Position numbers and translations under genes: made by a program. Below, piece after piece: positions 1 to 64,000 of a stretch of DNA of 64,000 nt. Position 1 is the stretch's first letter; each line of letters opens with the position of its first letter. The notes beneath the pieces were generated by a model. It saw only the letters and a list, made by a program, of their open reading frames with translations, did not search any database and was not told the origin of the DNA. This DNA comes from Gaiellaceae bacterium (lineage in GTDB: Bacteria > Actinomycetota > Thermoleophilia > Gaiellales > Gaiellaceae). The stretch is from contig DASXKE010000202.1 in NCBI GenBank assembly GCA_036496985.1, positions 4,678-68,677 of the forward strand, written 5' to 3'.

Positions 1-428
1 TGCTGGGTGAACGAGATGCTGAGCAGCGCGTCCGCGTACGTCTCCTGCTGGTCGCTGCCGCCGCGCGAGCGCCGGAGTAGAGCCTCGACGCGCGCGACCA
101 GCTCCTGGCGGCCGAACGGCTTGACGACGTAGTCGTCCGCTCCGCCCGTCAGCCCGCGAACGCGCTCCACCTCGGTGTCCCGCGCGGTCAGCATCAGCAC
201 GGGAACGTCCGTCACCTCGCGGATCCTCTCCAGCGTCGCCCAGCCGTCGAGACCCGGCATCGTCACGTCGAGGACGACGAGGTCGGGCGAGGCCGTGTAC
301 AGCTCGCGCAGACCCGCTCGTCCGTCCGACGCCTCGGAAACCTGATGTCCCGCTCGCTCCAGCAGCGTGCGCACGAGCCCGCGAATGTCGTCGTCGTCGT
401 CCACGACGAGGATCCGGGAACCGCTCAT
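1..428 (-). CDS. Response regulator, OmpR/PhoB-type receiver domain (3' end of the gene runs off the window)
   Basis: Reverse translation from CAT at 426-428 gives MSGSRILVVDDDDDIRGLV...PDLVVLDVTMPGLDGW...GADDYVVKPF, the receiver D/D/K signature. It is absent from the ORF track because there is no stop in the window. It is divergent from a histidine kinase. Confidence 0.85.
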   Translation of the reverse strand, partial: MSGSRILVVDDDDDIRGLVRTLLERAGHQVSEASDGRAGLRELYTASPDLVVLDVTMPGLDGWATLERIREVTDVPVLMLTARDTEVERVRGLTGGADDYVVKPFGRQELVARVEALLRRSRGGSDQQETYADALLSISFTQ

Positions 429-499
429 CGCGTCTCATTCCACCGGGGGATACGGGACTCCTGCGCGTTTTCCGATTCTTAGGCCGTAGAGGAGCGAAT

Positions 500-1750
500 T
501 TGACTGCGTCTGCCTTCACCGCGGAGTTCGCGGCCCGCTTCGCGCGTGGGGATTCCGACCTGCGCGCAAAAGCCGAGCCGCCGACGCAGCTGCTCCCGTT
601 CACGGCGATCGCCGTCGCCACGGCATACGCCTTGCTCTTCGTCCCGCCCAGCCACCTCGACTTCCGCGAGGTTTCTGCGGCAGGGCTGCTCGCTTGCGCT
701 CTGCTCGGTCTCGCCCTCGCCGCGCAGAGCGTCCCGCGCATTGCCGCAATCGCGATCCCCGTGGGGTACATCGTCCTTGTCGCGCTCCTGCGCGAGGCGG
801 CCGGCGGATCGAGCTCGGGATTCGGCGGTCTTCTGCTGCTCCCGGTTCTCTGGCTCGCGATCACCGCGGGGCGGCGCGAGCTGGCGGTGATCTTGTTTGG
901 AATGGCGGTCGCCCAGCTCGTACCGCTCGCGCTGATCGGTGCGCCGCGCTACCCGGCGTCGGGCTTCCGCGGCGCCTTCGTCCTCACGACCGTCGCCGCA
1001 ATCACCGGGCTGATGGTGCAACGTCTCGTCGCCGAGACGCGCGATCAGAACACGCGGCTGCGCGAGCTCGACCACCTGAAGGACGAGTTCGTCGCGACCG
1101 CGTCGCACGAGCTGCGGACGCCGCTCACCTCGCTCAGCGGCTATCTCGAGATGTCCCTCGACCCGGCCGAAGGCTCTCTTTCGCCGACACGCGAGAACCA
1201 CCTCAGGATCGCGCAGCGGAACGCCGGCCGGCTGAATGTCCTCGTCGACCAGCTGCTCTTCCTCGCGCGGGCCGACTCGCATCGGCTCGAGCTTCGGCCG
1301 GAGTACGTCGATCTCCCGGAGCTCCTGACCGAGGCCGCCGAGAACGCCGGTCCCGCGGCGTCTGCGAAGAACGTCGCGCTCGAGATCGAGGCCGAGCCGA
1401 AGCGGGTGGTCGCCGACCGTCCTCAGCTCGTCCGCGTCGTCGACAACCTCGTCACGAACGCCGTCAAGTTCACCCCGGACGGGGGCACCGTGCGCCTCTC
1501 GGCGCGCGGCGAAGGAGACGCGGCCGTCCTCACGGTCACCGACACCGGGGCAGGCATTTCCTCAGCCGACCTGCCGGATCTCTTCAACCGCTTCTTCCGC
1601 GGCCGGAATGCGGTCGAGGACGCGGTTCCCGGCAGTGGGCTCGGCCTCGCGATTTCCCAGGTCATCGCCGAGGCCCACGGAAGCACGATCGAGGTCGAGA
1701 GCTCGCTCGGAACCGGGTCGACCTTCCGCCTCGCCTTGCCGGCCGCGTAG
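500..1750 (+). CDS. Sensor histidine kinase (multi-TM N-terminus, HisKA + HATPase_c)
   Basis: H-box FVATASHELRTPLTS. N-box DNLVTNAVKFTP. G-boxes VTDTGAGI and GSGLGLAI. The N-terminal half is hydrophobic. TTG start. Confidence 0.85.
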   Translation: MTASAFTAEFAARFARGDSDLRAKAEPPTQLLPFTAIAVATAYALLFVPPSHLDFREVSAAGLLACALLGLALAAQSVPRIAAIAIPVGYIVLVALLREAAGGSSSGFGGLLLLPVLWLAITAGRRELAVILFGMAVAQLVPLALIGAPRYPASGFRGAFVLTTVAAITGLMVQRLVAETRDQNTRLRELDHLKDEFVATASHELRTPLTSLSGYLEMSLDPAEGSLSPTRENHLRIAQRNAGRLNVLVDQLLFLARADSHRLELRPEYVDLPELLTEAAENAGPAASAKNVALEIEAEPKRVVADRPQLVRVVDNLVTNAVKFTPDGGTVRLSARGEGDAAVLTVTDTGAGISSADLPDLFNRFFRGRNAVEDAVPGSGLGLAISQVIAEAHGSTIEVESSLGTGSTFRLALPAA

Positions 1751-1752
1751 AG

Positions 1753-2391
1753 CTAGCCGATGTCGGAGCAGTTGTTGGCGCTCAACGCGGTGATCTTCCG
1801 CGGGCTCCACTTGTAGAACGCGAGCGGGCGGTTCTTCCCGTTCGCGCTACGCATCGCAACGAGTGCCTGCGTCGGGACTCCTCCCGCGATGGTGAGCCGG
1901 AGCCGGACGAGCACCGAGCCTCCCGCCCCGCACCTCATGTTGATGTGGCCGAACTGGGTCGGAGTCGCCGTCTCCGGCGGGCCGGAGAGACCTTTCGAGT
2001 TCAGCGGGATCTTCTTGTTCACCTGCTTGCACGACGACTTGTCGATCCGCAGGCTGTTTTTCCGCGCACCGAAGCCGATCTGTGACGGCGTGGTCGTGGT
2101 GCCGTTCTTCGTCACGCTCTTCGCGCCCGTGGTCAGCGCGAACACCCCCGGCTGCTTCTGGCCGTTGATCGGCGGAAGGGTGACGCCCCCGTAGATCTTG
2201 ATGCTGCGCTGGCTACCGACGTGGCATGAGTAGGTGGCGTCGACGGGGGATGCGGAGCCGGCCGCGCGAGTGCGTGCCGCGGAGCTCGCTTGCACCGCGA
2301 CAGCGGCCGCGATGAGGGCGGCGAGCAGACCGGAGATCCAGATCCCGCGGCGTCGGTGCATGTCCAGCAGCATATGTCGGGCCGGGGCCAT
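1753..2391 (-). CDS. Hypothetical secreted protein (signal peptide, 4 Cys)
   Basis: N-terminus RRRGIWISGLLAALIAAAVAVQASSA is signal-like. GGAGA lies upstream of the ATG. I recognise no family. Confidence 0.45.
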   Translation of the reverse strand: MAPARHMLLDMHRRRGIWISGLLAALIAAAVAVQASSAARTRAAGSASPVDATYSCHVGSQRSIKIYGGVTLPPINGQKQPGVFALTTGAKSVTKNGTTTTPSQIGFGARKNSLRIDKSSCKQVNKKIPLNSKGLSGPPETATPTQFGHINMRCGAGGSVLVRLRLTIAGGVPTQALVAMRSANGKNRPLAFYKWSPRKITALSANNCSDIG

Positions 2392-2411
2392 TCTCCAGAG
2401 GCGGAAGCACG

Positions 2412-2441
2412 AAAAAAGCCCCCGCTGAGCAGGGGCTTCTT
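2412..2441 (-). terminator. Rho-independent terminator downstream of tRNA-Glu
   Basis: The minus strand reads AAGAAGCCCCTGCTCAGCGGGGGCTTTTTTC: a GC stem, a 7-8 nt loop and a T6 tract. Confidence 0.65.
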
Positions 2442-2445
2442 GAGG

Positions 2446-2518
2446 AGGCGCATACGGGATTCGAACCCGTGCCGCCGCCGTGAGAGGGCGGTGTCCTAGG
2501 CCACTAGACGAATGCGCC
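2446..2518 (-). tRNA. tRNA-Glu (anticodon CTC)
   Basis: Hand-folded cloverleaf: GGCGCAT/ATGCGCC acceptor, GTCT..GGAC D arm, CCGCC-CTCTCAC-GGCGG anticodon arm, ACGGG-TTCGAAT-CCCGT T arm. 73 nt, CCA not encoded. Confidence 0.85.
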
Positions 2519-2528
2519 CGGCGGTGGC

Positions 2529-4082
2529 CTAGTGTAGCGGCGCTTCGGGCGGATCTTCGCGGCGTCGCTTCCGGGCGAAGAACGCTCCGGCGCCTGCCGC
2601 GGACAGTGCGAAGAGCGCGCCAAGTGGGCCGCCCACGAGCAGGAGCATGTCGTTCCCGCCGACCGGAATGTGCTCCGCCGTTGGTATCGCGGCTGCGACC
2701 GGCAACGGCAACGCGCCGGAGGCCTGGAAACTCAGCGCGTGCAGGAACGGCGCCTCATCGGTCGTCGTCGGCCTCTTCTCGCTGAGCAGGTGACGGGAGA
2801 CGACCAACTGCGCCTCGATCCGCCGCGCGCCGACGTACTGGTTCGCGAACGCCTTGTCGCTGAGGGTGTCGATGCGAACGAACGAGCCGGTGTGGGGGGC
2901 ATCGATGAAATAGCCGTCGCCGACGTAGATCCCGACGTGTCCAGGCGCCTTGCGCGTGCCGTCGGAGCCGACGAAGAAGACGAGATCACCCGCCTCGAGG
3001 TGGTGCGGCGAGACCCAGACCCCGTCGGGGGACGTGTACTGCGAAACCGTGTAGTGCGGGAGTGAGACTCCGAGCTTCGCGAACACGTACGTGACGAGTC
3101 CCGAGCAGTCGAAGCCGGTCGCCGGGGTTGCGCCGCCCCACTGGTACTTGATCCCGAGATACTGCATCGCGGCCGAGACGACCGCGTTGTGCTTGACGAC
3201 CGGCGTCAAAAGATTGTTGTCGACGAACGGGTCGGGCGCCTGGGGAAACCCGATCACCTTCTGCCTCGCCCTGGCCTTCGCTGCCCGCGTCGCCTTCTGC
3301 GAGCTCGAGAGGTGACCGTGGTGCGCGCTCGCCCTCGAACCGTGGGCGGACCGACCCGACGCGGCGAAGCCGATGGCAATCGTCGTCCCGGCGGGCAGGC
3401 CGCCATGCGCCGCGCTGAGCTCCACGACGAGCGGGGCCCTCAGCCGGCCGACCGTCCTCGCGAAACTGACCTGGCCCCAGCCGCCGACCTGCACCGAGTC
3501 GCCGGCGCTCAGGGCCGTCGCCGAGCCGTAGAGGGCGACGCCGCTCACCGTCCCGCGGCCGTCCACCGCGGAGACGCTCTGCGCGGTGATCTCTCCGCCG
3601 AACAGTGACACCGAACCGAGCGAGACGCGCCCCGACCCGCAGGAGGAGCCGCCCCCGCTCGAGTAGCCGAAGCGGACGATCGGCGCCCGCGTCGGATACT
3701 CCGACGCACCGCGGCTGGACGCGGGGGTGCCAAGCGCCAGTGCTCGCTGCCCCGGCTCGGCGATCGCGGCCGCGCCTGCTCCGACGCAGCCGTTCGACAG
3801 ATACGTGGCCGGGAGGCTCGAATAGCTCTTCGGCGCCGGCTTCGTCTTCGTCGTGGTCGTGGCGGCGGTCGTCGACGACGTCGTCGTGGTTGCCGCGGTC
3901 GTCGTGGTGGTGGTGGTGGTGGTGGTGGTTGTCGCAGTCGTGGTGGTCGACGTCGCGGTCGTGGTCGCCTCCGACGTGGTGGTCTCCACCGTGGTTGTCG
4001 CGGGCCCGGCGCCGTAGGCCGAGGCTGTGCCGGCCGCAGCCAGAAGAACGACGAGAATGACGAGCCGGACCCCGCGCCGCAT
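2529..4082 (-). CDS. NlpC/P60 (C40) family cell-wall peptidase with poly-Thr linker and C-terminal membrane anchor
   Basis: Signal peptide followed by a Thr-rich stretch. Catalytic region YQWGGATPATGFDCSGLVTYVF...GHVGIYVGDGYFIDAPHTG. C-terminal hydrophobic helix followed by RKRRRE. Confidence 0.85.
   Translation of the reverse strand: MRRGVRLVILVVLLAAAGTASAYGAGPATTTVETTTSEATTTATSTTTTATTTTTTTTTTTTAATTTTSSTTAATTTTKTKPAPKSYSSLPATYLSNGCVGAGAAAIAEPGQRALALGTPASSRGASEYPTRAPIVRFGYSSGGGSSCGSGRVSLGSVSLFGGEITAQSVSAVDGRGTVSGVALYGSATALSAGDSVQVGGWGQVSFARTVGRLRAPLVVELSAAHGGLPAGTTIAIGFAASGRSAHGSRASAHHGHLSSSQKATRAAKARARQKVIGFPQAPDPFVDNNLLTPVVKHNAVVSAAMQYLGIKYQWGGATPATGFDCSGLVTYVFAKLGVSLPHYTVSQYTSPDGVWVSPHHLEAGDLVFFVGSDGTRKAPGHVGIYVGDGYFIDAPHTGSFVRIDTLSDKAFANQYVGARRIEAQLVVSRHLLSEKRPTTTDEAPFLHALSFQASGALPLPVAAAIPTAEHIPVGGNDMLLLVGGPLGALFALSAAGAGAFFARKRRREDPPEAPLH
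3906..3929 (-). repeat. (GGT)8 trinucleotide run, (ACC)8 on the coding strand, encoding part of the poly-Thr tract
   Basis: Eight perfect GGT units read directly in the sequence, inside the NlpC/P60 gene. Confidence 0.9.
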
Positions 4083-4155
4083 CGCCCCAGTGTGCCGAAC
4101 CCGTCGGCGTTTCGCGGAAATTGCCGGATTTCGTTACAGCGTGTCAACACTCCGC

Positions 4156-5211
4156 GTGCCCGAGGGGGCCGATGCCTACGATCTCGACGTGGTCGTCGAG
4201 GAGAGCACGGGGCTTGCGGTCGAGGTCGTCGAACTCGTCAAGCGGTATCCGAGATCGCCGGTGAACGCCGTCGACGGCGTGTCCTTCGCGGCGGCGCCGG
4301 GTGAGGTGTTCGGGTTGCTCGGGCCGAACGGGGCGGGGAAGACGACGACCGTCGGGATGTTGACGACCCGTGTCCGGCCGACCGCCGGGGCGGCCCGAAT
4401 CGGCGGCATCGACGTCATGCACGATCCGGTGACGGCACGCGCCCAGCTCGCGGTCGTGCCGCAGCGCAGCAACCTCGACCGCTCCATCTCGATCCGCGAC
4501 AACCTGATCTTCCACGCCGCGTACCACGGAGTCCCGGCTGGCGAGCGTGAGCGGAGGGCCGACGAGATGCTCGAGCAGTTCGGGCTGATCGACAGAGCGG
4601 GGGACAAGCCCGACTTCTTCTCCGGCGGGCAGTCGCAGCGCGTGATGATCGCCCGCGCGCTGATGCACGCGCCGCGCGTGCTCTTCCTCGACGAGCCGAC
4701 GACCGGCCTCGACCCGGCGGCGCGCCTGTTTGTCTGGGACCGGCTGCGCGAACTGCGCGACTCGAGCGTCACGCTCATCCTGACGACGCACGACATGGAC
4801 GAGGCGGCGCTCCTCGCCGATACGGTCGCGATCATGGATCATGGCCACCTGCTCGCCCTCGACACGCCCGATGCGTTGATCAGCACGCTCGAAGGCGAGG
4901 GAACTCTTGAGCTCACGGCGGACCGGCCCGCCGATGACACGGTGGTCGACGCGCTCGCCGGGCTCGCCGGCGTCGGGACGGTCGAGACCGTGCATCTCGC
5001 CGCCGAGGACGACGGCGTCCCCGGCGCGCCGTCGTCGGCCGACTCCCAGCCGCTTCGTGTGCGGCTCTATCTCACGGGCGACGCGGCACTGTGCGTTGCG
5101 CCCGCGGCCGCGGTCCTCTCCCAGCACGGGCTCGCGCTGCAGGACGTGAAGCTCGGGGCGCCGACCCTCGAGGACGTGTTCATCCACCTCACCGGCAGGA
5201 CGCTGCGATGA
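4156..5211 (+). CDS. ABC transporter ATP-binding protein (DrrA/ABC-2 type)
   Basis: Walker A GPNGAGKTT, signature FSGGQSQRV, Walker B LFLDEPTTGLD. GTG 4156 was chosen because the longer ORF (start 4027) overlaps the divergent gene. The start is uncertain. Confidence 0.85.
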   Translation: MPEGADAYDLDVVVEESTGLAVEVVELVKRYPRSPVNAVDGVSFAAAPGEVFGLLGPNGAGKTTTVGMLTTRVRPTAGAARIGGIDVMHDPVTARAQLAVVPQRSNLDRSISIRDNLIFHAAYHGVPAGERERRADEMLEQFGLIDRAGDKPDFFSGGQSQRVMIARALMHAPRVLFLDEPTTGLDPAARLFVWDRLRELRDSSVTLILTTHDMDEAALLADTVAIMDHGHLLALDTPDALISTLEGEGTLELTADRPADDTVVDALAGLAGVGTVETVHLAAEDDGVPGAPSSADSQPLRVRLYLTGDAALCVAPAAAVLSQHGLALQDVKLGAPTLEDVFIHLTGRTLR

Positions 5212-6014
5212 GCGCGGTCGCCGCACCTGCGCTGCAGCAGGGAACGCAGTGGCGCGCCTTTCGCGCCGTTCTCCGCCGCGACCTCTACGTCACCTACCGG
5301 GAGTTCCCCGCCTTTCTCGCGCAGGTCATCCTGCAGCCGCTGTTCCTGCTCTTCGTGTTCGGCTACGTGCTCAAGAGCCTCAACTACACGAAGCACGGCT
5401 ACACGAATGTGCTCTATCCCGGCCTGCTCGCGCTGACGGCGGTGATCACGGCGCTGCAGGCGCTCGCCTTCCCGCTCGTCGCCGAATTCGGCTGGACGAA
5501 GGAGATCGAGGACCGGCTGCTCGCGCCGATGCCGACCTCGTTCGTCGTGGGCGAGAAGGTGCTCTTCGCCGTCCTCCGTTCGCTTACTGCGACGCTGATC
5601 ATGATCCCGCTCGGGATCATCGTCCTCGGCTCGATCCCGTGGCGCTGGGCCGGCTTCCCTCTTTTGCTCGCAGGCCTGCTGCTCGGAGCTCTCGTCGGCG
5701 CCGGCTTCGGCCTGGTGATGGGGACGTTCGTCAGACCGGAGCGGATCAGCCTGCTCTTCTCGCTCGTCTTCACGCCGCTCCTCTTCACCGGCTGCACCCA
5801 GTACCCCTGGCCGAAGCTCGATCAGATTCGCTGGTTCCAGATCGTCACTGCCTGCAACCCGATGACGTACGTCAGCGAGGCGCTGCGCGGCGCAATGGTG
5901 CCGGACGAGGTGCCGCACATCCAGCCGTGGATCTGCATCGTCGTGCTCGTCTTCTCCGTTGCTGCGTTACTGACCGTCGGATCGCGCGGCTTCTATCGCC
6001 GCGCGATCGACTGA
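5208..6014 (+). CDS. ABC-2 type transporter permease
   Basis: ATGA overlap with the upstream ATPase. About six hydrophobic segments. Typical ABC-2 architecture. Confidence 0.8.
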   Translation: MSAVAAPALQQGTQWRAFRAVLRRDLYVTYREFPAFLAQVILQPLFLLFVFGYVLKSLNYTKHGYTNVLYPGLLALTAVITALQALAFPLVAEFGWTKEIEDRLLAPMPTSFVVGEKVLFAVLRSLTATLIMIPLGIIVLGSIPWRWAGFPLLLAGLLLGALVGAGFGLVMGTFVRPERISLLFSLVFTPLLFTGCTQYPWPKLDQIRWFQIVTACNPMTYVSEALRGAMVPDEVPHIQPWICIVVLVFSVAALLTVGSRGFYRRAID

Positions 6015-6032
6015 CGCACAAGCCGCGCCGGG

Positions 6033-6392
6033 CTAGTTGACGGTGAGCTTGAGATAGTTGTCGTCGGGCGCCTGGCCGACCATCATGATCACGTAGTTGC
6101 CGCGGCCGACCACGATCGACTTGCCCATCGGGATGTGCTTCATCCCGGTGCGGGAGGCGACCTTCAGTGCGGCCTCGTCGAGATCGACGAGCCGGACGTG
6201 AGAGGCGTTGACGGTGGCCGTCTTCGCGAACTTTCCGTGAACAGAGAACCAATGGCAGCCGGGGTCGTGCATGACGATGTTCAGCGTCTTCGGTGCCGAC
6301 TGGTGATGAGTCGTCGCGAACGCCTGACCGGTGCCGAACGCTCCGGCGCAGACGATCGCCGTGACTGCGAGTGCGAGCGTCGCGATCTTCAT
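6033..6392 (-). CDS. Small secreted protein of unknown function
   Basis: MKIATLALAVTAIVCAGAFGTGQAFA is a signal peptide. AAGGAG lies 5 nt upstream of ATG 6392. The longer track ORF (to 6494) is probably an over-extension. Confidence 0.5.
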   Translation of the reverse strand: MKIATLALAVTAIVCAGAFGTGQAFATTHHQSAPKTLNIVMHDPGCHWFSVHGKFAKTATVNASHVRLVDLDEAALKVASRTGMKHIPMGKSIVVGRGNYVIMMVGQAPDDNYLKLTVN

Positions 6393-6524
6393 GATTGCTC
6401 CTTGGGTGATCCGTGGCATTGCGCGAATGATCCGTACGCGCGCGCCTGCCGGAATCCGCGTGAAGCGTGACCTGCACTCGGTAATTCCCCGCACGTGCCC
6501 TTCGTCCGATCGGGCGAGGCGGTT

Positions 6525-6558
6525 CCGGGAGAAGCCCGCACAGGCGGGCGTCTCCCGG
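6525..6558 (-). terminator. Long GC-rich hairpin downstream of the 96-aa gene (no U tract)
   Basis: Minus strand CCGGGAGA-CGCCCGC-CTGT-GCGGGC-T-TCTCCCGG, 11 nt after the stop codon. Confidence 0.4.
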
Positions 6559-6569
6559 GCAAGACTCCG

Positions 6570-6860
6570 TTACTCGTCCTCTGCGGGCGTGTCCGAGTCG
6601 GGGTCGATCTGGTCTGCGCGTGCGCCGACCTCGGCCGCGACTCGCCGCGACTCGCGGGCCTCGCGGACCTGCTCCTGCGCGACGCGCTCGCGCTCTTCGG
6701 CCTGCTGCGTCCGTGTGTCCGCTTCCTGGCGCAGCTCCTGCGCCTGTTCGCGGCGCTGTCGCTTGTCGCGGTTGCGCATCGCGCCGACGACGATCGCGCC
6801 GATTGCGACCAGCACGGCGATCGCGATCACCACCCAAATCCAAGCTGCCATTCCATGCAC
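6570..6860 (-). CDS. Membrane-anchored charged coiled-coil protein (hypothetical)
   Basis: N-terminal TM segment AAWIWVVIAIAVLVAIGAIVVGA followed by an R/E/Q-rich helix. GGAGGAGG precedes the start. Confidence 0.5.
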   Translation of the reverse strand: MHGMAAWIWVVIAIAVLVAIGAIVVGAMRNRDKRQRREQAQELRQEADTRTQQAEERERVAQEQVREARESRRVAAEVGARADQIDPDSDTPAEDE

Positions 6861-6911
6861 CTCCTCCGTTCACAGAGCAACGGGAGACGCGGCCGTTCGG
6901 TTCCGCTGGAG

Positions 6912-6982
6912 CTGCGGGGCAGGGATTCGAACCCCAACTTCCTGATCCAGAGTCAGGCGTCCTACCATTAGACGACCCCGCA
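6912..6982 (-). tRNA. tRNA-Gln (anticodon CTG)
   Basis: Hand-folded: TGCGGGG/CCCCGCA acceptor, GTCT-AATGGTA-GGAC D arm, CCTGA-CTCTGGA-TCAGG anticodon arm, TTCGAAT T loop. 71 nt, CCA not encoded. Confidence 0.85.
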
Positions 6983-7014
6983 CCGGGTCGGCGGCAGTGT
7001 AGCGAGGGCCCTGT

Positions 7015-7893
7015 CTAGATTTCGAGCCGGTACATCGGCACGAGGCGGGTCTCGGTCTCGGTGTCGATGTGCGCCACGACCTCGACGTACGGCTCGAGGC
7101 CGCTGCCGCGGAGCTTTGCCTTCAGCAGGCCGTCGACCTGGAAGATTCCGGAGCTGTTGTTCATCAGGATCTCGATCTTGATCGGGCGTTCCTCGCCGTC
7201 GGTGATCGTGACGTCCTCTATCGCCGCCGCCGACAACGAGTGCATCGAGATGCTGCCCTTCTCGAACGGGATCCTCGAGCGGCCCTTCGCCATGTCGAGC
7301 GCGTCGGCGACCCGGACGATGCCGGCGTCGACCGTCAGCGGCTCGCCGTCGGCGCGGTGGCTGATGATCGCCTGCAGCACCTCCGAGACGATCACCGTCT
7401 TGTCGGGCTCGTCATAGAGGCCGTCGAGCAGCTCGCGCATCTTCGGCTCGGAGAGGAAGAGCGAGAAGTCCTCGTGGCCGTGCCGGTGGATCGACATCCC
7501 GACGCAGTGGAAGAGCGCGGCCAGGACGACGACGATTTCCGCGTCGTCCTGCTCGAGGCCGAAGTCGCGGACGAGCCCCGGCTCGACGCCGTGTTTCGTC
7601 AGCTGGCGCAGGAGCTTGAGCGCGATGTTCGTGACGATCTGGACGTGAACCCAGGAGTGGTCGTTGATCGCCATCCGCGAGACGGCGTTGACGTTCGAGA
7701 CGTGCCACCAGCCCTTGACCTGGTCGTCGGCGTTGACGCGCTCGACGAGCGTCCGAAGCTTGCGGTTGCCGCGCACCGGCACGTTGATCTTCATGCGCGC
7801 GACCGCTTCGGCGGGCGTGAGGCGCGCTTCGTGCTCGGCTTCGGCGTCGACCGGTTGGTCGATTCGCTCCGCCGTCTCCTTGTCGATCGACAT
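7015..7893 (-). CDS. HD-superfamily-like metal-dependent phosphohydrolase
   Basis: The HVQIV...LAALFHCVGMSIHRHGHEDF...RVADALD pattern resembles an HD domain, but the usual H-D dyad reads H-C. Start taken at MSIDKE (7893). Confidence 0.65.
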   Translation of the reverse strand: MSIDKETAERIDQPVDAEAEHEARLTPAEAVARMKINVPVRGNRKLRTLVERVNADDQVKGWWHVSNVNAVSRMAINDHSWVHVQIVTNIALKLLRQLTKHGVEPGLVRDFGLEQDDAEIVVVLAALFHCVGMSIHRHGHEDFSLFLSEPKMRELLDGLYDEPDKTVIVSEVLQAIISHRADGEPLTVDAGIVRVADALDMAKGRSRIPFEKGSISMHSLSAAAIEDVTITDGEERPIKIEILMNNSSGIFQVDGLLKAKLRGSGLEPYVEVVAHIDTETETRLVPMYRLEI

Positions 7894-7917
7894 CGGGCTC
7901 AGTCTGACGGATGTGAG

Positions 7918-9240
7918 ATGAATATCGCCATGGACGCACACCCTGTCACGCTTGTGGTCGACGACGACCTCTCACGGAACCGCCTGACCGTTCTCGTGCG
8001 GATCCTGCTTGCGATCCCGCATCTCATCTGGTTTTTCCTCTGGTCGATCCTTGCTCTGCTCGGCTCGATCCTCAACTGGTTCGCGACGCTTATCCTCGGC
8101 CAGCCTCCCGCGTGGCTCCATCGATTTCTCTGTGCCTACATCCGGTACAGCGTGCACCTGAGCGCGTACCTCTATCTCACGGCCAATCCGTACCCGGGAT
8201 TCATGGGCGAGGCCGGCTCGTACCCGATCGACGTGGAGCTGCCGCAAGAGCCGCAGCGGCAGTCGCGCTGGAAGACCCTACTCCGGCTGATCCTCGCGCT
8301 GCCCGCCCTCGTGCTCGCCGCCCTGCTCGGAGGCGGAGTCGGCTTCTCGTACGGCACCTTCTCCCGCAGCGGCCGCAGTGGGTCATCGCGGAACTACTCG
8401 AGCCTCGGGGGTGGGGGCTTGCTGGCCGGTGCCTGCGCTGTGCTCGGCTGGTTCGCGTCGATCGTGCTCGGGCGCATGCCGCGTGGCCTGCGTGACGCCG
8501 GCGCCTACGGCGTCGGCTACGGCGCGCAGGTGCGCGCATACACGCTGCTCATCACCGACACCTACCCGAACACCGATCCGGGCGCGCTCCTGCAGTCCGT
8601 GGAGCCTCCGCCGGAGCATCCGGTGCGCCTCGTCGGCGACGCCCACGATCTACGCCGGTCGCGGCTGACGGTCTTCTTCCGGTTGCCGCTCGTCATCCCG
8701 CACCTCGTCTGGCTCTACCTCTGGTCGATCGCCGCCGCGCTCACCGTGATCGTCAACTGGTTCGCGACGCTCGTGCTGGGTCGCTCACCGGAGCCGTTCC
8801 ACCGGTTCCTCTCGAGATACGTCCGCTACGTGCTGCATGTCTACGCCTTCGCGTCGCTCGCCGCCAACCCGTTCCCGGGCTTCACAGGGGCGGCGGGCAC
8901 GTATCCGCTCGATCTCGTGCTTCCCGAGGAACCGCAGCGGCAGAACCGGTGGAAGACGCTCTTCCGCCTCTTCCTCGCCGTTCCCGCCTGGATCGTCAGC
9001 ATCGCGCTCAGCTACACGCTGTTCGTGTGTGCGTTCTTCACGTGGTTCGTCGCGCTCGTTACCGGCTCAGCGCCCTGGGGCCTGCGCAATCTCTCGGCCT
9101 ACTCGCTGCGCTACCTCGCGCAGGTCAACGCCTACATCTACCTCCTGACCGATCGATATCCGCACGCGAGCCCGCTCGAGGGAGAGGACACGCCCGCCGA
9201 GGCGGCCACCGTGCTGCCCGTCGCGTTGCCTGCCGAGTGA
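7918..9240 (+). CDS. DUF4389-type integral membrane protein, internally duplicated
   Basis: Two copies of RLTV(L/F)xR..L.IPHL(I/V)W...NWFATL(I/V)LG..P...HRFL..Y(I/V)RY..H..A...L.ANP(Y/F)PGF. The first 283 codons of the 723-aa track ORF are antisense to the HD gene and were discarded. Confidence 0.7.
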   Translation: MNIAMDAHPVTLVVDDDLSRNRLTVLVRILLAIPHLIWFFLWSILALLGSILNWFATLILGQPPAWLHRFLCAYIRYSVHLSAYLYLTANPYPGFMGEAGSYPIDVELPQEPQRQSRWKTLLRLILALPALVLAALLGGGVGFSYGTFSRSGRSGSSRNYSSLGGGGLLAGACAVLGWFASIVLGRMPRGLRDAGAYGVGYGAQVRAYTLLITDTYPNTDPGALLQSVEPPPEHPVRLVGDAHDLRRSRLTVFFRLPLVIPHLVWLYLWSIAAALTVIVNWFATLVLGRSPEPFHRFLSRYVRYVLHVYAFASLAANPFPGFTGAAGTYPLDLVLPEEPQRQNRWKTLFRLFLAVPAWIVSIALSYTLFVCAFFTWFVALVTGSAPWGLRNLSAYSLRYLAQVNAYIYLLTDRYPHASPLEGEDTPAEAATVLPVALPAE

Positions 9241-10415
9241 CACGCAGCCGGTCGACGCTGCTCCTGCTGCTGTCGGCCGCAGTCTGGGCCGTCGCCGCCT
9301 GGTTGCTGTGGCGGACGACCGTTCCGACGCTGCATCTGCCGCACCTCGACGAGCATGCGCTGTTTCCGGCGCAGGTCCTACGGCGCGCGCAGCACTACAG
9401 CGCAGTCGAGCGCCTCTTCTGGCTCGGGCAGACGATCACGCAGCTCGTGATGCTCGGCCTGTTCGCGCGATTCGGCATGCGCTGGACACGGGAGTCGGCC
9501 GCCGGTCCGATCGGGACGGGGATGCTCCTGGGAATGATCGGGTTCGCCCTCGTGTGGGCTGCCGAGCTCCCGTTCGCCGTGTTGGACGTCTGGTGGAGGC
9601 ACCGCTACGGGCTCCCCGCCAGCTACGTGCAGGCGACGATCGGCAACTGGCTCGCGCTCGGATCGCAGTTCGTCCTCCTCTGCGTCGCCCTCGCGATCGT
9701 CATGGGGCTCGCTCGAGCACGCCGGATCGGTAACCGCTGGTGGCTCGTGGCCGCGCCGGTCTTCGTCGGGCTGAGAACCCTGCTTGCATTCGTCGCGCCA
9801 TGGCTGCTCGGCGGCCGGCCGCTCCACGCCGCGTACGCCTCGAAGCTCGAGCGCATCGAACACGTGCATGTGCCGGTGCGCGTCCTCCGAGGCTTCGCCG
9901 AGCCGAACGCGTTCTCAACTGGGCTCGGCGCGAGTCGCCGTGTCTTCCTCTGGAAACCGATCGTCGAGCAGCCGTTTACGCCGCGGCTCGACGCTTTCGT
10001 GCTTGCGCACGAGCTCGGCCACCTTGCCCACAACCACATCTGGAAATCAATCGGCTGGTACGCGCTCTTTGCGTTCCCGGTCGCGTTCCTGATCGCGCAG
10101 ACGACGAGACGGCGCGGCGGAATGGGCGTGCCCGAGGCGGTTCCGCTCGCGATCTTCGTCTACGTCGTCCTCCAGCTCGCACAGCTGCCGATCCAGAACG
10201 TGATCAGCCGGCACTTCGAGGCGGAGGCGGACTGGTCGGCGCTTCGCGCGACCCACGATCCGCAGGCGGGAGTTCGCCTCTTCCGGCTCTTCGCGTCACA
10301 GACTCTCGACGACCCGAACCCGCCCTCGTGGGACTACATATTCCTCGAGAACCACCCGACGCTGATGCAGCGGATCGCGATGGCGAAGGCCTACGCCGCG
10401 GCCCAGTCGCCGTAG
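9237..10415 (+). CDS. M48 family zinc metallopeptidase (Ste24/HtpX-like), membrane-bound
   Basis: HELGHLAHNH zinc motif and multiple TM segments. GTGA overlap with the DUF4389 gene. Confidence 0.75.
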   Translation: MTRSRSTLLLLLSAAVWAVAAWLLWRTTVPTLHLPHLDEHALFPAQVLRRAQHYSAVERLFWLGQTITQLVMLGLFARFGMRWTRESAAGPIGTGMLLGMIGFALVWAAELPFAVLDVWWRHRYGLPASYVQATIGNWLALGSQFVLLCVALAIVMGLARARRIGNRWWLVAAPVFVGLRTLLAFVAPWLLGGRPLHAAYASKLERIEHVHVPVRVLRGFAEPNAFSTGLGASRRVFLWKPIVEQPFTPRLDAFVLAHELGHLAHNHIWKSIGWYALFAFPVAFLIAQTTRRRGGMGVPEAVPLAIFVYVVLQLAQLPIQNVISRHFEAEADWSALRATHDPQAGVRLFRLFASQTLDDPNPPSWDYIFLENHPTLMQRIAMAKAYAAAQSP

Positions 10416-12211
10416 AGGCTCGTGTAGAGACCCCGGAGGGCGAGGAGCTCCTCGTGCGAGCCCTGCTCGATCACCTGTCCGTGTTCGAGCACGACGATCA
10501 GGTCGGCGTCTCGGATCGTCGAGAGGCGGTGGGCGATCACGAATGCGGTGCGGTCCGAGAGGAGCGTCCGCAGCGCCTGCTCGATCGTCCGCTCGGTCCC
10601 GATGTCGACCGAGGACGTCGCCTCGTCGAGGATCAGGATTCGCGGATCGGCGAGGAGCGCCCGGGCGAAGGCGACGAGCTGGCGCTGGCCGAGCGACAGA
10701 CGTGAGCCGCGCTCGCCGAGCTGCGTCTCGTAGCCGTCCTCGAGCCGCAGGATGAACTCGTGCGCGCCCACGGTCTGCGCGGCCCGCACGATCTCGTCGG
10801 AACGGGCAGCCGGCTTGGCGAAGGCGATGTTGTCGGCCACGGTTCCGGCGAAGAGGAAGCCCTCCTGCGGCACGATGCCGAGCTGGCGCCGGAGCGAGTC
10901 CTGCGCGACGTCGTTGAGGTCGACGTCGTCGATCGTGATGCGGCCGGCCGTCGGCTCGTAGAAACGTGCGATGAGCTTCGCGATCGTCGACTTGCCTGCC
11001 CCCGTATGGCCGACGAGCGCAACCGTCGTCCCTGCGGGCACGTTGAGGTCGATTCCGTGCAGCACCTCCTCGCCTTGCTTGCCTCCGTAGAGGCCGTAGG
11101 CGAAGTGGACGTCCTCGAAGCGGACATGGCCCTCGATGTGCGCGAGCTTCTGCGCGCCCTCATGGTCGACGACCTCCGGCGGCTCGTCGAGGACGCCGAT
11201 GATCTTGTCGAGCGCCGCCGTCGCCGAGAGGAACGTGCTGTAGAGCTGCGACAGCTGCTGGATCGGGTCGAAGAAGTTGTTGACGAGGATCATGAACGCG
11301 AGCAGCGTCCCGAGCGCGGCCGTCGTCGGATGCTCGAAGTAGCGGCGGCCGCCGTAGCCGAGCACGATCGCGAGACAGAGCGTGGCGAGGAGGCTGACGA
11401 ACGGGAAGTAGATCCCGTTGAGGTTCACCGTCTGCATGTTCGAGTCGCGGTAGTCGCGCGCGACCGAGCGGAAGTTGTCGGTCGCCCGCTCCTCGCGCGT
11501 GAACGCCTGCACCATCCGCATGCCCGCGATGTCCTCGGCGAGTGTCGCAGTGACGAGGCCGAGCCGCTCCCGCACGGCCGCGTACGCGCGTGCCGACCGC
11601 TTGCGGAAGAACGCGCTCGCGAGGGTCATGAACGGGATGACGACGAGCGTGGCGAGCGCGAGCCGCCAGTCGAGGACGATGAGGATGATCGCCGTGCCGC
11701 TGAGCAGGAGGGTGCTCTGCGCGAGCGTCGTCACGCCGTCGGTGACGAGCTGGTCGATCGCCTCGACGTCGTTCGTCATCCGGCTGATCAGCACGCCGGC
11801 GCGGTTCCGCTCGTAGAAGCCGAGCGAGAGCTGCTGCAGGTGGCCGAAGAGCTCGGTGCGGAGGTCGGCCAGGATCCGTTCGCCGACCCAGCCGGTCATG
11901 TACGTCTCGACGTAGGTCATGCCCCAGTTCGCAAGGGCCGCTGCGACGAAGACGGCGATGACGACGACGAGCTCGGTCCCGGTCTTGTGGTTGATCCCGT
12001 CCTCGAGCGCGGCCTTCGCGAGGAGCGCGGGCGCGAGGGCCGTCACGGTCGCCGCCAGCAGGGAGAAGACGGAGAGGACAGCACGGGTGCGGTACCGCAT
12101 GGTGAGCCGCCAGAGGACGCCGAAGCGGCGCCGCGTCGTGCCCCAGGACCAGTCGTCGACCTTGGCGCCGCGCTCGCGCATGAGCTGGCCTCCGGCCTGG
12201 TGGACGCGCAC
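10391..12211 (-). CDS. ABC exporter, fused permease/ATPase (MdlB/MsbA-like half transporter)
   Basis: Six-TM domain followed by Walker A GHTGAGKST, signature LSLGQRQ and Walker B ILILDEATS. GTG 12211 and ATG 12181 are both preceded by GGAGG. Confidence 0.85.
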   Translation of the reverse strand: MRVHQAGGQLMRERGAKVDDWSWGTTRRRFGVLWRLTMRYRTRAVLSVFSLLAATVTALAPALLAKAALEDGINHKTGTELVVVIAVFVAAALANWGMTYVETYMTGWVGERILADLRTELFGHLQQLSLGFYERNRAGVLISRMTNDVEAIDQLVTDGVTTLAQSTLLLSGTAIILIVLDWRLALATLVVIPFMTLASAFFRKRSARAYAAVRERLGLVTATLAEDIAGMRMVQAFTREERATDNFRSVARDYRDSNMQTVNLNGIYFPFVSLLATLCLAIVLGYGGRRYFEHPTTAALGTLLAFMILVNNFFDPIQQLSQLYSTFLSATAALDKIIGVLDEPPEVVDHEGAQKLAHIEGHVRFEDVHFAYGLYGGKQGEEVLHGIDLNVPAGTTVALVGHTGAGKSTIAKLIARFYEPTAGRITIDDVDLNDVAQDSLRRQLGIVPQEGFLFAGTVADNIAFAKPAARSDEIVRAAQTVGAHEFILRLEDGYETQLGERGSRLSLGQRQLVAFARALLADPRILILDEATSSVDIGTERTIEQALRTLLSDRTAFVIAHRLSTIRDADLIVVLEHGQVIEQGSHEELLALRGLYTSLYGDWAAA

Positions 12212-14004
12212 TAGGCGACCTCCTCCACGTCGGCTCGGGCTTCGACCGCGTCGGCGAACTGCCGCTCGAGCAGGCCGTGCTCGTAGATCTCGCGGTAGAT
12301 GCCGCTGGTGTCGAGCAGCTCGTCGTGGGTGCCGCGCGCTGCGATCCGGCCTTCGTCGAGAACGACGATCTCGTCGGCGAGCGCGATCGTCGACAGGCGG
12401 TGCGCGATGATCAGGGTCGTCCGGCCGCTCATCACCTCGCGCAGGCCGACGCGAATCTGCGCCTCCGTCGTGGCGTCGACCGAGGCGGTCGCGTCGTCGA
12501 GGATCAAGATGCGCGGGTCGATTGCGAGCGCCCGCGCTATGGCGACCCGCTGCCGCTGGCCTCCCGAGAGCGTGATGCCGCGCTCTCCGATCACCGTTTC
12601 GTAGCCCTGCGGCAGCCGCTCGACGAACTCGTGCGCCTCCGCGAGCCGCGCGACGCGCTCGACCTCGGCGTCCGTCATCTCCGGGCGGCCGAAGGCGATG
12701 TTCTCGCGGACGGTCGTCGAGAAGAGGAACGGATCCTGGGGGATGACGCCGATCTCGCGGCGCAGCGAGGCGAGCCTGACGTCGCGAACGTCCGCCCCGT
12801 CGACGAGGACTCGTCCTGCCTCGACGTCGTAGAAGCGCGGCAGGAGCGAGGCGAGCGTCGTCTTGCCCGACCCGGTGTGGCCGATGAGCGCCAGCGTCGT
12901 TCCCGCGTCGAGCGTGAGGTCGACCTCCTCGAGAACCGGCCGCCCCGGGAGGTACGAGAACGAGACGTTCTCGAAGCGGATCTCGCCGTCGCCCGGCGGC
13001 AGGTCGACGGCCTCGGGCTTGTCTGCGACCTCCTCCGGCTCGTCGAGCACCTGGAAGATGCGCTCGCCCGACGCGGTCGCCCGCTGCGCCTGGCCGATCC
13101 ACATCCCGAGTCCGCGAAGCGGCATGACGAGCATCCCGAGGAACAGGTTGAAGGCGACGAAGTACCCGACTGACAGCGACCCGTGCGCCACCATCCGCGC
13201 ACCGAACAGGAGCACTGCGGCCTGCGCGAGCAATGGCAGGAACGAGAGGAGCGGCACGTAGGTCGCGCGCTGGCGGTTCGCCCGGATCGTTTCGGCGAAC
13301 AGCGAGTCGTTGCGCGCGGCGAACTTCTGCTCCTCCGCGGGCTCCTGCGCAAACGCCTTGACGACGTGGACGCCGACGATGTTCTCCTCCGCGACGGTTG
13401 CGACGTCGGCGAGCTTCTGCTGCACGTTGCGGAGCGTCGGGTGCGCGACGTGGCTGTAGCGGTAGGCGAGCGCGATCAGGAACGGCGTCACGGCGAGTAC
13501 GGCGAGCGCGAGCCGCCACTCGAGGAAGAAGAGGACGATGGTCACCGAGACGACGGTGAGCGCGTTCTGGAAGAAGAAGATCAGGCCGTAGCCGAGAAAG
13601 AAGCGCACGCCTTGCAGGTCGACGGTCGCCCGCGACATGAGCTGCCCGGTCTGGTTGCGGTCGTAGAACCCGAACGAGAGCCGGACGAGGTGCGAGTAGA
13701 GGCTCTGCCGCAGGTCCATCTCGACGTCGAGCGCCTGTTTGCCCGAGATGAGACGGCGACCGGACATGAGCACGGACGAGACGATTCCGAGGGCAACGAT
13801 CACCGCGACGTAGAGCCACAGCTGGCTCGTGTCGCCCGACTCGAGCGCCCCGTCGATCACGTTGCGTCCGGTCACCCAGATGAGCGCGATCTGACACGCC
13901 TGCGAGCCGACTGCGAGGACGATCGAGATCACGACCCCGCGCTTGTACGGACGCAGGAAGGACAGGAGCCGCCCGAAGGTGCGGCGATACGGAACCGCGC
14001 TCAC
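12211..14004 (-). CDS. ABC exporter, fused permease/ATPase (partner half transporter)
   Basis: Walker A GHTGSGKTT, signature LSGGQRQR, Walker B ILILDDATS. Its stop overlaps the downstream start by 1 nt. Confidence 0.85.
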   Translation of the reverse strand: MSAVPYRRTFGRLLSFLRPYKRGVVISIVLAVGSQACQIALIWVTGRNVIDGALESGDTSQLWLYVAVIVALGIVSSVLMSGRRLISGKQALDVEMDLRQSLYSHLVRLSFGFYDRNQTGQLMSRATVDLQGVRFFLGYGLIFFFQNALTVVSVTIVLFFLEWRLALAVLAVTPFLIALAYRYSHVAHPTLRNVQQKLADVATVAEENIVGVHVVKAFAQEPAEEQKFAARNDSLFAETIRANRQRATYVPLLSFLPLLAQAAVLLFGARMVAHGSLSVGYFVAFNLFLGMLVMPLRGLGMWIGQAQRATASGERIFQVLDEPEEVADKPEAVDLPPGDGEIRFENVSFSYLPGRPVLEEVDLTLDAGTTLALIGHTGSGKTTLASLLPRFYDVEAGRVLVDGADVRDVRLASLRREIGVIPQDPFLFSTTVRENIAFGRPEMTDAEVERVARLAEAHEFVERLPQGYETVIGERGITLSGGQRQRVAIARALAIDPRILILDDATASVDATTEAQIRVGLREVMSGRTTLIIAHRLSTIALADEIVVLDEGRIAARGTHDELLDTSGIYREIYEHGLLERQFADAVEARADVEEVA

Positions 14005-14011
14005 TCCCTTG

Positions 14012-14017
14012 AATGTA
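14012..14017 (-). promoter_or_regulatory. -10-like box TACATT, 7 nt upstream of GTG 14004 (leaderless candidate)
   Basis: Read directly. Part of the recurrent TANNNT-N6-9-start pattern. Confidence 0.4.
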
Positions 14018-14029
14018 GCGACGGAGTCC

Positions 14030-14035
14030 TATGCT
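14030..14035 (+). promoter_or_regulatory. -10-like box TATGCT, 8 nt upstream of ATG 14044
   Basis: Read directly. No Shine-Dalgarno sequence in between. Confidence 0.35.
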
Positions 14036-14043
14036 CTTCGGCG

Positions 14044-14667
14044 ATGAATGCGGCCCCCGACGGCAGCCCGGTCGAGGTCTACGCGCGGCTGCCGGAGCTG
14101 GGAGAGGGCGAGATCGTCGCCTCGGTGCTTCCCGCAGGCGCGTCGGTGCTCGAGCTCGGCTGCGGGACGGGGCGGATCACGCGCCAGCTCGTGCGGCTCG
14201 GGTACGACGTGACGGCGGTGGACGAGTCGGTGGAGATGCTGGCTCACGTCCGCGACGCAGAGACGGTTCAGGCGCGCATCGAGGGGCTCGACCTCGGCCG
14301 CCGCTTCGACGCCGTGCTCCTTGCAAGCAACCTCGTCACGGCCGAACCGGCGCAGCGTCGCGCTTTCCTCGAGACGTGCCGGCGGCATTCCGACCTTGTC
14401 ATCTGCGAAGGGCTCCCGTTGGGCTGGACGCCGGAGGACGGCGAGACGCTGCTCGGGGAGGTTGTCTCGCGGCTCCGGGTCGACAGCGTCGAGGACGGTT
14501 TGGTGCACGGCGAGATGGAGTACGAGGTCGCCGGCGAGACATGGCGGCACACGTTCGAGATGCGGGTCTTCGCCGACGAAGCGGAGCTCGGCGCTGCGCT
14601 CGCCGGCGCGGGGCTTCGGCTCGAGCGGCGGCTCGACGCGCGCTGGTTCACGGCCCGAGCCGCTTGA
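14044..14667 (+). CDS. Class I SAM-dependent methyltransferase
   Basis: Motif I VLELGCGTGRIT followed by an acidic residue in VTAVDES. Confidence 0.75.
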   Translation: MNAAPDGSPVEVYARLPELGEGEIVASVLPAGASVLELGCGTGRITRQLVRLGYDVTAVDESVEMLAHVRDAETVQARIEGLDLGRRFDAVLLASNLVTAEPAQRRAFLETCRRHSDLVICEGLPLGWTPEDGETLLGEVVSRLRVDSVEDGLVHGEMEYEVAGETWRHTFEMRVFADEAELGAALAGAGLRLERRLDARWFTARAA

Positions 14668-15256
14668 GCTCCTCCCGGACGAGCATTCGGGCTTTGGCGA
14701 GCCGTTGCTTGTTCGCCGGATCGTTGAGCCAGCCGCTCGCGCCTGACGGGTGGGGGAGCGGGACGACCGGAGTCCCGGCCAGCTCGTAGCGCTCGCCGAT
14801 GCAGTCGGTGAGCGAGCTGAAGCCAAGCATCCGTCGCAGCGCGAGCCCGCCGACGGTGACGATCAGCCGCGGTCGCAGCAGCTCGAGCTCCCATTCGCGC
14901 CAGAAGGAGCACAGCTCCTGCTCGCGCGGCGCCGGAGCCCGGTCGCCGCGGCCGGACGGTGCGCGGCCCGGGTAGCAGCGCGTGACGGACGCGCAGTAGA
15001 AGGTCGCGTAGAAGCCGTCCTCCTCGAGCTCGAGCCAGCGGCGCAGGGTCCGGCCTGCGCGGCCGCGCCAGGGAAGCCGCTCCTCTCCCTCGACGACTCC
15101 GGGCGCCTGGCCGAACAGGTAGGCGCGTTGGCGGGCGCCGGGCGCACGCACGGGGAGCGATTCGAGCGGGAAGCCGGCCTCGGCGCACGCGCGGCAGCGG
15201 GCGAGGTCGCGCTCGAGCGAGGCGAGCGAGCGGTAGGAGGACTTGCGGGCGGTCAC
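14648..15256 (-). CDS. Uracil-DNA glycosylase superfamily protein (family 4/5-like, Fe-S type)
   Basis: Motif A LFGQAPG, motif B LPHPSGAS, and Cys residues (CRAC...C...C) consistent with a 4Fe-4S cluster. Start chosen at GTG 15256. Confidence 0.7.
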   Translation of the reverse strand: MTARKSSYRSLASLERDLARCRACAEAGFPLESLPVRAPGARQRAYLFGQAPGVVEGEERLPWRGRAGRTLRRWLELEEDGFYATFYCASVTRCYPGRAPSGRGDRAPAPREQELCSFWREWELELLRPRLIVTVGGLALRRMLGFSSLTDCIGERYELAGTPVVPLPHPSGASGWLNDPANKQRLAKARMLVREELKRLGP

Positions 15257-15264
15257 CGGCGTGG

Positions 15265-15274
15265 AGCGTAGGGT
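15265..15274. promoter_or_regulatory. Overlapping back-to-back -10-like boxes: TACGCT (minus, 8 nt before GTG 15256) and TAGGGT (plus, 8 nt before ATG 15283)
   Basis: Read directly in the 26-bp divergent gap. Confidence 0.4.
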
Positions 15275-15282
15275 CCGAGCCG

Positions 15283-16161
15283 ATGCTGCCGCTCGAGGCC
15301 GTGCCGAACTTCTCCGAAGGGCGCGACCGCTCGACGATCGAGGCGATCGGCGAGGCGCTCTCGGCGCACGCGCGCCTGCTCGACGTCCACTCGGACGAAG
15401 ACCACAACCGCAGCGTGTACACGCTCGTCGGCAGCGAAGGCGAGCTCGTCGCCGCACTGCTATCGGGCATCGCGTGCGCCCGCGAGCGGATCGACCTGCG
15501 TCGACACGAGGGAGCTCACCCGTGCATCGGCGCCGCCGACGTCGTCCCGCTCGTCCCGATCCGGGAGGCCGATGCCGATCGTGCCCGCTCTGCGGCTCTC
15601 GAGCTCGCGCGGCGGGTGGGGGAGGAGCTCGCACTTCCGGTCCTCCTCTACGCGGACCTTGCGTCCGGGCGCGGCCCCGCCTTCTTCCGGCGTGGAGGGC
15701 CGACCGAGCTCCAGCGGCGCGTCGACGCGGGCGAGCTCGTTCCGGATTTCGGGCCGGCGCGGCTCGACGAGCGGGCAGGCGCCGTTCTCGTCGGCGCGCG
15801 GTCGCCGTTGATCGCCTTCAACATCGATCTCGCGAGCGACGATCTCGATGCGGCGCGAGACGTTGCGCGCGCCGTGCGCGAGCGCGACGGCGGCTTCCCG
15901 GGAGTTCGGGCGCTCGGGCTTCGCCTCCCGAGGGCTGGACATGTCCAGGTGAGCCTCAACATCGAGGACTGGCGCGCTTCGCCGCTGCACGAGGTCGTCG
16001 CCGCGGTACAGCGAGAGGCGAGCGCGCGAGGGCTTCGGGTCACCGGCTCGGAGCTCGTGGGGCTGCTCCCGGCGGGCGCTGTGGTCGCGGCCGCGGACTC
16101 TCTCCTCGTGGCCGGCCTCGATCCGGCGCACGTCCTGGAACTGCGGCTTTTGCCGGAGTAG
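15283..16161 (+). CDS. Glutamate formimidoyltransferase (FTCD N-terminal-type domain only)
   Basis: N-terminus LEAVPNFSEGRD is the family hallmark. About 292 aa. Adjacent to hutHUI. Confidence 0.8.
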   Translation: MLPLEAVPNFSEGRDRSTIEAIGEALSAHARLLDVHSDEDHNRSVYTLVGSEGELVAALLSGIACARERIDLRRHEGAHPCIGAADVVPLVPIREADADRARSAALELARRVGEELALPVLLYADLASGRGPAFFRRGGPTELQRRVDAGELVPDFGPARLDERAGAVLVGARSPLIAFNIDLASDDLDAARDVARAVRERDGGFPGVRALGLRLPRAGHVQVSLNIEDWRASPLHEVVAAVQREASARGLRVTGSELVGLLPAGAVVAAADSLLVAGLDPAHVLELRLLPE

Positions 16162-16164
16162 CAT
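16159..16164 (+). promoter_or_regulatory. -10-like box TAGCAT, 7 nt upstream of ATG 16172
   Basis: Read directly. It overlaps the stop codon of the upstream gene. Confidence 0.35.
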
Positions 16165-16171
16165 TGCGGCG

Positions 16172-16963
16172 ATGGCGTTCCTGACCTCGTCTGACGGGGT
16201 GCGGCTCGCGTACGTCCTCGAGGGTGACGGCCCTGCGCTGGTGCTCCACACAGGTGCCGGCTGCGACGCCGATCTCTGGCGGGCGGCCGGCTACGTCGAG
16301 CCGCTCGCCGCGTCGTACACCTGCATCCTCTTCGACCACCGCGGCCACGGCGCGAGCGACTGCCCGCGCGGGCCGGCCGCGTACCACGTCGACCGCCTGA
16401 CGGCCGACGTCGTCGAGTTGCTCGACCACCTCGACCTCGAGTCGGTCGCGTTCTGGGGCTATTCGGCCGGCATCAGCCCCGGTATCAAGCTCTGCGAAGA
16501 GCAGCCGCGCCGGGTGTGGGCGCTGCTCGGCAGCGGCGGCATAGCACCCGCGGATTCCCCGGAAGAGCTCGCCGACTGGCTCGCCGTAACGGTTCCGGAG
16601 TTTCGCGAGCGCGGGTGGGAAACGCTGCTCGAACGCTTCGGCAAACAAGAACCCGATCCCATTCCCGACTGGATGAAGGAGCGAATCCGCGCCACCGACG
16701 TCGGGCAGTACATCGATCAGCTCCTGGCGCTGCCCGACTGGGATTGGGACGAGTGGGAGGCGCTCGGGAAGCTCTCGACGCCGACACTCTTTCTCACCGG
16801 GGAGCTCGAGGATCCCGACGACCTCGTCGAGCAGGCGGTGGAGCGGATGTCGAACGGCGCCCGCGTCCGCATTGCCGGGCAGGGGCACATCAACGCCTTC
16901 CTCCGCAGCGACGATGTCCTGCCGCACGTGACGGCCTTCCTCGCCGCGAACGCGCCCGCGTAG
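16172..16963 (+). CDS. Alpha/beta hydrolase fold protein
   Basis: HTGAGCD oxyanion region, nucleophile elbow GYSAG, and a C-terminal GHI... His. Confidence 0.75.
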   Translation: MAFLTSSDGVRLAYVLEGDGPALVLHTGAGCDADLWRAAGYVEPLAASYTCILFDHRGHGASDCPRGPAAYHVDRLTADVVELLDHLDLESVAFWGYSAGISPGIKLCEEQPRRVWALLGSGGIAPADSPEELADWLAVTVPEFRERGWETLLERFGKQEPDPIPDWMKERIRATDVGQYIDQLLALPDWDWDEWEALGKLSTPTLFLTGELEDPDDLVEQAVERMSNGARVRIAGQGHINAFLRSDDVLPHVTAFLAANAPA

Positions 16964-16990
16964 GCCGACTCGGCGCCTCGCGGTCGGCCG

Positions 16991-16996
16991 TAGACT
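16991..16996 (+). promoter_or_regulatory. -10-like box TAGACT, 7 nt upstream of GTG 17004 (hutH, leaderless candidate)
   Basis: Read directly. Confidence 0.45.
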
Positions 16997-17003
16997 CGGC
17001 TTC

Positions 17004-18544
17004 GTGGCGCGGCGGACGGCGATTGGCCTCACGGGCGAAGACCTGACCGTCGACGACGTTTGGGCCGTTGCTGTGGAACGGGCCGGGGCGGAGCTGACCG
17101 ACCGGGCACGAGAGAGGATCGGCGCCGCCCGTGAGCTCGTGGAGCGTGCGGCGCACGGGAGCCGGGAGCACACCTACGGCGTCAACACCGGCTTCGGCCG
17201 CTTCGTGGCCGTTGCGATCCCCGAGGAGCAGACCGCCGAGCTGCAGCTGCGACTGCTGCGCTCGCACGCCTGCGGAGTCGGAGATCCGTATCCCGACGAA
17301 GTCGTGCGCGCGGCGATGCTCCTGCGCGCGAACGCCCTCGCGAAGGGCACCTCCGGCGCCCGCGTCGAGACGGTCGAGCTACTCCTCGCACTTCTCGACC
17401 GGGGCGTGCTTCCGGTCGTGCCCGGGCGGGGCTCGGTGGGAGCCTCCGGCGACCTCGCGCCGCTCGCCCATCTCGCGCTCCCGCTCGTCGGCGAGGGAGA
17501 GGCCTGGTTCGAGGGCGAACGGCTCACCGGAGCCGATGCGCTGGCGCGCGCCGGGCTCGAGCCGGTTCAGCTCGAGGCAAAGGAAGGGCTGTCGCTCATC
17601 AACGGCACGCAGTTCATGGCGGCGATGCTCGCACTCGGCCTCGTGCGGGCACGACGTCTCGCACAGGCCGCCGACGTCGCCTGCGCGCTCTCGGTCGAGG
17701 CGCTCCAGGGATCGCGCACCTCGTTCCTGCCGCAGATCCACATACTCCGCCCGCTGCGCGGCCAGCAGGTCGCAGCCGCGAACGTCCTGCGCCTCCTCGA
17801 GGGCTCGGCGATCATCGAGGCGCATCGCTGGTGCGACAAGGTGCAGGACGCGTACTCGCTGCGCTGCGCGCCGCAGGTGCACGGGGCGTGCCGCGACCTC
17901 CTCGAGTACGCGGAGTACACCGTCGGCGTCGAGCTGAATGCCGCCACCGACAACCCGCTCGTGCTGGTCGACGACGAAGTGCTCGTGTCGAACGGCAACT
18001 TCCACGGGCAGCCGCTCGCCTTCGCCCTCGACGCGCTCGCGATGGCGGTCGCCGAGCTCGCGAGCATCTCCGAGCGCCGAGTCGAGCGGCTCGTCAACCC
18101 GAATCTCTCCGACGGCCTGCCTGCCTTCCTCACCACCGACGGCGGGCTCAACAGCGGCTTCATGATCCCGCAGTACGTGGCCGCTTCCCTCGTCTCCGAG
18201 AACAAGGTGCTCTGTCACCCCGCGTCGGTCGACTCGATCCCGACGAGCGCAGGACAGGAGGATCACGTCTCGATGGGGAACGCGTCCGGACTGAAGGCGT
18301 GGCAGGTGCTTGCGAACTGCGAGCGGGCGGTGGCGATCGAGCTGCTCGCGGGTGCGCAGGCCGTCGAGTTCCATGCGCCGCTGGAGCCGGGAGCCGGCGG
18401 ACGCGCCGCACGTGCGGCCGTGCGCGAGCTCTCGCCGAGGCTGCGCGACGACCGTTCGCTCGCCGGCGACATCGAAGCGGTTGCCACCTCGATTCGCGAC
18501 GGGTCGCTGCTCGCAGCGGTCGAGGCCGCCGCCGGAACGCTCTC

Positions 18545-18548
<4 letters not shown>
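17004..18548 (+). CDS. hutH: Histidine ammonia-lyase
   Basis: MIO-forming motif [15 protein letters not shown] with full-length similarity to the family. Confidence 0.92.
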
Positions 18549-20250
<1,702 letters not shown>

Positions 20251-20254
<4 letters not shown>

Positions 20255-21471
20255 GCGAGACGACGCCGCGCCTACTGCTGCGCGACCTCGCGCAGCTCGC
20301 GACGCCGGCCGGCGTGCATGCTCCGCTGCGGGGATCCGCGCTGGGAGAGATTGATGTCCTCGAGGACGCCTTCGTCCTCTGCGCCGGCGAGACGATCGAG
20401 ACCGTCGGGCGGATGCGCGACCTGCCGGTACTCGACGGCGAGGTCCTGGAGGTTGACTGTCATGGGCAGTGCGCGGTTCCAGGGTTGGTCGACTGCCACA
20501 CGCACGCGGCGTTCGGTGGCGATCGCGTCGACGAGTTCTCACTCCGGGCCGGCGGGGCGAGCTACGAAGAGCTCCATGCGGCGGGCGGCGGCATCCTCTC
20601 GACCGTTCGCGCCACGCGCGCTGCCGGGGAGGCGCAGCTGCTGGCCGCTGTCCTGGAACACCGGGAGTGGATGCTCCGCGAGGGCACGACGACCTTCGAG
20701 GCGAAGTCGGGCTACGGGCTCGACCGTGACACGGAGCTCGCGTCGCTTCGCGCGATCCGGGACGCGGGTGGCATCCCGACCTGGCTCGGCGCCCACGCAG
20801 TCCCGCCGGAGTTCGCCGCTGCGGACGCCTACCTCGACTTCGCGATCGTTGAGGTGCTGCCCGAAGCCGCGGAGCTTGCCGAAGCGGCCGACGTATTCCT
20901 CGAGCGCGGAGCCTTCGATGTCGCGCAGGCGAGGCGCTACCTCGAGGCGTGCCGGGCCGCCGGGCTCGCCTTGCGACTGCACGGAGACCAGTTCACGGAG
21001 TCGGGTGCGATCCCGTTGGCGGTTGAGCTCGGTGCGCGCTCGGTCGACCATCTCGAGGCAACCGGCGAGGAGGGGATCCGGACGCTCGCGGCGAGCGACG
21101 TGGTGGGGGTGCTCCTTCCGGCGAGCGCGCTCTTTCTCGACCGGCCGATGCCCCCTGCGCGGGTGCTCGTCGATGCCGGCGCCGCAGTCGCGCTGGCGAC
21201 CGACTTCAACCCGGGCAGCGCGTTCTGCCAGAGCCTTCCGCTCGTTTGCTCGCTCGCGGCCACGCAGCTGCACCTGGCACCGGCGGAGGCGCTGTCCGCG
21301 TGCACGGTCAACGCCGCCCACGTACTCGGCCGGGCCGATCGCAGCGGCCGCCTCGCGCCAGGATTCCGGGCCGACGTCACGCTGCTCGACGCGCTCGACT
21401 GGCGCTACCTCGCCTACCACCTCGGCGGTCGCGTCGTTGCCAGAGTGGTCGTCGGGGGCGAGCTACGCTAG
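20251..21471 (+). CDS. hutI: Imidazolonepropionase
   Basis: GLVDCHTH metal motif, amidohydrolase fold. GTGA overlap with hutU. Confidence 0.9.
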
Positions 21472-21477
21472 CCGCCC

Positions 21478-21933
21478 ATGCCGACGAGGAAGCAACGGCG
21501 CCGCGCGGCGAAGGACCGCCGCCACGACTACGAGACCGTCTGGGTCGATCCCGACACCGGTGACGAGGTCGAGCCTCCGGACGACTACGTCGAGTCGACG
21601 GCCGCAAAGCCTGAGAAGTCCGAGGACAGCAAGCCGAAGGCGAAGGCGAAAGCTCAGCCTCAGCGCGGCAGCAGACAGGTGCGCGTTCCGCCGGCGCCGT
21701 CCTGGCAGCGTTCCGTGAAGCGCTCGGTGATCATCGGCGTCGCGCTGTTCGCGGTCATTTATCTCCTCGGCACGAAGAACGGCAACCACAGCCTCGCGAG
21801 TGCGTTACTCCTGGCAGGCATCTACACCGTGATCTTCATCCCGGCCCAGTACGCGATCGATCGTTTCGCGCACATGCGCTGGCAGCGGCGCGCCGACCAG
21901 GAAGCCGCGAAGCGGCCGGCTAAGCGGCGCTGA
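21478..21933 (+). CDS. Hypothetical membrane protein (basic/acidic N-terminus, 2 TM)
   Basis: GC3-rich ORF with TM segments VIIGVALFAVIYLLG and LLLAGIYTVIFIPA. No family recognised. Confidence 0.45.
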   Translation: MPTRKQRRRAAKDRRHDYETVWVDPDTGDEVEPPDDYVESTAAKPEKSEDSKPKAKAKAQPQRGSRQVRVPPAPSWQRSVKRSVIIGVALFAVIYLLGTKNGNHSLASALLLAGIYTVIFIPAQYAIDRFAHMRWQRRADQEAAKRPAKRR

Positions 21934-22025
21934 CGCGAGGCTCGGCCCGGTCGCCGCGATGGTGGCCTGCGCCGGGCCACGGCGCGAGCATCCCGCACCC
22001 CGCGAGCGGCTGGCCAGTGCTGCAC

Positions 22026-22031
22026 TAGACT
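22026..22031 (+). promoter_or_regulatory. -10-like box TAGACT, 7 nt upstream of GTG 22039
   Basis: Read directly. Confidence 0.45.
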
Positions 22032-22038
22032 CGCCGCC

Positions 22039-22674
22039 GTGCCACTCGCGGTCGACAGATACCAGCTTGGCCCGCTCGACACGAACTGCTACGTGGTCCG
22101 TCGCGAACGGAGCGCGGCCGAGTGCGCGGTCATCGACCCAGGAGGCGACGCGGCCAACCTTCGCCTCGAGCTTGCACGGCTCGGCACGTCGTGTGCCGCG
22201 ATCCTCGTCACGCACGGGCATTTCGACCACCTCGGCGGCGTCGCCGACCTGGCCGAGGGCACAGGCGCCGAGGTCTGGATGCCGGAAGGCGAGCGAGAGC
22301 GGCTCGAGCGCTACCCGGAATTCGCGCCGGCCGGCGTGCCGGGACGCCCTCACGCGCCCGAGCATCTCGTGAGCGGCGGCGAGACGGTCGAGGTCGCAGG
22401 CATCTCGTTCGAGTGCCTCGCGGTGCCGGGTCACTCGCCCGCGCACGTCGCGTTCTACGCCGAAGGCGAGCTCTTCAGCGGCGATCTCCTCTTCGCCGGC
22501 TCGGTCGGCCGCGTCGACCTGCCCGGCGCCGACTGGGACACGCTCCTCGACTCGGTGCGGATGCTCGCCGAGCGACTTCCACCGGAGACAGTCGTCCATC
22601 CGGGCCACGGCCACGAGACGACCCTCGGCGTCGAGCTCGCACGTAATCCGTTCCTGGCTGAACTGCGCGCATGA
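22039..22674 (+). CDS. MBL-fold metallo-hydrolase (glyoxalase II-like)
   Basis: THGHFDHLGG zinc motif, and GHSPAH later in the protein. Confidence 0.8.
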   Translation: MPLAVDRYQLGPLDTNCYVVRRERSAAECAVIDPGGDAANLRLELARLGTSCAAILVTHGHFDHLGGVADLAEGTGAEVWMPEGERERLERYPEFAPAGVPGRPHAPEHLVSGGETVEVAGISFECLAVPGHSPAHVAFYAEGELFSGDLLFAGSVGRVDLPGADWDTLLDSVRMLAERLPPETVVHPGHGHETTLGVELARNPFLAELRA

Positions 22675-23891
22675 CCAAGTTCCAGGCGCCGCGCGGGACG
22701 CACGACGTCCTGCCGCGCGACCATCTGTGGTGGCGCGTGCTCCGCACGATCGAGGAGCAGTCCGCGCAGTACGGCTGGTCGCGGGTCGCGACGCCCGGGT
22801 TCGAGGAGACGGCGCTGTTCGAGCGGACAGCGGGCGAGGCGTCCGACGTCGTGCACAAGGAGATGTACTCGTTCGAGGACCGCGGCGGCCGCTCGATCAC
22901 GCTGCGCCCCGAGGGGACGGCGCCGATCGCCCGGGCGTACGTCGAGCACGGCCTCGCGCAGGAGCCGCAGCCCGTCAAGGCGTTCACGATCGCGCCGATG
23001 TACCGGTACTCGCGGCCCGGTCGCGGCCGGTATCGCGAGCACTGGCAGCTTTCGCTCGAGGCGATCGGCTCGGCGGATCCCGCGATCGACGCCGAGGTGA
23101 TCCAGTACTACGCCGAACTTCTGCGCCGACTCGGCGTGACGGAATGGGAGCTGCATCTCAACTCGATCGGTGACGCGAACTGCCGGCCGCAATACGTGGC
23201 ACGGCTCAACGAGTGGCTCGACGCCCATCCCGAGCTCGTCGACGAGGAGATCGCGCACAAACGCGCGACGAGCGTCCTCCAGGTCTTCGACGTCAAGAAC
23301 GAGAAGGTCCTCGCCGCTCTCGCCCACGCGCCGAAGATCGGCGACTCGCTTTGCGACGCCTGCCGTGAGCACTTCGACGCCGTGCGGTCGCACCTCGACG
23401 CGTACGGCGTTCGGTACGTCCTCGACCCGGCGCTCGTGCGCGGCCTCGACTACTACACGCGTACGACCTTCGAGTTCGTCGGCCCCGAGGAGAACGTCAA
23501 CTCCACGATCTGCGGCGGCGGCCGCTACGACGGCCTCGTCGAGGCGGTCGGTGGGCCGGCAACGCCCGCGATCGGCTTTGGCGCCGGGATCGAGCGGCTG
23601 CTGCTCGCAATTGAGAGGGAAGGCGCGACCGCGGAGGCGCCGCGGCTCGATCTCTTCGTCGCCTTCGAGGAGCTCGAGCTGCGCGGTCGGCTCCTCCCGC
23701 AGATCGCGAAGTGGCGGGCGGAGGGTCGGTCGGTGGACACCGACTACGCTGGCCGCTCGATGAAGGGGCAGCTCACGCAGGCGCAGCGCCTCGGCGCGGA
23801 GACGGTCGTCGTCGTGCGCAGCGACGGCACGTACGAGGTGCGTCGGCGCGGGGAGGAGGACCGCGTCGTAAGCTCGCTCGCGGAGATCTAG
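22671..23891 (+). CDS. hisS: Histidine--tRNA ligase
   Basis: Class II motifs: RPEGTAPIARAY, YRYSRPGRGRYREHWQ, GGGRYDGL. Confidence 0.92.
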   Translation: MTKFQAPRGTHDVLPRDHLWWRVLRTIEEQSAQYGWSRVATPGFEETALFERTAGEASDVVHKEMYSFEDRGGRSITLRPEGTAPIARAYVEHGLAQEPQPVKAFTIAPMYRYSRPGRGRYREHWQLSLEAIGSADPAIDAEVIQYYAELLRRLGVTEWELHLNSIGDANCRPQYVARLNEWLDAHPELVDEEIAHKRATSVLQVFDVKNEKVLAALAHAPKIGDSLCDACREHFDAVRSHLDAYGVRYVLDPALVRGLDYYTRTTFEFVGPEENVNSTICGGGRYDGLVEAVGGPATPAIGFGAGIERLLLAIEREGATAEAPRLDLFVAFEELELRGRLLPQIAKWRAEGRSVDTDYAGRSMKGQLTQAQRLGAETVVVVRSDGTYEVRRRGEEDRVVSSLAEI

Positions 23892-25634
23892 ATGACCTGG
23901 CGTGACGTGATGTGCGGTGAGCTGCGGGCGCACGACGCCGGCCGTCGCGTCACGGTCGCGGGCTGGGCCGACACGCGCCGCGACCACGGTGGGCTCGTCT
24001 TCGTCGACCTTCGCGACGCCGCCGGGAAAGTGCAACTGGTCATCAATCCCGAGCGCTCGTCCGAGGCCGTCGGGATTGCGCACGAGATCCGGAACGAGTT
24101 CGTCCTCCAGGCGACGGGTGAAGTCGTGACGCGCGCGCCGGAGCTCATCAACCCCAACTTGCCGACGGGTCAGATCGAGGTGCAGGTGGACGAGCTGCGG
24201 ATCCTCTCGCGGTCGACGCCCCTCCCGTTCCAGCTCGACGAGGAGAACGTCGACGAGACTCTCCGCCTTCGCTATCGCTGGCTCGACCTGCGGCGGGAGC
24301 GGCTGCAGCGGAACATCCGGCTGCGTGGCCGGATGGTCGGGATCATGCGGCGCTTGATGGAGAACGCCGGCTTCGTCGACATCCAGACGCCGATCCTCTG
24401 GAAGCCGACTCCGGAGGGCGCGCGCGATTTCCTCGTTCCGGCGCGACTCCAGCCGAGCCACTTCTACGCCCTTCCGCAGTCGCCCCAGATCGCGAAGCAG
24501 CTCCTCGTGATCGCCGGCTTCGAGCGCTACTTCCAGATCGCGATTTGCTTCCGGGACGAGGACCTTCGTGCCGACCGGGTGCAGGAGATCACACAGCTCG
24601 ACGTCGAGATGGCGTTTCCCGACCACGAGGAGCTCATCGGCCTTACCGAACAGCTTGTCAAGACGATCTGGCAGGAGTGCCTCGGCGTCGAGTTCGAGAC
24701 GCCGTTCGTGCGCATGACGTGGGATGAGGCCGATCGCCGCTTCGGAACCGACAAGCCCGACCTGCGCTACGGGCTCGAGATCGAAAACGCAACCGAGGCC
24801 ACCCGGGGCTCGGAGTTCGGCGTGTTCGCGTCGGCCGAGGCCGTCCGCTTCCTTCGAGCGCCGCGCACGTTTTCGCGCGCCGAGCTCGCCGAGCTCGAGG
24901 AGTTCGCCAAGGGCTGGGGGGCGAAAGGGCTCGCCTACCTGATCTACGACGAGTCGGGCGAGGTGCGCTCGCCGATAGCGAAGTTCCTCTCGGAGGAAAC
25001 GCTCGTAGCGCTCGACGGCAAGCCCGGAGAGACGCTGCTCTTCGCGGCCGACGCCTGGCCGATGACGTCGCGGGTGCTCGGAGCGTTGCGCATCCACCTG
25101 GCCGAGACGCTCGGGCTGATCGACGAGGGCGCTTGGTCGTGGCTCTGGGTGACCGACTTCCCGATGTTCGAGTGGTCGGAGACCGACGATCGCTGGACGG
25201 CCGTCCACCATCCGTTCACGCGGCCGACGGCGGACTGGGAGGAGCGCTTCGATCAGGATCCCGGCGCCGCGCGAGCACTCGCGTACGACTTGATCGGCAA
25301 CGGGAACGAGCTCGCCGGCGGCTCCTTCCGGATCCACGAGCCTGAGATCCAGGCGCGCGTCTTCGACTTGCTCGGGATCAGCCCCGAGCAGCAGCGCGCA
25401 AAGTTCGGCTTCCTGCTCGACGCCCTCGCGATGGGCGCACCGCCGCACGGCGGCATCGCGTGGGGCGTCGACCGGACGATGATGGTGCTCGCGAGTGAAC
25501 CCAACCTCCGCGACACGATCGCCTTCCCGAAGAACCAGGCCGGCGTCGACCCGATGACCGGTGCGCCGAGCGACGCCGAGGCAGGCCATCTGCGCGAGCT
25601 GGGGCTGCGGCTGCTCGACCCCGAGCCCGAGTAG
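23892..25634 (+). CDS. aspS: Aspartate--tRNA ligase
   Basis: OB-fold N-terminus RDHGGLVFVDLRD, FYALPQSPQ, FRDEDLRADR, GGIAWGVDR. Confidence 0.92.
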   Translation: MTWRDVMCGELRAHDAGRRVTVAGWADTRRDHGGLVFVDLRDAAGKVQLVINPERSSEAVGIAHEIRNEFVLQATGEVVTRAPELINPNLPTGQIEVQVDELRILSRSTPLPFQLDEENVDETLRLRYRWLDLRRERLQRNIRLRGRMVGIMRRLMENAGFVDIQTPILWKPTPEGARDFLVPARLQPSHFYALPQSPQIAKQLLVIAGFERYFQIAICFRDEDLRADRVQEITQLDVEMAFPDHEELIGLTEQLVKTIWQECLGVEFETPFVRMTWDEADRRFGTDKPDLRYGLEIENATEATRGSEFGVFASAEAVRFLRAPRTFSRAELAELEEFAKGWGAKGLAYLIYDESGEVRSPIAKFLSEETLVALDGKPGETLLFAADAWPMTSRVLGALRIHLAETLGLIDEGAWSWLWVTDFPMFEWSETDDRWTAVHHPFTRPTADWEERFDQDPGAARALAYDLIGNGNELAGGSFRIHEPEIQARVFDLLGISPEQQRAKFGFLLDALAMGAPPHGGIAWGVDRTMMVLASEPNLRDTIAFPKNQAGVDPMTGAPSDAEAGHLRELGLRLLDPEPE

Positions 25635-25645
25635 TTCTCGCCGCT

Positions 25646-26050
25646 CTAGAAGGCGCGCATGCGGTTGTTTCGCGGGTTGTGCTCGACCTCGGCTTTCCCC
25701 AGTGCCTCGAGGAGCGGCGGCAGGTACATGCCGAAGCGGCCGCGGAGGCCGTTCTTGAGGCCGTACCAGCCGCCGACCGGGTTGTCCGGGGAGCGTCCCC
25801 ACGCCTCGACCGTCCCATCTCGCGCGGGCTTCTGCTCGTCGGAGCTCCCGAGCTCGACCCAGTCGCCGCGTTCCGTCAGCATCGCGTGCAGATCGTCGAT
25901 CGCCCGGGCGTCGTAGAGCAGGGTCGTCTTGCCGACCACGCACACGAGCACCTTCCGTCCGTCGCGCTCGTCGAGGAACATCTCGTAGTCCGAGGTCAGC
26001 GGCGGAGTCTTCAGCCGCCAGGGATCGTCCTTCGATCCTGTCCCGCTCAT
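25646..26050 (-). CDS. Hypothetical protein (134 aa)
   Basis: GC3-rich ORF. ATGA overlap with the upstream ABM-like gene. The rest of the 436-aa track ORF is an antisense artefact. Confidence 0.5.
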   Translation of the reverse strand: MSGTGSKDDPWRLKTPPLTSDYEMFLDERDGRKVLVCVVGKTTLLYDARAIDDLHAMLTERGDWVELGSSDEQKPARDGTVEAWGRSPDNPVGGWYGLKNGLRGRFGMYLPPLLEALGKAEVEHNPRNNRMRAF

Positions 26051-26352
26051 CGCCCTGCCTCGAAGAGCCGGTACGAGCCGATCTCGTCCACCTGGCTCAC
26101 CACTGGCGGCTCGTCGCACCGGTCTCTGATCCCTTCCTGGAATCGTCGGAACGCGGCGTTCGTCGACAACGGGTTGGGCTCGCCGTGCTGGGCGATGTGG
26201 ATGAAGGTGACGCCGTCGGGGAGCTTGACGGTGGCGTACTGCAGGCCGTCGGGCTGCGAGGCCGCAAGCTCCTCGTACACGGCGCGGACGAGTTCCTCGT
26301 TCTCGGCGACACGGTCGGGCTGGACGCGGTACCGAACCATCACATGTGGCAT
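26047..26352 (-). CDS. Dimeric alpha/beta-barrel (ABM monooxygenase-like) protein
   Basis: About 100 aa, MPHVMVRYRVQPDRVAENEELVRAVYEEL. GGAGG lies 6 nt upstream of ATG 26352. Divergent from a TetR gene. Confidence 0.55.
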   Translation of the reverse strand: MPHVMVRYRVQPDRVAENEELVRAVYEELAASQPDGLQYATVKLPDGVTFIHIAQHGEPNPLSTNAAFRRFQEGIRDRCDEPPVVSQVDEIGSYRLFEAGR

Positions 26353-26365
26353 GTCGACCTCCTGA

Positions 26366-26379
26366 AAACCGATCGGTTT
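26366..26379. promoter_or_regulatory. Perfect 14-bp palindrome AAACCGATCGGTTT (candidate TetR operator 1)
   Basis: Read directly, 13 nt upstream of the ABM-like gene start. Confidence 0.55.
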
Positions 26380-26410
26380 CTGGTTGGTCGCGACTATACA
26401 GCAGTAGGAA

Positions 26411-26420
26411 ACCGATCGGT
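26411..26420. promoter_or_regulatory. 10-bp palindrome ACCGATCGGT (candidate TetR operator 2, same core)
   Basis: Read directly, 14 nt upstream of the TetR ATG. Centre-to-centre spacing to operator 1 is 43 bp. Confidence 0.5.
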
Positions 26421-26434
26421 ACCATGATGCCAAG

Positions 26435-26995
26435 ATGGATGCTGAAGACACACGGATAGCGGCGGTTGCGGCCGATCGCTTCCACGAGTGCGGCATTACC
26501 GCGACGGGCGTTGCGGAGCTCAGTCGCGCCGCCGGGGTGTCGAAGCGGACGCTGTATCAGCGGTTCGGCTCGAAGGACGGGCTCGTGACGGCGGCGTACG
26601 AATCGCTCGACCTGCCCGTCTACCGGATGCTCACCGCGACGATCGACCGCGAGGTCACCGACCCGTGCGAGCAGCTCGACGCGTTCTTCGCCCAGCTCGG
26701 GCCCATTCTCGGCTCGCCCGACTTCCGTGGTTGCCCCTTCACGAACGCCGCCTCCGAGCTCCCCGACCCGGCCCACCCGGCGCACACCGTGGTTCGCCGT
26801 CACAAGGAGCGCGTGCGGCGCTGGCTGCGTGAGCGGGCGAAAAAGGCGGGCGCGAGAGATCCGGGAACCCTGTCGCGCCAGCTGATGCTCGTCTTCGCCG
26901 GTGCGCAGGCCGAGGCGCTGATCGAACAGTCGGGGCGGCCGGCCCGCGACGCGCAACGCCTCGCCGCGCAGCTGATCGAAGCCGAAATCGACTGA
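26435..26995 (+). CDS. TetR/AcrR family transcriptional regulator
   Basis: N-terminal HTH region FHECGITATGVAELSRAAGVSKRTLYQRFGSKDGL. Confidence 0.85.
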   Translation: MDAEDTRIAAVAADRFHECGITATGVAELSRAAGVSKRTLYQRFGSKDGLVTAAYESLDLPVYRMLTATIDREVTDPCEQLDAFFAQLGPILGSPDFRGCPFTNAASELPDPAHPAHTVVRRHKERVRRWLRERAKKAGARDPGTLSRQLMLVFAGAQAEALIEQSGRPARDAQRLAAQLIEAEID

Positions 26996-27186
26996 CGCGC
27001 GCTACAGTCTCCGAGCTCGGTCCCGTGCGCCGAATCGGGCACACATGTAGATCCAACGCTACGTGAAAGGGAGCCGGCGTCCTGCCAAGGCATTTGCCGA
27101 CAGTAGGCACGGCACCCACCTGGGAGACCAGGATCACATAGTTCGGTTTGGACGCCGGGACCGGGCGCTCATCTACGGTGAGCGCC

Positions 27187-28440
27187 ATGCAGGAGATCTT
27201 CGGAGACTCGAGCCGCGCCGGCGAGTGGGCGGCAGTCCGGTTGCACGTCGACGACGATCGGATCGTGGAGGCGTACGCACCGGGGCTCGATCGCGACCTC
27301 GCCGGGCTGACGCTCCTCGAAGCGGCGTCGGTGGGCGGGGAGACGCTCGCGGTCGACGCGCTCGCGAACGCGCTCGGGCCGGTCTTCCGCGCCGAGCCGT
27401 CGCCCGGGCGTCTGGCGGTCGCGATGAGCGGCGGCGTCGACAGCGCCGTCGCGCTCCTGCGTTCGTTGCCGAACGCGATCGGCGTGACGCTCCGCCTGTG
27501 GCTCGACCCGGCAGGCCCGGATTCCGAGCGCGCCTGCTGCTCGCCCGAAAGCGTGATCGCGGCTCGTGAGACGTGTCACCGGCTCGGCGTGCCGCACGTG
27601 ACGCTCGACCTGCGCGAGGAGTTCCGCCGCGCTGTGGTCGCTCCCTTCGTTCGTAGCTACGCGCGCGGCGAGACCCCGAACCCTTGCACGCGCTGCAACG
27701 GCGGATTCCGGTTCGCCGAGCTCCTCTCCTTCGCGCGGCGTGCCGGCGCCGATCGCCTGGCGACCGGCCACTATGCGCGCATCGTCGAGCGCGACGGACG
27801 GCTCCTCCTTGCGCGCGGCTCAGATCCCGCGAAGGACCAGAGCTACATGCTCGGCGGCCTCGATCCCGCCAAGCTCGCACGCATTGCGTTTCCGCTCGGC
27901 GAGCAGGACAAGGACGCGACCCGCGCCGAGGCCGACCGCGCGGGACTTGCCGCCGCGCGCCGGCCCGACAGCCAGGAGGCGTGCTTCCTGGCCGGTGACG
28001 ACTACCGCGCGTTCCTCGGCCGCCAGGGGCTGGAGGCGGAGGAGGGCACGATCGTGGCGGAGGACGGGAGTGAGCTCGGGCGCCACGACGGGTACTGGCG
28101 GTTCACTCCGGGCCAGCGGCGGGGCCTCCGGCTCGCCGCGCCGGAGCCGCTCTACGTGCTCGGCACGCGGCCGGCGGAAAATGCCGTGGTCGTCGGCCCG
28201 CGTTCGGCGCTTGCGCGTACCGAGGTGACCGCGCGCGGGCGGCTCTACGCAGCGGCCGAGCGGGTAGAGGCAAAGCTCCGCTACCGCTCGCCGGCGGTGC
28301 CGGCCCGCGTCGAGGCGACCACCCGCGGCTTCCGCCTCGAGCTCGACGAGCCCGTCTTCGGCGTCGCGCCGGGCCAGGCCGCGGTGCTCTACGACGGCGA
28401 TGTAGTCGTCGGATATGGCCTGATCGGCGCATCCCACTAA
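27187..28440 (+). CDS. mnmA: tRNA 2-thiouridine(34) synthase MnmA with an N-terminal extension of about 75 aa
   Basis: PP-loop AMSGGVDSAVA, catalytic Cys regions ERACCSPE and NPCTRCN. The extension is GC3-rich, so it appears to be coding. Confidence 0.85.
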   Translation: MQEIFGDSSRAGEWAAVRLHVDDDRIVEAYAPGLDRDLAGLTLLEAASVGGETLAVDALANALGPVFRAEPSPGRLAVAMSGGVDSAVALLRSLPNAIGVTLRLWLDPAGPDSERACCSPESVIAARETCHRLGVPHVTLDLREEFRRAVVAPFVRSYARGETPNPCTRCNGGFRFAELLSFARRAGADRLATGHYARIVERDGRLLLARGSDPAKDQSYMLGGLDPAKLARIAFPLGEQDKDATRAEADRAGLAAARRPDSQEACFLAGDDYRAFLGRQGLEAEEGTIVAEDGSELGRHDGYWRFTPGQRRGLRLAAPEPLYVLGTRPAENAVVVGPRSALARTEVTARGRLYAAAERVEAKLRYRSPAVPARVEATTRGFRLELDEPVFGVAPGQAAVLYDGDVVVGYGLIGASH

Positions 28441-28452
28441 GATCGGACCCGG

Positions 28453-28911
28453 ATGCTGGTCGCGGCGTTCACATGGGGCGACCTCTGGCGGCTGGGGCTC
28501 GCCGTGTTTCTGCTCGCCGTCGGCATCACGCTCGCGTTCCTCCTCGTGCGACTGGCCGGAACCGCCGCGCAGGTTTCCACGTTCATCCGTGGAGCGGGAG
28601 ATTCCGTTCTCCCGGTGGTCGACAAGGTTGGAGGGAGCGTGGACCGGGTGAATGTGCAGCTCGACAAGGTGGATCGCATCACCGACAGCGCCGTGGACGC
28701 CGCAGACAGCGTCGACACGGCTGTGCGGGCGGTGAACTATGCGATCACACGTCCGGTGCAGAAGGTCTCGGGCATGGCCGCCGGAGTGAGCTTCGGCGCC
28801 GCCGACTTCAAGGTGAGCCGCGACTGGCGCCACGCGGTTGAGGCCGGGAAGGAGGCCGCGGCCCGACGCGAGAGAGATCTCGCCGAGGAGCTGCGGGACG
28901 CGGGGAAATGA
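28453..28911 (+). CDS. DUF948-like membrane-anchored coiled-coil protein
   Basis: N-terminal TM segment LGLAVFLLAVGITLAFLLV followed by repetitive V/D/S-rich helices. The family assignment is from memory only. Confidence 0.45.
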   Translation: MLVAAFTWGDLWRLGLAVFLLAVGITLAFLLVRLAGTAAQVSTFIRGAGDSVLPVVDKVGGSVDRVNVQLDKVDRITDSAVDAADSVDTAVRAVNYAITRPVQKVSGMAAGVSFGAADFKVSRDWRHAVEAGKEAAARRERDLAEELRDAGK

Positions 28912-29279
28912 ACGCCGAAGAGATCCGGCTGATCATCCCGGCCGAGGAGGATTTCAGGCCGATCGCGCATCTCGTCACCGGCGGGCTCGCGACGAGGCTC
29001 GATGTGACGTACGACGACCTCGACGACCTCCAGGTCGGGATCGAGGCGCTGCTCGCCCTTCGCGACGATGCTGACGAGCTCGTCGTCTCCCTCTCGGCCG
29101 ACGACGGCGTACTGCACGCAGCGCTCGGGCCGTTCCCGCCCGAGAAGGTCCACGCGGCGGAGTCGGACGGCGGGCTGGATTTGCGGCGCGTCCTCGAGAC
29201 CGTCTGCGACACGCACGAGGTCGAGGAGCGTGACGGCGGCGCGTGGGTCGAGCTGAGCAAGCGGGTGGTCGCGGAATGA
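28908..29279 (+). CDS. RsbW/UsfX-position anti-sigma-like protein with degenerate ATP-binding motifs
   Basis: ATGA-coupled on both sides, directly upstream of a SigF-type sigma gene. The layout IRLIIPAEEDFRPIAHLV...LQVGIEALLA...GGAWVELSK resembles the HATPase fold but lacks the N-box Asn and DxGxG. Confidence 0.4.
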   Translation: MNAEEIRLIIPAEEDFRPIAHLVTGGLATRLDVTYDDLDDLQVGIEALLALRDDADELVVSLSADDGVLHAALGPFPPEKVHAAESDGGLDLRRVLETVCDTHEVEERDGGAWVELSKRVVAE

Positions 29280-30034
29280 CGCGGATCGACGACAAGATCC
29301 TGCTGCGCCGCTACCACGAGAACGGCGATCTCCAGGCGCGCGAGCAGCTGATCGAGCAGTACATGTCGCTCGTGCGCTCCCTCGCGCGGCGCTACTCGTA
29401 CCGCGGCGAGCAGCTCGAGGATCTCGTCCAGATCGGTGCGATCGGGCTGATCAAGGCGATCGACCGCTTCGACCTCGACCGCGGTGTCGAGCTGACGACG
29501 TACGCGACGCCGAACATCATCGGTGAGATCAAGCGCCACTTCCGTGACAAGGGCTGGGCAGTGCGGGTGCCGCGTGGCCTGCAAGAGCTCAATGTCCAGC
29601 TTTCGCGGCTCGTCGAGCAGCTGACTGTGCAGCTCGGCCGCTCGCCGACCATCCCCGAGCTCGCGAAGGCCGCGGGCGTCGAGGAAGAGGAAGTGCTCGA
29701 AGCCCTGGAATCCGGTCGCGCCTACACGTCGCTGTCGCTCTCGGTGGGCGGCGGAGGAGGCGACGACGACGATCTCGACCCCCTGGAGTCTCTCGGCACC
29801 GAGGAGCACCAGTACGCGGTCTCGGAGGATCGCGCAGTGCTCGCGCCGGGCTTCAAGGCGCTCGACGAGCGCGAGCGGAAGATCCTCCAGCTCCGCTTCT
29901 TCGACGGGCTGACGCAGTCGCAGATCGCGCAGCAGGTCGGCATCTCGCAGATGCACGTGTCGCGTCTGATCCGGCGCTCGCTCGAGAAGATCCGCGAGAC
30001 GATCGCGGAAGACGAGGAGTCGCTGGCCCGCTAG
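29276..30034 (+). CDS. RNA polymerase sigma factor, SigB/SigF (group 3) family
   Basis: Region 2 DLVQIGAIGLIKAIDRFD and TYATPNIIGEIKRHFRDKGWAVRVPR. Region 4 TQSQIAQQVGISQMHVSRL. Confidence 0.88.
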   Translation: MTRIDDKILLRRYHENGDLQAREQLIEQYMSLVRSLARRYSYRGEQLEDLVQIGAIGLIKAIDRFDLDRGVELTTYATPNIIGEIKRHFRDKGWAVRVPRGLQELNVQLSRLVEQLTVQLGRSPTIPELAKAAGVEEEEVLEALESGRAYTSLSLSVGGGGGDDDDLDPLESLGTEEHQYAVSEDRAVLAPGFKALDERERKILQLRFFDGLTQSQIAQQVGISQMHVSRLIRRSLEKIRETIAEDEESLAR

Positions 30035-30085
30035 CCGTCAGGCGTGAGGACGCTCGCGCAAGTGACTGATCACAGTCTGGCGTCG

Positions 30086-31057
30086 TCACTCTCGGCCGCT
30101 GCGGTTGTCGAGGGCGGCCCGTTCGTCCTGCCGCTCCTCCCACATTCGACCGAAGACCGCGCCTGCGTGGAGACACACACCGAAGCCAACGAGGAAGCTG
30201 ATCAGGGTGATCACGACGCCGGCTGGGCCGTAGCTCCGCTGCCCTGAGGTCACCTGGCCCGAGAACACGAACGAAGACACCACTCCCAGGCCGGTAATGC
30301 AGATTCCTGTCGCCACTCCAGCCGGGAAGAGCCGACGAAGCGGGACCTGTCGGTACAGGAACATGTAGGCCGACCACCACCAAAAAAGCACGGCGAAAGC
30401 GAACGTGAGCAGGAAGATGAGGCCGCGACCGCCCACGGGGCGGGCTTTGTCGAAGACCCACACCTCAACGGTGATGTAGAGCGTGAAGGCGGCTACTCCA
30501 GCGAGCTGGTAGATGAGGTGTAGGAGGAAGCCCTTGGGGGGCGTTCGTTCGTAGATCCGGTGATACCAGGAGGAGAGGGTGGAGGACATCCCGATCCCTC
30601 CCAGCACGAGGACGATCGCGCTGACCCAGGTGAGCGTGGCGACGGCCTGATTGCCGGTCGAGATCAACGCGTCCACATCGTGGGTGGCTTGGGTGTTCAA
30701 GCCCATCCGGGCGACGATCGTCCTTCGGATGTCTCCGCCGATCACCGATGAGGTGACCGCAAGGAATGGAAAGGCGGAGAGCACGGCCAGCGCCGCGAAC
30801 GCGAAAGAGCTGTTCATGAAATCGGCGGTCGAGAGATGCGCCCAGTACCTTCCAGCGGCGCTCTGCTCGAACTGCGCCTGCCTGGTTTGCAGGGCGCGTA
30901 GCCACCGCCAGTCAGGCATCCCCGCCTCCCGAGTCTCGGTCGGCGGCGGCAGGAGAGTCTGCTCATCCTCAGTGACGTGGCGAGACCCCGAAGCGTCGAG
31001 CGTCTTGGGATCCTCGTCCATCCACCGATTATCGCCGCCTAACGCAGAGGCGACCAT
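30086..31057 (-). CDS. YihY/BrkB family membrane protein
   Basis: Six hydrophobic segments with the family-typical layout. Lower-GC codon usage than the neighbouring genes. Confidence 0.7.
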   Translation of the reverse strand: MVASALGGDNRWMDEDPKTLDASGSRHVTEDEQTLLPPPTETREAGMPDWRWLRALQTRQAQFEQSAAGRYWAHLSTADFMNSSFAFAALAVLSAFPFLAVTSSVIGGDIRRTIVARMGLNTQATHDVDALISTGNQAVATLTWVSAIVLVLGGIGMSSTLSSWYHRIYERTPPKGFLLHLIYQLAGVAAFTLYITVEVWVFDKARPVGGRGLIFLLTFAFAVLFWWWSAYMFLYRQVPLRRLFPAGVATGICITGLGVVSSFVFSGQVTSGQRSYGPAGVVITLISFLVGFGVCLHAGAVFGRMWEERQDERAALDNRSGRE

Positions 31058-31075
31058 GCGCGCCTACTCAGACCA

Positions 31076-31110
31076 GCTCAGGGGTCATTCCGGATCACTG
31101 GCCCAGGCGA
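31076..31110. repeat. 35-bp direct repeat, copy A (GCTCAGGGGTCATTCCGGATCACTGGCCCAGGCGA)
   Basis: 33/35 identical to copy B at 31511-31545. Located 19 nt upstream of the yihY-like start and 5 nt downstream of the stop of the 117-aa ORF. Confidence 0.85.
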
Positions 31111-31114
31111 CGGT

Positions 31115-31468
31115 TTACGCGCCTAGGGTGCCGTTCCGGTGCGTCGTGAACCGACTCGTACCTGACGCCGCAGGCGGGCCTTGTTCGCGAGCAGCTGTTG
31201 GCGCATCAGCCGCGGCCTTAGCAGCTGCTGACGCGGCAGCCTCGGCCGCAAGGGTTTGTTGGCGGAGGTTGCGTTCGCCCTCGCGCAAGGCCGCTTCGCG
31301 ACCACTCCGGGCGGACCCAGCGGACGCCTGGTGCGAACTGCTCGGCCTCTGGAAGTGCAGCCCAAACCCAACTCCAGCGGCAATGGCCGCGAGCGCGACG
31401 ATGAGCGCTGTAACAGCGAGCCGCCGCTGCCGCGCCCGCCGTTTCGCCTCGGCAATTAGCGCGCGCAT
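31115..31468 (-). CDS. Hypothetical membrane-anchored Ala-rich protein (117 aa)
   Basis: Basic N-terminus plus TM segment LAVTALIVALAAIAAGVGFGL. Preceded by a near-consensus promoter with no leader. Confidence 0.4.
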   Translation of the reverse strand: MRALIAEAKRRARQRRLAVTALIVALAAIAAGVGFGLHFQRPSSSHQASAGSARSGREAALREGERNLRQQTLAAEAAASAAAKAAADAPTAAREQGPPAASGTSRFTTHRNGTLGA

Positions 31469-31474
31469 GGAGCC

Positions 31475-31503
31475 AGTATCGCTAGCATCACCCGCAGTGT
31501 CAA
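31475..31503 (-). promoter_or_regulatory. Sigma-70-type promoter TTGACA-17 nt-GATACT, with the -10 box 6 nt upstream of ATG 31468
   Basis: Read directly on the minus strand: TTGACACTGCGGGTGATGCTAGCGATACTGGCTCCATG. Confidence 0.55.
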
Positions 31504-31510
31504 GCTCCCC

Positions 31511-31545
31511 GCTCAGGGGTCATTCCGGAACACTGGCCCAGCCGA
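31511..31545. repeat. 35-bp direct repeat, copy B
   Basis: GCTCAGGGGTCATTCCGGAACACTGGCCCAGCCGA, 7 nt upstream of the -35 box of the 117-aa ORF promoter. Confidence 0.85.
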
Positions 31546-31649
31546 GTGAGCTGCGCTCAGCACAGCGTTTGCCAGACCCGGTGGACTGTTCACCGCGGAC
31601 CTATGGCGTTCTCGGCACCGTCCGATGATGGTCGCATCCTGGTCCGGCG

Positions 31650-32378
31650 ATGGGCGCCGCCGAACCTCCGTCCGCGACCGAAGCTCTCGGCTTGGCTCGT
31701 CTGCACGCGGCGGCGCGGGAGGCACGTGACGATGCGGCCCCGTTCGCGCTCGCTGCGGCTGCGATCCTGATTGCGTTGGCCCTTGTGGCCCAGCATGCCG
31801 ACTGGGAATACCTCGGGCAGGCGCTCTGGTGGATGTGGCTTGTCGTCGCAGCGCCCTATGTCTTGTTGTCCGCCACGCTGGTGCTGGGCCTGAATCGCCT
31901 CGTCCGTCACGACCATAGGCGCGAGATCGTGATCGGCCTCCTTGCCGTCGTCTGGGTCTTCACCGTCCTTGGTGTTGTCGTGCTCGTTGCCTCTCTGATT
32001 GCGCACTCTGCCTCCCGTATCACCGGAGCCCAGCTCTTAGCCAGCGGCGGCGCGGTCTGGCTCACAAACGCGATCGCGTTCGGCCTTGCCTTCTGGGAGC
32101 TCGATTGTGGAGGCCCGGTTGCGAGGGCGCTCACCAATGAACCTCGCAGGCCAGACTTCCAGTTCCCCCAGGACGAGAACCCCCAGCTCGCGCGCGACGG
32201 CTGGGCTCCTCGTCTCTGGGACTACTTCTACGTCTCGCTCACAAATGCGACAGCGTTCAGCCCCACCGACTCGATGCCGTTGACGCGGGCAGCGAAAGCG
32301 CTGATGGCGGCCGAATCGACGCTCTCGGTCGTGACCGTGCTCCTCGTTGCCGCTCGCGCGGTCAACATCCTCGTCTAA
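31650..32378 (+). CDS. DUF1345-like integral membrane protein
   Basis: Several TM segments plus the FQFPQDENP...WDYFYVSLTNATAFSPTD pattern I associate with DUF1345. Assignment is from memory. Confidence 0.55.
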   Translation: MGAAEPPSATEALGLARLHAAAREARDDAAPFALAAAAILIALALVAQHADWEYLGQALWWMWLVVAAPYVLLSATLVLGLNRLVRHDHRREIVIGLLAVVWVFTVLGVVVLVASLIAHSASRITGAQLLASGGAVWLTNAIAFGLAFWELDCGGPVARALTNEPRRPDFQFPQDENPQLARDGWAPRLWDYFYVSLTNATAFSPTDSMPLTRAAKALMAAESTLSVVTVLLVAARAVNILV

Positions 32379-32391
32379 ACGGAACGCTCAT

Positions 32392-33012
32392 TCACACGTC
32401 GCGACGGCGTCCGACGAGGCGTGCGCCGGTGGCTGGAAGTCGACCTCGCGCGATCGCGTCTTCCTCGACTCCCCGCAGCGTGTCGCCGAGGTTCCAGCGG
32501 TGGAGCCACGGACCGCGCAACGGCTGGCCGAGCTCGAAGTCCGGCTCGAGCGCCGCGAGGATTCGTTCGAGCGGATGGAGATGGTCGCGGTGCTCTGCGA
32601 CGAGCTCTTCGGCGGTCTTCGGCGGTGCTTCGCCGAGGGCCGCGCGCTGCTCCAGCCACCAGGCGGCAGCTGTGACGTCGAACGCGGCGACGTCGAACTC
32701 GTCGACCACGAGCGTCCCGCCGGGGGCGACCAGCTCGCCGAGCCGGCGACAGGATTCCTCGAGCGGATCGACGTGGTGGAGCGAGACGATTGCAACCGCG
32801 GCCGCATATGAGCCGGCGGGCTGGTCGAGATCGGCGAGGGCGACACGGCGGACGTCGTCGCTCTCGGAACGTGGATCGATCGCCAGCACCTCGTAGCCGA
32901 CGGCACGAAGCGTGCGGGCCAGGCTCCCCGTCCCGGCGCCGATCTCGAGCACGCGCACAGGCGGCTCGGGCAGGTTCGCCCGCACAAAGGCCCTCAGATC
33001 GACGGACGCCAT
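32392..33012 (-). CDS. Class I SAM-dependent methyltransferase
   Basis: Motif I VLEIGAGTGSLA, then VLAIDP and LVAPGGTLVV. Confidence 0.75.
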   Translation of the reverse strand: MASVDLRAFVRANLPEPPVRVLEIGAGTGSLARTLRAVGYEVLAIDPRSESDDVRRVALADLDQPAGSYAAAVAIVSLHHVDPLEESCRRLGELVAPGGTLVVDEFDVAAFDVTAAAWWLEQRAALGEAPPKTAEELVAEHRDHLHPLERILAALEPDFELGQPLRGPWLHRWNLGDTLRGVEEDAIARGRLPATGARLVGRRRDV

Positions 33013-33069
33013 CGGGAAGCATTCTCCCTCGACTTAAGGACCGAGGAGCCGGATGTCGATTAGCTCGGA

Positions 33070-34086
33070 GTGGGAACGCCTTTCGTGGGAGAGCTCGCCG
33101 TGGCGCAACGGCCCCGCGCCCGTGCCGGGCGCTTGAGCCACGTCGCTGCGTGGGTCGTGCCGGCAGCCGCCGCCATGATCGACGCGTTACGTCACGGACT
33201 GAGCTACGGCGACGGCGACGCACACATCTTCATCGCGGCCGGACGAACGCTTCTGTCCGGTCAGTGGAGCCATGCGTTCTCGCACTCGGTCGTCCAGGCA
33301 GGCCCGCTGCAGCTCGCACTCTTCGGCTCGCTCGGCCGCTCGAGCGAGGCGCTCACGCTCGTGCTCGCGCCGGCGGTTGCACTCCTCGTGGTGGCGGCTG
33401 TTCGGGCAACCGGAGTCACGAACCCGGTGCTCTACGGAGGCGCCGGTCTGTTTGCGGTAGCGACGGGCCTCACGCGCGTCGGCTACGTGGCCGGACATCC
33501 CGCGGACGCCGTGCTCCCACTGATCTGGATTCTCGCCGCCGCCGACGCGCGCCGGGGCCACGCGCGCCGAGCCGGATTGCTCGTGGGCCTCTGCGCGGGG
33601 CTGGAGACGTGGGGGATCCTCGGCGTCGCCGTGCTCGCGCTCGCGCCGCGGCGCCGTGAGGCGGCCATCGGCACCGTGGTGGCTGGGGCGACGGCTGCTG
33701 CGCTGTTCCTCCCGTTCCTGCTCGGCGGCCATTTCGCGATGTTCTCGCTGCAGTGGCAGGTTCGTCCTCCGGCGCCCATCTCTCTGTTCGTCGCCGCCGG
33801 CACTCCGTACGGCTGGCCGCTGCGACTGGCTCAGGGACTCTTTGCGGTCGGGGCCGGGGTCGCCGTCGCCCGGCTCCTGCGCGACTCGCCGCACGGCGTC
33901 TGGGCGGCGCCGCTCGCGACCGTCTGCGCGCGGCTGCTGCTCGATCCGCTTCTTCTGAGCTACTACCTCGCCGCTCTCAAGGGGCCGGCCCTGGTCGGCG
34001 CGGCGGTCGGCGCCTCTTCGCTGTTGCTGAAGCGCGGCGTCGAGTCGAGCGGCCGTGCTCCCGCCGCTCTCGGCGGCTCTCGCTAG
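33070..34086 (+). CDS. Polytopic membrane protein (possibly GT-C/DUF2029-like glycosyltransferase)
   Basis: At least 8 hydrophobic segments and an early YGDGDAHIF loop. The function call is weak. Confidence 0.45.
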   Translation: MGTPFVGELAVAQRPRARAGRLSHVAAWVVPAAAAMIDALRHGLSYGDGDAHIFIAAGRTLLSGQWSHAFSHSVVQAGPLQLALFGSLGRSSEALTLVLAPAVALLVVAAVRATGVTNPVLYGGAGLFAVATGLTRVGYVAGHPADAVLPLIWILAAADARRGHARRAGLLVGLCAGLETWGILGVAVLALAPRRREAAIGTVVAGATAAALFLPFLLGGHFAMFSLQWQVRPPAPISLFVAAGTPYGWPLRLAQGLFAVGAGVAVARLLRDSPHGVWAAPLATVCARLLLDPLLLSYYLAALKGPALVGAAVGASSLLLKRGVESSGRAPAALGGSR

Positions 34087-34319
34087 GAGTCCTGGCGCGA
34101 GTGAAGGAGCTCGCGGACGGAGTCGATGCGGCGATGGACTTCCTGCCGCTCGTTCGAGACCTCGCGCTCGCGCTCGCGCGTCGTTGCGCTCTCGAAGCCG
34201 AAGTCGATCTGATGCTGCAGATGGCGACGAACCGCTGAGAGCCGCGCCTCCTCGGCTTCGAGGGTGGCGAGCTCGCGGCGAAGGCCGTCGACGCTGGCTT
34301 TCTGGCCGGCTTCCTGCAT
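34083..34319 (-). CDS. Small two-helix coiled-coil protein with an RsiG-type c-di-GMP-binding signature
   Basis: GC3-rich 78-codon ORF. Residues 24-39 (EARLSAVRRHLQHQID) fit E-x3-S-x2-R-x3-Q-x3-D exactly. Residues 51-66 (EREVSNERQEVHRRID) fit it with Q replaced by H. Confidence 0.45.
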   Translation of the reverse strand: MQEAGQKASVDGLRRELATLEAEEARLSAVRRHLQHQIDFGFESATTREREREVSNERQEVHRRIDSVRELLHSRQDS

Positions 34320-34385
34320 TGAGCTTCTATCGGCAGGCGGCTCGGTTGCCGTGAGCCCGGTTCGGGCTGCGAAGTATCGGCAGCT

Positions 34386-34595
34386 CTACGGCTGGGGCGG
34401 CTCGGCGCGCTCGCGTGGCTGGCGCCACGGCCAGCCAAGCAGGAACAGCCCGCCGGCGAGACACAGCGCCCCGACGACCGCCCAGAACGTGCTGCCGGTC
34501 ATCGACGAGCCCGAGATCAGATTGAGCCCCTGGCCCAGCCAGACGATGCCGGTGAGGGCAAGGAGTGCTCCGAGGATGCGTCTTGCGATCGTCAT
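34386..34595 (-). CDS. Small membrane protein (2 TM, 69 aa)
   Basis: ILGALLALTGIVWLGQG and FWAVVGALCLAGGLFLLGW. Confidence 0.4.
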   Translation of the reverse strand: MTIARRILGALLALTGIVWLGQGLNLISGSSMTGSTFWAVVGALCLAGGLFLLGWPWRQPRERAEPPQP

Positions 34596-34633
34596 GTCAC
34601 TTTTTACTCCCGTTCAGCCGAAACAGTTTGCCC

Positions 34634-35680
34634 TCAGCGACGGCCGCGGCGCGAGCGGTTGCGGCGCGCCGAGCGCCTGAGCGTGTCGAGCTCTCCGAGT
34701 GCGGCGCCGGCGCCGCGAGCGACCGCCGTCAGCGGCTCGCGGTCGCGATTCACAGGGAGGCCGGTCTCGCCGCGCAGGAGCTCTGGAAAGCCCGGCAGGA
34801 GCGTGCTGCCGCCGACGAGCGTGATGCCGCGATCCGCGATGTCCGACGCGAGCTGCGCCGGAGTCTGCTCGAGCAGCTCCTTGAGGGCCGTGACGATGCG
34901 CGTCAGCGGCCGCTCGAGTGCCCGGCGGACCTCGTCCTCGCCGAGCGTGATGCGCGCGAGCAGTCCCGTGGACATGTACCGGCCGGCCACCTCGGTCTCG
35001 GCTCCTCTCGCGTGTCCTCCGAGCGCGCTCCCGACCTCGAGCTTGACCCGCTCGGCCTGCTCGTGACCGACGAGCAGCCGGTGCTGGTCCTGGACGAAGC
35101 GGACGATCGCGTCGTCGAGGTCGTAGCCGCCGACCGGCAACGAGGTCGAGACGACGATCCCGCCGAGCGCGATCACCGCCATCTCGCTCGTGCCGCCGCC
35201 GACGTCGACGACGAGGGAGGCGACCGCGTCCTCGACCGGCAGCTCGGCGCCGATCGCGCCCGCCATGGCCTCCTCGATCAGATGCGCCTCGCGCGCTCCC
35301 GCCGCCAGTGTGGCCTCGACGACCGCGTCGCGTTCGACCTGGGTCAGGCCGCTCGGGACGCAGACGATCACGGCGCGGCGCAGCCCGTTGCCGCCGACGC
35401 GGCGGATGAAGTGGCCGAGCATCTGCTCGGTCGTCTCGAAGTCCGCGATCACGCCGTGACGCAGCGGCCGCGTCGCCACGATCGTCGCCGGCGTGCGGCC
35501 GAGCATCTGCCGTGCCTTCTCGCCGACGGCGTACACCTGGCCCGTCTGCTGATCCATCGCCACGACCGAGGGCTCAAACAGGACGATTCCCTCGCCGCGA
35601 CGGAAGACGACGGTATTCGCCGTCCCGAGATCGACTGCGAGATCGGTCCCGGCTGCGAGCGTCGGCAATCTCATAGGCAC
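34634..35680 (-). CDS. mreB: Rod shape-determining protein MreB (with Arg-rich C-terminal tail)
   Basis: DLGTANTVV phosphate-1 motif, VDVGGGTSE, LVGGSTLLPG. The start could be GTG 35680 or ATG 35674. Confidence 0.9.
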   Translation of the reverse strand: MPMRLPTLAAGTDLAVDLGTANTVVFRRGEGIVLFEPSVVAMDQQTGQVYAVGEKARQMLGRTPATIVATRPLRHGVIADFETTEQMLGHFIRRVGGNGLRRAVIVCVPSGLTQVERDAVVEATLAAGAREAHLIEEAMAGAIGAELPVEDAVASLVVDVGGGTSEMAVIALGGIVVSTSLPVGGYDLDDAIVRFVQDQHRLLVGHEQAERVKLEVGSALGGHARGAETEVAGRYMSTGLLARITLGEDEVRRALERPLTRIVTALKELLEQTPAQLASDIADRGITLVGGSTLLPGFPELLRGETGLPVNRDREPLTAVARGAGAALGELDTLRRSARRNRSRRGRR

Positions 35681-35725
35681 TTCCGCAGCGCCGCTTCCGG
35701 CGCCGCGCTGGGAACGGTAGCCGCC

Positions 35726-36733
35726 CTAGCCGCGCGAGAAACCGAGGTTCAGCAGGCGCGTCGCGTCGGCGTCCAGGTTCGGCGAGTCGAGAACGACCGC
35801 GATCAGCCGCCTCCCGTGCCGTGTGGCGGCCGCGACGAGGCACCAGCCCGCCTCGTGCGTGTAGCCCGTCTTGACGCCGTTCGCGCCGGTGTATTCGCTG
35901 AGGAGAGCGTTGTTGTTGAGATAGATCTTCGAGTTGGTCGGCGCCGACCAGCGGACCTGGATCCGCCTCGTCCGCACGAGCTGGTCGAAGCGCGGGTCAC
36001 GGAACGCATAGCGCGTCAGAGCGGCGAGATCCCACGCCGTCGAGTAGTTGCCGCGGTCGCGGACGCCGCTCGGGCTCGTGTAGTGGGTGTCGTGCAGTCC
36101 GAGCGCCTTCGCCTCGGCGTTCATCTGGCGCAGGAATCCATGGACGGAGCCGGCGCTCGAGATCGCGAGCTGTTGCGCGTCGTCGTTCCCGGAGTAGAGG
36201 AGCAGCGAGTAGAAGAGCTTCCACGCCTTGACCTCCTCGCCGGTGCGAAGTCCCTCACGCACCAGCGGGACTGCAGTTGCCGAATGCGCGACCCTGACGG
36301 TGCTCTTCCACGGCACCTCTTTCAGCGCGAGGGTCGCGGTCATGATCTTCGTCAGCGACGCAATTTTTCGCCGCTCGTGCGCACGCTCGGCCCAGAGGAC
36401 TCGGCCCGTGTCGGCGTCGACGAGGATCGCAGCCGGCGCGCGGACGCGGACGTGCGCTCCCGCGAGGAGCGGCGTTCCGTAGAGCAGGCGGGGAGGCTTC
36501 TGCCGGACGGTGGCCGTGGAGTGGGGGACTGTCTTCGTCGCCGGCGCTTTCGTCTGCAGGCGCGGCGCTGCCACAGGATGGTGCGGCGTCTTCGCGGCGG
36601 CACGCCGTCCGTACCAGACGCCTGCCGCAGCGGCGGCGAGCACGACGAGGACGAGCAGCGCGATCCTCCTGGCGCGATAGCGGCGCCTCCTCCGGCGGCG
36701 CGGCGCGACCGGCGTCAGTACATCCAGCGACAC
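35726..36733 (-). CDS. D-alanyl-D-alanine carboxypeptidase (S11, PBP5/6 type)
   Basis: SxxK (SLTKIM), SxN (YSGND) and KTG (KTGYT) motifs in the canonical order, with an N-terminal TM/signal anchor. Confidence 0.85.
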   Translation of the reverse strand: MSLDVLTPVAPRRRRRRRYRARRIALLVLVVLAAAAAGVWYGRRAAAKTPHHPVAAPRLQTKAPATKTVPHSTATVRQKPPRLLYGTPLLAGAHVRVRAPAAILVDADTGRVLWAERAHERRKIASLTKIMTATLALKEVPWKSTVRVAHSATAVPLVREGLRTGEEVKAWKLFYSLLLYSGNDDAQQLAISSAGSVHGFLRQMNAEAKALGLHDTHYTSPSGVRDRGNYSTAWDLAALTRYAFRDPRFDQLVRTRRIQVRWSAPTNSKIYLNNNALLSEYTGANGVKTGYTHEAGWCLVAAATRHGRRLIAVVLDSPNLDADATRLLNLGFSRG

Positions 36734-36847
36734 TGATCCCGCTCCTGGCGCCGGCTAAGCCGGCACCTCCGCTACCTGCCGTGCTCCGTCGAGCCTACGC
36801 ACGGTCCGATGCTAACCGCGTCTCCGGTCGGCTCCGACGGCCGCTCC

Positions 36848-36853
36848 TAGAAT
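36848..36853 (+). promoter_or_regulatory. -10-like box TAGAAT, overlapping ATG 36852 and 7 nt upstream of in-frame GTG 36861
   Basis: Read directly. Confidence 0.4.
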
Positions 36854-39368
36854 GGCCGCCGTGCGCACGACAGCCGAGCTGCGGGAGGGATTCCAGGCGT
36901 TCTTCGAGGAGAAGGGCCATCTGCGCTGTCCATCTGCGTCCCTGATCCCACGCGCGGACGATCGCTCGACGCTCTACGTCACCGCCGGCATGCAGCCGCA
37001 GATGCCGTTCTTCCTCGGCCGCGAGAAGCCGCCGGCGCCGCTGACGACGATCTGTCAGAAGTGCTTTCGCACGCCCGACATCGACGAGGTCGGGCTCGAC
37101 ACGTACCACCTCACCTTCTTCGAGATGCTCGGCAACTTCTCGTTCGGCCAGTACTTCAAGGAGGGCGCGATCGCCTACGCGACCGAGTTCATCCAGGAGC
37201 GACTGAAGCTCGACTGGGATCGCGTCTGGGTGAGCGTCCACGCCGGCGATCCGGGTCTCGGGCTCGGGGCCGACGAGGAGGCGATCGGGCACTGGGAACG
37301 GATCGGCATGCCGCCTGAGCGGATCGTGCCACTGCCCTCCTCCGAGAACTTCTGGTCGGTCGGCGGCCCCGGGCCGTGCGGCCCCGACTCCGAGATGTAC
37401 TGGGACTGGGGCGAGGACGTCGGCTGCGGAAACGACGATTGCCTGCCCGGTTGCACCCGCTGCGAGCGCTTTCTCGAGTTCGGGAACCTCGTCTTCATGT
37501 CGTACGAGCTCCATGCCGACGGCAAGCTCACCGAGCTTCCGACCAAGAACATCGACACCGGGTGGGGGCTCGAGCGCGTCGCGCGCGTCGTGCAGGACGC
37601 CGTGTCCGTCTACGACACCGACGGCTACCGGCTGATCATGGACTGGGTCGAGCAGGAGTCGGGCGTCGCATACGGCTCGTCGACAGATGCGACGAAGGCG
37701 CATCGGGTGCTCGCCGACCACGGCCGCGGGATGACGTTCATCGTCGCCGAGGGCGTCTCGCCGTCGAACGAGGGCCGCGGCTACGTCCTGCGCCGCATCG
37801 TGCGGCGCGCGACCCAGCACGGCCTGCGAATCGGGATGAAGCCTCCGTTCCTGCCCGGCCTGGCGGATGTCGTGATCGAGCAGATGGGATCTGCCTATCC
37901 CGAGCTCGTGGAGCATCGCGACGAGATCCACCGCGTGCTCGCCGCCGAGGAGGAGCGCTTCGGCGAGACGCTCGAGCGCGGGATGACGATCTTCGAGGAG
38001 GCGGCGGCGAAGGGCGAGATCAGCGGCGACGACGCCTTCGAGCTGCAGGCGACGTACGGCTTCCCGCGCGAGCTCACGCAGGAGCTCGCACGCGAGCGCG
38101 GCCTCGCGCTCAACGAGGAGGAGTACGAGCGCCTGATGGAAGGGCACCGCGAGACGTCGCGCCAGGGCGGCACCGCACGCTACGAGCCGCGCTTCGCCGG
38201 AGCGCCGCGCACCGATTTCGTCGGCTACGAGCAGCTGGACGTGCGCACTGCGATCACCGCGTACGCCGACCTGGGCGCCGGCTATTTCCAGGTGAAGCTC
38301 GCCGAGTCGCCGTTCTATCCGGCGGGCGGCGGGCAGGTCACCGACGCCGGCTGGATCGAGAAAGACGATGGCTCGCGCGCCGACCTCGTCGAGGCGCTTC
38401 GGCTCGTGGACGATCAGGAGCTCGTCTTTCAAGGCTCTGGCTTCGCCGAGGGAGACCGCGTCCGTGCCGTCGTGCCGTGGAACGTCCGCTATCCCACGAT
38501 GGCGAACCACACGGCTACCCATCTGCTGCACAAGGTGCTGCAGGAGGTGCTCGGCGACCATGTTCGCCAGGCCGGCTCGGCCGTGCGGCCCGACAAGCTC
38601 CGCTTCGACTTCACGCATCCGTCGCCGCTGAGCCCGGAAGAGCGCGCCGAGGTCGAGAAGCGCGTCAACGAGCACGTCTTCGCGAACCTGCCGGTGCGGA
38701 TTTTCGAGACGCCGCTCGCGGAGGCACGAAACCTCGGCGCGATGATGCTCTTCGGCGAGAAGTACGGCGACGTCGTGCGCGTCGTCGACGTCGACGGCTG
38801 GTCGCTCGAGCTGTGCGGCGGCACGCATGTGCGGTCGACCGCGGAGATCGGACCGTTCGCAGTCCTGTCCGAGAGCTCGGTCGGCGCCGGCTCACGGCGG
38901 ATCGAGGCCGTCACAGCAGGCGAGGCGTTTGCGCTGCTGCACGAGCGCGCAAGAGAGGCCGATGCGCTGCGCGGCGAGCTCGAACGGGCGAGGAAGGAGT
39001 CGAAGCAGCCGAAGCAGTCCGAGCAGACGGAGATCATCTCCCAGGACAAAGAGGGAGACGTCCTGCTCATCGAGGTCAAGAGCCTCAAGGGCGGACCGCT
39101 GCGGGATTTCTCCGACCGGATCCGGCAGCAAGAGAAAGCCGGCGGCGCGATCGTCGCTTCGAGCGACGACGGCCGCGTTTTCCTCGTCGTCAACTTCGAC
39201 GACGCGCTGGTCGCGCGCGGGCTCGACGCGGTGCAGGTCGTGCGCGAGCTCGGCAAGCACATCGGAGGCGGCGGAGGCGGCAAGCCGACGCTCGCCGAGG
39301 CCGGTGGCAAGAACCCCGACGGTATCGCCGACGCGCTCGCTGCCGCGAAGGAGCTCGTCGCGCCATAA
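36852..39368 (+). CDS. alaS: Alanine--tRNA ligase
   Basis: FFEEKGH, SLIP..D.TL..T.AGM, FFEMLGNFSFGQYFK, the editing domain HTATHLLH, and a C-terminal DHHA1-like domain. The true start may be GTG 36861. Confidence 0.93.
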   Translation: MAAVRTTAELREGFQAFFEEKGHLRCPSASLIPRADDRSTLYVTAGMQPQMPFFLGREKPPAPLTTICQKCFRTPDIDEVGLDTYHLTFFEMLGNFSFGQYFKEGAIAYATEFIQERLKLDWDRVWVSVHAGDPGLGLGADEEAIGHWERIGMPPERIVPLPSSENFWSVGGPGPCGPDSEMYWDWGEDVGCGNDDCLPGCTRCERFLEFGNLVFMSYELHADGKLTELPTKNIDTGWGLERVARVVQDAVSVYDTDGYRLIMDWVEQESGVAYGSSTDATKAHRVLADHGRGMTFIVAEGVSPSNEGRGYVLRRIVRRATQHGLRIGMKPPFLPGLADVVIEQMGSAYPELVEHRDEIHRVLAAEEERFGETLERGMTIFEEAAAKGEISGDDAFELQATYGFPRELTQELARERGLALNEEEYERLMEGHRETSRQGGTARYEPRFAGAPRTDFVGYEQLDVRTAITAYADLGAGYFQVKLAESPFYPAGGGQVTDAGWIEKDDGSRADLVEALRLVDDQELVFQGSGFAEGDRVRAVVPWNVRYPTMANHTATHLLHKVLQEVLGDHVRQAGSAVRPDKLRFDFTHPSPLSPEERAEVEKRVNEHVFANLPVRIFETPLAEARNLGAMMLFGEKYGDVVRVVDVDGWSLELCGGTHVRSTAEIGPFAVLSESSVGAGSRRIEAVTAGEAFALLHERAREADALRGELERARKESKQPKQSEQTEIISQDKEGDVLLIEVKSLKGGPLRDFSDRIRQQEKAGGAIVASSDDGRVFLVVNFDDALVARGLDAVQVVRELGKHIGGGGGGKPTLAEAGGKNPDGIADALAAAKELVAP

Positions 39369-39387
39369 AGATGCTGCGGTGAAGGTG

Positions 39388-39774
39388 ATGGCACTCGACT
39401 ACGGCTCGGCCCGCACGGGGGTCGCGGTCTCCGATCCGACCGGCACGCTCGCGCGTCCGCTCGGCGTCGTCGAGCGGGCCGGTACCGACGACGGGCTCGC
39501 CGAGCTCGCGCGGCTCGTGCGGGAGGAGGACGTCGAGCGCGTCGTCGTCGGCCTGCCGCTCACGCTCCGCGGCACCCGAGGCGAGCAGGCCGCCGAGACC
39601 GAGCGTTTCGTCGAGGCGCTCCGTCCCATTCTCGACGTCCCGGTCGAGCTCTACGACGAACGGTTCACGACCGACCTCGCGGAGAGGACGGCGGGAGCAG
39701 CGCCCGAGGACGCCCTCGCGGCTGCGCATCTTCTTTCCGGCTGGCTCGAGCGGTGGAGCCCGGCGGCCAGCTGA
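39388..39774 (+). CDS. ruvX: Holliday junction resolvase-like nuclease RuvX (YqgF)
   Basis: MALDYGSARTGVAVSD and VVVGLPL motifs. Confidence 0.85.
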   Translation: MALDYGSARTGVAVSDPTGTLARPLGVVERAGTDDGLAELARLVREEDVERVVVGLPLTLRGTRGEQAAETERFVEALRPILDVPVELYDERFTTDLAERTAGAAPEDALAAAHLLSGWLERWSPAAS

Positions 39775-40643
39775 CACCTCCAGGGCCGTCGCGCCGGCGG
39801 ATCGTCGCCCGCCGCGTCGTCGCGCTGGTCGCGCTCGTGCTGCTGCTCGGAGGAGGCACCGCGGCAGCGTTCGCGATCCACGGCTCGCGGCACGCCGCAC
39901 CGCCGCCGACGACCGTCCGCCAGCTGCGGCAGTTCCGGATCGTGTTCCCTGAGGGATTCACTCGCGCGCAGATGGCCGCGCGCGCGGGGACGGTCGCGAA
40001 GATCGCGACGCGCGAGGGACATCGCAAAGTGAAGCTCTCGCAAAGCGGATATCTCGCTGCGACCGCCCGCAAGCGCTCGATCCCGGGCTTCGGCCCGAAG
40101 AAGCTGCCGCTCGAGGGCTTCCTCTTCCCCGACACCTACGACTTCGACCGCAAGTCGACGTCGGCGGAGCTCGTGCAAGAGCAGCTCCAGGAGTTCGACT
40201 CGCAGTGGGGGACGGTCAACCTCGCATACGCACGGAGCAAGAACCTCACGGCGTACGACGTGCTCACGATCGCGTCAATCATCGAGAAGGAAGCGGTCGC
40301 GCCGGGCGATCGGCCAAAGGTTGCCCGCGTCATCTACAACCGGCTGCACCTCGGGATGACGCTCGGGATGGACTCCACCATCCGCTACGCGCTGCACATT
40401 CCGGGAACGAAGTCGTTGACGGAGTCCGACCTCGCGAATCCGACGCCGTACAACACCCGCCTTCACGCGGGCCTGCCACCGACGCCCATCGCAAACCCCG
40501 GCCTCGCGTCGATCGAGGCGGCGGCGCATCCGGCCAACGGGCCGTGGCTGTACTTCGTCGCCGAGCCCGACAAGGTGCACAGCTTCTTCACCGCCAGTGC
40601 GACGGCTTTCGATGAGTACAAGGCCGCGCATGGCTACGGCTGA
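39753..40643 (+). CDS. mltG: Endolytic murein transglycosylase MltG (YceG-like)
   Basis: N-terminal TM segment, EGFLFPDTY, ASIIEKE, YNTRLHAGLPPTPIANPG. Confidence 0.85.
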   Translation: MEPGGQLTPPGPSRRRIVARRVVALVALVLLLGGGTAAAFAIHGSRHAAPPPTTVRQLRQFRIVFPEGFTRAQMAARAGTVAKIATREGHRKVKLSQSGYLAATARKRSIPGFGPKKLPLEGFLFPDTYDFDRKSTSAELVQEQLQEFDSQWGTVNLAYARSKNLTAYDVLTIASIIEKEAVAPGDRPKVARVIYNRLHLGMTLGMDSTIRYALHIPGTKSLTESDLANPTPYNTRLHAGLPPTPIANPGLASIEAAAHPANGPWLYFVAEPDKVHSFFTASATAFDEYKAAHGYG

Positions 40644-41286
40644 GCGACAGCTCGTCGTACTCCTCGGCCATCCGGTGGCGCACTCGCTGTCGCCGCGGAT
40701 GCAGAACGCGGCCTTCGCGGCGGCCGGGCTCGACTGGGAGTACGTCCTCCGCGACGTCCGCCCGGAAGAGCTGGAAGCCGCGGTGCGCGAGGTCGAGTAC
40801 GCGAACGTCACGGCGCCGTACAAGCTCGACGTGGCGCGGATCCTCGGCAGTGAGCTGGCGTCCGTGAACACGATCGCGCGAGGCCGGGGGTTCTCGACCG
40901 ACGCTGCGATCCTCGAGCAAGTAACAGACTGTTACAAGCCGGCGATCGTGGGCGACGGCGGCGCGGCGGCTGCGTTTCGTCACGCGCTGCCGGACGCGCG
41001 GGTGTTCTCGCGGCGCGGCGAGTGGCCTCCGGAGGTCGGCGACTTCGACCTCGTGATCCACGCCACGCCGGTCCGTGACGAGGTGCTGTTCGATCTCGGA
41101 CCGGGCCAGACGCTGATCGACCTTCCGTATCCGCGAACCGCGACTGCGGTGGCGGCGGCCGCGGCGGGAGCGCGCGTCCTCGACGGGCTCGAGGTGCTCG
41201 TCACGCAGGGAGCCGCGAGCTTCGAGCTCTGGACGGGGCAGGCGGCGCCGGTCGGCGAGATGCGCCGCGCTCTCGGCTTGACCTGA
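40630..41286 (+). CDS. aroE: Shikimate dehydrogenase (compact form)
   Basis: GHPVAHSLSPRMQNAAF and NVTAPYK motifs. Only about 218 aa. Confidence 0.78.
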   Translation: MATAERQLVVLLGHPVAHSLSPRMQNAAFAAAGLDWEYVLRDVRPEELEAAVREVEYANVTAPYKLDVARILGSELASVNTIARGRGFSTDAAILEQVTDCYKPAIVGDGGAAAAFRHALPDARVFSRRGEWPPEVGDFDLVIHATPVRDEVLFDLGPGQTLIDLPYPRTATAVAAAAAGARVLDGLEVLVTQGAASFELWTGQAAPVGEMRRALGLT

Positions 41287-41312
41287 TGCCGCTAGGGGCA
41301 TAGAACGAGAAC

Positions 41313-41624
41313 ATGCGCAGCTGTCGCGGATGCGGAGGAGCAGTTCAGGACGACTTCCGCTTCTGCCCGCACTGTGGCAAGTCGCAGCGCACGAAGATCG
41401 TCGAGTACTTCCGCGGCCATCCCGACGTCGGCGACGGCGGCCTGCGCGTCTCCGTCTACCTGACAGAGCCGAGGCATGCGCGCCTGAGCGTCTGGCACGG
41501 GGAGGAGGCGCAGGCGGCGATCTCGCTCGACCCGGACGAGGCCGCCCGGCTCGCCCGCTTCCTCGACACGGCGGCGACGCGGCCACATCGCGGACTCGTC
41601 TCCCGAGTGCTCTCCCGGCTCTAG
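41313..41624 (+). CDS. Zinc-ribbon domain protein (hypothetical)
   Basis: N-terminal CRGC-x12-CPHC. Confidence 0.5.
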   Translation: MRSCRGCGGAVQDDFRFCPHCGKSQRTKIVEYFRGHPDVGDGGLRVSVYLTEPRHARLSVWHGEEAQAAISLDPDEAARLARFLDTAATRPHRGLVSRVLSRL

Positions 41625-41642
41625 GCCACTACGCTCCCCGCC

Positions 41643-42728
41643 ATGACGCTCGAGCTCGCGACCGCGTGAGAGTCGCACGGCCCTGCGCTCGTCGCGATCG
41701 TCTCGGGCCTGCCGGCCGGACTCGCCCTCGACCGCGACGCGATCGACGCCGACCTCCGCCGCCGCCAGCAGGGTTACGGCCGCTCGCCGCGCCAGCAGAT
41801 CGAGGCCGACGAGGTGGAGGTGCTCGCGGGGCTTCGGCACGGCCGCACGCTCGGCACGCCACTCGCGCTCGTCGTCCGCAACCGCGACCACAAGAACTGG
41901 ACCTGGGGGATGAGCCCCTGGCCGCCCGACGGCGAGCCCGAGGGGAAAGGGACGAGACCCGTCACGCTTCCGCGACCGGGCCACGCTGATCTCGCGGGCG
42001 TGCAGAAGCACGAGCTCGCGGACGTTCGCGACGCGCTCGAGCGCGCGTCCGCGCGGCACACGGCCGTCTACGTCGCCGCCGGGGCCGTCGCGAAGGCGTT
42101 GCTCGCCGAGATCGGGATCGAGGTCGCGGGCGCTGCGCTGGCCGAAGCTGGTGCAGATCCCGACTCTGTCGACGAAGCACGTAAGGATCGCGACACGCTC
42201 GGCGGCCGGGTCGAAGTGAAGGCGCACGGCGTCCCGCCGGGGCTCGGCTCGTACGCGCGACGCGAGGACCGGCTCGACGCGCGGCTCGCGGCGGCGCTGA
42301 TGGGTATCCAGGCGGTGAAAGGCGTCGAGATCGGCGACGGATTCGCGCTCTCCGGACTGCGCGGCTCGGCGGCGCATGACGAGATCGTTCGCGACGAGCG
42401 TGGCCTGCACCGCGAGACGAACCGCGCCGGCGGCATCGAGGGCGGAATGTCGAACGGCGAGGAGGTCGTGGTGCGTGCCGCGATGAAGCCTCTGCCGACG
42501 CTGATGCGCCCGCTCCGCTCGGTCGACCTCGAGACCGGCGAGGCGGCCGACGCCCTCGTCGAGCGGAGCGACGTCTCGGCGGTCGAGGCGCTCGCGGTCG
42601 TCGCCGAGGCCGCGGTCGCGTGGGAGCTGGCCCGCGCCGCGCGTGAGAAGTTCGGCGGTGACGCGATCGGCGATTTCGTCGGCGCGTGGCGCGCGTATCT
42701 GGAGCGGATCGACTGGACGGCACGTTAG
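41643..42728 (+). CDS. aroC: Chorismate synthase, interrupted by an in-frame TGA at 41667-41669 (possible pseudogene or sequence error)
   Basis: Translation reads [26 protein letters not shown]...[18 protein letters not shown]. The uninterrupted track ORF begins only at GTG 41814. Confidence 0.75.
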
Positions 42729-44128
42729 ACAGGCATGTCGTCCTCGTCGGCTTCATGGGAGCCGGCAAGACGACGCGGGGCTGGGACGTCGCGCGTCTGC
42801 TTGGCAGGCCGTTCGTCGACGTCGACGGAGCGATTGCCGCGGCGCACGGTCCGATTGCCGAGCTCTTCGCGACGCAGGGGGAGGCTGCGTTCCGCGAGCT
42901 GGAGGCGCGGTTCGTCAGGGAGGCGCTTGCGCGGCACGAGCCCACCGTCATCGCGGTCGGCGGCGGCGCGGTCGAGACGCCGAACCTCGTCCGCGACGAC
43001 CGCGCGATCGTCGTGCATCTGCAGATCGACGTCGAGACGGCGTGGGAGCGGGTGAACCGCAGCGAGCGGCCACTCGCGCAGGACGAGACCGAGTTTCGTC
43101 GCCGCTTCGACCTCCGCGCACCGCTCTACGCCGCGGTGGCCGACGCGTCCGCACGCGACAGGGACGACGTGGTGCTCGCCGCCGCAGGCGTACGCGTCGA
43201 GCGTGGTGCAGTGCAGCGGCTCGGCGAGCTCGTACCCGGCGAAGGGGCCGTCGCGCTCGTGTCCGACGCGCAGGTCGCGGGCATCCACGGGATGGACGCG
43301 CAGCTCGCGCTCGGCTCGCGCCTCGCCGAGACCCACGAGCTGCCGTCGGGCGAGGAGGCCAAGACGCTCGCCGCTCTCGACCGTCTCTGGCAGGAGCTGC
43401 GTCTCGACCGCAACGGCACGATCGTCGCGCTCGGCGGCGGCTGCACGACCGACGCGGCCGGCTTCGCGGCGGCGGCGTATCTCCGCGGCATCGCCTGGAC
43501 GCCGGTCCCGACGAGCCTGGTCGCACAGGTCGACGCGGCCATCGGCGGCAAGACGGCGATCGATCTGCCGCAGGGGAAGAACCTCGTCGGCTCCTTCAAC
43601 TGGCCGGACCGAACCGTGATCGATCCCGCTCTGCTCGAGACGCTGTCCGAGGCGCACCGGCTCGAAGGGATGGCCGAGGTCGTGAAGACGGGGTTGCTCG
43701 CCGGAGAGCCGTACTGGGAGCTTCCCGACGACGAGCTCGTGCGGCGCTGTGCCGCGTTCAAGTCGGCGATCTGTCTCCGCGACCCGCACGAACGCGGCGA
43801 GCGGGCGATGCTCAACCTCGGCCACACATTCGCGCACGCGCTCGAAGCAGCGGCCGGCTACGAGGGACTGACCCACGGGCGCGCCGTCGCCCTCGGGCTG
43901 CTCGCTGCCTTGCGCCTCTCCGGCCGCGAGACGCGAGTCGTGGAGGACGTCCTGCGGCCGCAGCCCGCTCGAGTCGACCGCGAGCGCGCCTGGCAGGCGA
44001 TGCACCGGGACAAGAAGGCCCGCGGCGGAGAGCTCCGGCTCGTCCTGCTGGGCGACGACGGGCCGCGCTGGAACGTCGCGGTGCCCGAGGAGGACGTGCG
44101 CCGCGAACTCGATAGGTTGATCGCATGA
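42686..44128 (+). CDS. aroKB: Bifunctional shikimate kinase / 3-dehydroquinate synthase (fused)
   Basis: The N-terminal part has Walker A GFMGAGKTT. The C-terminal part has GGGCTTDAAGF, VDAAIGGKTAI and NLGHTFAHALE. No stop codon separates them. Confidence 0.85.
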   Translation: MARVSGADRLDGTLDRHVVLVGFMGAGKTTRGWDVARLLGRPFVDVDGAIAAAHGPIAELFATQGEAAFRELEARFVREALARHEPTVIAVGGGAVETPNLVRDDRAIVVHLQIDVETAWERVNRSERPLAQDETEFRRRFDLRAPLYAAVADASARDRDDVVLAAAGVRVERGAVQRLGELVPGEGAVALVSDAQVAGIHGMDAQLALGSRLAETHELPSGEEAKTLAALDRLWQELRLDRNGTIVALGGGCTTDAAGFAAAAYLRGIAWTPVPTSLVAQVDAAIGGKTAIDLPQGKNLVGSFNWPDRTVIDPALLETLSEAHRLEGMAEVVKTGLLAGEPYWELPDDELVRRCAAFKSAICLRDPHERGERAMLNLGHTFAHALEAAAGYEGLTHGRAVALGLLAALRLSGRETRVVEDVLRPQPARVDRERAWQAMHRDKKARGGELRLVLLGDDGPRWNVAVPEEDVRRELDRLIA

Positions 44129-44556
44129 GAATCTCAGTGCTCAACGGCGTCAACCTCAACATCCTCGGGATGCGCGATCCGAAGCTGTACGGCGGTCTCA
44201 CGATCGCGGAGCTGGAGAGCCGCATCTACGAGTGGGCGCGGAATCTCGAGCTGACCGTCCAGTGCCGGCAGTCGAACGACGAGGGCGAGTACGTCAAGTG
44301 GTGCCACGACGCCTACGACACGGTCGACGCGGTCATCGTCAACCCGGGCGCGTGGACGCACTACGCGTGGGCGATCCACGACGCGCTCGAGCCGCTCACG
44401 ATTCCGATCGTGGAGGTGCACCTCTCGAACGTCGACGAGCGTGAGGAGTGGCGGCGTAAGTCGGTCGTCGCCGATCTCGTCGCCGCCCGCTTCATCGGGC
44501 ACGGGCCGGACGGGTACAAGCTGGCACTCGACTTCCTGAAGGAGAAAGCCGCATGA
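44125..44556 (+). CDS. aroQ: Type II 3-dehydroquinate dehydratase
   Basis: VLNGVNLNILGMRDPKLYG, INPGAWTHY, VEVHLSN. Confidence 0.9.
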   Translation: MRISVLNGVNLNILGMRDPKLYGGLTIAELESRIYEWARNLELTVQCRQSNDEGEYVKWCHDAYDTVDAVIVNPGAWTHYAWAIHDALEPLTIPIVEVHLSNVDEREEWRRKSVVADLVAARFIGHGPDGYKLALDFLKEKAA

Positions 44557-45593
44557 GCGAGCGGATCGAACGGCTGAGGGCGATGCTCGAAGAGCCGCTG
44601 CTGATCACGAACCCGGTCAACGTCCTCTATCTGACCGGCCTGGACAGCTCCAACGCCGCGCTCCTCGTCGAGCCCGATCGCGCGCGTCTCTTCACCGACT
44701 TCCGCTATATCGAGGAGGCGCGGGTGGCCGAAGGCGTCGAGGCCGTGCAGACGAAGCGGTCCCTGATCGCCTGGCTCGGCGAGAACCTCTCCGGCACCTT
44801 CGGCTTCGAGGCGAACGTCCTCCCGTTCTCGTTTGCAGAGCAGCTTCGTGGCGGCGGCCTCGAGCTCGTCCCGCGCCAGGGGCTCGTCGAGCAGCTGCGC
44901 GCGGTCAAGGACGACGGCGAGCTCGACAGCTTTCGGCGAGCCTGCGCGATCACGGACCGGATGTTCGAGCGGCTCGTGAGCGAGGTGCGGTTCGTCGGCC
45001 GCCCCGAGCGGGACGTCGCGTGGGAGATCACGAGGCTCTACCACGAGGAAGGCGCCGAGGCCGAGTCCTTCGAGGCGATCGTCGGTTCAGGCCCGACGGG
45101 CGCTCGGCCGCATGCGCGCGCCGGCGATCGCGTGATGGGCGAGGGAGAGCTCGTCGTGATCGACACCGGCTGCCGCATCGGCGGCTACGCGTCCGACTAC
45201 ACGCGGACGCTCGCCACCGGAGAGCTCGACGCCGAGCTGCGGGAAGCGTACGACGTCGTGCTCGCCGCGCAGCAGGCGGGCCTCGACGCGATCAGGGCGG
45301 GCGCGAACGGCCTCGACGTCGACGCCGCGGCGCGCGACGTGATCGAGGGCAGCGCGTTCGCAGGCACGTTCGGCCACGGTCTCGGACACGGGCTCGGGCT
45401 CGACGTCCACGAAGCGCCGCGGCTCTCGACCGAGAGCACCGACACGCTCGGCGCCGGCAACGTCGTCACCGTCGAGCCCGGCGTGTACCTCGAGGGCCGC
45501 TTCGGGATCCGGATCGAGGACGACGTGATCGTGACGGCCGGCGGGATCGAGAACCCCGTCCGCTTCACGAAGGAGCTTCTGACCGTCTCGTAA
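44553..45593 (+). CDS. M24 family Xaa-Pro aminopeptidase
   Basis: Pita-bread metal ligand pattern: DTGC..GGYASD, GHGLGHGLGLDVHE, VTVEPG, IRIED. Confidence 0.85.
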   Translation: MSERIERLRAMLEEPLLITNPVNVLYLTGLDSSNAALLVEPDRARLFTDFRYIEEARVAEGVEAVQTKRSLIAWLGENLSGTFGFEANVLPFSFAEQLRGGGLELVPRQGLVEQLRAVKDDGELDSFRRACAITDRMFERLVSEVRFVGRPERDVAWEITRLYHEEGAEAESFEAIVGSGPTGARPHARAGDRVMGEGELVVIDTGCRIGGYASDYTRTLATGELDAELREAYDVVLAAQQAGLDAIRAGANGLDVDAAARDVIEGSAFAGTFGHGLGHGLGLDVHEAPRLSTESTDTLGAGNVVTVEPGVYLEGRFGIRIEDDVIVTAGGIENPVRFTKELLTVS

Positions 45594-45646
45594 GAGCTCG
45601 ACTTCGGCGTCTTGACAGCGCCTCAAAGAGCGGTCACTTTCGGACG

Positions 45647-46108
45647 ATGCGGCGTATCGCGTATCTGCTCTTGGCGGCTCTCGCGCTCTCGGGCTGCGGT
45701 GTGCTGACCAAGGAAAACCTCAAGCCGACGGCGCCGACGCTGACCCACGGCCGGCTGGTCTACCTCGCCGACCGCGCGTGTGCAGGCGACCTTCGCTACG
45801 ACCGCACGCTCAAACCCGCCACGAACCCGGAAACGTTCCTGAAGAACCTGCGGCTCAGCCTCAAGTCGGCCGAGCGCCTCAACTTCGCCCTTCGCGGACT
45901 GACGCCGCCTCCGTCCGACAGTGCCGCGTTCCGGCGCTTCCTCGCCGCCGAGAACGGCCAGGACCTGGTCGCGACCCATTTGCGCGATTCGTACGGGGAT
46001 ATGACGGTTCGGGAGTTCAAGCGCGATGTCCGCCGGATCAGGATCCTCGACAGGCGCGTCCAGGCACGCGCGAGGAGACTCGGGATGCACGTCTGCGCCA
46101 AGGATTAG
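45647..46108 (+). CDS. Lipoprotein of unknown function
   Basis: Lipobox LALSGC after a signal peptide. The upstream part of the 362-aa track ORF overlaps pepP out of frame and was discarded. Confidence 0.55.
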   Translation: MRRIAYLLLAALALSGCGVLTKENLKPTAPTLTHGRLVYLADRACAGDLRYDRTLKPATNPETFLKNLRLSLKSAERLNFALRGLTPPPSDSAAFRRFLAAENGQDLVATHLRDSYGDMTVREFKRDVRRIRILDRRVQARARRLGMHVCAKD

Positions 46109-46132
46109 CGGCGCCGCTACCCTCTCCGGCCG

Positions 46133-46699
46133 ATGGCCGAGACGGTCGACACGAACAGCTTCAAGAACGGGATGCACATCGAGCTCGACAACAAGGTGTG
46201 GCGGATCGTCGAGTTCCAGCATGTGAAGCCCGGCAAGGGCGGCGCGTTCGTCCGCACGAAGCTCAAGAGCCTCGACGCAGGCGCCGTCGTCGACCGCACG
46301 GTCCGCGCCGGCGAGAAGTTCCCGCGCGTCCACACCGAGACGAAGAACGTCCAGTACCTCTACGACGACGGCTCCGACGTGCACTTCATGGACGCGGAGA
46401 CGTACGAGCAGTTCGCGCTGCCGCATGCCGACCTCACCGACGAGCTGCCGTACATGCAGCCGAACGCGTCGGTGCAGGTGCTGAGCGTGAACGGCAAGCC
46501 GTCGAGCCTGCAGCTTCCGTCCTCGGTCGAGCTTGCGGTCGTGGAGACCGAGCCGGGCGTCCGAGGTGACACGGTCTCGAATGTGACGAAGCCGGCCACG
46601 CTCGAGACGGGCGCGGTCGTCCAGGTACCGATGTTCGTCAACGTGGGCGATCGCCTCAAGGTCGATCCCCGCGAAGGCCGCTACATCTCGCGCGCCTGA
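46133..46699 (+). CDS. efp: Elongation factor P
   Basis: FKNGMHIELDNKVWRIVEFQHVKPGKGGAFVRTKLK. Confidence 0.93.
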   Translation: MAETVDTNSFKNGMHIELDNKVWRIVEFQHVKPGKGGAFVRTKLKSLDAGAVVDRTVRAGEKFPRVHTETKNVQYLYDDGSDVHFMDAETYEQFALPHADLTDELPYMQPNASVQVLSVNGKPSSLQLPSSVELAVVETEPGVRGDTVSNVTKPATLETGAVVQVPMFVNVGDRLKVDPREGRYISRA

Positions 46700-46705
46700 C
46701 TCGCG

Positions 46706-47731
46706 ATGGCCGCGCTCGCCCGCGACCTCGGGGCGATCGCCGCCGACACCGGCTTCTCCGGAGTCGTCCGCGTCGACGGCCAGGATGGCATCGAGGTCAT
46801 CCGCGCCTACGGGCTCGCCGATCGCGCGCACGGAATCCCGAACGAAGCGGACACCCAATTCGGCGTCGCGAGCGGCTCGAAGGGCTTCACGGCACTCGTG
46901 GTGATGCGTCTCGTCGAGGACGGAGTGATCGAGCTCTCGACGACGGCACGATCGATCCTCGGCTCGGATCTCCCGCTGATCGACGATCGCGTCACGGTCG
47001 AACACCTGCTCGCGCACCGGTCGGGGATCGGCGACTACCTCGACGAGGAGCTCGACCTGGACCTGTCCGAGTACCTCATGCCGGTTCCGGTGCAGCAGCT
47101 CGCCTCGACTGAGTCGTATCTCGACGCCCTCGACGGACACGCCCAGAAGTTCGAGCCCGGCGAGCGCTTCGCCTATTGCAACGGCGGGTACGTCGTGCTC
47201 GCGCTCATCGCGGAGCGCGCGGCCCGGGCGCCGTTCCACGAGCTTGTCCACGACCTCGTCTGCAGTCCGGCGGAGATGAGCGACACCGCGTTCCTGCGGT
47301 CGGACGAGCTGCCGGGGCGTGCGGCTTTCGGCTACGTGCAGGTCGACGGCGCGTGGCGCACGAACGTGTTCCATCTGCCCATCCGCGGCAGCGGCGACGG
47401 CGGCGCGTACACGACGGCTGCGGACGTGGCGAAGTTCTGGCGCGCACTCTTCGCAGGTTCGATCGTCGGCGAGGAGACACTCGTGGAGATGCTCAGGAAG
47501 CGAAGCGACGCTCGCGCCGACCGCGGCTACGGGCTCGGCTTCTGGCTTCCGGCCGAAAGCGGTGCGGCGCTGCTCGTGGGATCCGACTCCGGCGTCGCCT
47601 TCCGCAGCGCCCACGATCCGGATCGCGACGGCACGTGGACGCTGCTCTCGAACACCCGCGACGGCCCGAGCGCAATCGCCGGGAGGCTCGAGCAGGAGCG
47701 CACCGGAAGGAGCTCCGGCAGCCCGCGGTAA
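46706..47731 (+). CDS. Serine hydrolase, beta-lactamase (class C/PBP4*-like) family
   Basis: SxxK (ASGSKGF) and YxN (YCNGGY). Confidence 0.8.
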   Translation: MAALARDLGAIAADTGFSGVVRVDGQDGIEVIRAYGLADRAHGIPNEADTQFGVASGSKGFTALVVMRLVEDGVIELSTTARSILGSDLPLIDDRVTVEHLLAHRSGIGDYLDEELDLDLSEYLMPVPVQQLASTESYLDALDGHAQKFEPGERFAYCNGGYVVLALIAERAARAPFHELVHDLVCSPAEMSDTAFLRSDELPGRAAFGYVQVDGAWRTNVFHLPIRGSGDGGAYTTAADVAKFWRALFAGSIVGEETLVEMLRKRSDARADRGYGLGFWLPAESGAALLVGSDSGVAFRSAHDPDRDGTWTLLSNTRDGPSAIAGRLEQERTGRSSGSPR

Positions 47732-47734
47732 GGT
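47729..47734 (+). promoter_or_regulatory. -10-like box TAAGGT, 6 nt upstream of GTG 47741
   Basis: Read directly. It overlaps the upstream stop codon. Confidence 0.35.
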
Positions 47735-47740
47735 CTCGCC

Positions 47741-49549
47741 GTGCCGTCGCTCGCCGACACCACGATTCGCCTGCTCGGACAGGAGCCGCTCGCCGGACGC
47801 GTTCCGGCCTCCGAGCAGCTCCGGCTCGCCGAGATCCTCGACAAGGCCGGCTTCGCGTACCTCGAGGTCTCGGGCGGCGGGTGCTTCGACTCGGCCGTCA
47901 AGCGCGGGGTCGAGAGCCCGTGGGAACGGATCCGCGCGCTCAAGGCGCGGGTCAAGACGCCGCTCGGGCTCGCCTTGCGCGGCCGCTTCCTCGTCGGCTC
48001 GCGCCCGGTGGACGCCGACTTCTCGCGCCGCTTCGTCGCCTCGGCTGCGGCGAACGGCATCGACGTCTTCCGGCTCCACGACCCGCTCAACGACGTCTCG
48101 AACCTGCGCGAGGCCGCCGAGGCGATCATCGCCGCAGACCGGGACTTCGAGGCCGGGCTCGTCTACAGCCACGGCGGCGCCGCCGAGATCGAGACGCTCA
48201 TCGAACGGGCCAGGATGCTGCCGGAGCTCGGCGCGGTGCGCGTGCTCCTGCACGACCCGACCGGCTCGCTGCAGCCGCACACGGCCGAGGAGCTCGTGCA
48301 CGCGCTCGCCGACGCGAGCGGGCTTCCGGTCGGGATCTACGCGCAGGGAGCAGGCGGCAGCGCCCTCGCCGTCTCGCTCGCGGCGTCTCGCGCGGGCGCA
48401 CAGCTCATCGCCTGCGCGATCTATCCGCTCGCGCTGACGTTGCACCGGGTCTCGGGCGAGGCGCTTGCGGAGGCGCTCAGCGGTTCCGGACTGAACCCGG
48501 GCGTCGACGTCGACGCGCTCTGGGAGGCGACCGACCTCGTCGACGAGCACATCGGCGACGAGCTCGTCACTCCGCTCGTGCCGCGCATCGCCGTGCTCGC
48601 CGCGCGCCACGACCTGCCCGCCAGCGTCGTGGCCGGGATCGACCATTCGTTGCAGGCGGAGGGCGCCGGCGACCGGCTCGACGAGGTGCTGGCGGAGCTC
48701 GACCGCATCCGCGCCGAGACCGGCTGGCCGCCGCTCGCGTCCCCGATCGGCCAGGTGCTCGCGACGCAGGCGATCATCAACGTCCTCTCTGCGAGCCGCT
48801 ACCTCGTCGTCGTCGACGAGGTGCGGAGCCTCGTGGCCGGCGCCTTCGGCAGGCCGCCCGCTCCGGTCGACCCGGCGCTCGAGCGCGTCGTCCAGCTGAC
48901 GGCCGACCCCGAGAGCGAGGAGGACGTCACGCCGCCGCTCGACGAGGTGCGTGAGCGCGCCGAGGGCATCGCGACGAGCGAGGAGGAGCTGCTGCTGCTC
49001 GGACTGTTCGGCGAAGATGCCGAGCAGCTGTTGCGCGGCATCCGCGGGCGCGGCCGGCGCGACGACGACAAGGCGGCGGTCGACGAGAAGCGAGCAGAGC
49101 GGGTGCGGGAGATCGTGCGGATCGTCGAGGAGTCGGGTATCGGGGAGGTCACGATCGAGGAGGACGGGATGCGAATCTCGGTTCGCTCGACGCCCGAATC
49201 GCCGGCGGACGGGAGCGGTACCGGTACCGGGTACTCGCCTTTAGCCGTTCCGGAGCCGGACGTGCCGGCTACGTCGGCGGTCGGCAGCGCCCTCGTCCGG
49301 GTCGAGTCCCCGATGGTCGGCACCTTCTACCGCGCGCCGCAGCCGGGCGCCCCATCGTTCGTGGAGGAGGGTGACGTCGTCGCTCCGGGCCAGACGCTCT
49401 GCATCCTCGAGGCCATGAAGCTCATGAACGAGGTCAAGGCCGAGGTCGAGGGCGTCGTGCGCGGCGTGCACGTCGAGAACGCGTCGCCCGTCGAGTTCGG
49501 GCAGCTCCTGTTCGAGCTCGAGCCGCTCGTCGGCCGGCCCGCGCTCTAG
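47741..49549 (+). CDS. Biotin carboxyl carrier domain fused to an oxaloacetate decarboxylase / pyruvate carboxylase-type carboxyltransferase-like domain
   Basis: The N-terminal ~450 aa resemble OadA/5S (DTTIR..GQ, FRLHDPLND, DRLDEVLAELDRIR..GWPPLASPIGQVLATQAIINVL). The C-terminus has the biotinylation motif CILEAMKLMNEV. The gene sits where accB normally lies, upstream of accC. Confidence 0.75.
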   Translation: MPSLADTTIRLLGQEPLAGRVPASEQLRLAEILDKAGFAYLEVSGGGCFDSAVKRGVESPWERIRALKARVKTPLGLALRGRFLVGSRPVDADFSRRFVASAAANGIDVFRLHDPLNDVSNLREAAEAIIAADRDFEAGLVYSHGGAAEIETLIERARMLPELGAVRVLLHDPTGSLQPHTAEELVHALADASGLPVGIYAQGAGGSALAVSLAASRAGAQLIACAIYPLALTLHRVSGEALAEALSGSGLNPGVDVDALWEATDLVDEHIGDELVTPLVPRIAVLAARHDLPASVVAGIDHSLQAEGAGDRLDEVLAELDRIRAETGWPPLASPIGQVLATQAIINVLSASRYLVVVDEVRSLVAGAFGRPPAPVDPALERVVQLTADPESEEDVTPPLDEVRERAEGIATSEEELLLLGLFGEDAEQLLRGIRGRGRRDDDKAAVDEKRAERVREIVRIVEESGIGEVTIEEDGMRISVRSTPESPADGSGTGTGYSPLAVPEPDVPATSAVGSALVRVESPMVGTFYRAPQPGAPSFVEEGDVVAPGQTLCILEAMKLMNEVKAEVEGVVRGVHVENASPVEFGQLLFELEPLVGRPAL

Positions 49550-50061
49550 TCCAGCCAGCCGTCGTAGCGCGTGAGCGCCGGCCGCTCCCAGCCCTCGTAG
49601 GCCTCCCCAGGATCCGTGGTCGTCTGCGCAGGTGCGGCGCCGTACTTCGCCGCGACGGGGTCGGCGACGTACTCGGTTCGGTCATCCTGTCGCGCGCCGA
49701 CCGCGACGACGATGATCGGCCCGCCGACGATGACGTGGGCCACGCCGGGCGGGCAGTGGAAGTAGTCCCACTGCCGCAGCGGACGCTCCTCACCTTCGAC
49801 AACGAGGGTTCCGGAGCCTCGCAGGACGAGGAATCCCTCCTGATCCCGCTCGCGGTGATAGCAGGCCATCGGCTGGCCCGGCCCCAGCACCTCGATTCCA
49901 ATGCCGAACTGCTCGAAGCGAGTGTCGCCGGCGAGATTCGAGATTCGCGCGTCGCCGGTCCGGCGCCAGCGCACGTCGCGGGCGTTGAGGACGAACCAGC
50001 CGTCTCCTTTGCACACCAGTCCGTGCTCGGTCTCCTCGAGCTGAGCCTCGGGGACGCTCAC
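49546..50061 (-). CDS. Cupin domain protein
   Basis: ACYHRERDQEGFLVLRGSG...PPGVAHVIVG is a two-motif cupin pattern. Start set at GTG 50061, which has TATGGT 6 nt upstream. Confidence 0.6.
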   Translation of the reverse strand: MSVPEAQLEETEHGLVCKGDGWFVLNARDVRWRRTGDARISNLAGDTRFEQFGIGIEVLGPGQPMACYHRERDQEGFLVLRGSGTLVVEGEERPLRQWDYFHCPPGVAHVIVGGPIIVVAVGARQDDRTEYVADPVAAKYGAAPAQTTTDPGEAYEGWERPALTRYDGWLD

Positions 50062-50067
50062 GGCCTG

Positions 50068-50077
50068 ACCATAGACT
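50068..50077. promoter_or_regulatory. Overlapping back-to-back -10-like boxes: TATGGT (minus, cupin) and TAGACT (plus, accC), each 6 nt from a GTG start
   Basis: Read directly in the 22-bp divergent gap. Confidence 0.45.
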
Positions 50078-50083
50078 CTCGCC

Positions 50084-51445
50084 GTGTTCAACCGTGTCCT
50101 TGTGGCCAACCGCGGCGAGATCGCCGTGCGCGTGATCCGGGCTCTGCACGAGCTCGGCATCCAGGCGGTTGCCGTCTATTCGACGGCCGACGAAGACGCG
50201 CTTCACGTGCGCCTCGCCGACCGCGCGGTCCGCATCGGACCGCCCGCCGCGGCCGAGAGCTACCTTCGGATCCCCGCTCTGATCGCGGCGGCCGAGACCA
50301 CGGGCTGCGAAGCCGTCCATCCCGGTTACGGCTTCGTCTCCGAGAACGCCGACTTCGTCCGCGCGTGCGAGGACAACGACCTCGTCTTCATCGGTCCGTC
50401 GGCGGACGTGATGGAGCGGATGGGCGACAAGGCGCGCGCGAAGGCTGAGATGCGCGCCGCCGGTGTGCCTCTGGTGCCCGGCGCCGAGGGGATTGCCGGG
50501 CCAGACGATGCGCTCGCGGCTGCGGAGGAGCTCGGCTTCCCCGTGCTGCTCAAGGCCGCGGCGGGCGGAGGCGGCAAGGGCATGCGGGCAGTCGCCGAGC
50601 CAGGCAAGGTCCGTGACGCCTACGAGCGCGCGTCGGCCGAGGCTCAGGCCGCGTTCGGCGACGGGTCGCTCTACGTCGAGAAGGTCATCACGCCGGCGCG
50701 CCACGTCGAGATCCAGGTGCTTTGCGACCACCACGGCCACGTCCTCACCTGCGGCGAGCGCGAATGCTCCGTCCAGCGCCGCCACCAGAAGCTGATCGAG
50801 GAATCCCCGTCGCCGGCGCTCGACGACGAGCGGCGCGAGGAGATGGAGGCCGCCGCCGAGCTCGCCTGCCGGCACATCGGCTACCGCAACGCCGGCACGT
50901 TCGAGTTCCTCGTCGGGCCGGACGGCTCGTTCTCCTTCATCGAGCTGAACGCTCGGCTCCAGGTCGAGCACCCGGTGACGGAATCGATCATCGGCATCGA
51001 CATCGTCCGCGAACAGGTCCGCATCGCCGCCGGCGCCGAGCTCGCCCACGGCGGCCGAGCAGGGCCACGCCGCGGCCACGCGATCGAGCTGCGGATCAAC
51101 GCCGAGGATCCGTCGCGCGGCTTCGCGCCGGCTCCGGGGCGGATCGAGCGGTTCCGGCCGCCGCTCGGCGCGGGCGTACGTATCGACACGTTCGTTGAGG
51201 AGGGGACGACGATCAGCCCGTACTACGACTCGCTGATCGCGAAGCTCATCGTGGTCGACAACAGCCGCCGCCTCACGATCGCACGCGCGCTGCGCGCGCT
51301 CGACGAGTTCGAGATCGCCGGAGTTCCGACCACGCGCGAGGTGCTCCGCGAGATCCTCGACAGCGACGAGTTCCGCAGCGGCGACTACTCGACGTCCTTT
51401 CTCGAGGAGGCCGGCGCGCGGCTCCCGGCACTGGCGGGCTCGTGA
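50084..51445 (+). CDS. accC: Acetyl-CoA carboxylase biotin carboxylase subunit
   Basis: VLVANRGEIAVRVIRA, the ATP-grasp motif LLKAAAGGGGKGMR, and ERECSVQRRHQKLIEE. Confidence 0.92.
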   Translation: MFNRVLVANRGEIAVRVIRALHELGIQAVAVYSTADEDALHVRLADRAVRIGPPAAAESYLRIPALIAAAETTGCEAVHPGYGFVSENADFVRACEDNDLVFIGPSADVMERMGDKARAKAEMRAAGVPLVPGAEGIAGPDDALAAAEELGFPVLLKAAAGGGGKGMRAVAEPGKVRDAYERASAEAQAAFGDGSLYVEKVITPARHVEIQVLCDHHGHVLTCGERECSVQRRHQKLIEESPSPALDDERREEMEAAAELACRHIGYRNAGTFEFLVGPDGSFSFIELNARLQVEHPVTESIIGIDIVREQVRIAAGAELAHGGRAGPRRGHAIELRINAEDPSRGFAPAPGRIERFRPPLGAGVRIDTFVEEGTTISPYYDSLIAKLIVVDNSRRLTIARALRALDEFEIAGVPTTREVLREILDSDEFRSGDYSTSFLEEAGARLPALAGS

Positions 51446-51753
51446 GCCGGGTACTCGTGCAGGAGAGCGGCGGGTCGGTGCGCGTGAGCGAGGCGGCGCT
51501 GACCGAGGTGGTGCGGCGGGCGGTTGCGTCGGTCGACGGCGCACAGCTGCGCAAAGGACGCCGGCGGCTCGGCGTCGAGCTCGAGGGAGGCCGCGCGCGG
51601 GCCGAGCTGCAGCTCGCCGTGGCGTACGGCCGCGTCCTCCCGGACGTGTCCGTGGCCGTGCAGGAGCGGGTCGCCGACATGCTCGCGCGGACGTTCGACG
51701 TCGAGGTCGAGGCGGTCGACGTGACGGTGGAGCAGCTCGAACGTGGCCGGTAG
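51442..51753 (+). CDS. Asp23/Gls24 family envelope stress protein
   Basis: About 100 aa with V.VSEAALTEVVRRAV...V.V.V..L. Conserved position between accC and nusB. Confidence 0.7.
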   Translation: MSRVLVQESGGSVRVSEAALTEVVRRAVASVDGAQLRKGRRRLGVELEGGRARAELQLAVAYGRVLPDVSVAVQERVADMLARTFDVEVEAVDVTVEQLERGR

Positions 51754-52135
51754 CGCCGTCAGCCGCCGCGAGGCGCGCCGTGCGGCCGTCTTCATGCTGT
51801 TCCAGTGGGACGTGACGGGCCGGCCACTCGGCTCGCTCTACGAGGGCGAGGTCGACGACTACACGCTGCGATTGGCCGAGGCGGTGAGCGAGCACGCGGC
51901 CGCGCTCGACGCGCGCATCACGTCCGCCTCTGACGACTGGACGGCCGACCGGCTCGGCGCGGTCGAGCGCAACGTCCTCCGGGTCGCGCTCGAAGAGCTC
52001 GACGAGGCGGAAGTGCCGCTCGAGGTCGTCCTCGACGAAGCGGTGACGCTTGCGAAGCGCTACGCGTCCGAAGATGCTGCGAGGCTGGTGAACGGGATCC
52101 TGGGAAAACTCGTGCGGGAAGGGCAGACAACATGA
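51743..52135 (+). CDS. nusB: Transcription antitermination factor NusB
   Basis: SRREARRAAVFMLFQWD, ADRLGAVERNVLRVAL, LAKRYASEDAARLVNGILG. Confidence 0.85.
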   Translation: MAGSAVSRREARRAAVFMLFQWDVTGRPLGSLYEGEVDDYTLRLAEAVSEHAAALDARITSASDDWTADRLGAVERNVLRVALEELDEAEVPLEVVLDEAVTLAKRYASEDAARLVNGILGKLVREGQTT

Positions 52136-52272
52136 GCGTAGGCTCGACGGAGCTCAGCAGGGAGCGGAGGTGCCGGCTTTGCCGGCGCCGGGAGCGGGAA
52201 GCTGAGCGTAGGCTCGACGGAGCTCATCAGGGAGCGGAGGTGCCGGCTTTGCTGGCGCCGGGAGCGGGAAAT
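52133..52272. repeat. Tandem direct repeat, 2 x 70 bp, each unit carrying a 9-bp GC hairpin
   Basis: Units 52133-52202 and 52203-52272 differ at two internal positions (52157/52227 and 52183/53253-equivalent 52253) and in the last two bases of the unit. Each contains GGTGCCGGC-TTT-GCCGGCGCC (52169-52189 and 52239-52259). Confidence 0.85.
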
Positions 52273-52481
52273 TGAACGCTGACGAATCGCTGACTCGGGC
52301 CGAGGAGCTGCTGGCGCGGGTCGAGGCCGTGCGGGCCGAGCTCGAGCACCTCAGCGAGGGAGACGGCCGCTCGCCCGACCGCGCGATCGAGCTGCTCGGC
52401 GAGCTCTCGGAGCTTGCAAAGGCGGTCGAAGACGAGCTGACGCGCGCGCAAAGGGCGGCGGAGGGCGATGCCGATGCTTGA
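52272..52481 (+). CDS. Small helical protein, possibly exodeoxyribonuclease VII small subunit-like
   Basis: 69 aa with a TTG start and two acidic helices (LTRAEELLARVEAVRAELE...AIELLGELSELAKAVEDEL). It occupies the slot before the polyprenyl synthase, as xseB does in Bacillus. No xseA is present in the window. Confidence 0.35.
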   Translation: MNADESLTRAEELLARVEAVRAELEHLSEGDGRSPDRAIELLGELSELAKAVEDELTRAQRAAEGDADA

Positions 52482-53253
52482 TTTCCACGGGCCTGAGGAG
52501 CTGAAGGCTCTCGTCGACGAGGCGCTCGAGCGGCTGGAGCTCTGGCCGGAGCTGCACGGCCAGGCGGAGTCGGTGCGCTATGCCCTCGAGGTCGGCGGCA
52601 AGCGGGTGCGGCCCGTGATCACGCTTGCGGTCGGCCAGGCGCTCGGTGCTCCGGTCGACCAGGTGATGCCCGCGGCGCTCGCGATCGAGCTCGTCCACAC
52701 GTTCTCGCTCGTCCACGACGACCTGCCCGCGATGGACGACGACGAGGAACGGCGCGGCCAACCCTCGACGTGGAAGAAGTTCGGCGAGGGAGTCGGCGTC
52801 CTTGCCGGAGACGCGCTGGTCGCGGAGGCGTTCCGGCTCGCTGCGCGCTACGAGTCGTCGGCCGTCGCGCGCGAGCTCGCCGAGGCGACGCTCGGCATGA
52901 TCGGCGGCCAGTACCTCGACACGATGGTCGAGGGCTACGACCTTGCCGCGGTGCACCGCCTCAAGACCGGACGGCTCTTCTACGCGTCGGTGACGATGGC
53001 GCTCTGGGCGGCTGCGCTGCCCGAGGACGATCAGACACCATGGCGGGCGTTTGCGGAGGAGCTCGGGCTCCTGTTCCAGATCGTCGACGACATCCTCGAC
53101 GCCGACGGCTACGTACGCGAGCACGGAGCCGAGAGCGCCCGCCGCTACGCCGACGAGGCGGCCGAGCGGGCACGTGAGAGGCTCGACGAGATCGACTCGG
53201 ACACGACGGTCCTTCGCGACATCGTCGACGGGCTCGCGGTGCGGACGGCATGA
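52468..53253 (+). CDS. Polyprenyl diphosphate synthase (FPP/GGPP synthase family)
   Basis: First Asp-rich motif LVHDDLPAMDDDEERRG. Second motif FQIVDDILD. Confidence 0.88.
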   Translation: MPMLDFHGPEELKALVDEALERLELWPELHGQAESVRYALEVGGKRVRPVITLAVGQALGAPVDQVMPAALAIELVHTFSLVHDDLPAMDDDEERRGQPSTWKKFGEGVGVLAGDALVAEAFRLAARYESSAVARELAEATLGMIGGQYLDTMVEGYDLAAVHRLKTGRLFYASVTMALWAAALPEDDQTPWRAFAEELGLLFQIVDDILDADGYVREHGAESARRYADEAAERARERLDEIDSDTTVLRDIVDGLAVRTA

Positions 53254-54896
53254 GCGCGGTAACGGCGGCCGCCGAGAGCGCCCCGGCGAAGCGCAGCTGG
53301 CTCCCGCTCGGGATCCTCGGCGCGGCGCAGTTCGTGATGGTGCTCGACTCGAGCGTCATGAACGTCTCGATCTCCCAGATCGTCCACGACCTGAACACGT
53401 CGATTCAGGGCGTGCAGACGGCGATCACGATGTACACGCTCGTGATGGCGGCGTTCATGCTCGTCGGAGCGAAGCTCGGAGACATGTTCGGCCGCGACCG
53501 GATCTTCGCGATCGGCCTCGCGGTCTACGCCTGCGGGTCCCTGACGACGGCGCTGAGCCCGAACCTCACGGTGCTCCTGATCGGCTGGTCGCTGGTTGAG
53601 GGAATCGGCGCCGTGATGGTGATCCCGGCGATCGCCGCGCTCATCGCCTCGAATTACGAGGGGAAGCAGCGCGCGCTCGCGTACGGCGTCATCGGCGGCG
53701 TCGCCGGAGCCGCGATCGCGGCAGGCCCGCTGATCGGCGGCTGGGTGACCACGGAGCTCAGCTGGCGGTACGTCTTTGCGGGAGAGGTCGTGATCGTGAT
53801 CGGGGTGCTGCTCTTCCGGCGGCGGATGATCCCTGCGCCGGCGGTCGCCCACAGGCCGAAGCTCGACGTGGTCGGCGCGACGCTTTCCGCGCTCGGCTTC
53901 GGACTCGCCGTGTTCGGGATCCTGCAGAGCAGCACGTGGGGCTGGATCCAGCCGAAGTCGCCGCCGACGATCGGCGGCCACGAGATCACGCCGTTCGGCT
54001 TCTCGCCCGTACCGTTCCTCATCTTCGGCGGGCTCGTCTTCCTCGCGCTCTTCAAGTCTTGGGAGGAGCGGCGGGAGCGCCAGGGCAAGGACGTCTTGCT
54101 CAAGCGAGGACTGGTGAAGATCCCGACACTCGGTGCCGGGCTCGGGACGCTCGCGATGATGCAGCTCGTCCTGCTCGGGACATTCTTCGTGCTGCCCGTG
54201 TACCTGCAGGTGGTGCTCGGGCTCGACGCGTTCGAGACCGGCAAGCGCCTCTTCCCGATGTCCGTATCGATGCTGGTGGCCGCGCTCGCGGGGCCGCGGC
54301 TGGCCGGCCGCTTTGCGCCGAAATGGGTCTGTCAGGCCGGGCTCGGGGCGATGACGCTCGCCGCCCTCGTCCTGATGGGGACGATCGACGTGACGCTCCA
54401 CGGGACGGCGTTCTCGCTCTCGCTCATCCTGTTCGGGATCGGCGCGGGGCTGTTGATGTCGCAGGTCGGCAACGTGATCATGTCGTCGGCACCACCCGAG
54501 AGCGCGAACGAGGCGGGGGGCCTCCAGGGCACGGCCCAGAACCTCGGCGCGTCGCTCGGCACGGCCCTCATCGGCGCCATCCTGCTCACGTCGCTCACCG
54601 CAAGCTTCGTCTCGCGCGTCTCCGAGAACCCGGCGCTGCCGCAGGACGTGCGGACGAGCATCACGACGCAGGCGAAGAAGGGCATCGACATCGTCCCGGT
54701 CGACCAGGTGCAGAAGGCCGCGGTCGACGCGGGCCTCCCGGCCGAGCAGGCGGACGCCCTGGCGGCCGACTACGGCAACGCGCAGCTCGACGGGCTGAAG
54801 CGGGCGCTGCTCGGAGTTGCGATCCTGGCCGCGGCCGGGCTGTACTTCACGCGGCGCCTGCCGTCGAAGCCGCTCGAGCCCGCGGCGCCGGACTAG
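53250..54896 (+). CDS. MFS transporter, DHA2 (14-TM EmrB/QacA) family
   Basis: 14 hydrophobic segments and the motif A-like GKLGDMFGRDRIF. Confidence 0.85.
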   Translation: MSAVTAAAESAPAKRSWLPLGILGAAQFVMVLDSSVMNVSISQIVHDLNTSIQGVQTAITMYTLVMAAFMLVGAKLGDMFGRDRIFAIGLAVYACGSLTTALSPNLTVLLIGWSLVEGIGAVMVIPAIAALIASNYEGKQRALAYGVIGGVAGAAIAAGPLIGGWVTTELSWRYVFAGEVVIVIGVLLFRRRMIPAPAVAHRPKLDVVGATLSALGFGLAVFGILQSSTWGWIQPKSPPTIGGHEITPFGFSPVPFLIFGGLVFLALFKSWEERRERQGKDVLLKRGLVKIPTLGAGLGTLAMMQLVLLGTFFVLPVYLQVVLGLDAFETGKRLFPMSVSMLVAALAGPRLAGRFAPKWVCQAGLGAMTLAALVLMGTIDVTLHGTAFSLSLILFGIGAGLLMSQVGNVIMSSAPPESANEAGGLQGTAQNLGASLGTALIGAILLTSLTASFVSRVSENPALPQDVRTSITTQAKKGIDIVPVDQVQKAAVDAGLPAEQADALAADYGNAQLDGLKRALLGVAILAAAGLYFTRRLPSKPLEPAAPD

Positions 54897-54897
54897 C

Positions 54898-55668
54898 GTG
54901 GCGCGGAAGCGCCTCGACGTCGTCCTCGTCGAGCGCGGCCTCGCGGAGTCCCGGGCTCAGGCGCAGGCGATCGTGCTCGCCGGGCTCGTGTCCGGTTACG
55001 ACAAGCCGGGCCAGCCGGTGGCCGAGGATGCGGAGCTCGTCGTCGAGCAACCGCCTCCGTACGTCTCGCGTGGCGGCGAGAAGCTCGCGCACGGACTCGA
55101 CGCGCTCGCCGTCGATCCGACGAACCTCGACTGCGTCGACGTGGGGGCGTCGACCGGCGGCTTCACCGACGTGCTCCTGCAGCGAGGCGCGAGCCGGGTG
55201 ATTGCGATCGACGTCGGCTACGGCCAGCTGCACCCGCGCATCCGAGGCGATGAGCGCGTCACGGTGCTCGAGCGGACGAATGCACGGACGCTCTCGGAGC
55301 TGCCGTTCAAGCCGCAACTCGCGGTCTGCGACGTCTCCTTCATCTCGGTCCGTCTCGCGCTCCCGCCGGTGCTTCGCCTCTGTGCGCCCGGTTGGCAGGC
55401 GGTCGTGCTCGTCAAGCCGCAGTTCGAGGCGGGTCGCGCCGACGTGGGGAAGGGAGGTGTGGTTCGCGACGACGACGTGCGGCGCCGCGTGGTGCGTGAG
55501 GTCGCCGAGGCGGCGTTGTCGTGGCGGGCGAGCGTGCGCGGAGTCGTAGACTCGGGGCTCCCGGGGCCGAAAGGGAACCGGGAGCTCTTCCTCCACCTCG
55601 AGAACTCCGAGCACCCGACGCTTCCCGATGACCTCGACGAGCGGATCGAGCACGCACTCGCCGGTTGA
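54898..55668 (+). CDS. tlyA: TlyA family rRNA (cytidine-2'-O)-methyltransferase
   Basis: S4 domain RLDVVLVERGLAESRAQAQ, YVSRGGEKL, DVGASTGGFTDVLLQRGA. Confidence 0.85.
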   Translation: MARKRLDVVLVERGLAESRAQAQAIVLAGLVSGYDKPGQPVAEDAELVVEQPPPYVSRGGEKLAHGLDALAVDPTNLDCVDVGASTGGFTDVLLQRGASRVIAIDVGYGQLHPRIRGDERVTVLERTNARTLSELPFKPQLAVCDVSFISVRLALPPVLRLCAPGWQAVVLVKPQFEAGRADVGKGGVVRDDDVRRRVVREVAEAALSWRASVRGVVDSGLPGPKGNRELFLHLENSEHPTLPDDLDERIEHALAG

Positions 55669-56437
55669 GACCGCGGCGGTCGTTGCGCACGGCCGCGTCG
55701 ACGTCGGCGAGGCCGTGCGGCGGGTCGGTGCGGTGGCCGAGAAGACGGGCGTCGAGCTCGTCGACGAGCCGGACCGTGCCCAGCTCGTGGTCGCGGTCGG
55801 CGGCGACGGGACGATCCTGCGCACGCTCGCGCGCCTGCTCGGCACGGGCATCCCGGTCATAGGCATCAACTTCGGACGGGTCGGCTTCCTCGCCTCGATC
55901 GCACCGGAGCGGCTCGAAGCTGACCTCGCGCGCGTCTTCGCCGGCGAGTACCGGACGATCGAGCAGCCGACGCTCGAGGCGCAGCTCGACGGCGAGATGT
56001 TCGCCGCGGTCAACGACGTCGTCGCCACGAGCTCGAAGCTCGGGCGGATGATCGAGCTCGGCTGGGCGATCGCAGGCGAGGACCTCGGGGTTGTGTCGTG
56101 CGACGGGATGATCTGCTCGACCCCGTCCGGCTCGACGGCGTACAACCTCTCGAACGGCGGCCCCGTCCTCGTGCGCGGGCTCGACGCGATGGCGATCACG
56201 TTCATCGCGCCGCACTCGCTCGATGCCCGGCCGCTCGTCGTGCCGCGCGGTGCGGAGTTGACAGTGCGGAATGCAACGCCGGACGCCGGCGCCGCCGTTC
56301 TCGTAGACGGGCGCGACAGCGGTGCGCTCGCACCCGACCGGACACTCTCGATCCGGCTCGGCGAGCAGCGCAGCCTCCTGGCGACGCTGCCCGAGACGAC
56401 GTTCTTCCGCCGCTACCGCGAGACGTTCACGTCCTAA
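55628..56437 (+). CDS. nadK: NAD kinase
   Basis: VVAVGGDGTILR, GINFGRVGFL, STPSGSTAYNLSNGGP. Confidence 0.85.
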   Translation: MTSTSGSSTHSPVETAAVVAHGRVDVGEAVRRVGAVAEKTGVELVDEPDRAQLVVAVGGDGTILRTLARLLGTGIPVIGINFGRVGFLASIAPERLEADLARVFAGEYRTIEQPTLEAQLDGEMFAAVNDVVATSSKLGRMIELGWAIAGEDLGVVSCDGMICSTPSGSTAYNLSNGGPVLVRGLDAMAITFIAPHSLDARPLVVPRGAELTVRNATPDAGAAVLVDGRDSGALAPDRTLSIRLGEQRSLLATLPETTFFRRYRETFTS

Positions 56438-56481
56438 AGAGCGGATGGGCGGCGTCGGCCCGCGGGTCTACGATCGCTTGC

Positions 56482-58095
56482 GTGCTCCGGCGGCTCCGTA
56501 TCGAGAACCTCGTCCTCATTCGCGAGGCAGAGCTCGAGCTTGCGCCCGGGCTGAACGCGATCACGGGAGAGACGGGCGCCGGCAAGACGATCCTCGCCCA
56601 GGCGCTCGGCCTTCTGCTCGGCGCGAAGGGCGACGACTCGTACGTCGGCGCGGCCGCGCACGAGGCATATGTCGAGGCGGAGCTCGACCTCCACGACGAT
56701 CTCGACGAGCTCTCGGAGCTGCGGCCGGAGGACGAGGACGCGCTCGTCATCTCGCGTCGTGTCTTCGCCGACGGCCGGACGCGCGCCTACGCGTGGGGAC
56801 GCGCCGCGGCGCGGGAGGACGTCGCCGCAGCCGTCGAGCACGTCGTCGCTATGTCGGGCCAGTTCGAGCAGCGGCGGCTCGCGCGTCCGTCGTATCAGCT
56901 CGAAGTACTCGACCGGTTCTGCGGCGAGGAGCAGCTCGCCCGGCGCGCCGCGGCACGAACAGCGTGGCGCGATCTGCAGACGGCGAGGCGCCGGCATGAC
57001 GAGCTGACCGCGAATGCGGCCGTGGCCGAGGCCCGGCTTGCCGAGTTGAGAGCGCTCGTCGAGGACACCGAAGGCATGGACGCCGGGGAGGAGGAGCGCC
57101 TGCGAACCGAGCGCGAGCGGCATCGGCACGTCGCCGAGCTCGGCGCGGGCGCGGCAGCTGCCGCCGCCGCGCTGACGCCCGATGACGGAGACGGTGCCAC
57201 CGACCTCGTCGCGCTCGCGGAGCGCTCGGTCGCGCCGCTCGAGCGGCTCGCACCCGAGCTGCAGCGCGCCGGCGACGAGCTCCGCGACGTCGAGCTGCGC
57301 CTGCGCGAGACAGCGTCCGACCTCCACGCCTTCCTGGCCTCGCTCGAAGCGGAACCCGGTCGGCTAGAGGAGATCGAGGCAGCGCTCGACCGGTTCGCCC
57401 AGGCGAAGCGCCGCTTCCACTGCGCGACCGACGACGAGCTTCTTGCGCGGCGCGACGAGGCGCAGGCCGAGCTAGCCGCACTCGAGGACGGGTCCGACCC
57501 GGCTGAGCTCGCCGCCCGCGAGCTTGCCGAGGCCGAGTCGCGGATCCAGGCGCTCGCGCTCGAGCTGCGCGCGGAGCGGAACGCCGCAGCGCCCGCCTTC
57601 GCCGACGCCGTGGCCGCCGAGCTGCGCGGCGTCGGCATGGGAGACGGCGAGTTCGTCTGTGAGCTCCGTGAGCGCGACGAGCCTGGAGCGACCGGCGCCG
57701 ACGAGGCCGTGTTCCTCGTCCGCCCGAACGCGGGGCTGCCGTTCGCGCCGGTTGCGGAGACGGCGTCGGGCGGCGAGCTCTCGCGCATTGCGCTGGCCAT
57801 CGCGGCCGTCGCGGGCGGGGACACGCTCGTCTTCGACGAGATCGACGCGGGCATCGGTGGCGAGACAGCTCACGCGGTGGGAGGATTGCTCCGGCGCCTC
57901 GCCGAGCACGCTCAGGTCGTGACCATTACCCACCTGCCGCAGATCGCCGCCCTCGCCGATCGCCACTTCCGCGTGGAGAAGACAGCGGGAGACCCGACGC
58001 ACACGCGCATCGAGCAGCTCGGGGACGAGGAGCGGAAGGCGGAGCTCGAGCGGATGCTGGGCGGAGAGGAGTTCCTTGCCGCGGTACGCGGCTAG
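56482..58095 (+). CDS. recN: DNA repair protein RecN
   Basis: LRIENLVLIREAELELAPGLNAITGETGAGKTIL, a long coiled coil, SGGELSRIALA, LVFDEIDAGIGG. Confidence 0.9.
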   Translation: MLRRLRIENLVLIREAELELAPGLNAITGETGAGKTILAQALGLLLGAKGDDSYVGAAAHEAYVEAELDLHDDLDELSELRPEDEDALVISRRVFADGRTRAYAWGRAAAREDVAAAVEHVVAMSGQFEQRRLARPSYQLEVLDRFCGEEQLARRAAARTAWRDLQTARRRHDELTANAAVAEARLAELRALVEDTEGMDAGEEERLRTERERHRHVAELGAGAAAAAAALTPDDGDGATDLVALAERSVAPLERLAPELQRAGDELRDVELRLRETASDLHAFLASLEAEPGRLEEIEAALDRFAQAKRRFHCATDDELLARRDEAQAELAALEDGSDPAELAARELAEAESRIQALALELRAERNAAAPAFADAVAAELRGVGMGDGEFVCELRERDEPGATGADEAVFLVRPNAGLPFAPVAETASGGELSRIALAIAAVAGGDTLVFDEIDAGIGGETAHAVGGLLRRLAEHAQVVTITHLPQIAALADRHFRVEKTAGDPTHTRIEQLGDEERKAELERMLGGEEFLAAVRG

Positions 58096-58498
58096 CCGCA
58101 CGCTTCCCGCCCCCGTCGACGACGTGTGGGCGGTGCTCGCGGAGCCGGAGCGCTGGCCGGAATGGTGGCCGGGGCTCGTCGGCGCACGGCCGACGGTGCG
58201 GCGCGCACTCGCCCCCGGATCCCACTGGCACCTCGAGGGCTCGGACCGGTCGGGCTTCGGCAAGCGACCGCAGCTGGGCGGGTCGCTGATCTTCCTCGAG
58301 GTCGTGCCGTTCAAGCGCATCGCGTTCCAGCTCTCCGGCGAGCGCGCCGACGTCGAGCTCGACCTCGTCGAGGTGGAGGACCGCCAGACGCAGGCGACCC
58401 TCGGCATCGAGGCCCCACGTTTCGGAGGCATGGGGCGGACGATGCCGTCGCAGGCGCTTGCGAGGCTCGCCGCGCTCGTCCGTCCGCCGGCCGAGTAG
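58076..58498 (+). CDS. SRPBCC (START/polyketide cyclase-like) family protein
   Basis: About 140 aa, PAPVDDVWAVLAEPERWPEWWPG is typical of the family. TTG start overlapping the end of recN. Confidence 0.6.
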   Translation: MPRYAASRTLPAPVDDVWAVLAEPERWPEWWPGLVGARPTVRRALAPGSHWHLEGSDRSGFGKRPQLGGSLIFLEVVPFKRIAFQLSGERADVELDLVEVEDRQTQATLGIEAPRFGGMGRTMPSQALARLAALVRPPAE

Positions 58499-58538
58499 GC
58501 GTCGACCGCGTCCACCGACGCTGCTACCCTGAAATCCC

Positions 58539-60179
58539 GTGAGCGCGCGGGCCCCGAAGTACGTCTTTGTGACTGGGGGCGTCGTGTCGGCTCTGGGCAA
58601 GGGAATCGTCGCCGCCTCGCTCGGTCGGCTGCTCAAGGCGCGGGGTCTGCGCGTGCAGTTGCAGAAGTTCGATCCGTACCTCAACGTCGATCCCGGGACG
58701 ATGAGCCCGTTCCAGCACGGGGAGGTCTTCGTCACCGAGGACGGGGCCGAGACCGACCTCGACATCGGCCACTACGAGCGTTTCGTCGACGAGAACTTCC
58801 TGCGCAGCGCGAGTCACAGCGCGGGCGCGATCTGGGACACCGTGCTGCGCAAGGAGCGCAAAGGCGACTTCCTCGGCGCGACGGTGCAGGTCATCCCGCA
58901 CATCACGAACGAGATCAAGGCGCGCATCCGCCGCGCCGCCGAGGCGAGCCCGACCGACGTCGTCATCTCCGAGATCGGAGGCACCGTCGGCGACATCGAG
59001 TCGCTCCCGTTCCTCGAGGCGATCCGCCAGTTCCGGCGGGAGGTCGGTACCGAGAACGCCGTCTACGTCCACGTGACGCTCGTGCCGTTCATCGAGGCGG
59101 CCGGCGAGCTGAAGACGAAGCCCACCCAGCACTCGGTGAACGAGCTGCGCCGCATCGGCATCCATCCGGATGTCGTGGTGTGCCGCTCGCACGAGGAGCT
59201 CTCGCGCGACATCCGGGACAAGATCGCGCTCTTCGCCGACGTCGACCCTGGAGCCGTCGTCGCGAGCCCGGACGTCCCCGACGTCTACGAGGTGCCGCGC
59301 GTCCTCGAGCGCGAGGGCCTCGACCGGCTGGTCGGCGAGCGGCTCGGCCTCGAGCTCGGCGAGCCGGATCTGTCCGAATGGGACGAGCTGCTCGAGCGCA
59401 TCCACTCCCGCCGCGAGGTCGTCGAGATCGCGCTCGTCGGCAAGTACGTGAAGCTCCAGGACGCCTACCTGTCAGTCCACGAGGCGCTCAAGCACGCCGG
59501 GCTGGAGCACGGTTGCGCGATTCGGGTGCGGTGGGTCGACGCCGAGGACATGTCGTACGACGAGACGGCGGAGCTCCTGGAAGGTGTCGACGGCGTGCTC
59601 GTCCCCGGCGGCTTCGGCTCACGTGGTTGGGAGGGGAAGATCCTCGCCTGCCAGGTCGCGCGCGAGCGCCGCATCCCGTATCTCGGCATCTGCCTCGGCA
59701 TGCACGTTGCCGTCTCGGAGTTCGCGCGGCACGTGGTGGGCCTCGAAGGCGCGAACTCGACCGAGATGGATCCCGAGACGCCGTATCCGGTGATCGATCT
59801 CCTCCCGGAGCAGAAGGGGATCGAAGACCTCGGCGGCACGATGCGCCTTGGAGCGCAGGCGGTCGAGGTGGCCGACGGGACGCGTACGCGCGACCTGTAC
59901 GGCGATGCCACGGTCCACGAGCGGCATCGGCATCGTTACGAGGTGAACAACAGCTACCGCGAGCGGCTCGTCGACGCGGGGCTCGTCGTGAGCGGCACGT
60001 TCCAGGAGGGCCGGCTCGTCGAGATCGTCGAGCTGCCCGATCATCCCTGGTTCGTCGCGAGCCAGTTCCATCCTGAGTTCAAGTCGCGGCCGACGCGGGC
60101 GACGCCGCTCTTCCGCGGCTTCGTCGGCGCTGCCCTCGACCGTGCCCGGCTGCGGGCCGGCGAACACGTCGCGGTCTAG
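58539..60179 (+). CDS. pyrG: CTP synthase
   Basis: [30 protein letters not shown], and a glutaminase domain with GICLGMH. Confidence 0.93.
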
Positions 60180-60190
60180 ACCTCGGCGCT

Positions 60191-60196
60191 TAGGAT
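60191..60196 (+). promoter_or_regulatory. -10-like box TAGGAT, 6 nt upstream of GTG 60203
   Basis: Read directly. Confidence 0.45.
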
Positions 60197-60202
60197 CGAC
60201 GC

Positions 60203-61309
60203 GTGTCCGAGGTAGTCGACGTCCTCTTCGAGCTGGCAGCGATTCCGAGCCCACCGGGCGAGGAGCGCGCTGTCGCGGACGTCGTGCTGCGCTACCTGCG
60301 CGAGCTGGGTCTCGATCCCGACGAAGACGATTGCGGCCCGCGGATCGGTTCGAGCGCCGGCAACGTCTATGCGCGGGTCGAACCGACGAGCGAGGGCACG
60401 CCGCTCTTTCTCTGCGCGCACATGGACACGGTGCCGCCCGACGGAGACCTCGAACCGGTCGTCGAGGACGGCACCGTCCGGAACGCCGGCGGCACGATCC
60501 TCGGCTGCGACAACAAGGCGGCAGTCGCGGCCATGCTCGAAGGCGTGCGGCGCGTGGTCGTCGAGAACATGCCGCACGCGGGCATCGAGCTCGTATTCAC
60601 GCCGAAGGAAGAGGTCGGCCTCGTCGGCGCGTATGCCTTCGATCACGATCGCCTTCACGCGCGGACGGGCTACGTCTACGACCAGGAGGGGGCGATGGGC
60701 GAGGTCGTGCTCGGCGCTCCGTGGTCGCGGGCGATGGAGGTGCGGTTCCACGGCCGGTCGGCCCACGCGGGGATGGCGCCCGAAGAGGGACGCTCGGCGA
60801 TTCAGGCCGCGGCGAAGGCGATCGCCGACCTTCGCCTCGGCCGGGTCGACGAGCTGACGACGTCGAACGTGGGCACGATCAAGGGCGGCACGGCCGGAAA
60901 CGTCGTTCCGGAGTGGTGCATGTTCTCGGCCGAGGCGCGCTCCCACGACGAGGCGCAGCTCGCCGAGGTGGTGCAGGAGATGCTCGACGCGTTCAGCTTC
61001 GCGGCGACCGACGGCGAGTGCGAGGTCGAGACGACGATGCGTAAGAGCTACGACGGCTACAAGCTGAAGCAGGACGAGCCGGCGGTCGCGCTCGCGGCGG
61101 CGGCGTTCGCGCGCTGCGGTTTCGAGCCGCGCTACGGACTGTCGGGCGGTGGCGCGGACGCGAACGTCTTCAACGGGCGAGGCCGCCGCTGCGTGAACCT
61201 GTCGCACGGAGTGTTCGGCTTCCACACGCCCGACGAACACGTCTCCGTCGCCGATCTCGAGGCAATGGTCGACGTGACGGTAGCGCTCGCCGAAGCCGCG
61301 CGCGCATGA
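60203..61309 (+). CDS. M20/M25/M40 family metallopeptidase (PepT-like)
   Basis: LCAHMDTVPP, GCDNKAAVAAM, EEVGLVGA. Confidence 0.8.
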   Translation: MSEVVDVLFELAAIPSPPGEERAVADVVLRYLRELGLDPDEDDCGPRIGSSAGNVYARVEPTSEGTPLFLCAHMDTVPPDGDLEPVVEDGTVRNAGGTILGCDNKAAVAAMLEGVRRVVVENMPHAGIELVFTPKEEVGLVGAYAFDHDRLHARTGYVYDQEGAMGEVVLGAPWSRAMEVRFHGRSAHAGMAPEEGRSAIQAAAKAIADLRLGRVDELTTSNVGTIKGGTAGNVVPEWCMFSAEARSHDEAQLAEVVQEMLDAFSFAATDGECEVETTMRKSYDGYKLKQDEPAVALAAAAFARCGFEPRYGLSGGGADANVFNGRGRRCVNLSHGVFGFHTPDEHVSVADLEAMVDVTVALAEAARA

Positions 61310-61809
61310 GCCTCGAGCCGGACTCTGCGGAGCGCGTCTACGAAGGTCGGCTGCTCGGCCTGACGGTCGAACGGTGGGGAGACCACGAACGCGAGATCGT
61401 CGAACATCCGGGGGCGGTCGCGATCGTCGCCGTCGACGAGGAGGGGTACGTCGCGCTCGTGCGGCAGCTTCGCGAGGCCACGCGGGAGCGGCTGCTCGAG
61501 CTGCCTGCCGGAACGGCGGAGCCGGGCGAGGAGCCACTGGAGACCGCGAAGCGGGAGCTCCGCGAGGAGTGCGGGCTGACGGGCGGCGAGTGGCGTGAGC
61601 TGGCGGCGTTCTGGACGACTCCCGGCTTCTGCCGGGAGCGGATGCATCTGTTCGCGGCGGAGGGTGTCGCTCGCGGTGAGGCGGCGCCCGAGGAGGACGA
61701 GGAGCTCGAGCTCGTCCGCTGGCGGGTCACCGAGATCCGCGACCGCCTGCCGGAGATCGAGGACGCCAAGACGCTCGCCGGTCTGTTGCTGTTTCTCGCG
61801 ACGTCCTGA
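61306..61809 (+). CDS. NUDIX hydrolase (ADP-ribose pyrophosphatase-like)
   Basis: Nudix box GTAEPGEEPLETAKRELREECGL. Confidence 0.85.
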   Translation: MSLEPDSAERVYEGRLLGLTVERWGDHEREIVEHPGAVAIVAVDEEGYVALVRQLREATRERLLELPAGTAEPGEEPLETAKRELREECGLTGGEWRELAAFWTTPGFCRERMHLFAAEGVARGEAAPEEDEELELVRWRVTEIRDRLPEIEDAKTLAGLLLFLATS

Positions 61810-61844
61810 CGTCCCTGATTTCTCGGCGCGGCTGTCTTTGCACA

Positions 61845-61862
61845 CCCCACCCAAGGGTGGGG
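61845..61862 (+). terminator. Hairpin CCCCACCC-AA-GGGTGGGG downstream of the NUDIX gene
   Basis: 8-bp perfect stem 35 nt after the stop. Only a weak T-rich tail follows. Confidence 0.4.
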
Positions 61863-61994
61863 CGTTGATCCCTCCGCCCTCGCCACCGACGGTACGGCCG
61901 AATGCGTGTCGAAGCCGTGCCGGCCGATCGCGAATCGCCTCCAGCTTCGTCCTCGCTTTGTCGCCTACCCCTGGAGAGATAGTGTCTTCGAGCC

Positions 61995-63116
61995 TTGCGT
62001 ATCGGTGTTCCCAAGGAGATCAAGACCGACGAGTACCGCGTCGCGCTCACGCCGGCAGGCGCTCGTGAGCTGATCCAGCGCGGCCACGAAGTTCTCGTCG
62101 AGACGACCGCCGGAGAGGGCAGCGCCTTCCCGGACGAGCAGTACGAACGCGCAGGCGCGCGGATCGTCTCGGTCGACGACGCTTGGGGACAGGCCGATCT
62201 TCTGCTCAAGGTCAAGGAGCCGATCGAACCGGAGTATGTGCGCCTGCGCGAGGGGCTCGTGCTCTTCACCTACCTCCACATTGCAGCCGACGAGCCGCTC
62301 ACGCGCGCCCTCGTCGACAGCGGCATCGCGGCCGTTGCCTACGAGACCGTGGAGGACGCCCACCGCCTGCCGCTGCTCGCGCCGATGAGCGAGATCGCCG
62401 GGAGGCTCGCACCGCAGGCGGCCGCGCACTTCCTCGAGAAGCCGCTTGGTGGCCGCGGCGTGCTGCTCGCCGGAACGCCGGGCGTCCAGCCCGGTCACGT
62501 CGTCGTGCTGGGAGGCGGAATCGTCGGCTACAACGCCGCGATCATCGCGCTCGGGCTCGGTGCGCGCGTCACGGTCCTCGAGCGCTCGATCGACCGGATG
62601 CGGCACCTCGACGAGATCCTTTCCGGCCGGGTCAGCTTGCTGATGTCGTCGAGCCTCGAGATCGAGCAGACGATCGCGCACGCAGACGTCGTGATCGGCG
62701 CCGTTCTCATCCCGGGTGCGCGAGCCCCGAAGCTCATCAGCCGCGCGATGCTGTCGGAGATGCAGCCTGGCGCCGTCATCGTCGACGTCGCCATCGACCA
62801 GGGCGGGTGCATCGAGACGGCGCACCCCACGACGCACTCGGATCCGGTCTACGAGGTCGACGGGATCGTCCACTACTGCGTCGCGAACATGCCCGGCGGC
62901 GTTCCCGTCACGTCGACGAAGGCGCTGACGAACGCGACACTGCCGTACGTCGAGGCGATCGCCGATCACGGGCTCACGGACGCAGTGGCGAACGATCCGT
63001 CGCTCGGCCGAGGCGTCAACGTTCTCGACGGCAAGATCACGCACGAGGCCGTTGCAGAGGCGCATGGGCTCGACTACACGCCGCTCCGCGACGTCCTGCC
63101 GCTCGCGCCCGTCTAG
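61995..63116 (+). CDS. ald: Alanine dehydrogenase
   Basis: IGVPKEIKTDEYRVALTP, the NAD fold VVVLGGGIVG, and ANMPG. Confidence 0.92.
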   Translation: MRIGVPKEIKTDEYRVALTPAGARELIQRGHEVLVETTAGEGSAFPDEQYERAGARIVSVDDAWGQADLLLKVKEPIEPEYVRLREGLVLFTYLHIAADEPLTRALVDSGIAAVAYETVEDAHRLPLLAPMSEIAGRLAPQAAAHFLEKPLGGRGVLLAGTPGVQPGHVVVLGGGIVGYNAAIIALGLGARVTVLERSIDRMRHLDEILSGRVSLLMSSSLEIEQTIAHADVVIGAVLIPGARAPKLISRAMLSEMQPGAVIVDVAIDQGGCIETAHPTTHSDPVYEVDGIVHYCVANMPGGVPVTSTKALTNATLPYVEAIADHGLTDAVANDPSLGRGVNVLDGKITHEAVAEAHGLDYTPLRDVLPLAPV

Positions 63117-63244
63117 CTCTGCGAAGAGCCGCGGGGCTTGCCGGGCGGAGTCAGCCTCACGACGAGCCACGTCACTGCGGCTGCGAGCCCGACGATCGCG
63201 GCGACGTAGAGGACGAATCCGAGGAGGCCGAGGACATTCTCCAT
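63113..63244 (-). CDS. Possible 43-aa single-TM membrane peptide
   Basis: Hand translation gives MENVLGLLGFVLYVAAIVGLAAAVTWLVVRLTPPGKPRGSSQS. GGGAG lies upstream. It is below the ORF-track size cutoff. Confidence 0.3.
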   Translation of the reverse strand: MENVLGLLGFVLYVAAIVGLAAAVTWLVVRLTPPGKPRGSSQS

Positions 63245-63252
63245 GCGCTCCC

Positions 63253-63258
63253 TAGAAT
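63253..63258 (+). promoter_or_regulatory. -10-like box TAGAAT, 6 nt upstream of GTG 63265 (deoB)
   Basis: Read directly. Confidence 0.45.
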
Positions 63259-63264
63259 AGCCCG

Positions 63265-64000
63265 GTGCCCAGGGCGTGCGTCATCGTGCTCGATGCCGTC
63301 GGTGCCGGCGAGCTGCCGGACGCGGGCCAGTACGGCGACGAAGGATCCAACACGCTTGCCAACGTCGCACGAGCGGTCGGCGGCCTCGACCTACCCAGTC
63401 TCGAGGCGCTCGGCCTCGGCAACGTCGAGCCGCTCGAGGGCTGTCCACCGCAGCCGGGTGCGCAGGCGGTGGCAGGCAGACTGTTCGAGCGATCGAAGGG
63501 CAAGGACACGACGACAGGCCACTGGGAGCACATGGGGATCGTCACCGCCCAGGCCTTTCCCACCTATCCACACGGCTTCCCGCACGACGTCATCGACCCG
63601 TTCATGCACCGCACCGCCCGCGGTGTGCTGGGCAACAAGGCGGCTTCGGGGACGGAGATCATCCAGGAGCTCGGGGAGGAGCACCAGCAGACGGGAAAGT
63701 GGATCGTCTACACCTCGGCCGACTCCGTCTTCCAGATCGCGGCTCACGAGGACACCGTCCCGCTCGAGGAGCTCTATGACGGCTGTCGGGTCGCACGCGA
63801 GATCCTCACTGGCAAGCATGCGGTCGGTCGCGTCATTGCGAGGCCATTCACCGGAGAGCCGGGCAACTACGTCCGGACGCCGAACCGGCACGATTTCTCG
63901 CTCGAGCCGCGCAGGCCGAACTATCTGACGCTCGTCCGCGAGGCGGGCAAGAAGGTGCACGGCGTCGGCAAGATCGGCGACATCTTTGCCGGCTGCGACA
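63265..64000 (+). CDS. deoB: Phosphopentomutase (5' part; the gene runs off the window)
   Basis: Hand translation gives [67 protein letters not shown]. No stop in the window, so it is absent from the ORF track. Confidence 0.85.

What the first reader, a model, noticed from the sequence alone, without database searches (positions are those of the whole stretch)
34083..34319. 78-aa coiled-coil ORF with an exact RsiG-type c-di-GMP-binding signature plus a second near-copy
Residues 24-39 read E-ARL-S-AV-R-RHL-Q-HQI-D. This is a perfect match to the E(X)3S(X)2R(X)3Q(X)3D motif through which the actinobacterial anti-sigma RsiG clamps c-di-GMP in an antiparallel coiled coil to sequester sigma-WhiG. 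Residues 51-66 read E-REV-S-NE-R-QEV-H-RRI-D, with identical spacing and Q replaced by H, on what should be the second helix of a hairpin. Published work describes small single-motif RsiG homologues in basal Actinobacteria (Rubrobacter) that homodimerise, and twin-motif forms elsewhere. A 78-aa protein carrying both motifs would be an unusually minimal twin-motif form. The ORF is GC3-rich and convergently overlaps the upstream gene by CTAG. It sits next to mreB and a PBP5-type carboxypeptidase. No WhiG/FliA-type sigma and no GGDEF/EAL gene is in this window.
Basis: partly seen in the sequence, partly recalled or inferred. Interest (0 to 1): 0.7.

Follow-up and report, generated by a model that had tools for sequence, protein, structure and literature searches.

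The report
Minimal twin-motif RsiG-like c-di-GMP hairpin
A 78-residue protein of an uncultured soil actinobacterium (Gaiellaceae) carries, on a predicted helical hairpin, two conserved copies of the motif the anti-sigma factor RsiG uses to clamp c-di-GMP, and a WhiG-type promoter precedes its gene, so it looks like a much smaller, undescribed form of that switch.

Summary
ORF 34083..34319(-) encodes 78 aa with E24-S28-R31-Q35-D39 and E51-S55-R58-H62-D66. Two motifs never arose in 200,000 composition-preserving shuffles.

- **Family:** it passes Pfam's RsiG-like model (35.5 bits, cut-off 27), and each helix aligns to the same model positions.
- **Conservation:** it belongs to a family of 74-130-aa proteins (171 clusters at 50% identity). 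Across 128 representatives the ten motif positions average 0.94 conservation against 0.53 elsewhere. The linker between motifs varies from 10 to 29 residues.
- **Fold:** AlphaFold2 predicts a confident antiparallel hairpin (pLDDT 89).
- **Lineage:** it differs from the published single-motif Thermoleophilia/Rubrobacter RsiGs and from the ~200-aa twin-motif forms.
- **New here:** in all 45 related Gaiellaceae loci the gene has TCA(A/G)-N15-17-GCCGATA, then 8 nt, then the start codon. That is a sigma-28/WhiG-type promoter implying a leaderless mRNA.
- **Partner candidate:** Gaiellaceae encode WhiG with the c-di-GMP-contact residues K, G and R intact.

The sigma 4 kb away is SigB/F-type with its own RsbW-like partner.

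Most likely this is a c-di-GMP-armed mini anti-sigma, or a c-di-GMP receptor, in the WhiG circuit. c-di-GMP binding, oligomeric state, partner and same-genome co-occurrence with whiG remain untested.

The parts
34083..34319 (-). 78-aa ORF encoding the mini twin-motif RsiG-like protein
   Evidence: ORF list and translation. Coding GC1/2/3 of 0.77/0.42/0.84. PF22802 RsiG-like at 35.5 bits against a cut-off of 27. 304 close homologues and 171 clusters at 50% identity.
34203..34250 (-). Motif 1, residues 24-39 (E-x3-S-x2-R-x3-Q-x3-D), on predicted helix 1 (residues 2-39)
   Evidence: Family conservation E .94, S 1.0, R .99, Q/H .95, D .82. Aligns to Pfam RsiG model positions 26-41.
34170..34202 (-). 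Linker between the motifs, residues 40-50 (FGFESATTRER). It holds the subfamily-invariant F40-G41 turn; the AF2 loop is residues 40-46.
   Evidence: F40 and G41 are invariant in alignment A1. AF2 secondary structure. The linker length varies from 10 to 29 residues across the family.
34122..34169 (-). Motif 2, residues 51-66 (E-x3-S-x2-R-x3-H-x3-D), on predicted helix 2 (residues 47-77)
   Evidence: Family conservation E .99, S .99, R .99, H .98, D .91. The C-half alone aligns to the same Pfam model positions 26-41 (15.4 bits, E 0.015).
34328..34334 (-). GCCGATA, a sigma-28/WhiG-type -10 element, 8 nt upstream of the ATG. This spacing implies a leaderless transcript.
   Evidence: Present at the same position in all 45 related loci, 41 of them non-redundant. 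42 of the 68 GCCGATA heptamers in 716 kb are at these promoters. The published WhiG -10 is GCCGATAA (PMC8325347).
34351..34354 (-). -35-like element (TCAC here; TCAA or TCAG in most relatives), 16 nt upstream of GCCGATA
   Evidence: T at -20 in 83% and C at -19 in 61% of 41 non-redundant promoters. All 32 TNA[AG]-N15-17-GCCGATA sites in 716 kb precede RsiG-like genes. The published -35 is TAAA.
34361..34373 (-). Palindromic element TTCGCAGCCCGAA (TTCG-N5-CGAA) just upstream of the -35; a possible operator
   Evidence: TTCG-N5-7-CGA lies at -39 relative to GCCGATA in 23 of 40 non-redundant promoters, against a background of 0.04 per 60 nt. It is also present at paralogues in unrelated contexts.

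Best explanation
The ORF encodes a minimal member of the RsiG-like superfamily.

Proposed structure:
- It is a single helical hairpin: helix 1 is about residues 2-39, a short FGF turn follows, and helix 2 is about residues 47-77.
- The two helices form an intramolecular antiparallel coiled coil.
- Each helix contributes one E-x3-S-x2-R-x3-[Q/H]-x3-D motif.
- One chain would therefore rebuild the two-fold-symmetric site that binds a c-di-GMP dimer. RsiG of Streptomyces builds that site from helices a1 and a5. Rubrobacter RsiG builds it by homodimerising.

Proposed regulation and function:
- In the Gaiellaceae subfamily the gene is transcribed from its own sigma-28/WhiG-type promoter as a leaderless mRNA.
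- When c-di-GMP is high, the c-di-GMP-loaded hairpin most likely docks on WhiG and sequesters it. Gaiellaceae WhiG keeps the c-di-GMP-contacting residues in sigma-2 (K, G, R) and in sigma-4 (T, R).
- This would give negative feedback of the kind seen with FlgM and sigma-28.
- The hairpin has almost no N- or C-terminal extensions, so the nucleotide itself would supply much of the interface.

Shown here: the ORF, both motifs and their conservation, profile membership, the hairpin prediction, the conserved promoter, and WhiG in the family Gaiellaceae.

Inferred: c-di-GMP binding, the monomeric state, the leaderless start, and WhiG as partner.
For: Membership:
- PF22802 scores 35.5 bits against a cut-off of 27, E 7.8e-9, with two matched stretches.
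- Each half aligns to model positions 26-41.
- The top hits of the family profile against PDB sequences are RsiG of R. radiotolerans (7lq2/3/4, E 0.06) and, lower down, RsiG of S. venezuelae (6pfj).

Functional constraint on both motifs:
- Motif positions average 0.94 top-residue frequency against 0.53 elsewhere in 128 representatives. The only other highly conserved positions are heptad a/d core residues.
- His at the Q position is functional in RsiG of C. woesei (PMC8325347).

Hairpin:
- AF2 gives pLDDT 89.2 and pTM 0.73, with helices 2-39 and 47-77.
- Foldseek matches antiparallel hairpins with query TM-score (TMq) up to 0.86.
- The inter-motif linker varies from 10 to 29 residues while the helices stay fixed.
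- The halves align to each other with an offset of 27 residues, 33% identity, P 0.008. That equals the a1/a5 identity reported for RsiG-Sv (PMC7005675).

Promoter:
- GCCGATA plus 8 nt plus ATG/GTG occurs in 45 of 45 loci, including paralogues in unrelated contexts.
- All 32 TNA[AG]-N15-17-GCCGATA sites in 716 kb are these promoters.
- The published WhiG consensus is TAAA / GCCGATAA.

Partner candidate:
- NCBI-named WhiG proteins of Gaiellaceae exist.
- They carry PLVKYVAGR and LTLREIGE. K57/G61/R62 and T237/R239 are the c-di-GMP contacts.

c-di-GMP link: one paralogue lies next to a REC-HD-GYP protein.
Against: - No binding data exist.
- The protein lacks the N-/C-terminal helices (Rubrobacter) or a2-a4/a6 and the loop (Streptomyces) through which known RsiGs grip sigma-2 and sigma-4.
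- AF2 was run on one chain, so a dimer or four-helix bundle is not excluded.
- Sequence similarity to solved RsiGs is weak and limited to helix 1.
- whiG was not found on the same contig or in the same MAG as the gene. No diguanylate cyclase is in the window.
- More divergent family members lack the GCCGATA promoter.
- A purine-rich stretch (GAGG/GAAG) between GCCGATA and the start codon could be a ribosome-binding site. In that case GCCGATA would lie in a 5' leader rather than being a -10 element.
Confidence: 0.45

Rival explanations
1. Same family and same ligand, but a different assembly. The hairpin homodimerises into a four-helix bundle, or opens into an extended antiparallel dimer as Rubrobacter RsiG does. 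The c-di-GMP sites would then form between chains (helix 1 with helix 1', helix 2 with helix 2'), giving two sites per dimer.
For: All five published small RsiGs are homodimers (PMC8325347). Helical hairpins often dimerise. AF2 was given one chain only. A 142-aa relative (P0222) is a tandem double hairpin.
Against: The subfamily-invariant F40-G41 turn immediately follows D39, whereas the Rubrobacter helix continues 9 residues past the motif Asp. The confident monomeric hairpin has pTM 0.73. By heptad reasoning (inference) the two motifs sit at mirror-image positions about the turn, as an intramolecular site requires.
Confidence: 0.2
2. It binds c-di-GMP but is not an anti-sigma. It would be a small c-di-GMP receptor or buffer expressed as an output of the WhiG regulon. 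It would act on another partner, for example cell-envelope or morphogenesis proteins encoded next door, or simply titrate the nucleotide.
For: It has no sigma-binding extensions. Linkage to PBP5-mreB-(69-aa membrane protein) is conserved in about 27 of 41 loci. Several genomes carry 2-3 paralogues in varied contexts. Divergent relatives lack the WhiG-type promoter.
Against: The mreB linkage is seen only among close relatives, and the gene has its own promoter. Paralogues keep the promoter but not the neighbours. Gaiellaceae WhiG keeps Gly61 and the K/R contacts, which the literature ties to co-occurrence with RsiG.
Confidence: 0.2
3. Its partner is the syntenic SigB/SigF/SigG-type sigma at 29243..30034 rather than WhiG.
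For: This sigma lies 0.6-5.6 kb from the gene in about 25 loci and is 92-98% identical across them. It is a group-3 sigma, like WhiG.
Against: - It has its own RsbW-like gene overlapping its start (28908..29279; RsbW N-terminus, E 7.6e-8).
- It has Arg where WhiG needs Gly61, and any side chain there would clash with c-di-GMP.
- The two genes are convergent, with a variable insert between them.
- Paralogues have no such sigma nearby.
- The gene's promoter is sigma-28-like. From general knowledge, SigB/F-type promoters have a GGGTAT-like -10 instead.
Confidence: 0.07
4. It is an ordinary structural coiled-coil protein (ZapB/DivIC-like) and its resemblance to RsiG is incidental.
For: Weak sub-threshold Pfam hits to ZapB, DivIC and spectrin repeats. 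Location beside mreB and a PBP. Foldseek finds only generic hairpins.
Against: - The conserved positions are exactly the ten polar c-di-GMP-contacting residues, at 0.82-1.0, plus the hydrophobic core.
- The RsiG model is the only Pfam family above its cut-off.
- Two motifs occurred in 0 of 200,000 shuffles.
- The gene has a WhiG-type promoter.
Confidence: 0.05

Closest known systems
RsiG of Streptomyces venezuelae (twin-motif, monomeric; PDB 6PFJ/6PFV)
   Same: [quoted passage not shown] The two helices are about 33% identical to each other. Same Pfam family (PF22802).
   Different: - RsiG-Sv is about 200 aa. Its motifs lie at residues 64-79 and 162-177, separated by helices a2-a4 and a long loop that wraps the c-di-GMP and grips WhiG (PMC7005675).
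- Here the motifs are 11 residues apart in a 78-aa chain with no such elements.
- Direct sequence similarity is marginal (E 9 for the single sequence, 0.23 for the profile).
Single-motif RsiG of Rubrobacter radiotolerans (PDB 7LQ2/7LQ3/7LQ4) and of Thermoleophilia (T. album, C. woesei, P. medicamentivorans)
   Same: Small size. Basal actinobacterial lineage (Thermoleophilia/Rubrobacteria). Helix 1 aligns to the motif helix, which is the top PDB hit of the family profile. No c-di-GMP-shielding loop. The partner WhiG has T and R in sigma-4, as in Rubrobacter.
   Different: - Those proteins have one motif and homodimerise. Their motif helix runs on past the motif Asp, and they have N- and C-terminal extensions that fold onto sigma-2 and sigma-4.
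- The Thermoleophilia ones start M(M)DTFPDL. None of the relatives found here do.
- This protein has a second conserved motif, a turn right after D39, and no extensions.
FlgM, the anti-sigma-28 factor of flagellar systems
   Same: A small anti-sigma candidate whose gene is itself read from a sigma-28-type promoter, which gives negative feedback. This is general knowledge; the promoter evidence here is.
   Different: No homology. FlgM is intrinsically disordered and binds no nucleotide. RsiG's fold and contacts are described as entirely different from FlgM's (PMC7005675).

Membership tests
RsiG-like superfamily (Pfam PF22802) | Scores above the curated gathering threshold of the family profile | tested here: met
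   35.5 bits against 27, E 7.8e-9. The N-half alone scores 30.9 bits. Most homologues carry a precomputed PF22802 hit.
RsiG-like superfamily (Pfam PF22802) | E-x3-S-x2-R-x3-[Q/H]-x3-D c-di-GMP-binding signature on a coiled-coil helix | tested here: met
   Two copies, at residues 24-39 and 51-66. Both are conserved family-wide at 0.82-1.0 per position. Both align to model positions 26-41.
RsiG-like superfamily (Pfam PF22802) | Two motif helices packed antiparallel so that the motifs face one c-di-GMP dimer | tested here: inconclusive
   AF2 predicts an antiparallel hairpin with pLDDT 89. Heptad reasoning places the motifs symmetrically, but that is inference.
RsiG-like superfamily (Pfam PF22802) | Binds c-di-GMP specifically | not testable with these tools
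   Needs fluorescence polarisation, ITC or DRaCALA with purified protein.
RsiG anti-sigma factors (functional class) | Co-occurs with a WhiG (WhiG2-type) sigma carrying K57/G61/R62 | tested here: inconclusive
   Met at family level. NCBI-named Gaiellaceae WhiG proteins carry PLVKYVAGR, and the gene has a WhiG-type promoter. Not shown for the same genome. None in the window.
RsiG anti-sigma factors (functional class) | Regions outside the coiled coil that bind sigma-2 and sigma-4 of WhiG | tested here: not met
   In the AF2 model the helices span residues 2-77 and the sequence conserved across the family starts near residue 9, so almost nothing lies outside the hairpin. Known RsiGs use long extensions or a2-a4/a6.
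RsiG anti-sigma factors (functional class) | The genome encodes diguanylate cyclases or phosphodiesterases | tested here: inconclusive
   None among the window ORFs scanned. One paralogue, in L022, lies beside a REC-HD-GYP protein. The whole genome is not available.
Single-motif homodimeric RsiG (Rubrobacter/Thermoleophilia type) | Only one c-di-GMP motif per chain; the a5-equivalent helix is absent | tested here: not met
   A second conserved motif sits on a second helix. The N-terminus differs from the published MDTFPDL proteins.
Twin-motif monomeric RsiG (Streptomyces type) | Motifs on a1 and a5, separated by about 80 residues that include the c-di-GMP-encircling loop and WhiG-bracing helices | tested here: not met
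   The motifs are separated by 11 residues here and by 10-29 in the family, against residues 64-79 and 162-177 in RsiG-Sv.

The most novel reading that the evidence does not exclude
The 74-78-aa hairpin is a self-contained module that binds a c-di-GMP dimer. It would be the smallest known protein receptor for this messenger, and it would inhibit WhiG with the nucleotide as almost the only glue.

Its twin-motif state would have arisen by a separate, short-linker duplication in basal Actinomycetota. Twin-motif RsiGs would then have evolved at least twice, or the mini form would be the missing intermediate between single-motif dimers and the large monomers. The wider family (171 clusters, many without the WhiG promoter) would have been redeployed onto other partners.
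Probability: 0.3. Interest if true: 0.8.

Novelty: new variant of a known kind. Interest (0 to 1): 0.62.

Why it matters
RsiG-(c-di-GMP)2-WhiG is the only known case of c-di-GMP controlling a sigma factor. Its evolution has been told as a story of ancestral single-motif dimers giving rise, by one internal duplication, to large twin-motif monomers.

A widespread, strongly conserved twin-motif form of only about 75 residues, in the basal class Thermoleophilia, adds a third architecture that this story does not contain.

- **Testable question:** can a bare hairpin plus two c-di-GMP molecules sequester a sigma factor without any bracing elements?
- **Possible tool:** it would be an attractive minimal scaffold for c-di-GMP sensors.
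- **Regulon handle:** the conserved WhiG-type leaderless promoter gives a first way into the WhiG regulon of Gaiellaceae, which are among the most abundant and least cultured soil actinobacteria.

Tried and rejected
- **Single-sequence search against PDB sequences.** It gave only noise and a marginal RsiG-Sv hit (E 9). The family profile improved this only to E 0.06.
- **Foldseek of the AF2 model.** It returned generic hairpins with no E below 0.3 and no RsiG among the 50 listed matches, so it was uninformative for membership.
- **NCBIfam.** It has no model for this protein.
- **The syntenic sigma as partner.** Rejected as the main hypothesis. The sigma is SigB/F-type, it has an RsbW-like neighbour, and it has Arg at the Gly61 position.
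- **A sigma gene 7 kb from the L045 paralogue.** It turned out to be RpoD.
- **The 'GGEEF' at ~58060.** It is in RecN.
- **The second GCCGATA at 34375..34381.** It is not conserved in relatives and overlaps the TACTTCG palindrome element.
- **The diverse alignment A2 as a scan query.** It was too variable for the genome scan.
- **Cluster-member look-ups.** They gave no taxonomy for divergent relatives.
- **Other searches of the DNA held.** No canonical MDTFPD-type RsiG and no WhiG was seen in the 0.74-0.88 Mb of DNA held. That samples only about 20 kb per genome.
- **Rfam.** It found only two tRNAs in the window.
- **Literature.** No paper in the library describes small twin-motif RsiG-like proteins.
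Full report
**1. The observation**

The minus-strand ORF 34083..34319 starts with ATG and encodes the 78-aa protein MQEAGQKASVDGLRRELATLEAEEARLSAVRRHLQHQIDFGFESATTREREREVSNERQEVHRRIDSVRELLHSRQDS.
- Residues 24-39 are an exact E-x3-S-x2-R-x3-Q-x3-D.
- Residues 51-66 repeat the pattern with His for Gln.
- These are the only two matches to E-x3-S-x2-R-x3-[QH]-x3-D in all six frames of the window.
- Shuffling the protein's own composition gives one motif in 0.12% of trials and two motifs in none of 200,000.
- GC by codon position (0.77/0.42/0.84) is typical of genes in this 69.7% GC window.
- The CTAG convergent overlap with 33070..34086(+) is as described, and so are the neighbouring mreB and S11 carboxypeptidase.

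**2. Family membership**

- Pfam's RsiG-like model PF22802 is the only family above its gathering score (35.5 bits against 27, E 7.8e-9, two stretches).
- Scanned separately, the N-half scores 30.9 bits with E24-D39 on model positions 26-41.
- The C-half scores weakly (15.4 bits, E 0.015) but places E51-D66 on the same positions 26-41.
- A profile of the family has RsiG of R. radiotolerans (7lq2/3/4, E 0.06) as its top hits against PDB sequences, and also finds RsiG of S. venezuelae (6pfj, E 0.23). Only helix 1 aligns.
- hhalign of the N-half profile against the C-half profile aligns residues 16-39 to 43-66 at 33% identity, P 0.008. That is the same level reported for a1/a5 of RsiG-Sv (PMC7005675).

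**3. A conserved family, distinct from the published small RsiGs**

- The word-indexed search found 304 homologues, mostly 74-78 aa and mostly carrying PF22802.
- The exhaustive profile search found 171 clusters at 50% identity.
- Of the best 150, 85 have two strict motifs and 102 have at least two core motifs. The usual offset between motifs is 26-27 residues.
- I aligned 128 representatives to the family HMM without selecting on motif content. The result was motif 1 at E .94, S 1.0, R .99, Q/H .95, D .82, and motif 2 at E .99, S .99, R .99, H .98, D .91.
- Motif positions average 0.94 against 0.53 for all other positions. The only other strongly conserved positions are heptad core residues (L17, L20, L34, L61, I65, L68, L72).
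- The linker between the motifs ranges from 10 to 29 residues.
- Caveat: the sequences were recruited with a profile that rewards these columns.
- The literature describes five single-motif RsiGs (two Rubrobacter species, T. album, P. medicamentivorans, C. woesei) that homodimerise, and about 130 large twin-motif monomers. His at the Gln position is common, and RsiG of C. woesei, which has His there, binds c-di-GMP (PMC8325347).
- The Thermoleophilia proteins begin M(M)DTFPDL (primer table). None of the relatives found here do, so this is a separate lineage.
- No paper in the library mentions small twin-motif forms.

**4. Structure**

- AlphaFold2 with the family alignment gives helices 2-39 and 47-77 joined by a 7-residue loop, with mean pLDDT 89.2 and pTM 0.73.
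- Foldseek matches antiparallel hairpins (the seryl-tRNA synthetase arm, AcrA) with query TM-score (TMq) up to 0.86. All E-values exceed 0.3, so this confirms the fold type only.
- By heptad assignment (my inference), E and R of each motif sit at 'a' positions, and S and Q/H at 'e' positions. The 'd' positions are L13/L20/L27/L34 on helix 1 and V54/V61/V68 on helix 2.
- An a-d' register with i+j=92 pairs L27 with I65 and L20 with L72. It puts the motif centres (31.5 and 58.5) in the same relation as in the Rubrobacter homodimer. There the helix spans residues 45-83 and the motif ends at D74.
- In this subfamily F40-G41 is invariant directly after D39, whereas the Rubrobacter helix runs 9 residues further. 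This favours an intramolecular site.
- I could not obtain coordinates, and only one chain was modelled.

**5. Genomic context**

- The close subfamily occurs only in uncultured Gaiellaceae/Thermoleophilia MAGs (41 loci).
- In about 25 loci the gene order is mltG, alaS, PBP5, mreB, (a 69-aa membrane protein), the RsiG-like gene, a variable 0.6-5.6 kb insert, then the sigma, orf123, DUF948 and mnmA.
- Some genomes carry two or three paralogues in unrelated contexts. One lies beside a REC-HD-GYP protein and another beside a triple-GAF protein.
- The window's sigma (29243..30034) is SigB/SigF/SigG-type (TIGR02980 at 285.6 bits against 234; FliA_WhiG at 112 against 189.6). Its closest solved structures are a 256-aa sigma chain (8x6g_H, 188 bits) and a sigma factor (1l0o_C, 157.5 bits), with S. 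venezuelae WhiG (6pfv) third at 100 bits.
- At WhiG's c-di-GMP contacts K57/G61/R62 this sigma has R45/R49/R50. Any side chain at Gly61 would clash with c-di-GMP (PMC7005675).
- The overlapping upstream gene 28908..29279 matches the N-terminus of RsbW (E 7.6e-8). This sigma therefore has its own anti-sigma and is an unlikely partner.
- The rest of the window is housekeeping: hut genes, ABC transporters, hisS/aspS (named by synteny), aro genes, efp, nusB, recN and pyrG. No GGDEF, EAL or WhiG gene was found among the ORFs scanned.

**6. A WhiG-type promoter (new)**

- In all 45 related loci (41 non-redundant), GCCGATA is followed by 8 nt (9 nt in a few loci) and then the ATG or GTG start codon.
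- T(C)A(A/G) lies 15-17 nt upstream of GCCGATA. The intervening bases vary freely.
- This holds for the paralogues in unrelated neighbourhoods as well.
- In 716 kb of Gaiellaceae DNA, every one of the 32 TNA[AG]-N15-17-GCCGATA sites is such a promoter. Of the 68 GCCGATA heptamers in that DNA, 42 are at these promoters.
- The window has only four GCCGATA heptamers. Two lie inside genes and two lie in this 66-bp intergenic region.
- The published WhiG/flagellar consensus is -35 TAAA and -10 GCCGATAA (PMC8325347).
- The fixed distance from the -10 element to the start codon implies a leaderless mRNA (inference).
- A palindrome, TTCG-N5-7-CGA, sits at -39 in 23 of 40 promoters against a background of 0.04 per 60 nt.
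- Two divergent family members lack this promoter, so the WhiG link is specific to the Gaiellaceae subfamily.
- Alternative reading: a purine-rich stretch after GCCGATA could be a ribosome-binding site, which would put the heptamer in a 5' leader.

**7. Is there a WhiG?**

- Searches seeded with Rubrobacter WhiG segments, and then with the soil homologues they recovered, returned proteins that NCBI names 'RNA polymerase sigma factor WhiG [Gaiellaceae bacterium]' (P0440, P0451, P0454; P0469 is named FliA).
- All of them carry PLVKYVAGR (K, G and R intact) and LTLREIGE in sigma-4. T and R match the sigma-4 contacts that compensate for the missing loop in the Rubrobacter complex; K243 is Glu here.
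- The literature ties conservation of these residues to co-occurrence with RsiG.
- I could not place whiG and the mini gene in one MAG. Contig lengths and WGS prefixes differ. The whiG loci hold no RsiG-like gene.

**8. Conclusion**

The most likely mechanism is a single-chain hairpin that clamps a c-di-GMP dimer and, as part of the WhiG regulon, feeds back on WhiG (confidence 0.45).

Rivals are:
- an intermolecular dimeric assembly (0.2);
- a c-di-GMP receptor or buffer with a non-sigma partner (0.2);
- the syntenic SigB/F-type sigma as partner (0.07);
- an unrelated structural coiled coil (0.05).

It is a member of the RsiG-like superfamily. It fits neither described architecture and lacks the sigma-bracing elements, so I file it as a new variant of a known kind.

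Noticed in passing
window 28453..30034 (+): Three overlapping genes that look like an operon: a DUF948-like membrane protein (28453..28911), a 123-aa protein matching only the N-terminal ~45 residues of the anti-sigma RsbW (28908..29279), and a SigB/F/G-type sigma (29243..30034). Across Gaiellaceae loci the sigma is 92-98% identical, more conserved than MreB (80-95%). No STAS-type anti-anti-sigma gene was seen among the scanned neighbours.
   Followed up: partly
window 34361..34373 (and about -39 relative to GCCGATA in L004-L045): A conserved palindrome, TTCG-N5-7-CGA(A), lies just upstream of the -35-like element of the RsiG-like gene in 23 of 40 non-redundant promoters, including paralogues. 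It may be an operator for an unknown regulator.
   Followed up: partly
L050:9779-9785, L051:9046-9052, L053:1737-1743, L054:1420-1426, L056/L058:2728-2734 (minus strand): In all six of these Gaiellaceae-type whiG loci, a conserved GCCGATACAATC lies on the strand opposite to whiG, about 200-350 bp upstream of it. It could be a WhiG-dependent divergent or antisense promoter, or a regulatory site for whiG itself.
   Followed up: no
L050:1682-1696 (minus strand), gene L050:1088-1681: A second example of GCCGATA, 8 nt, then ATG, in front of a 197-aa protein with no Pfam hit, on a contig that also encodes a WhiG2-type sigma. It is a candidate further member of the WhiG regulon.
   Followed up: no
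L022:8742-9815 (-): A REC + HD_5 (HD-GYP-type) response regulator lies divergently next to a paralogue of the mini RsiG-like gene. This is the only direct c-di-GMP-enzyme neighbour found.
   Followed up: partly
proteins P0160, P0169, P0170, P0172, P0174, P0185: One subgroup of the wider family carries a conserved C-terminal tail, roughly P-L-[SA]-E-x-R-x-L-x-x-L-G-L, after the hairpin. It may be a partner-binding peptide that the window's protein lacks.
   Followed up: no
proteins P0222 (142 aa) and P0122 (405 aa): P0222 is a tandem duplication of the whole hairpin. P0122 reads as an MreB C-terminal part fused to the RsiG-like hairpin. That may be a gene-calling or frameshift artefact, or a real fusion.
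   Followed up: no
window 7015..7941 (-) and L033:10654-11625 (-): An HD-domain protein of about 310 aa (weak PF01966 hit) occurs in the window. A similar-sized HD protein lies next to a paralogue in L033. Whether the two are related was not checked.
   Followed up: no
window 2446..2518 (-) and 6912..6982 (-): Two tRNA genes, the only Rfam matches in the window. No c-di-GMP riboswitch was found.
   Followed up: yes
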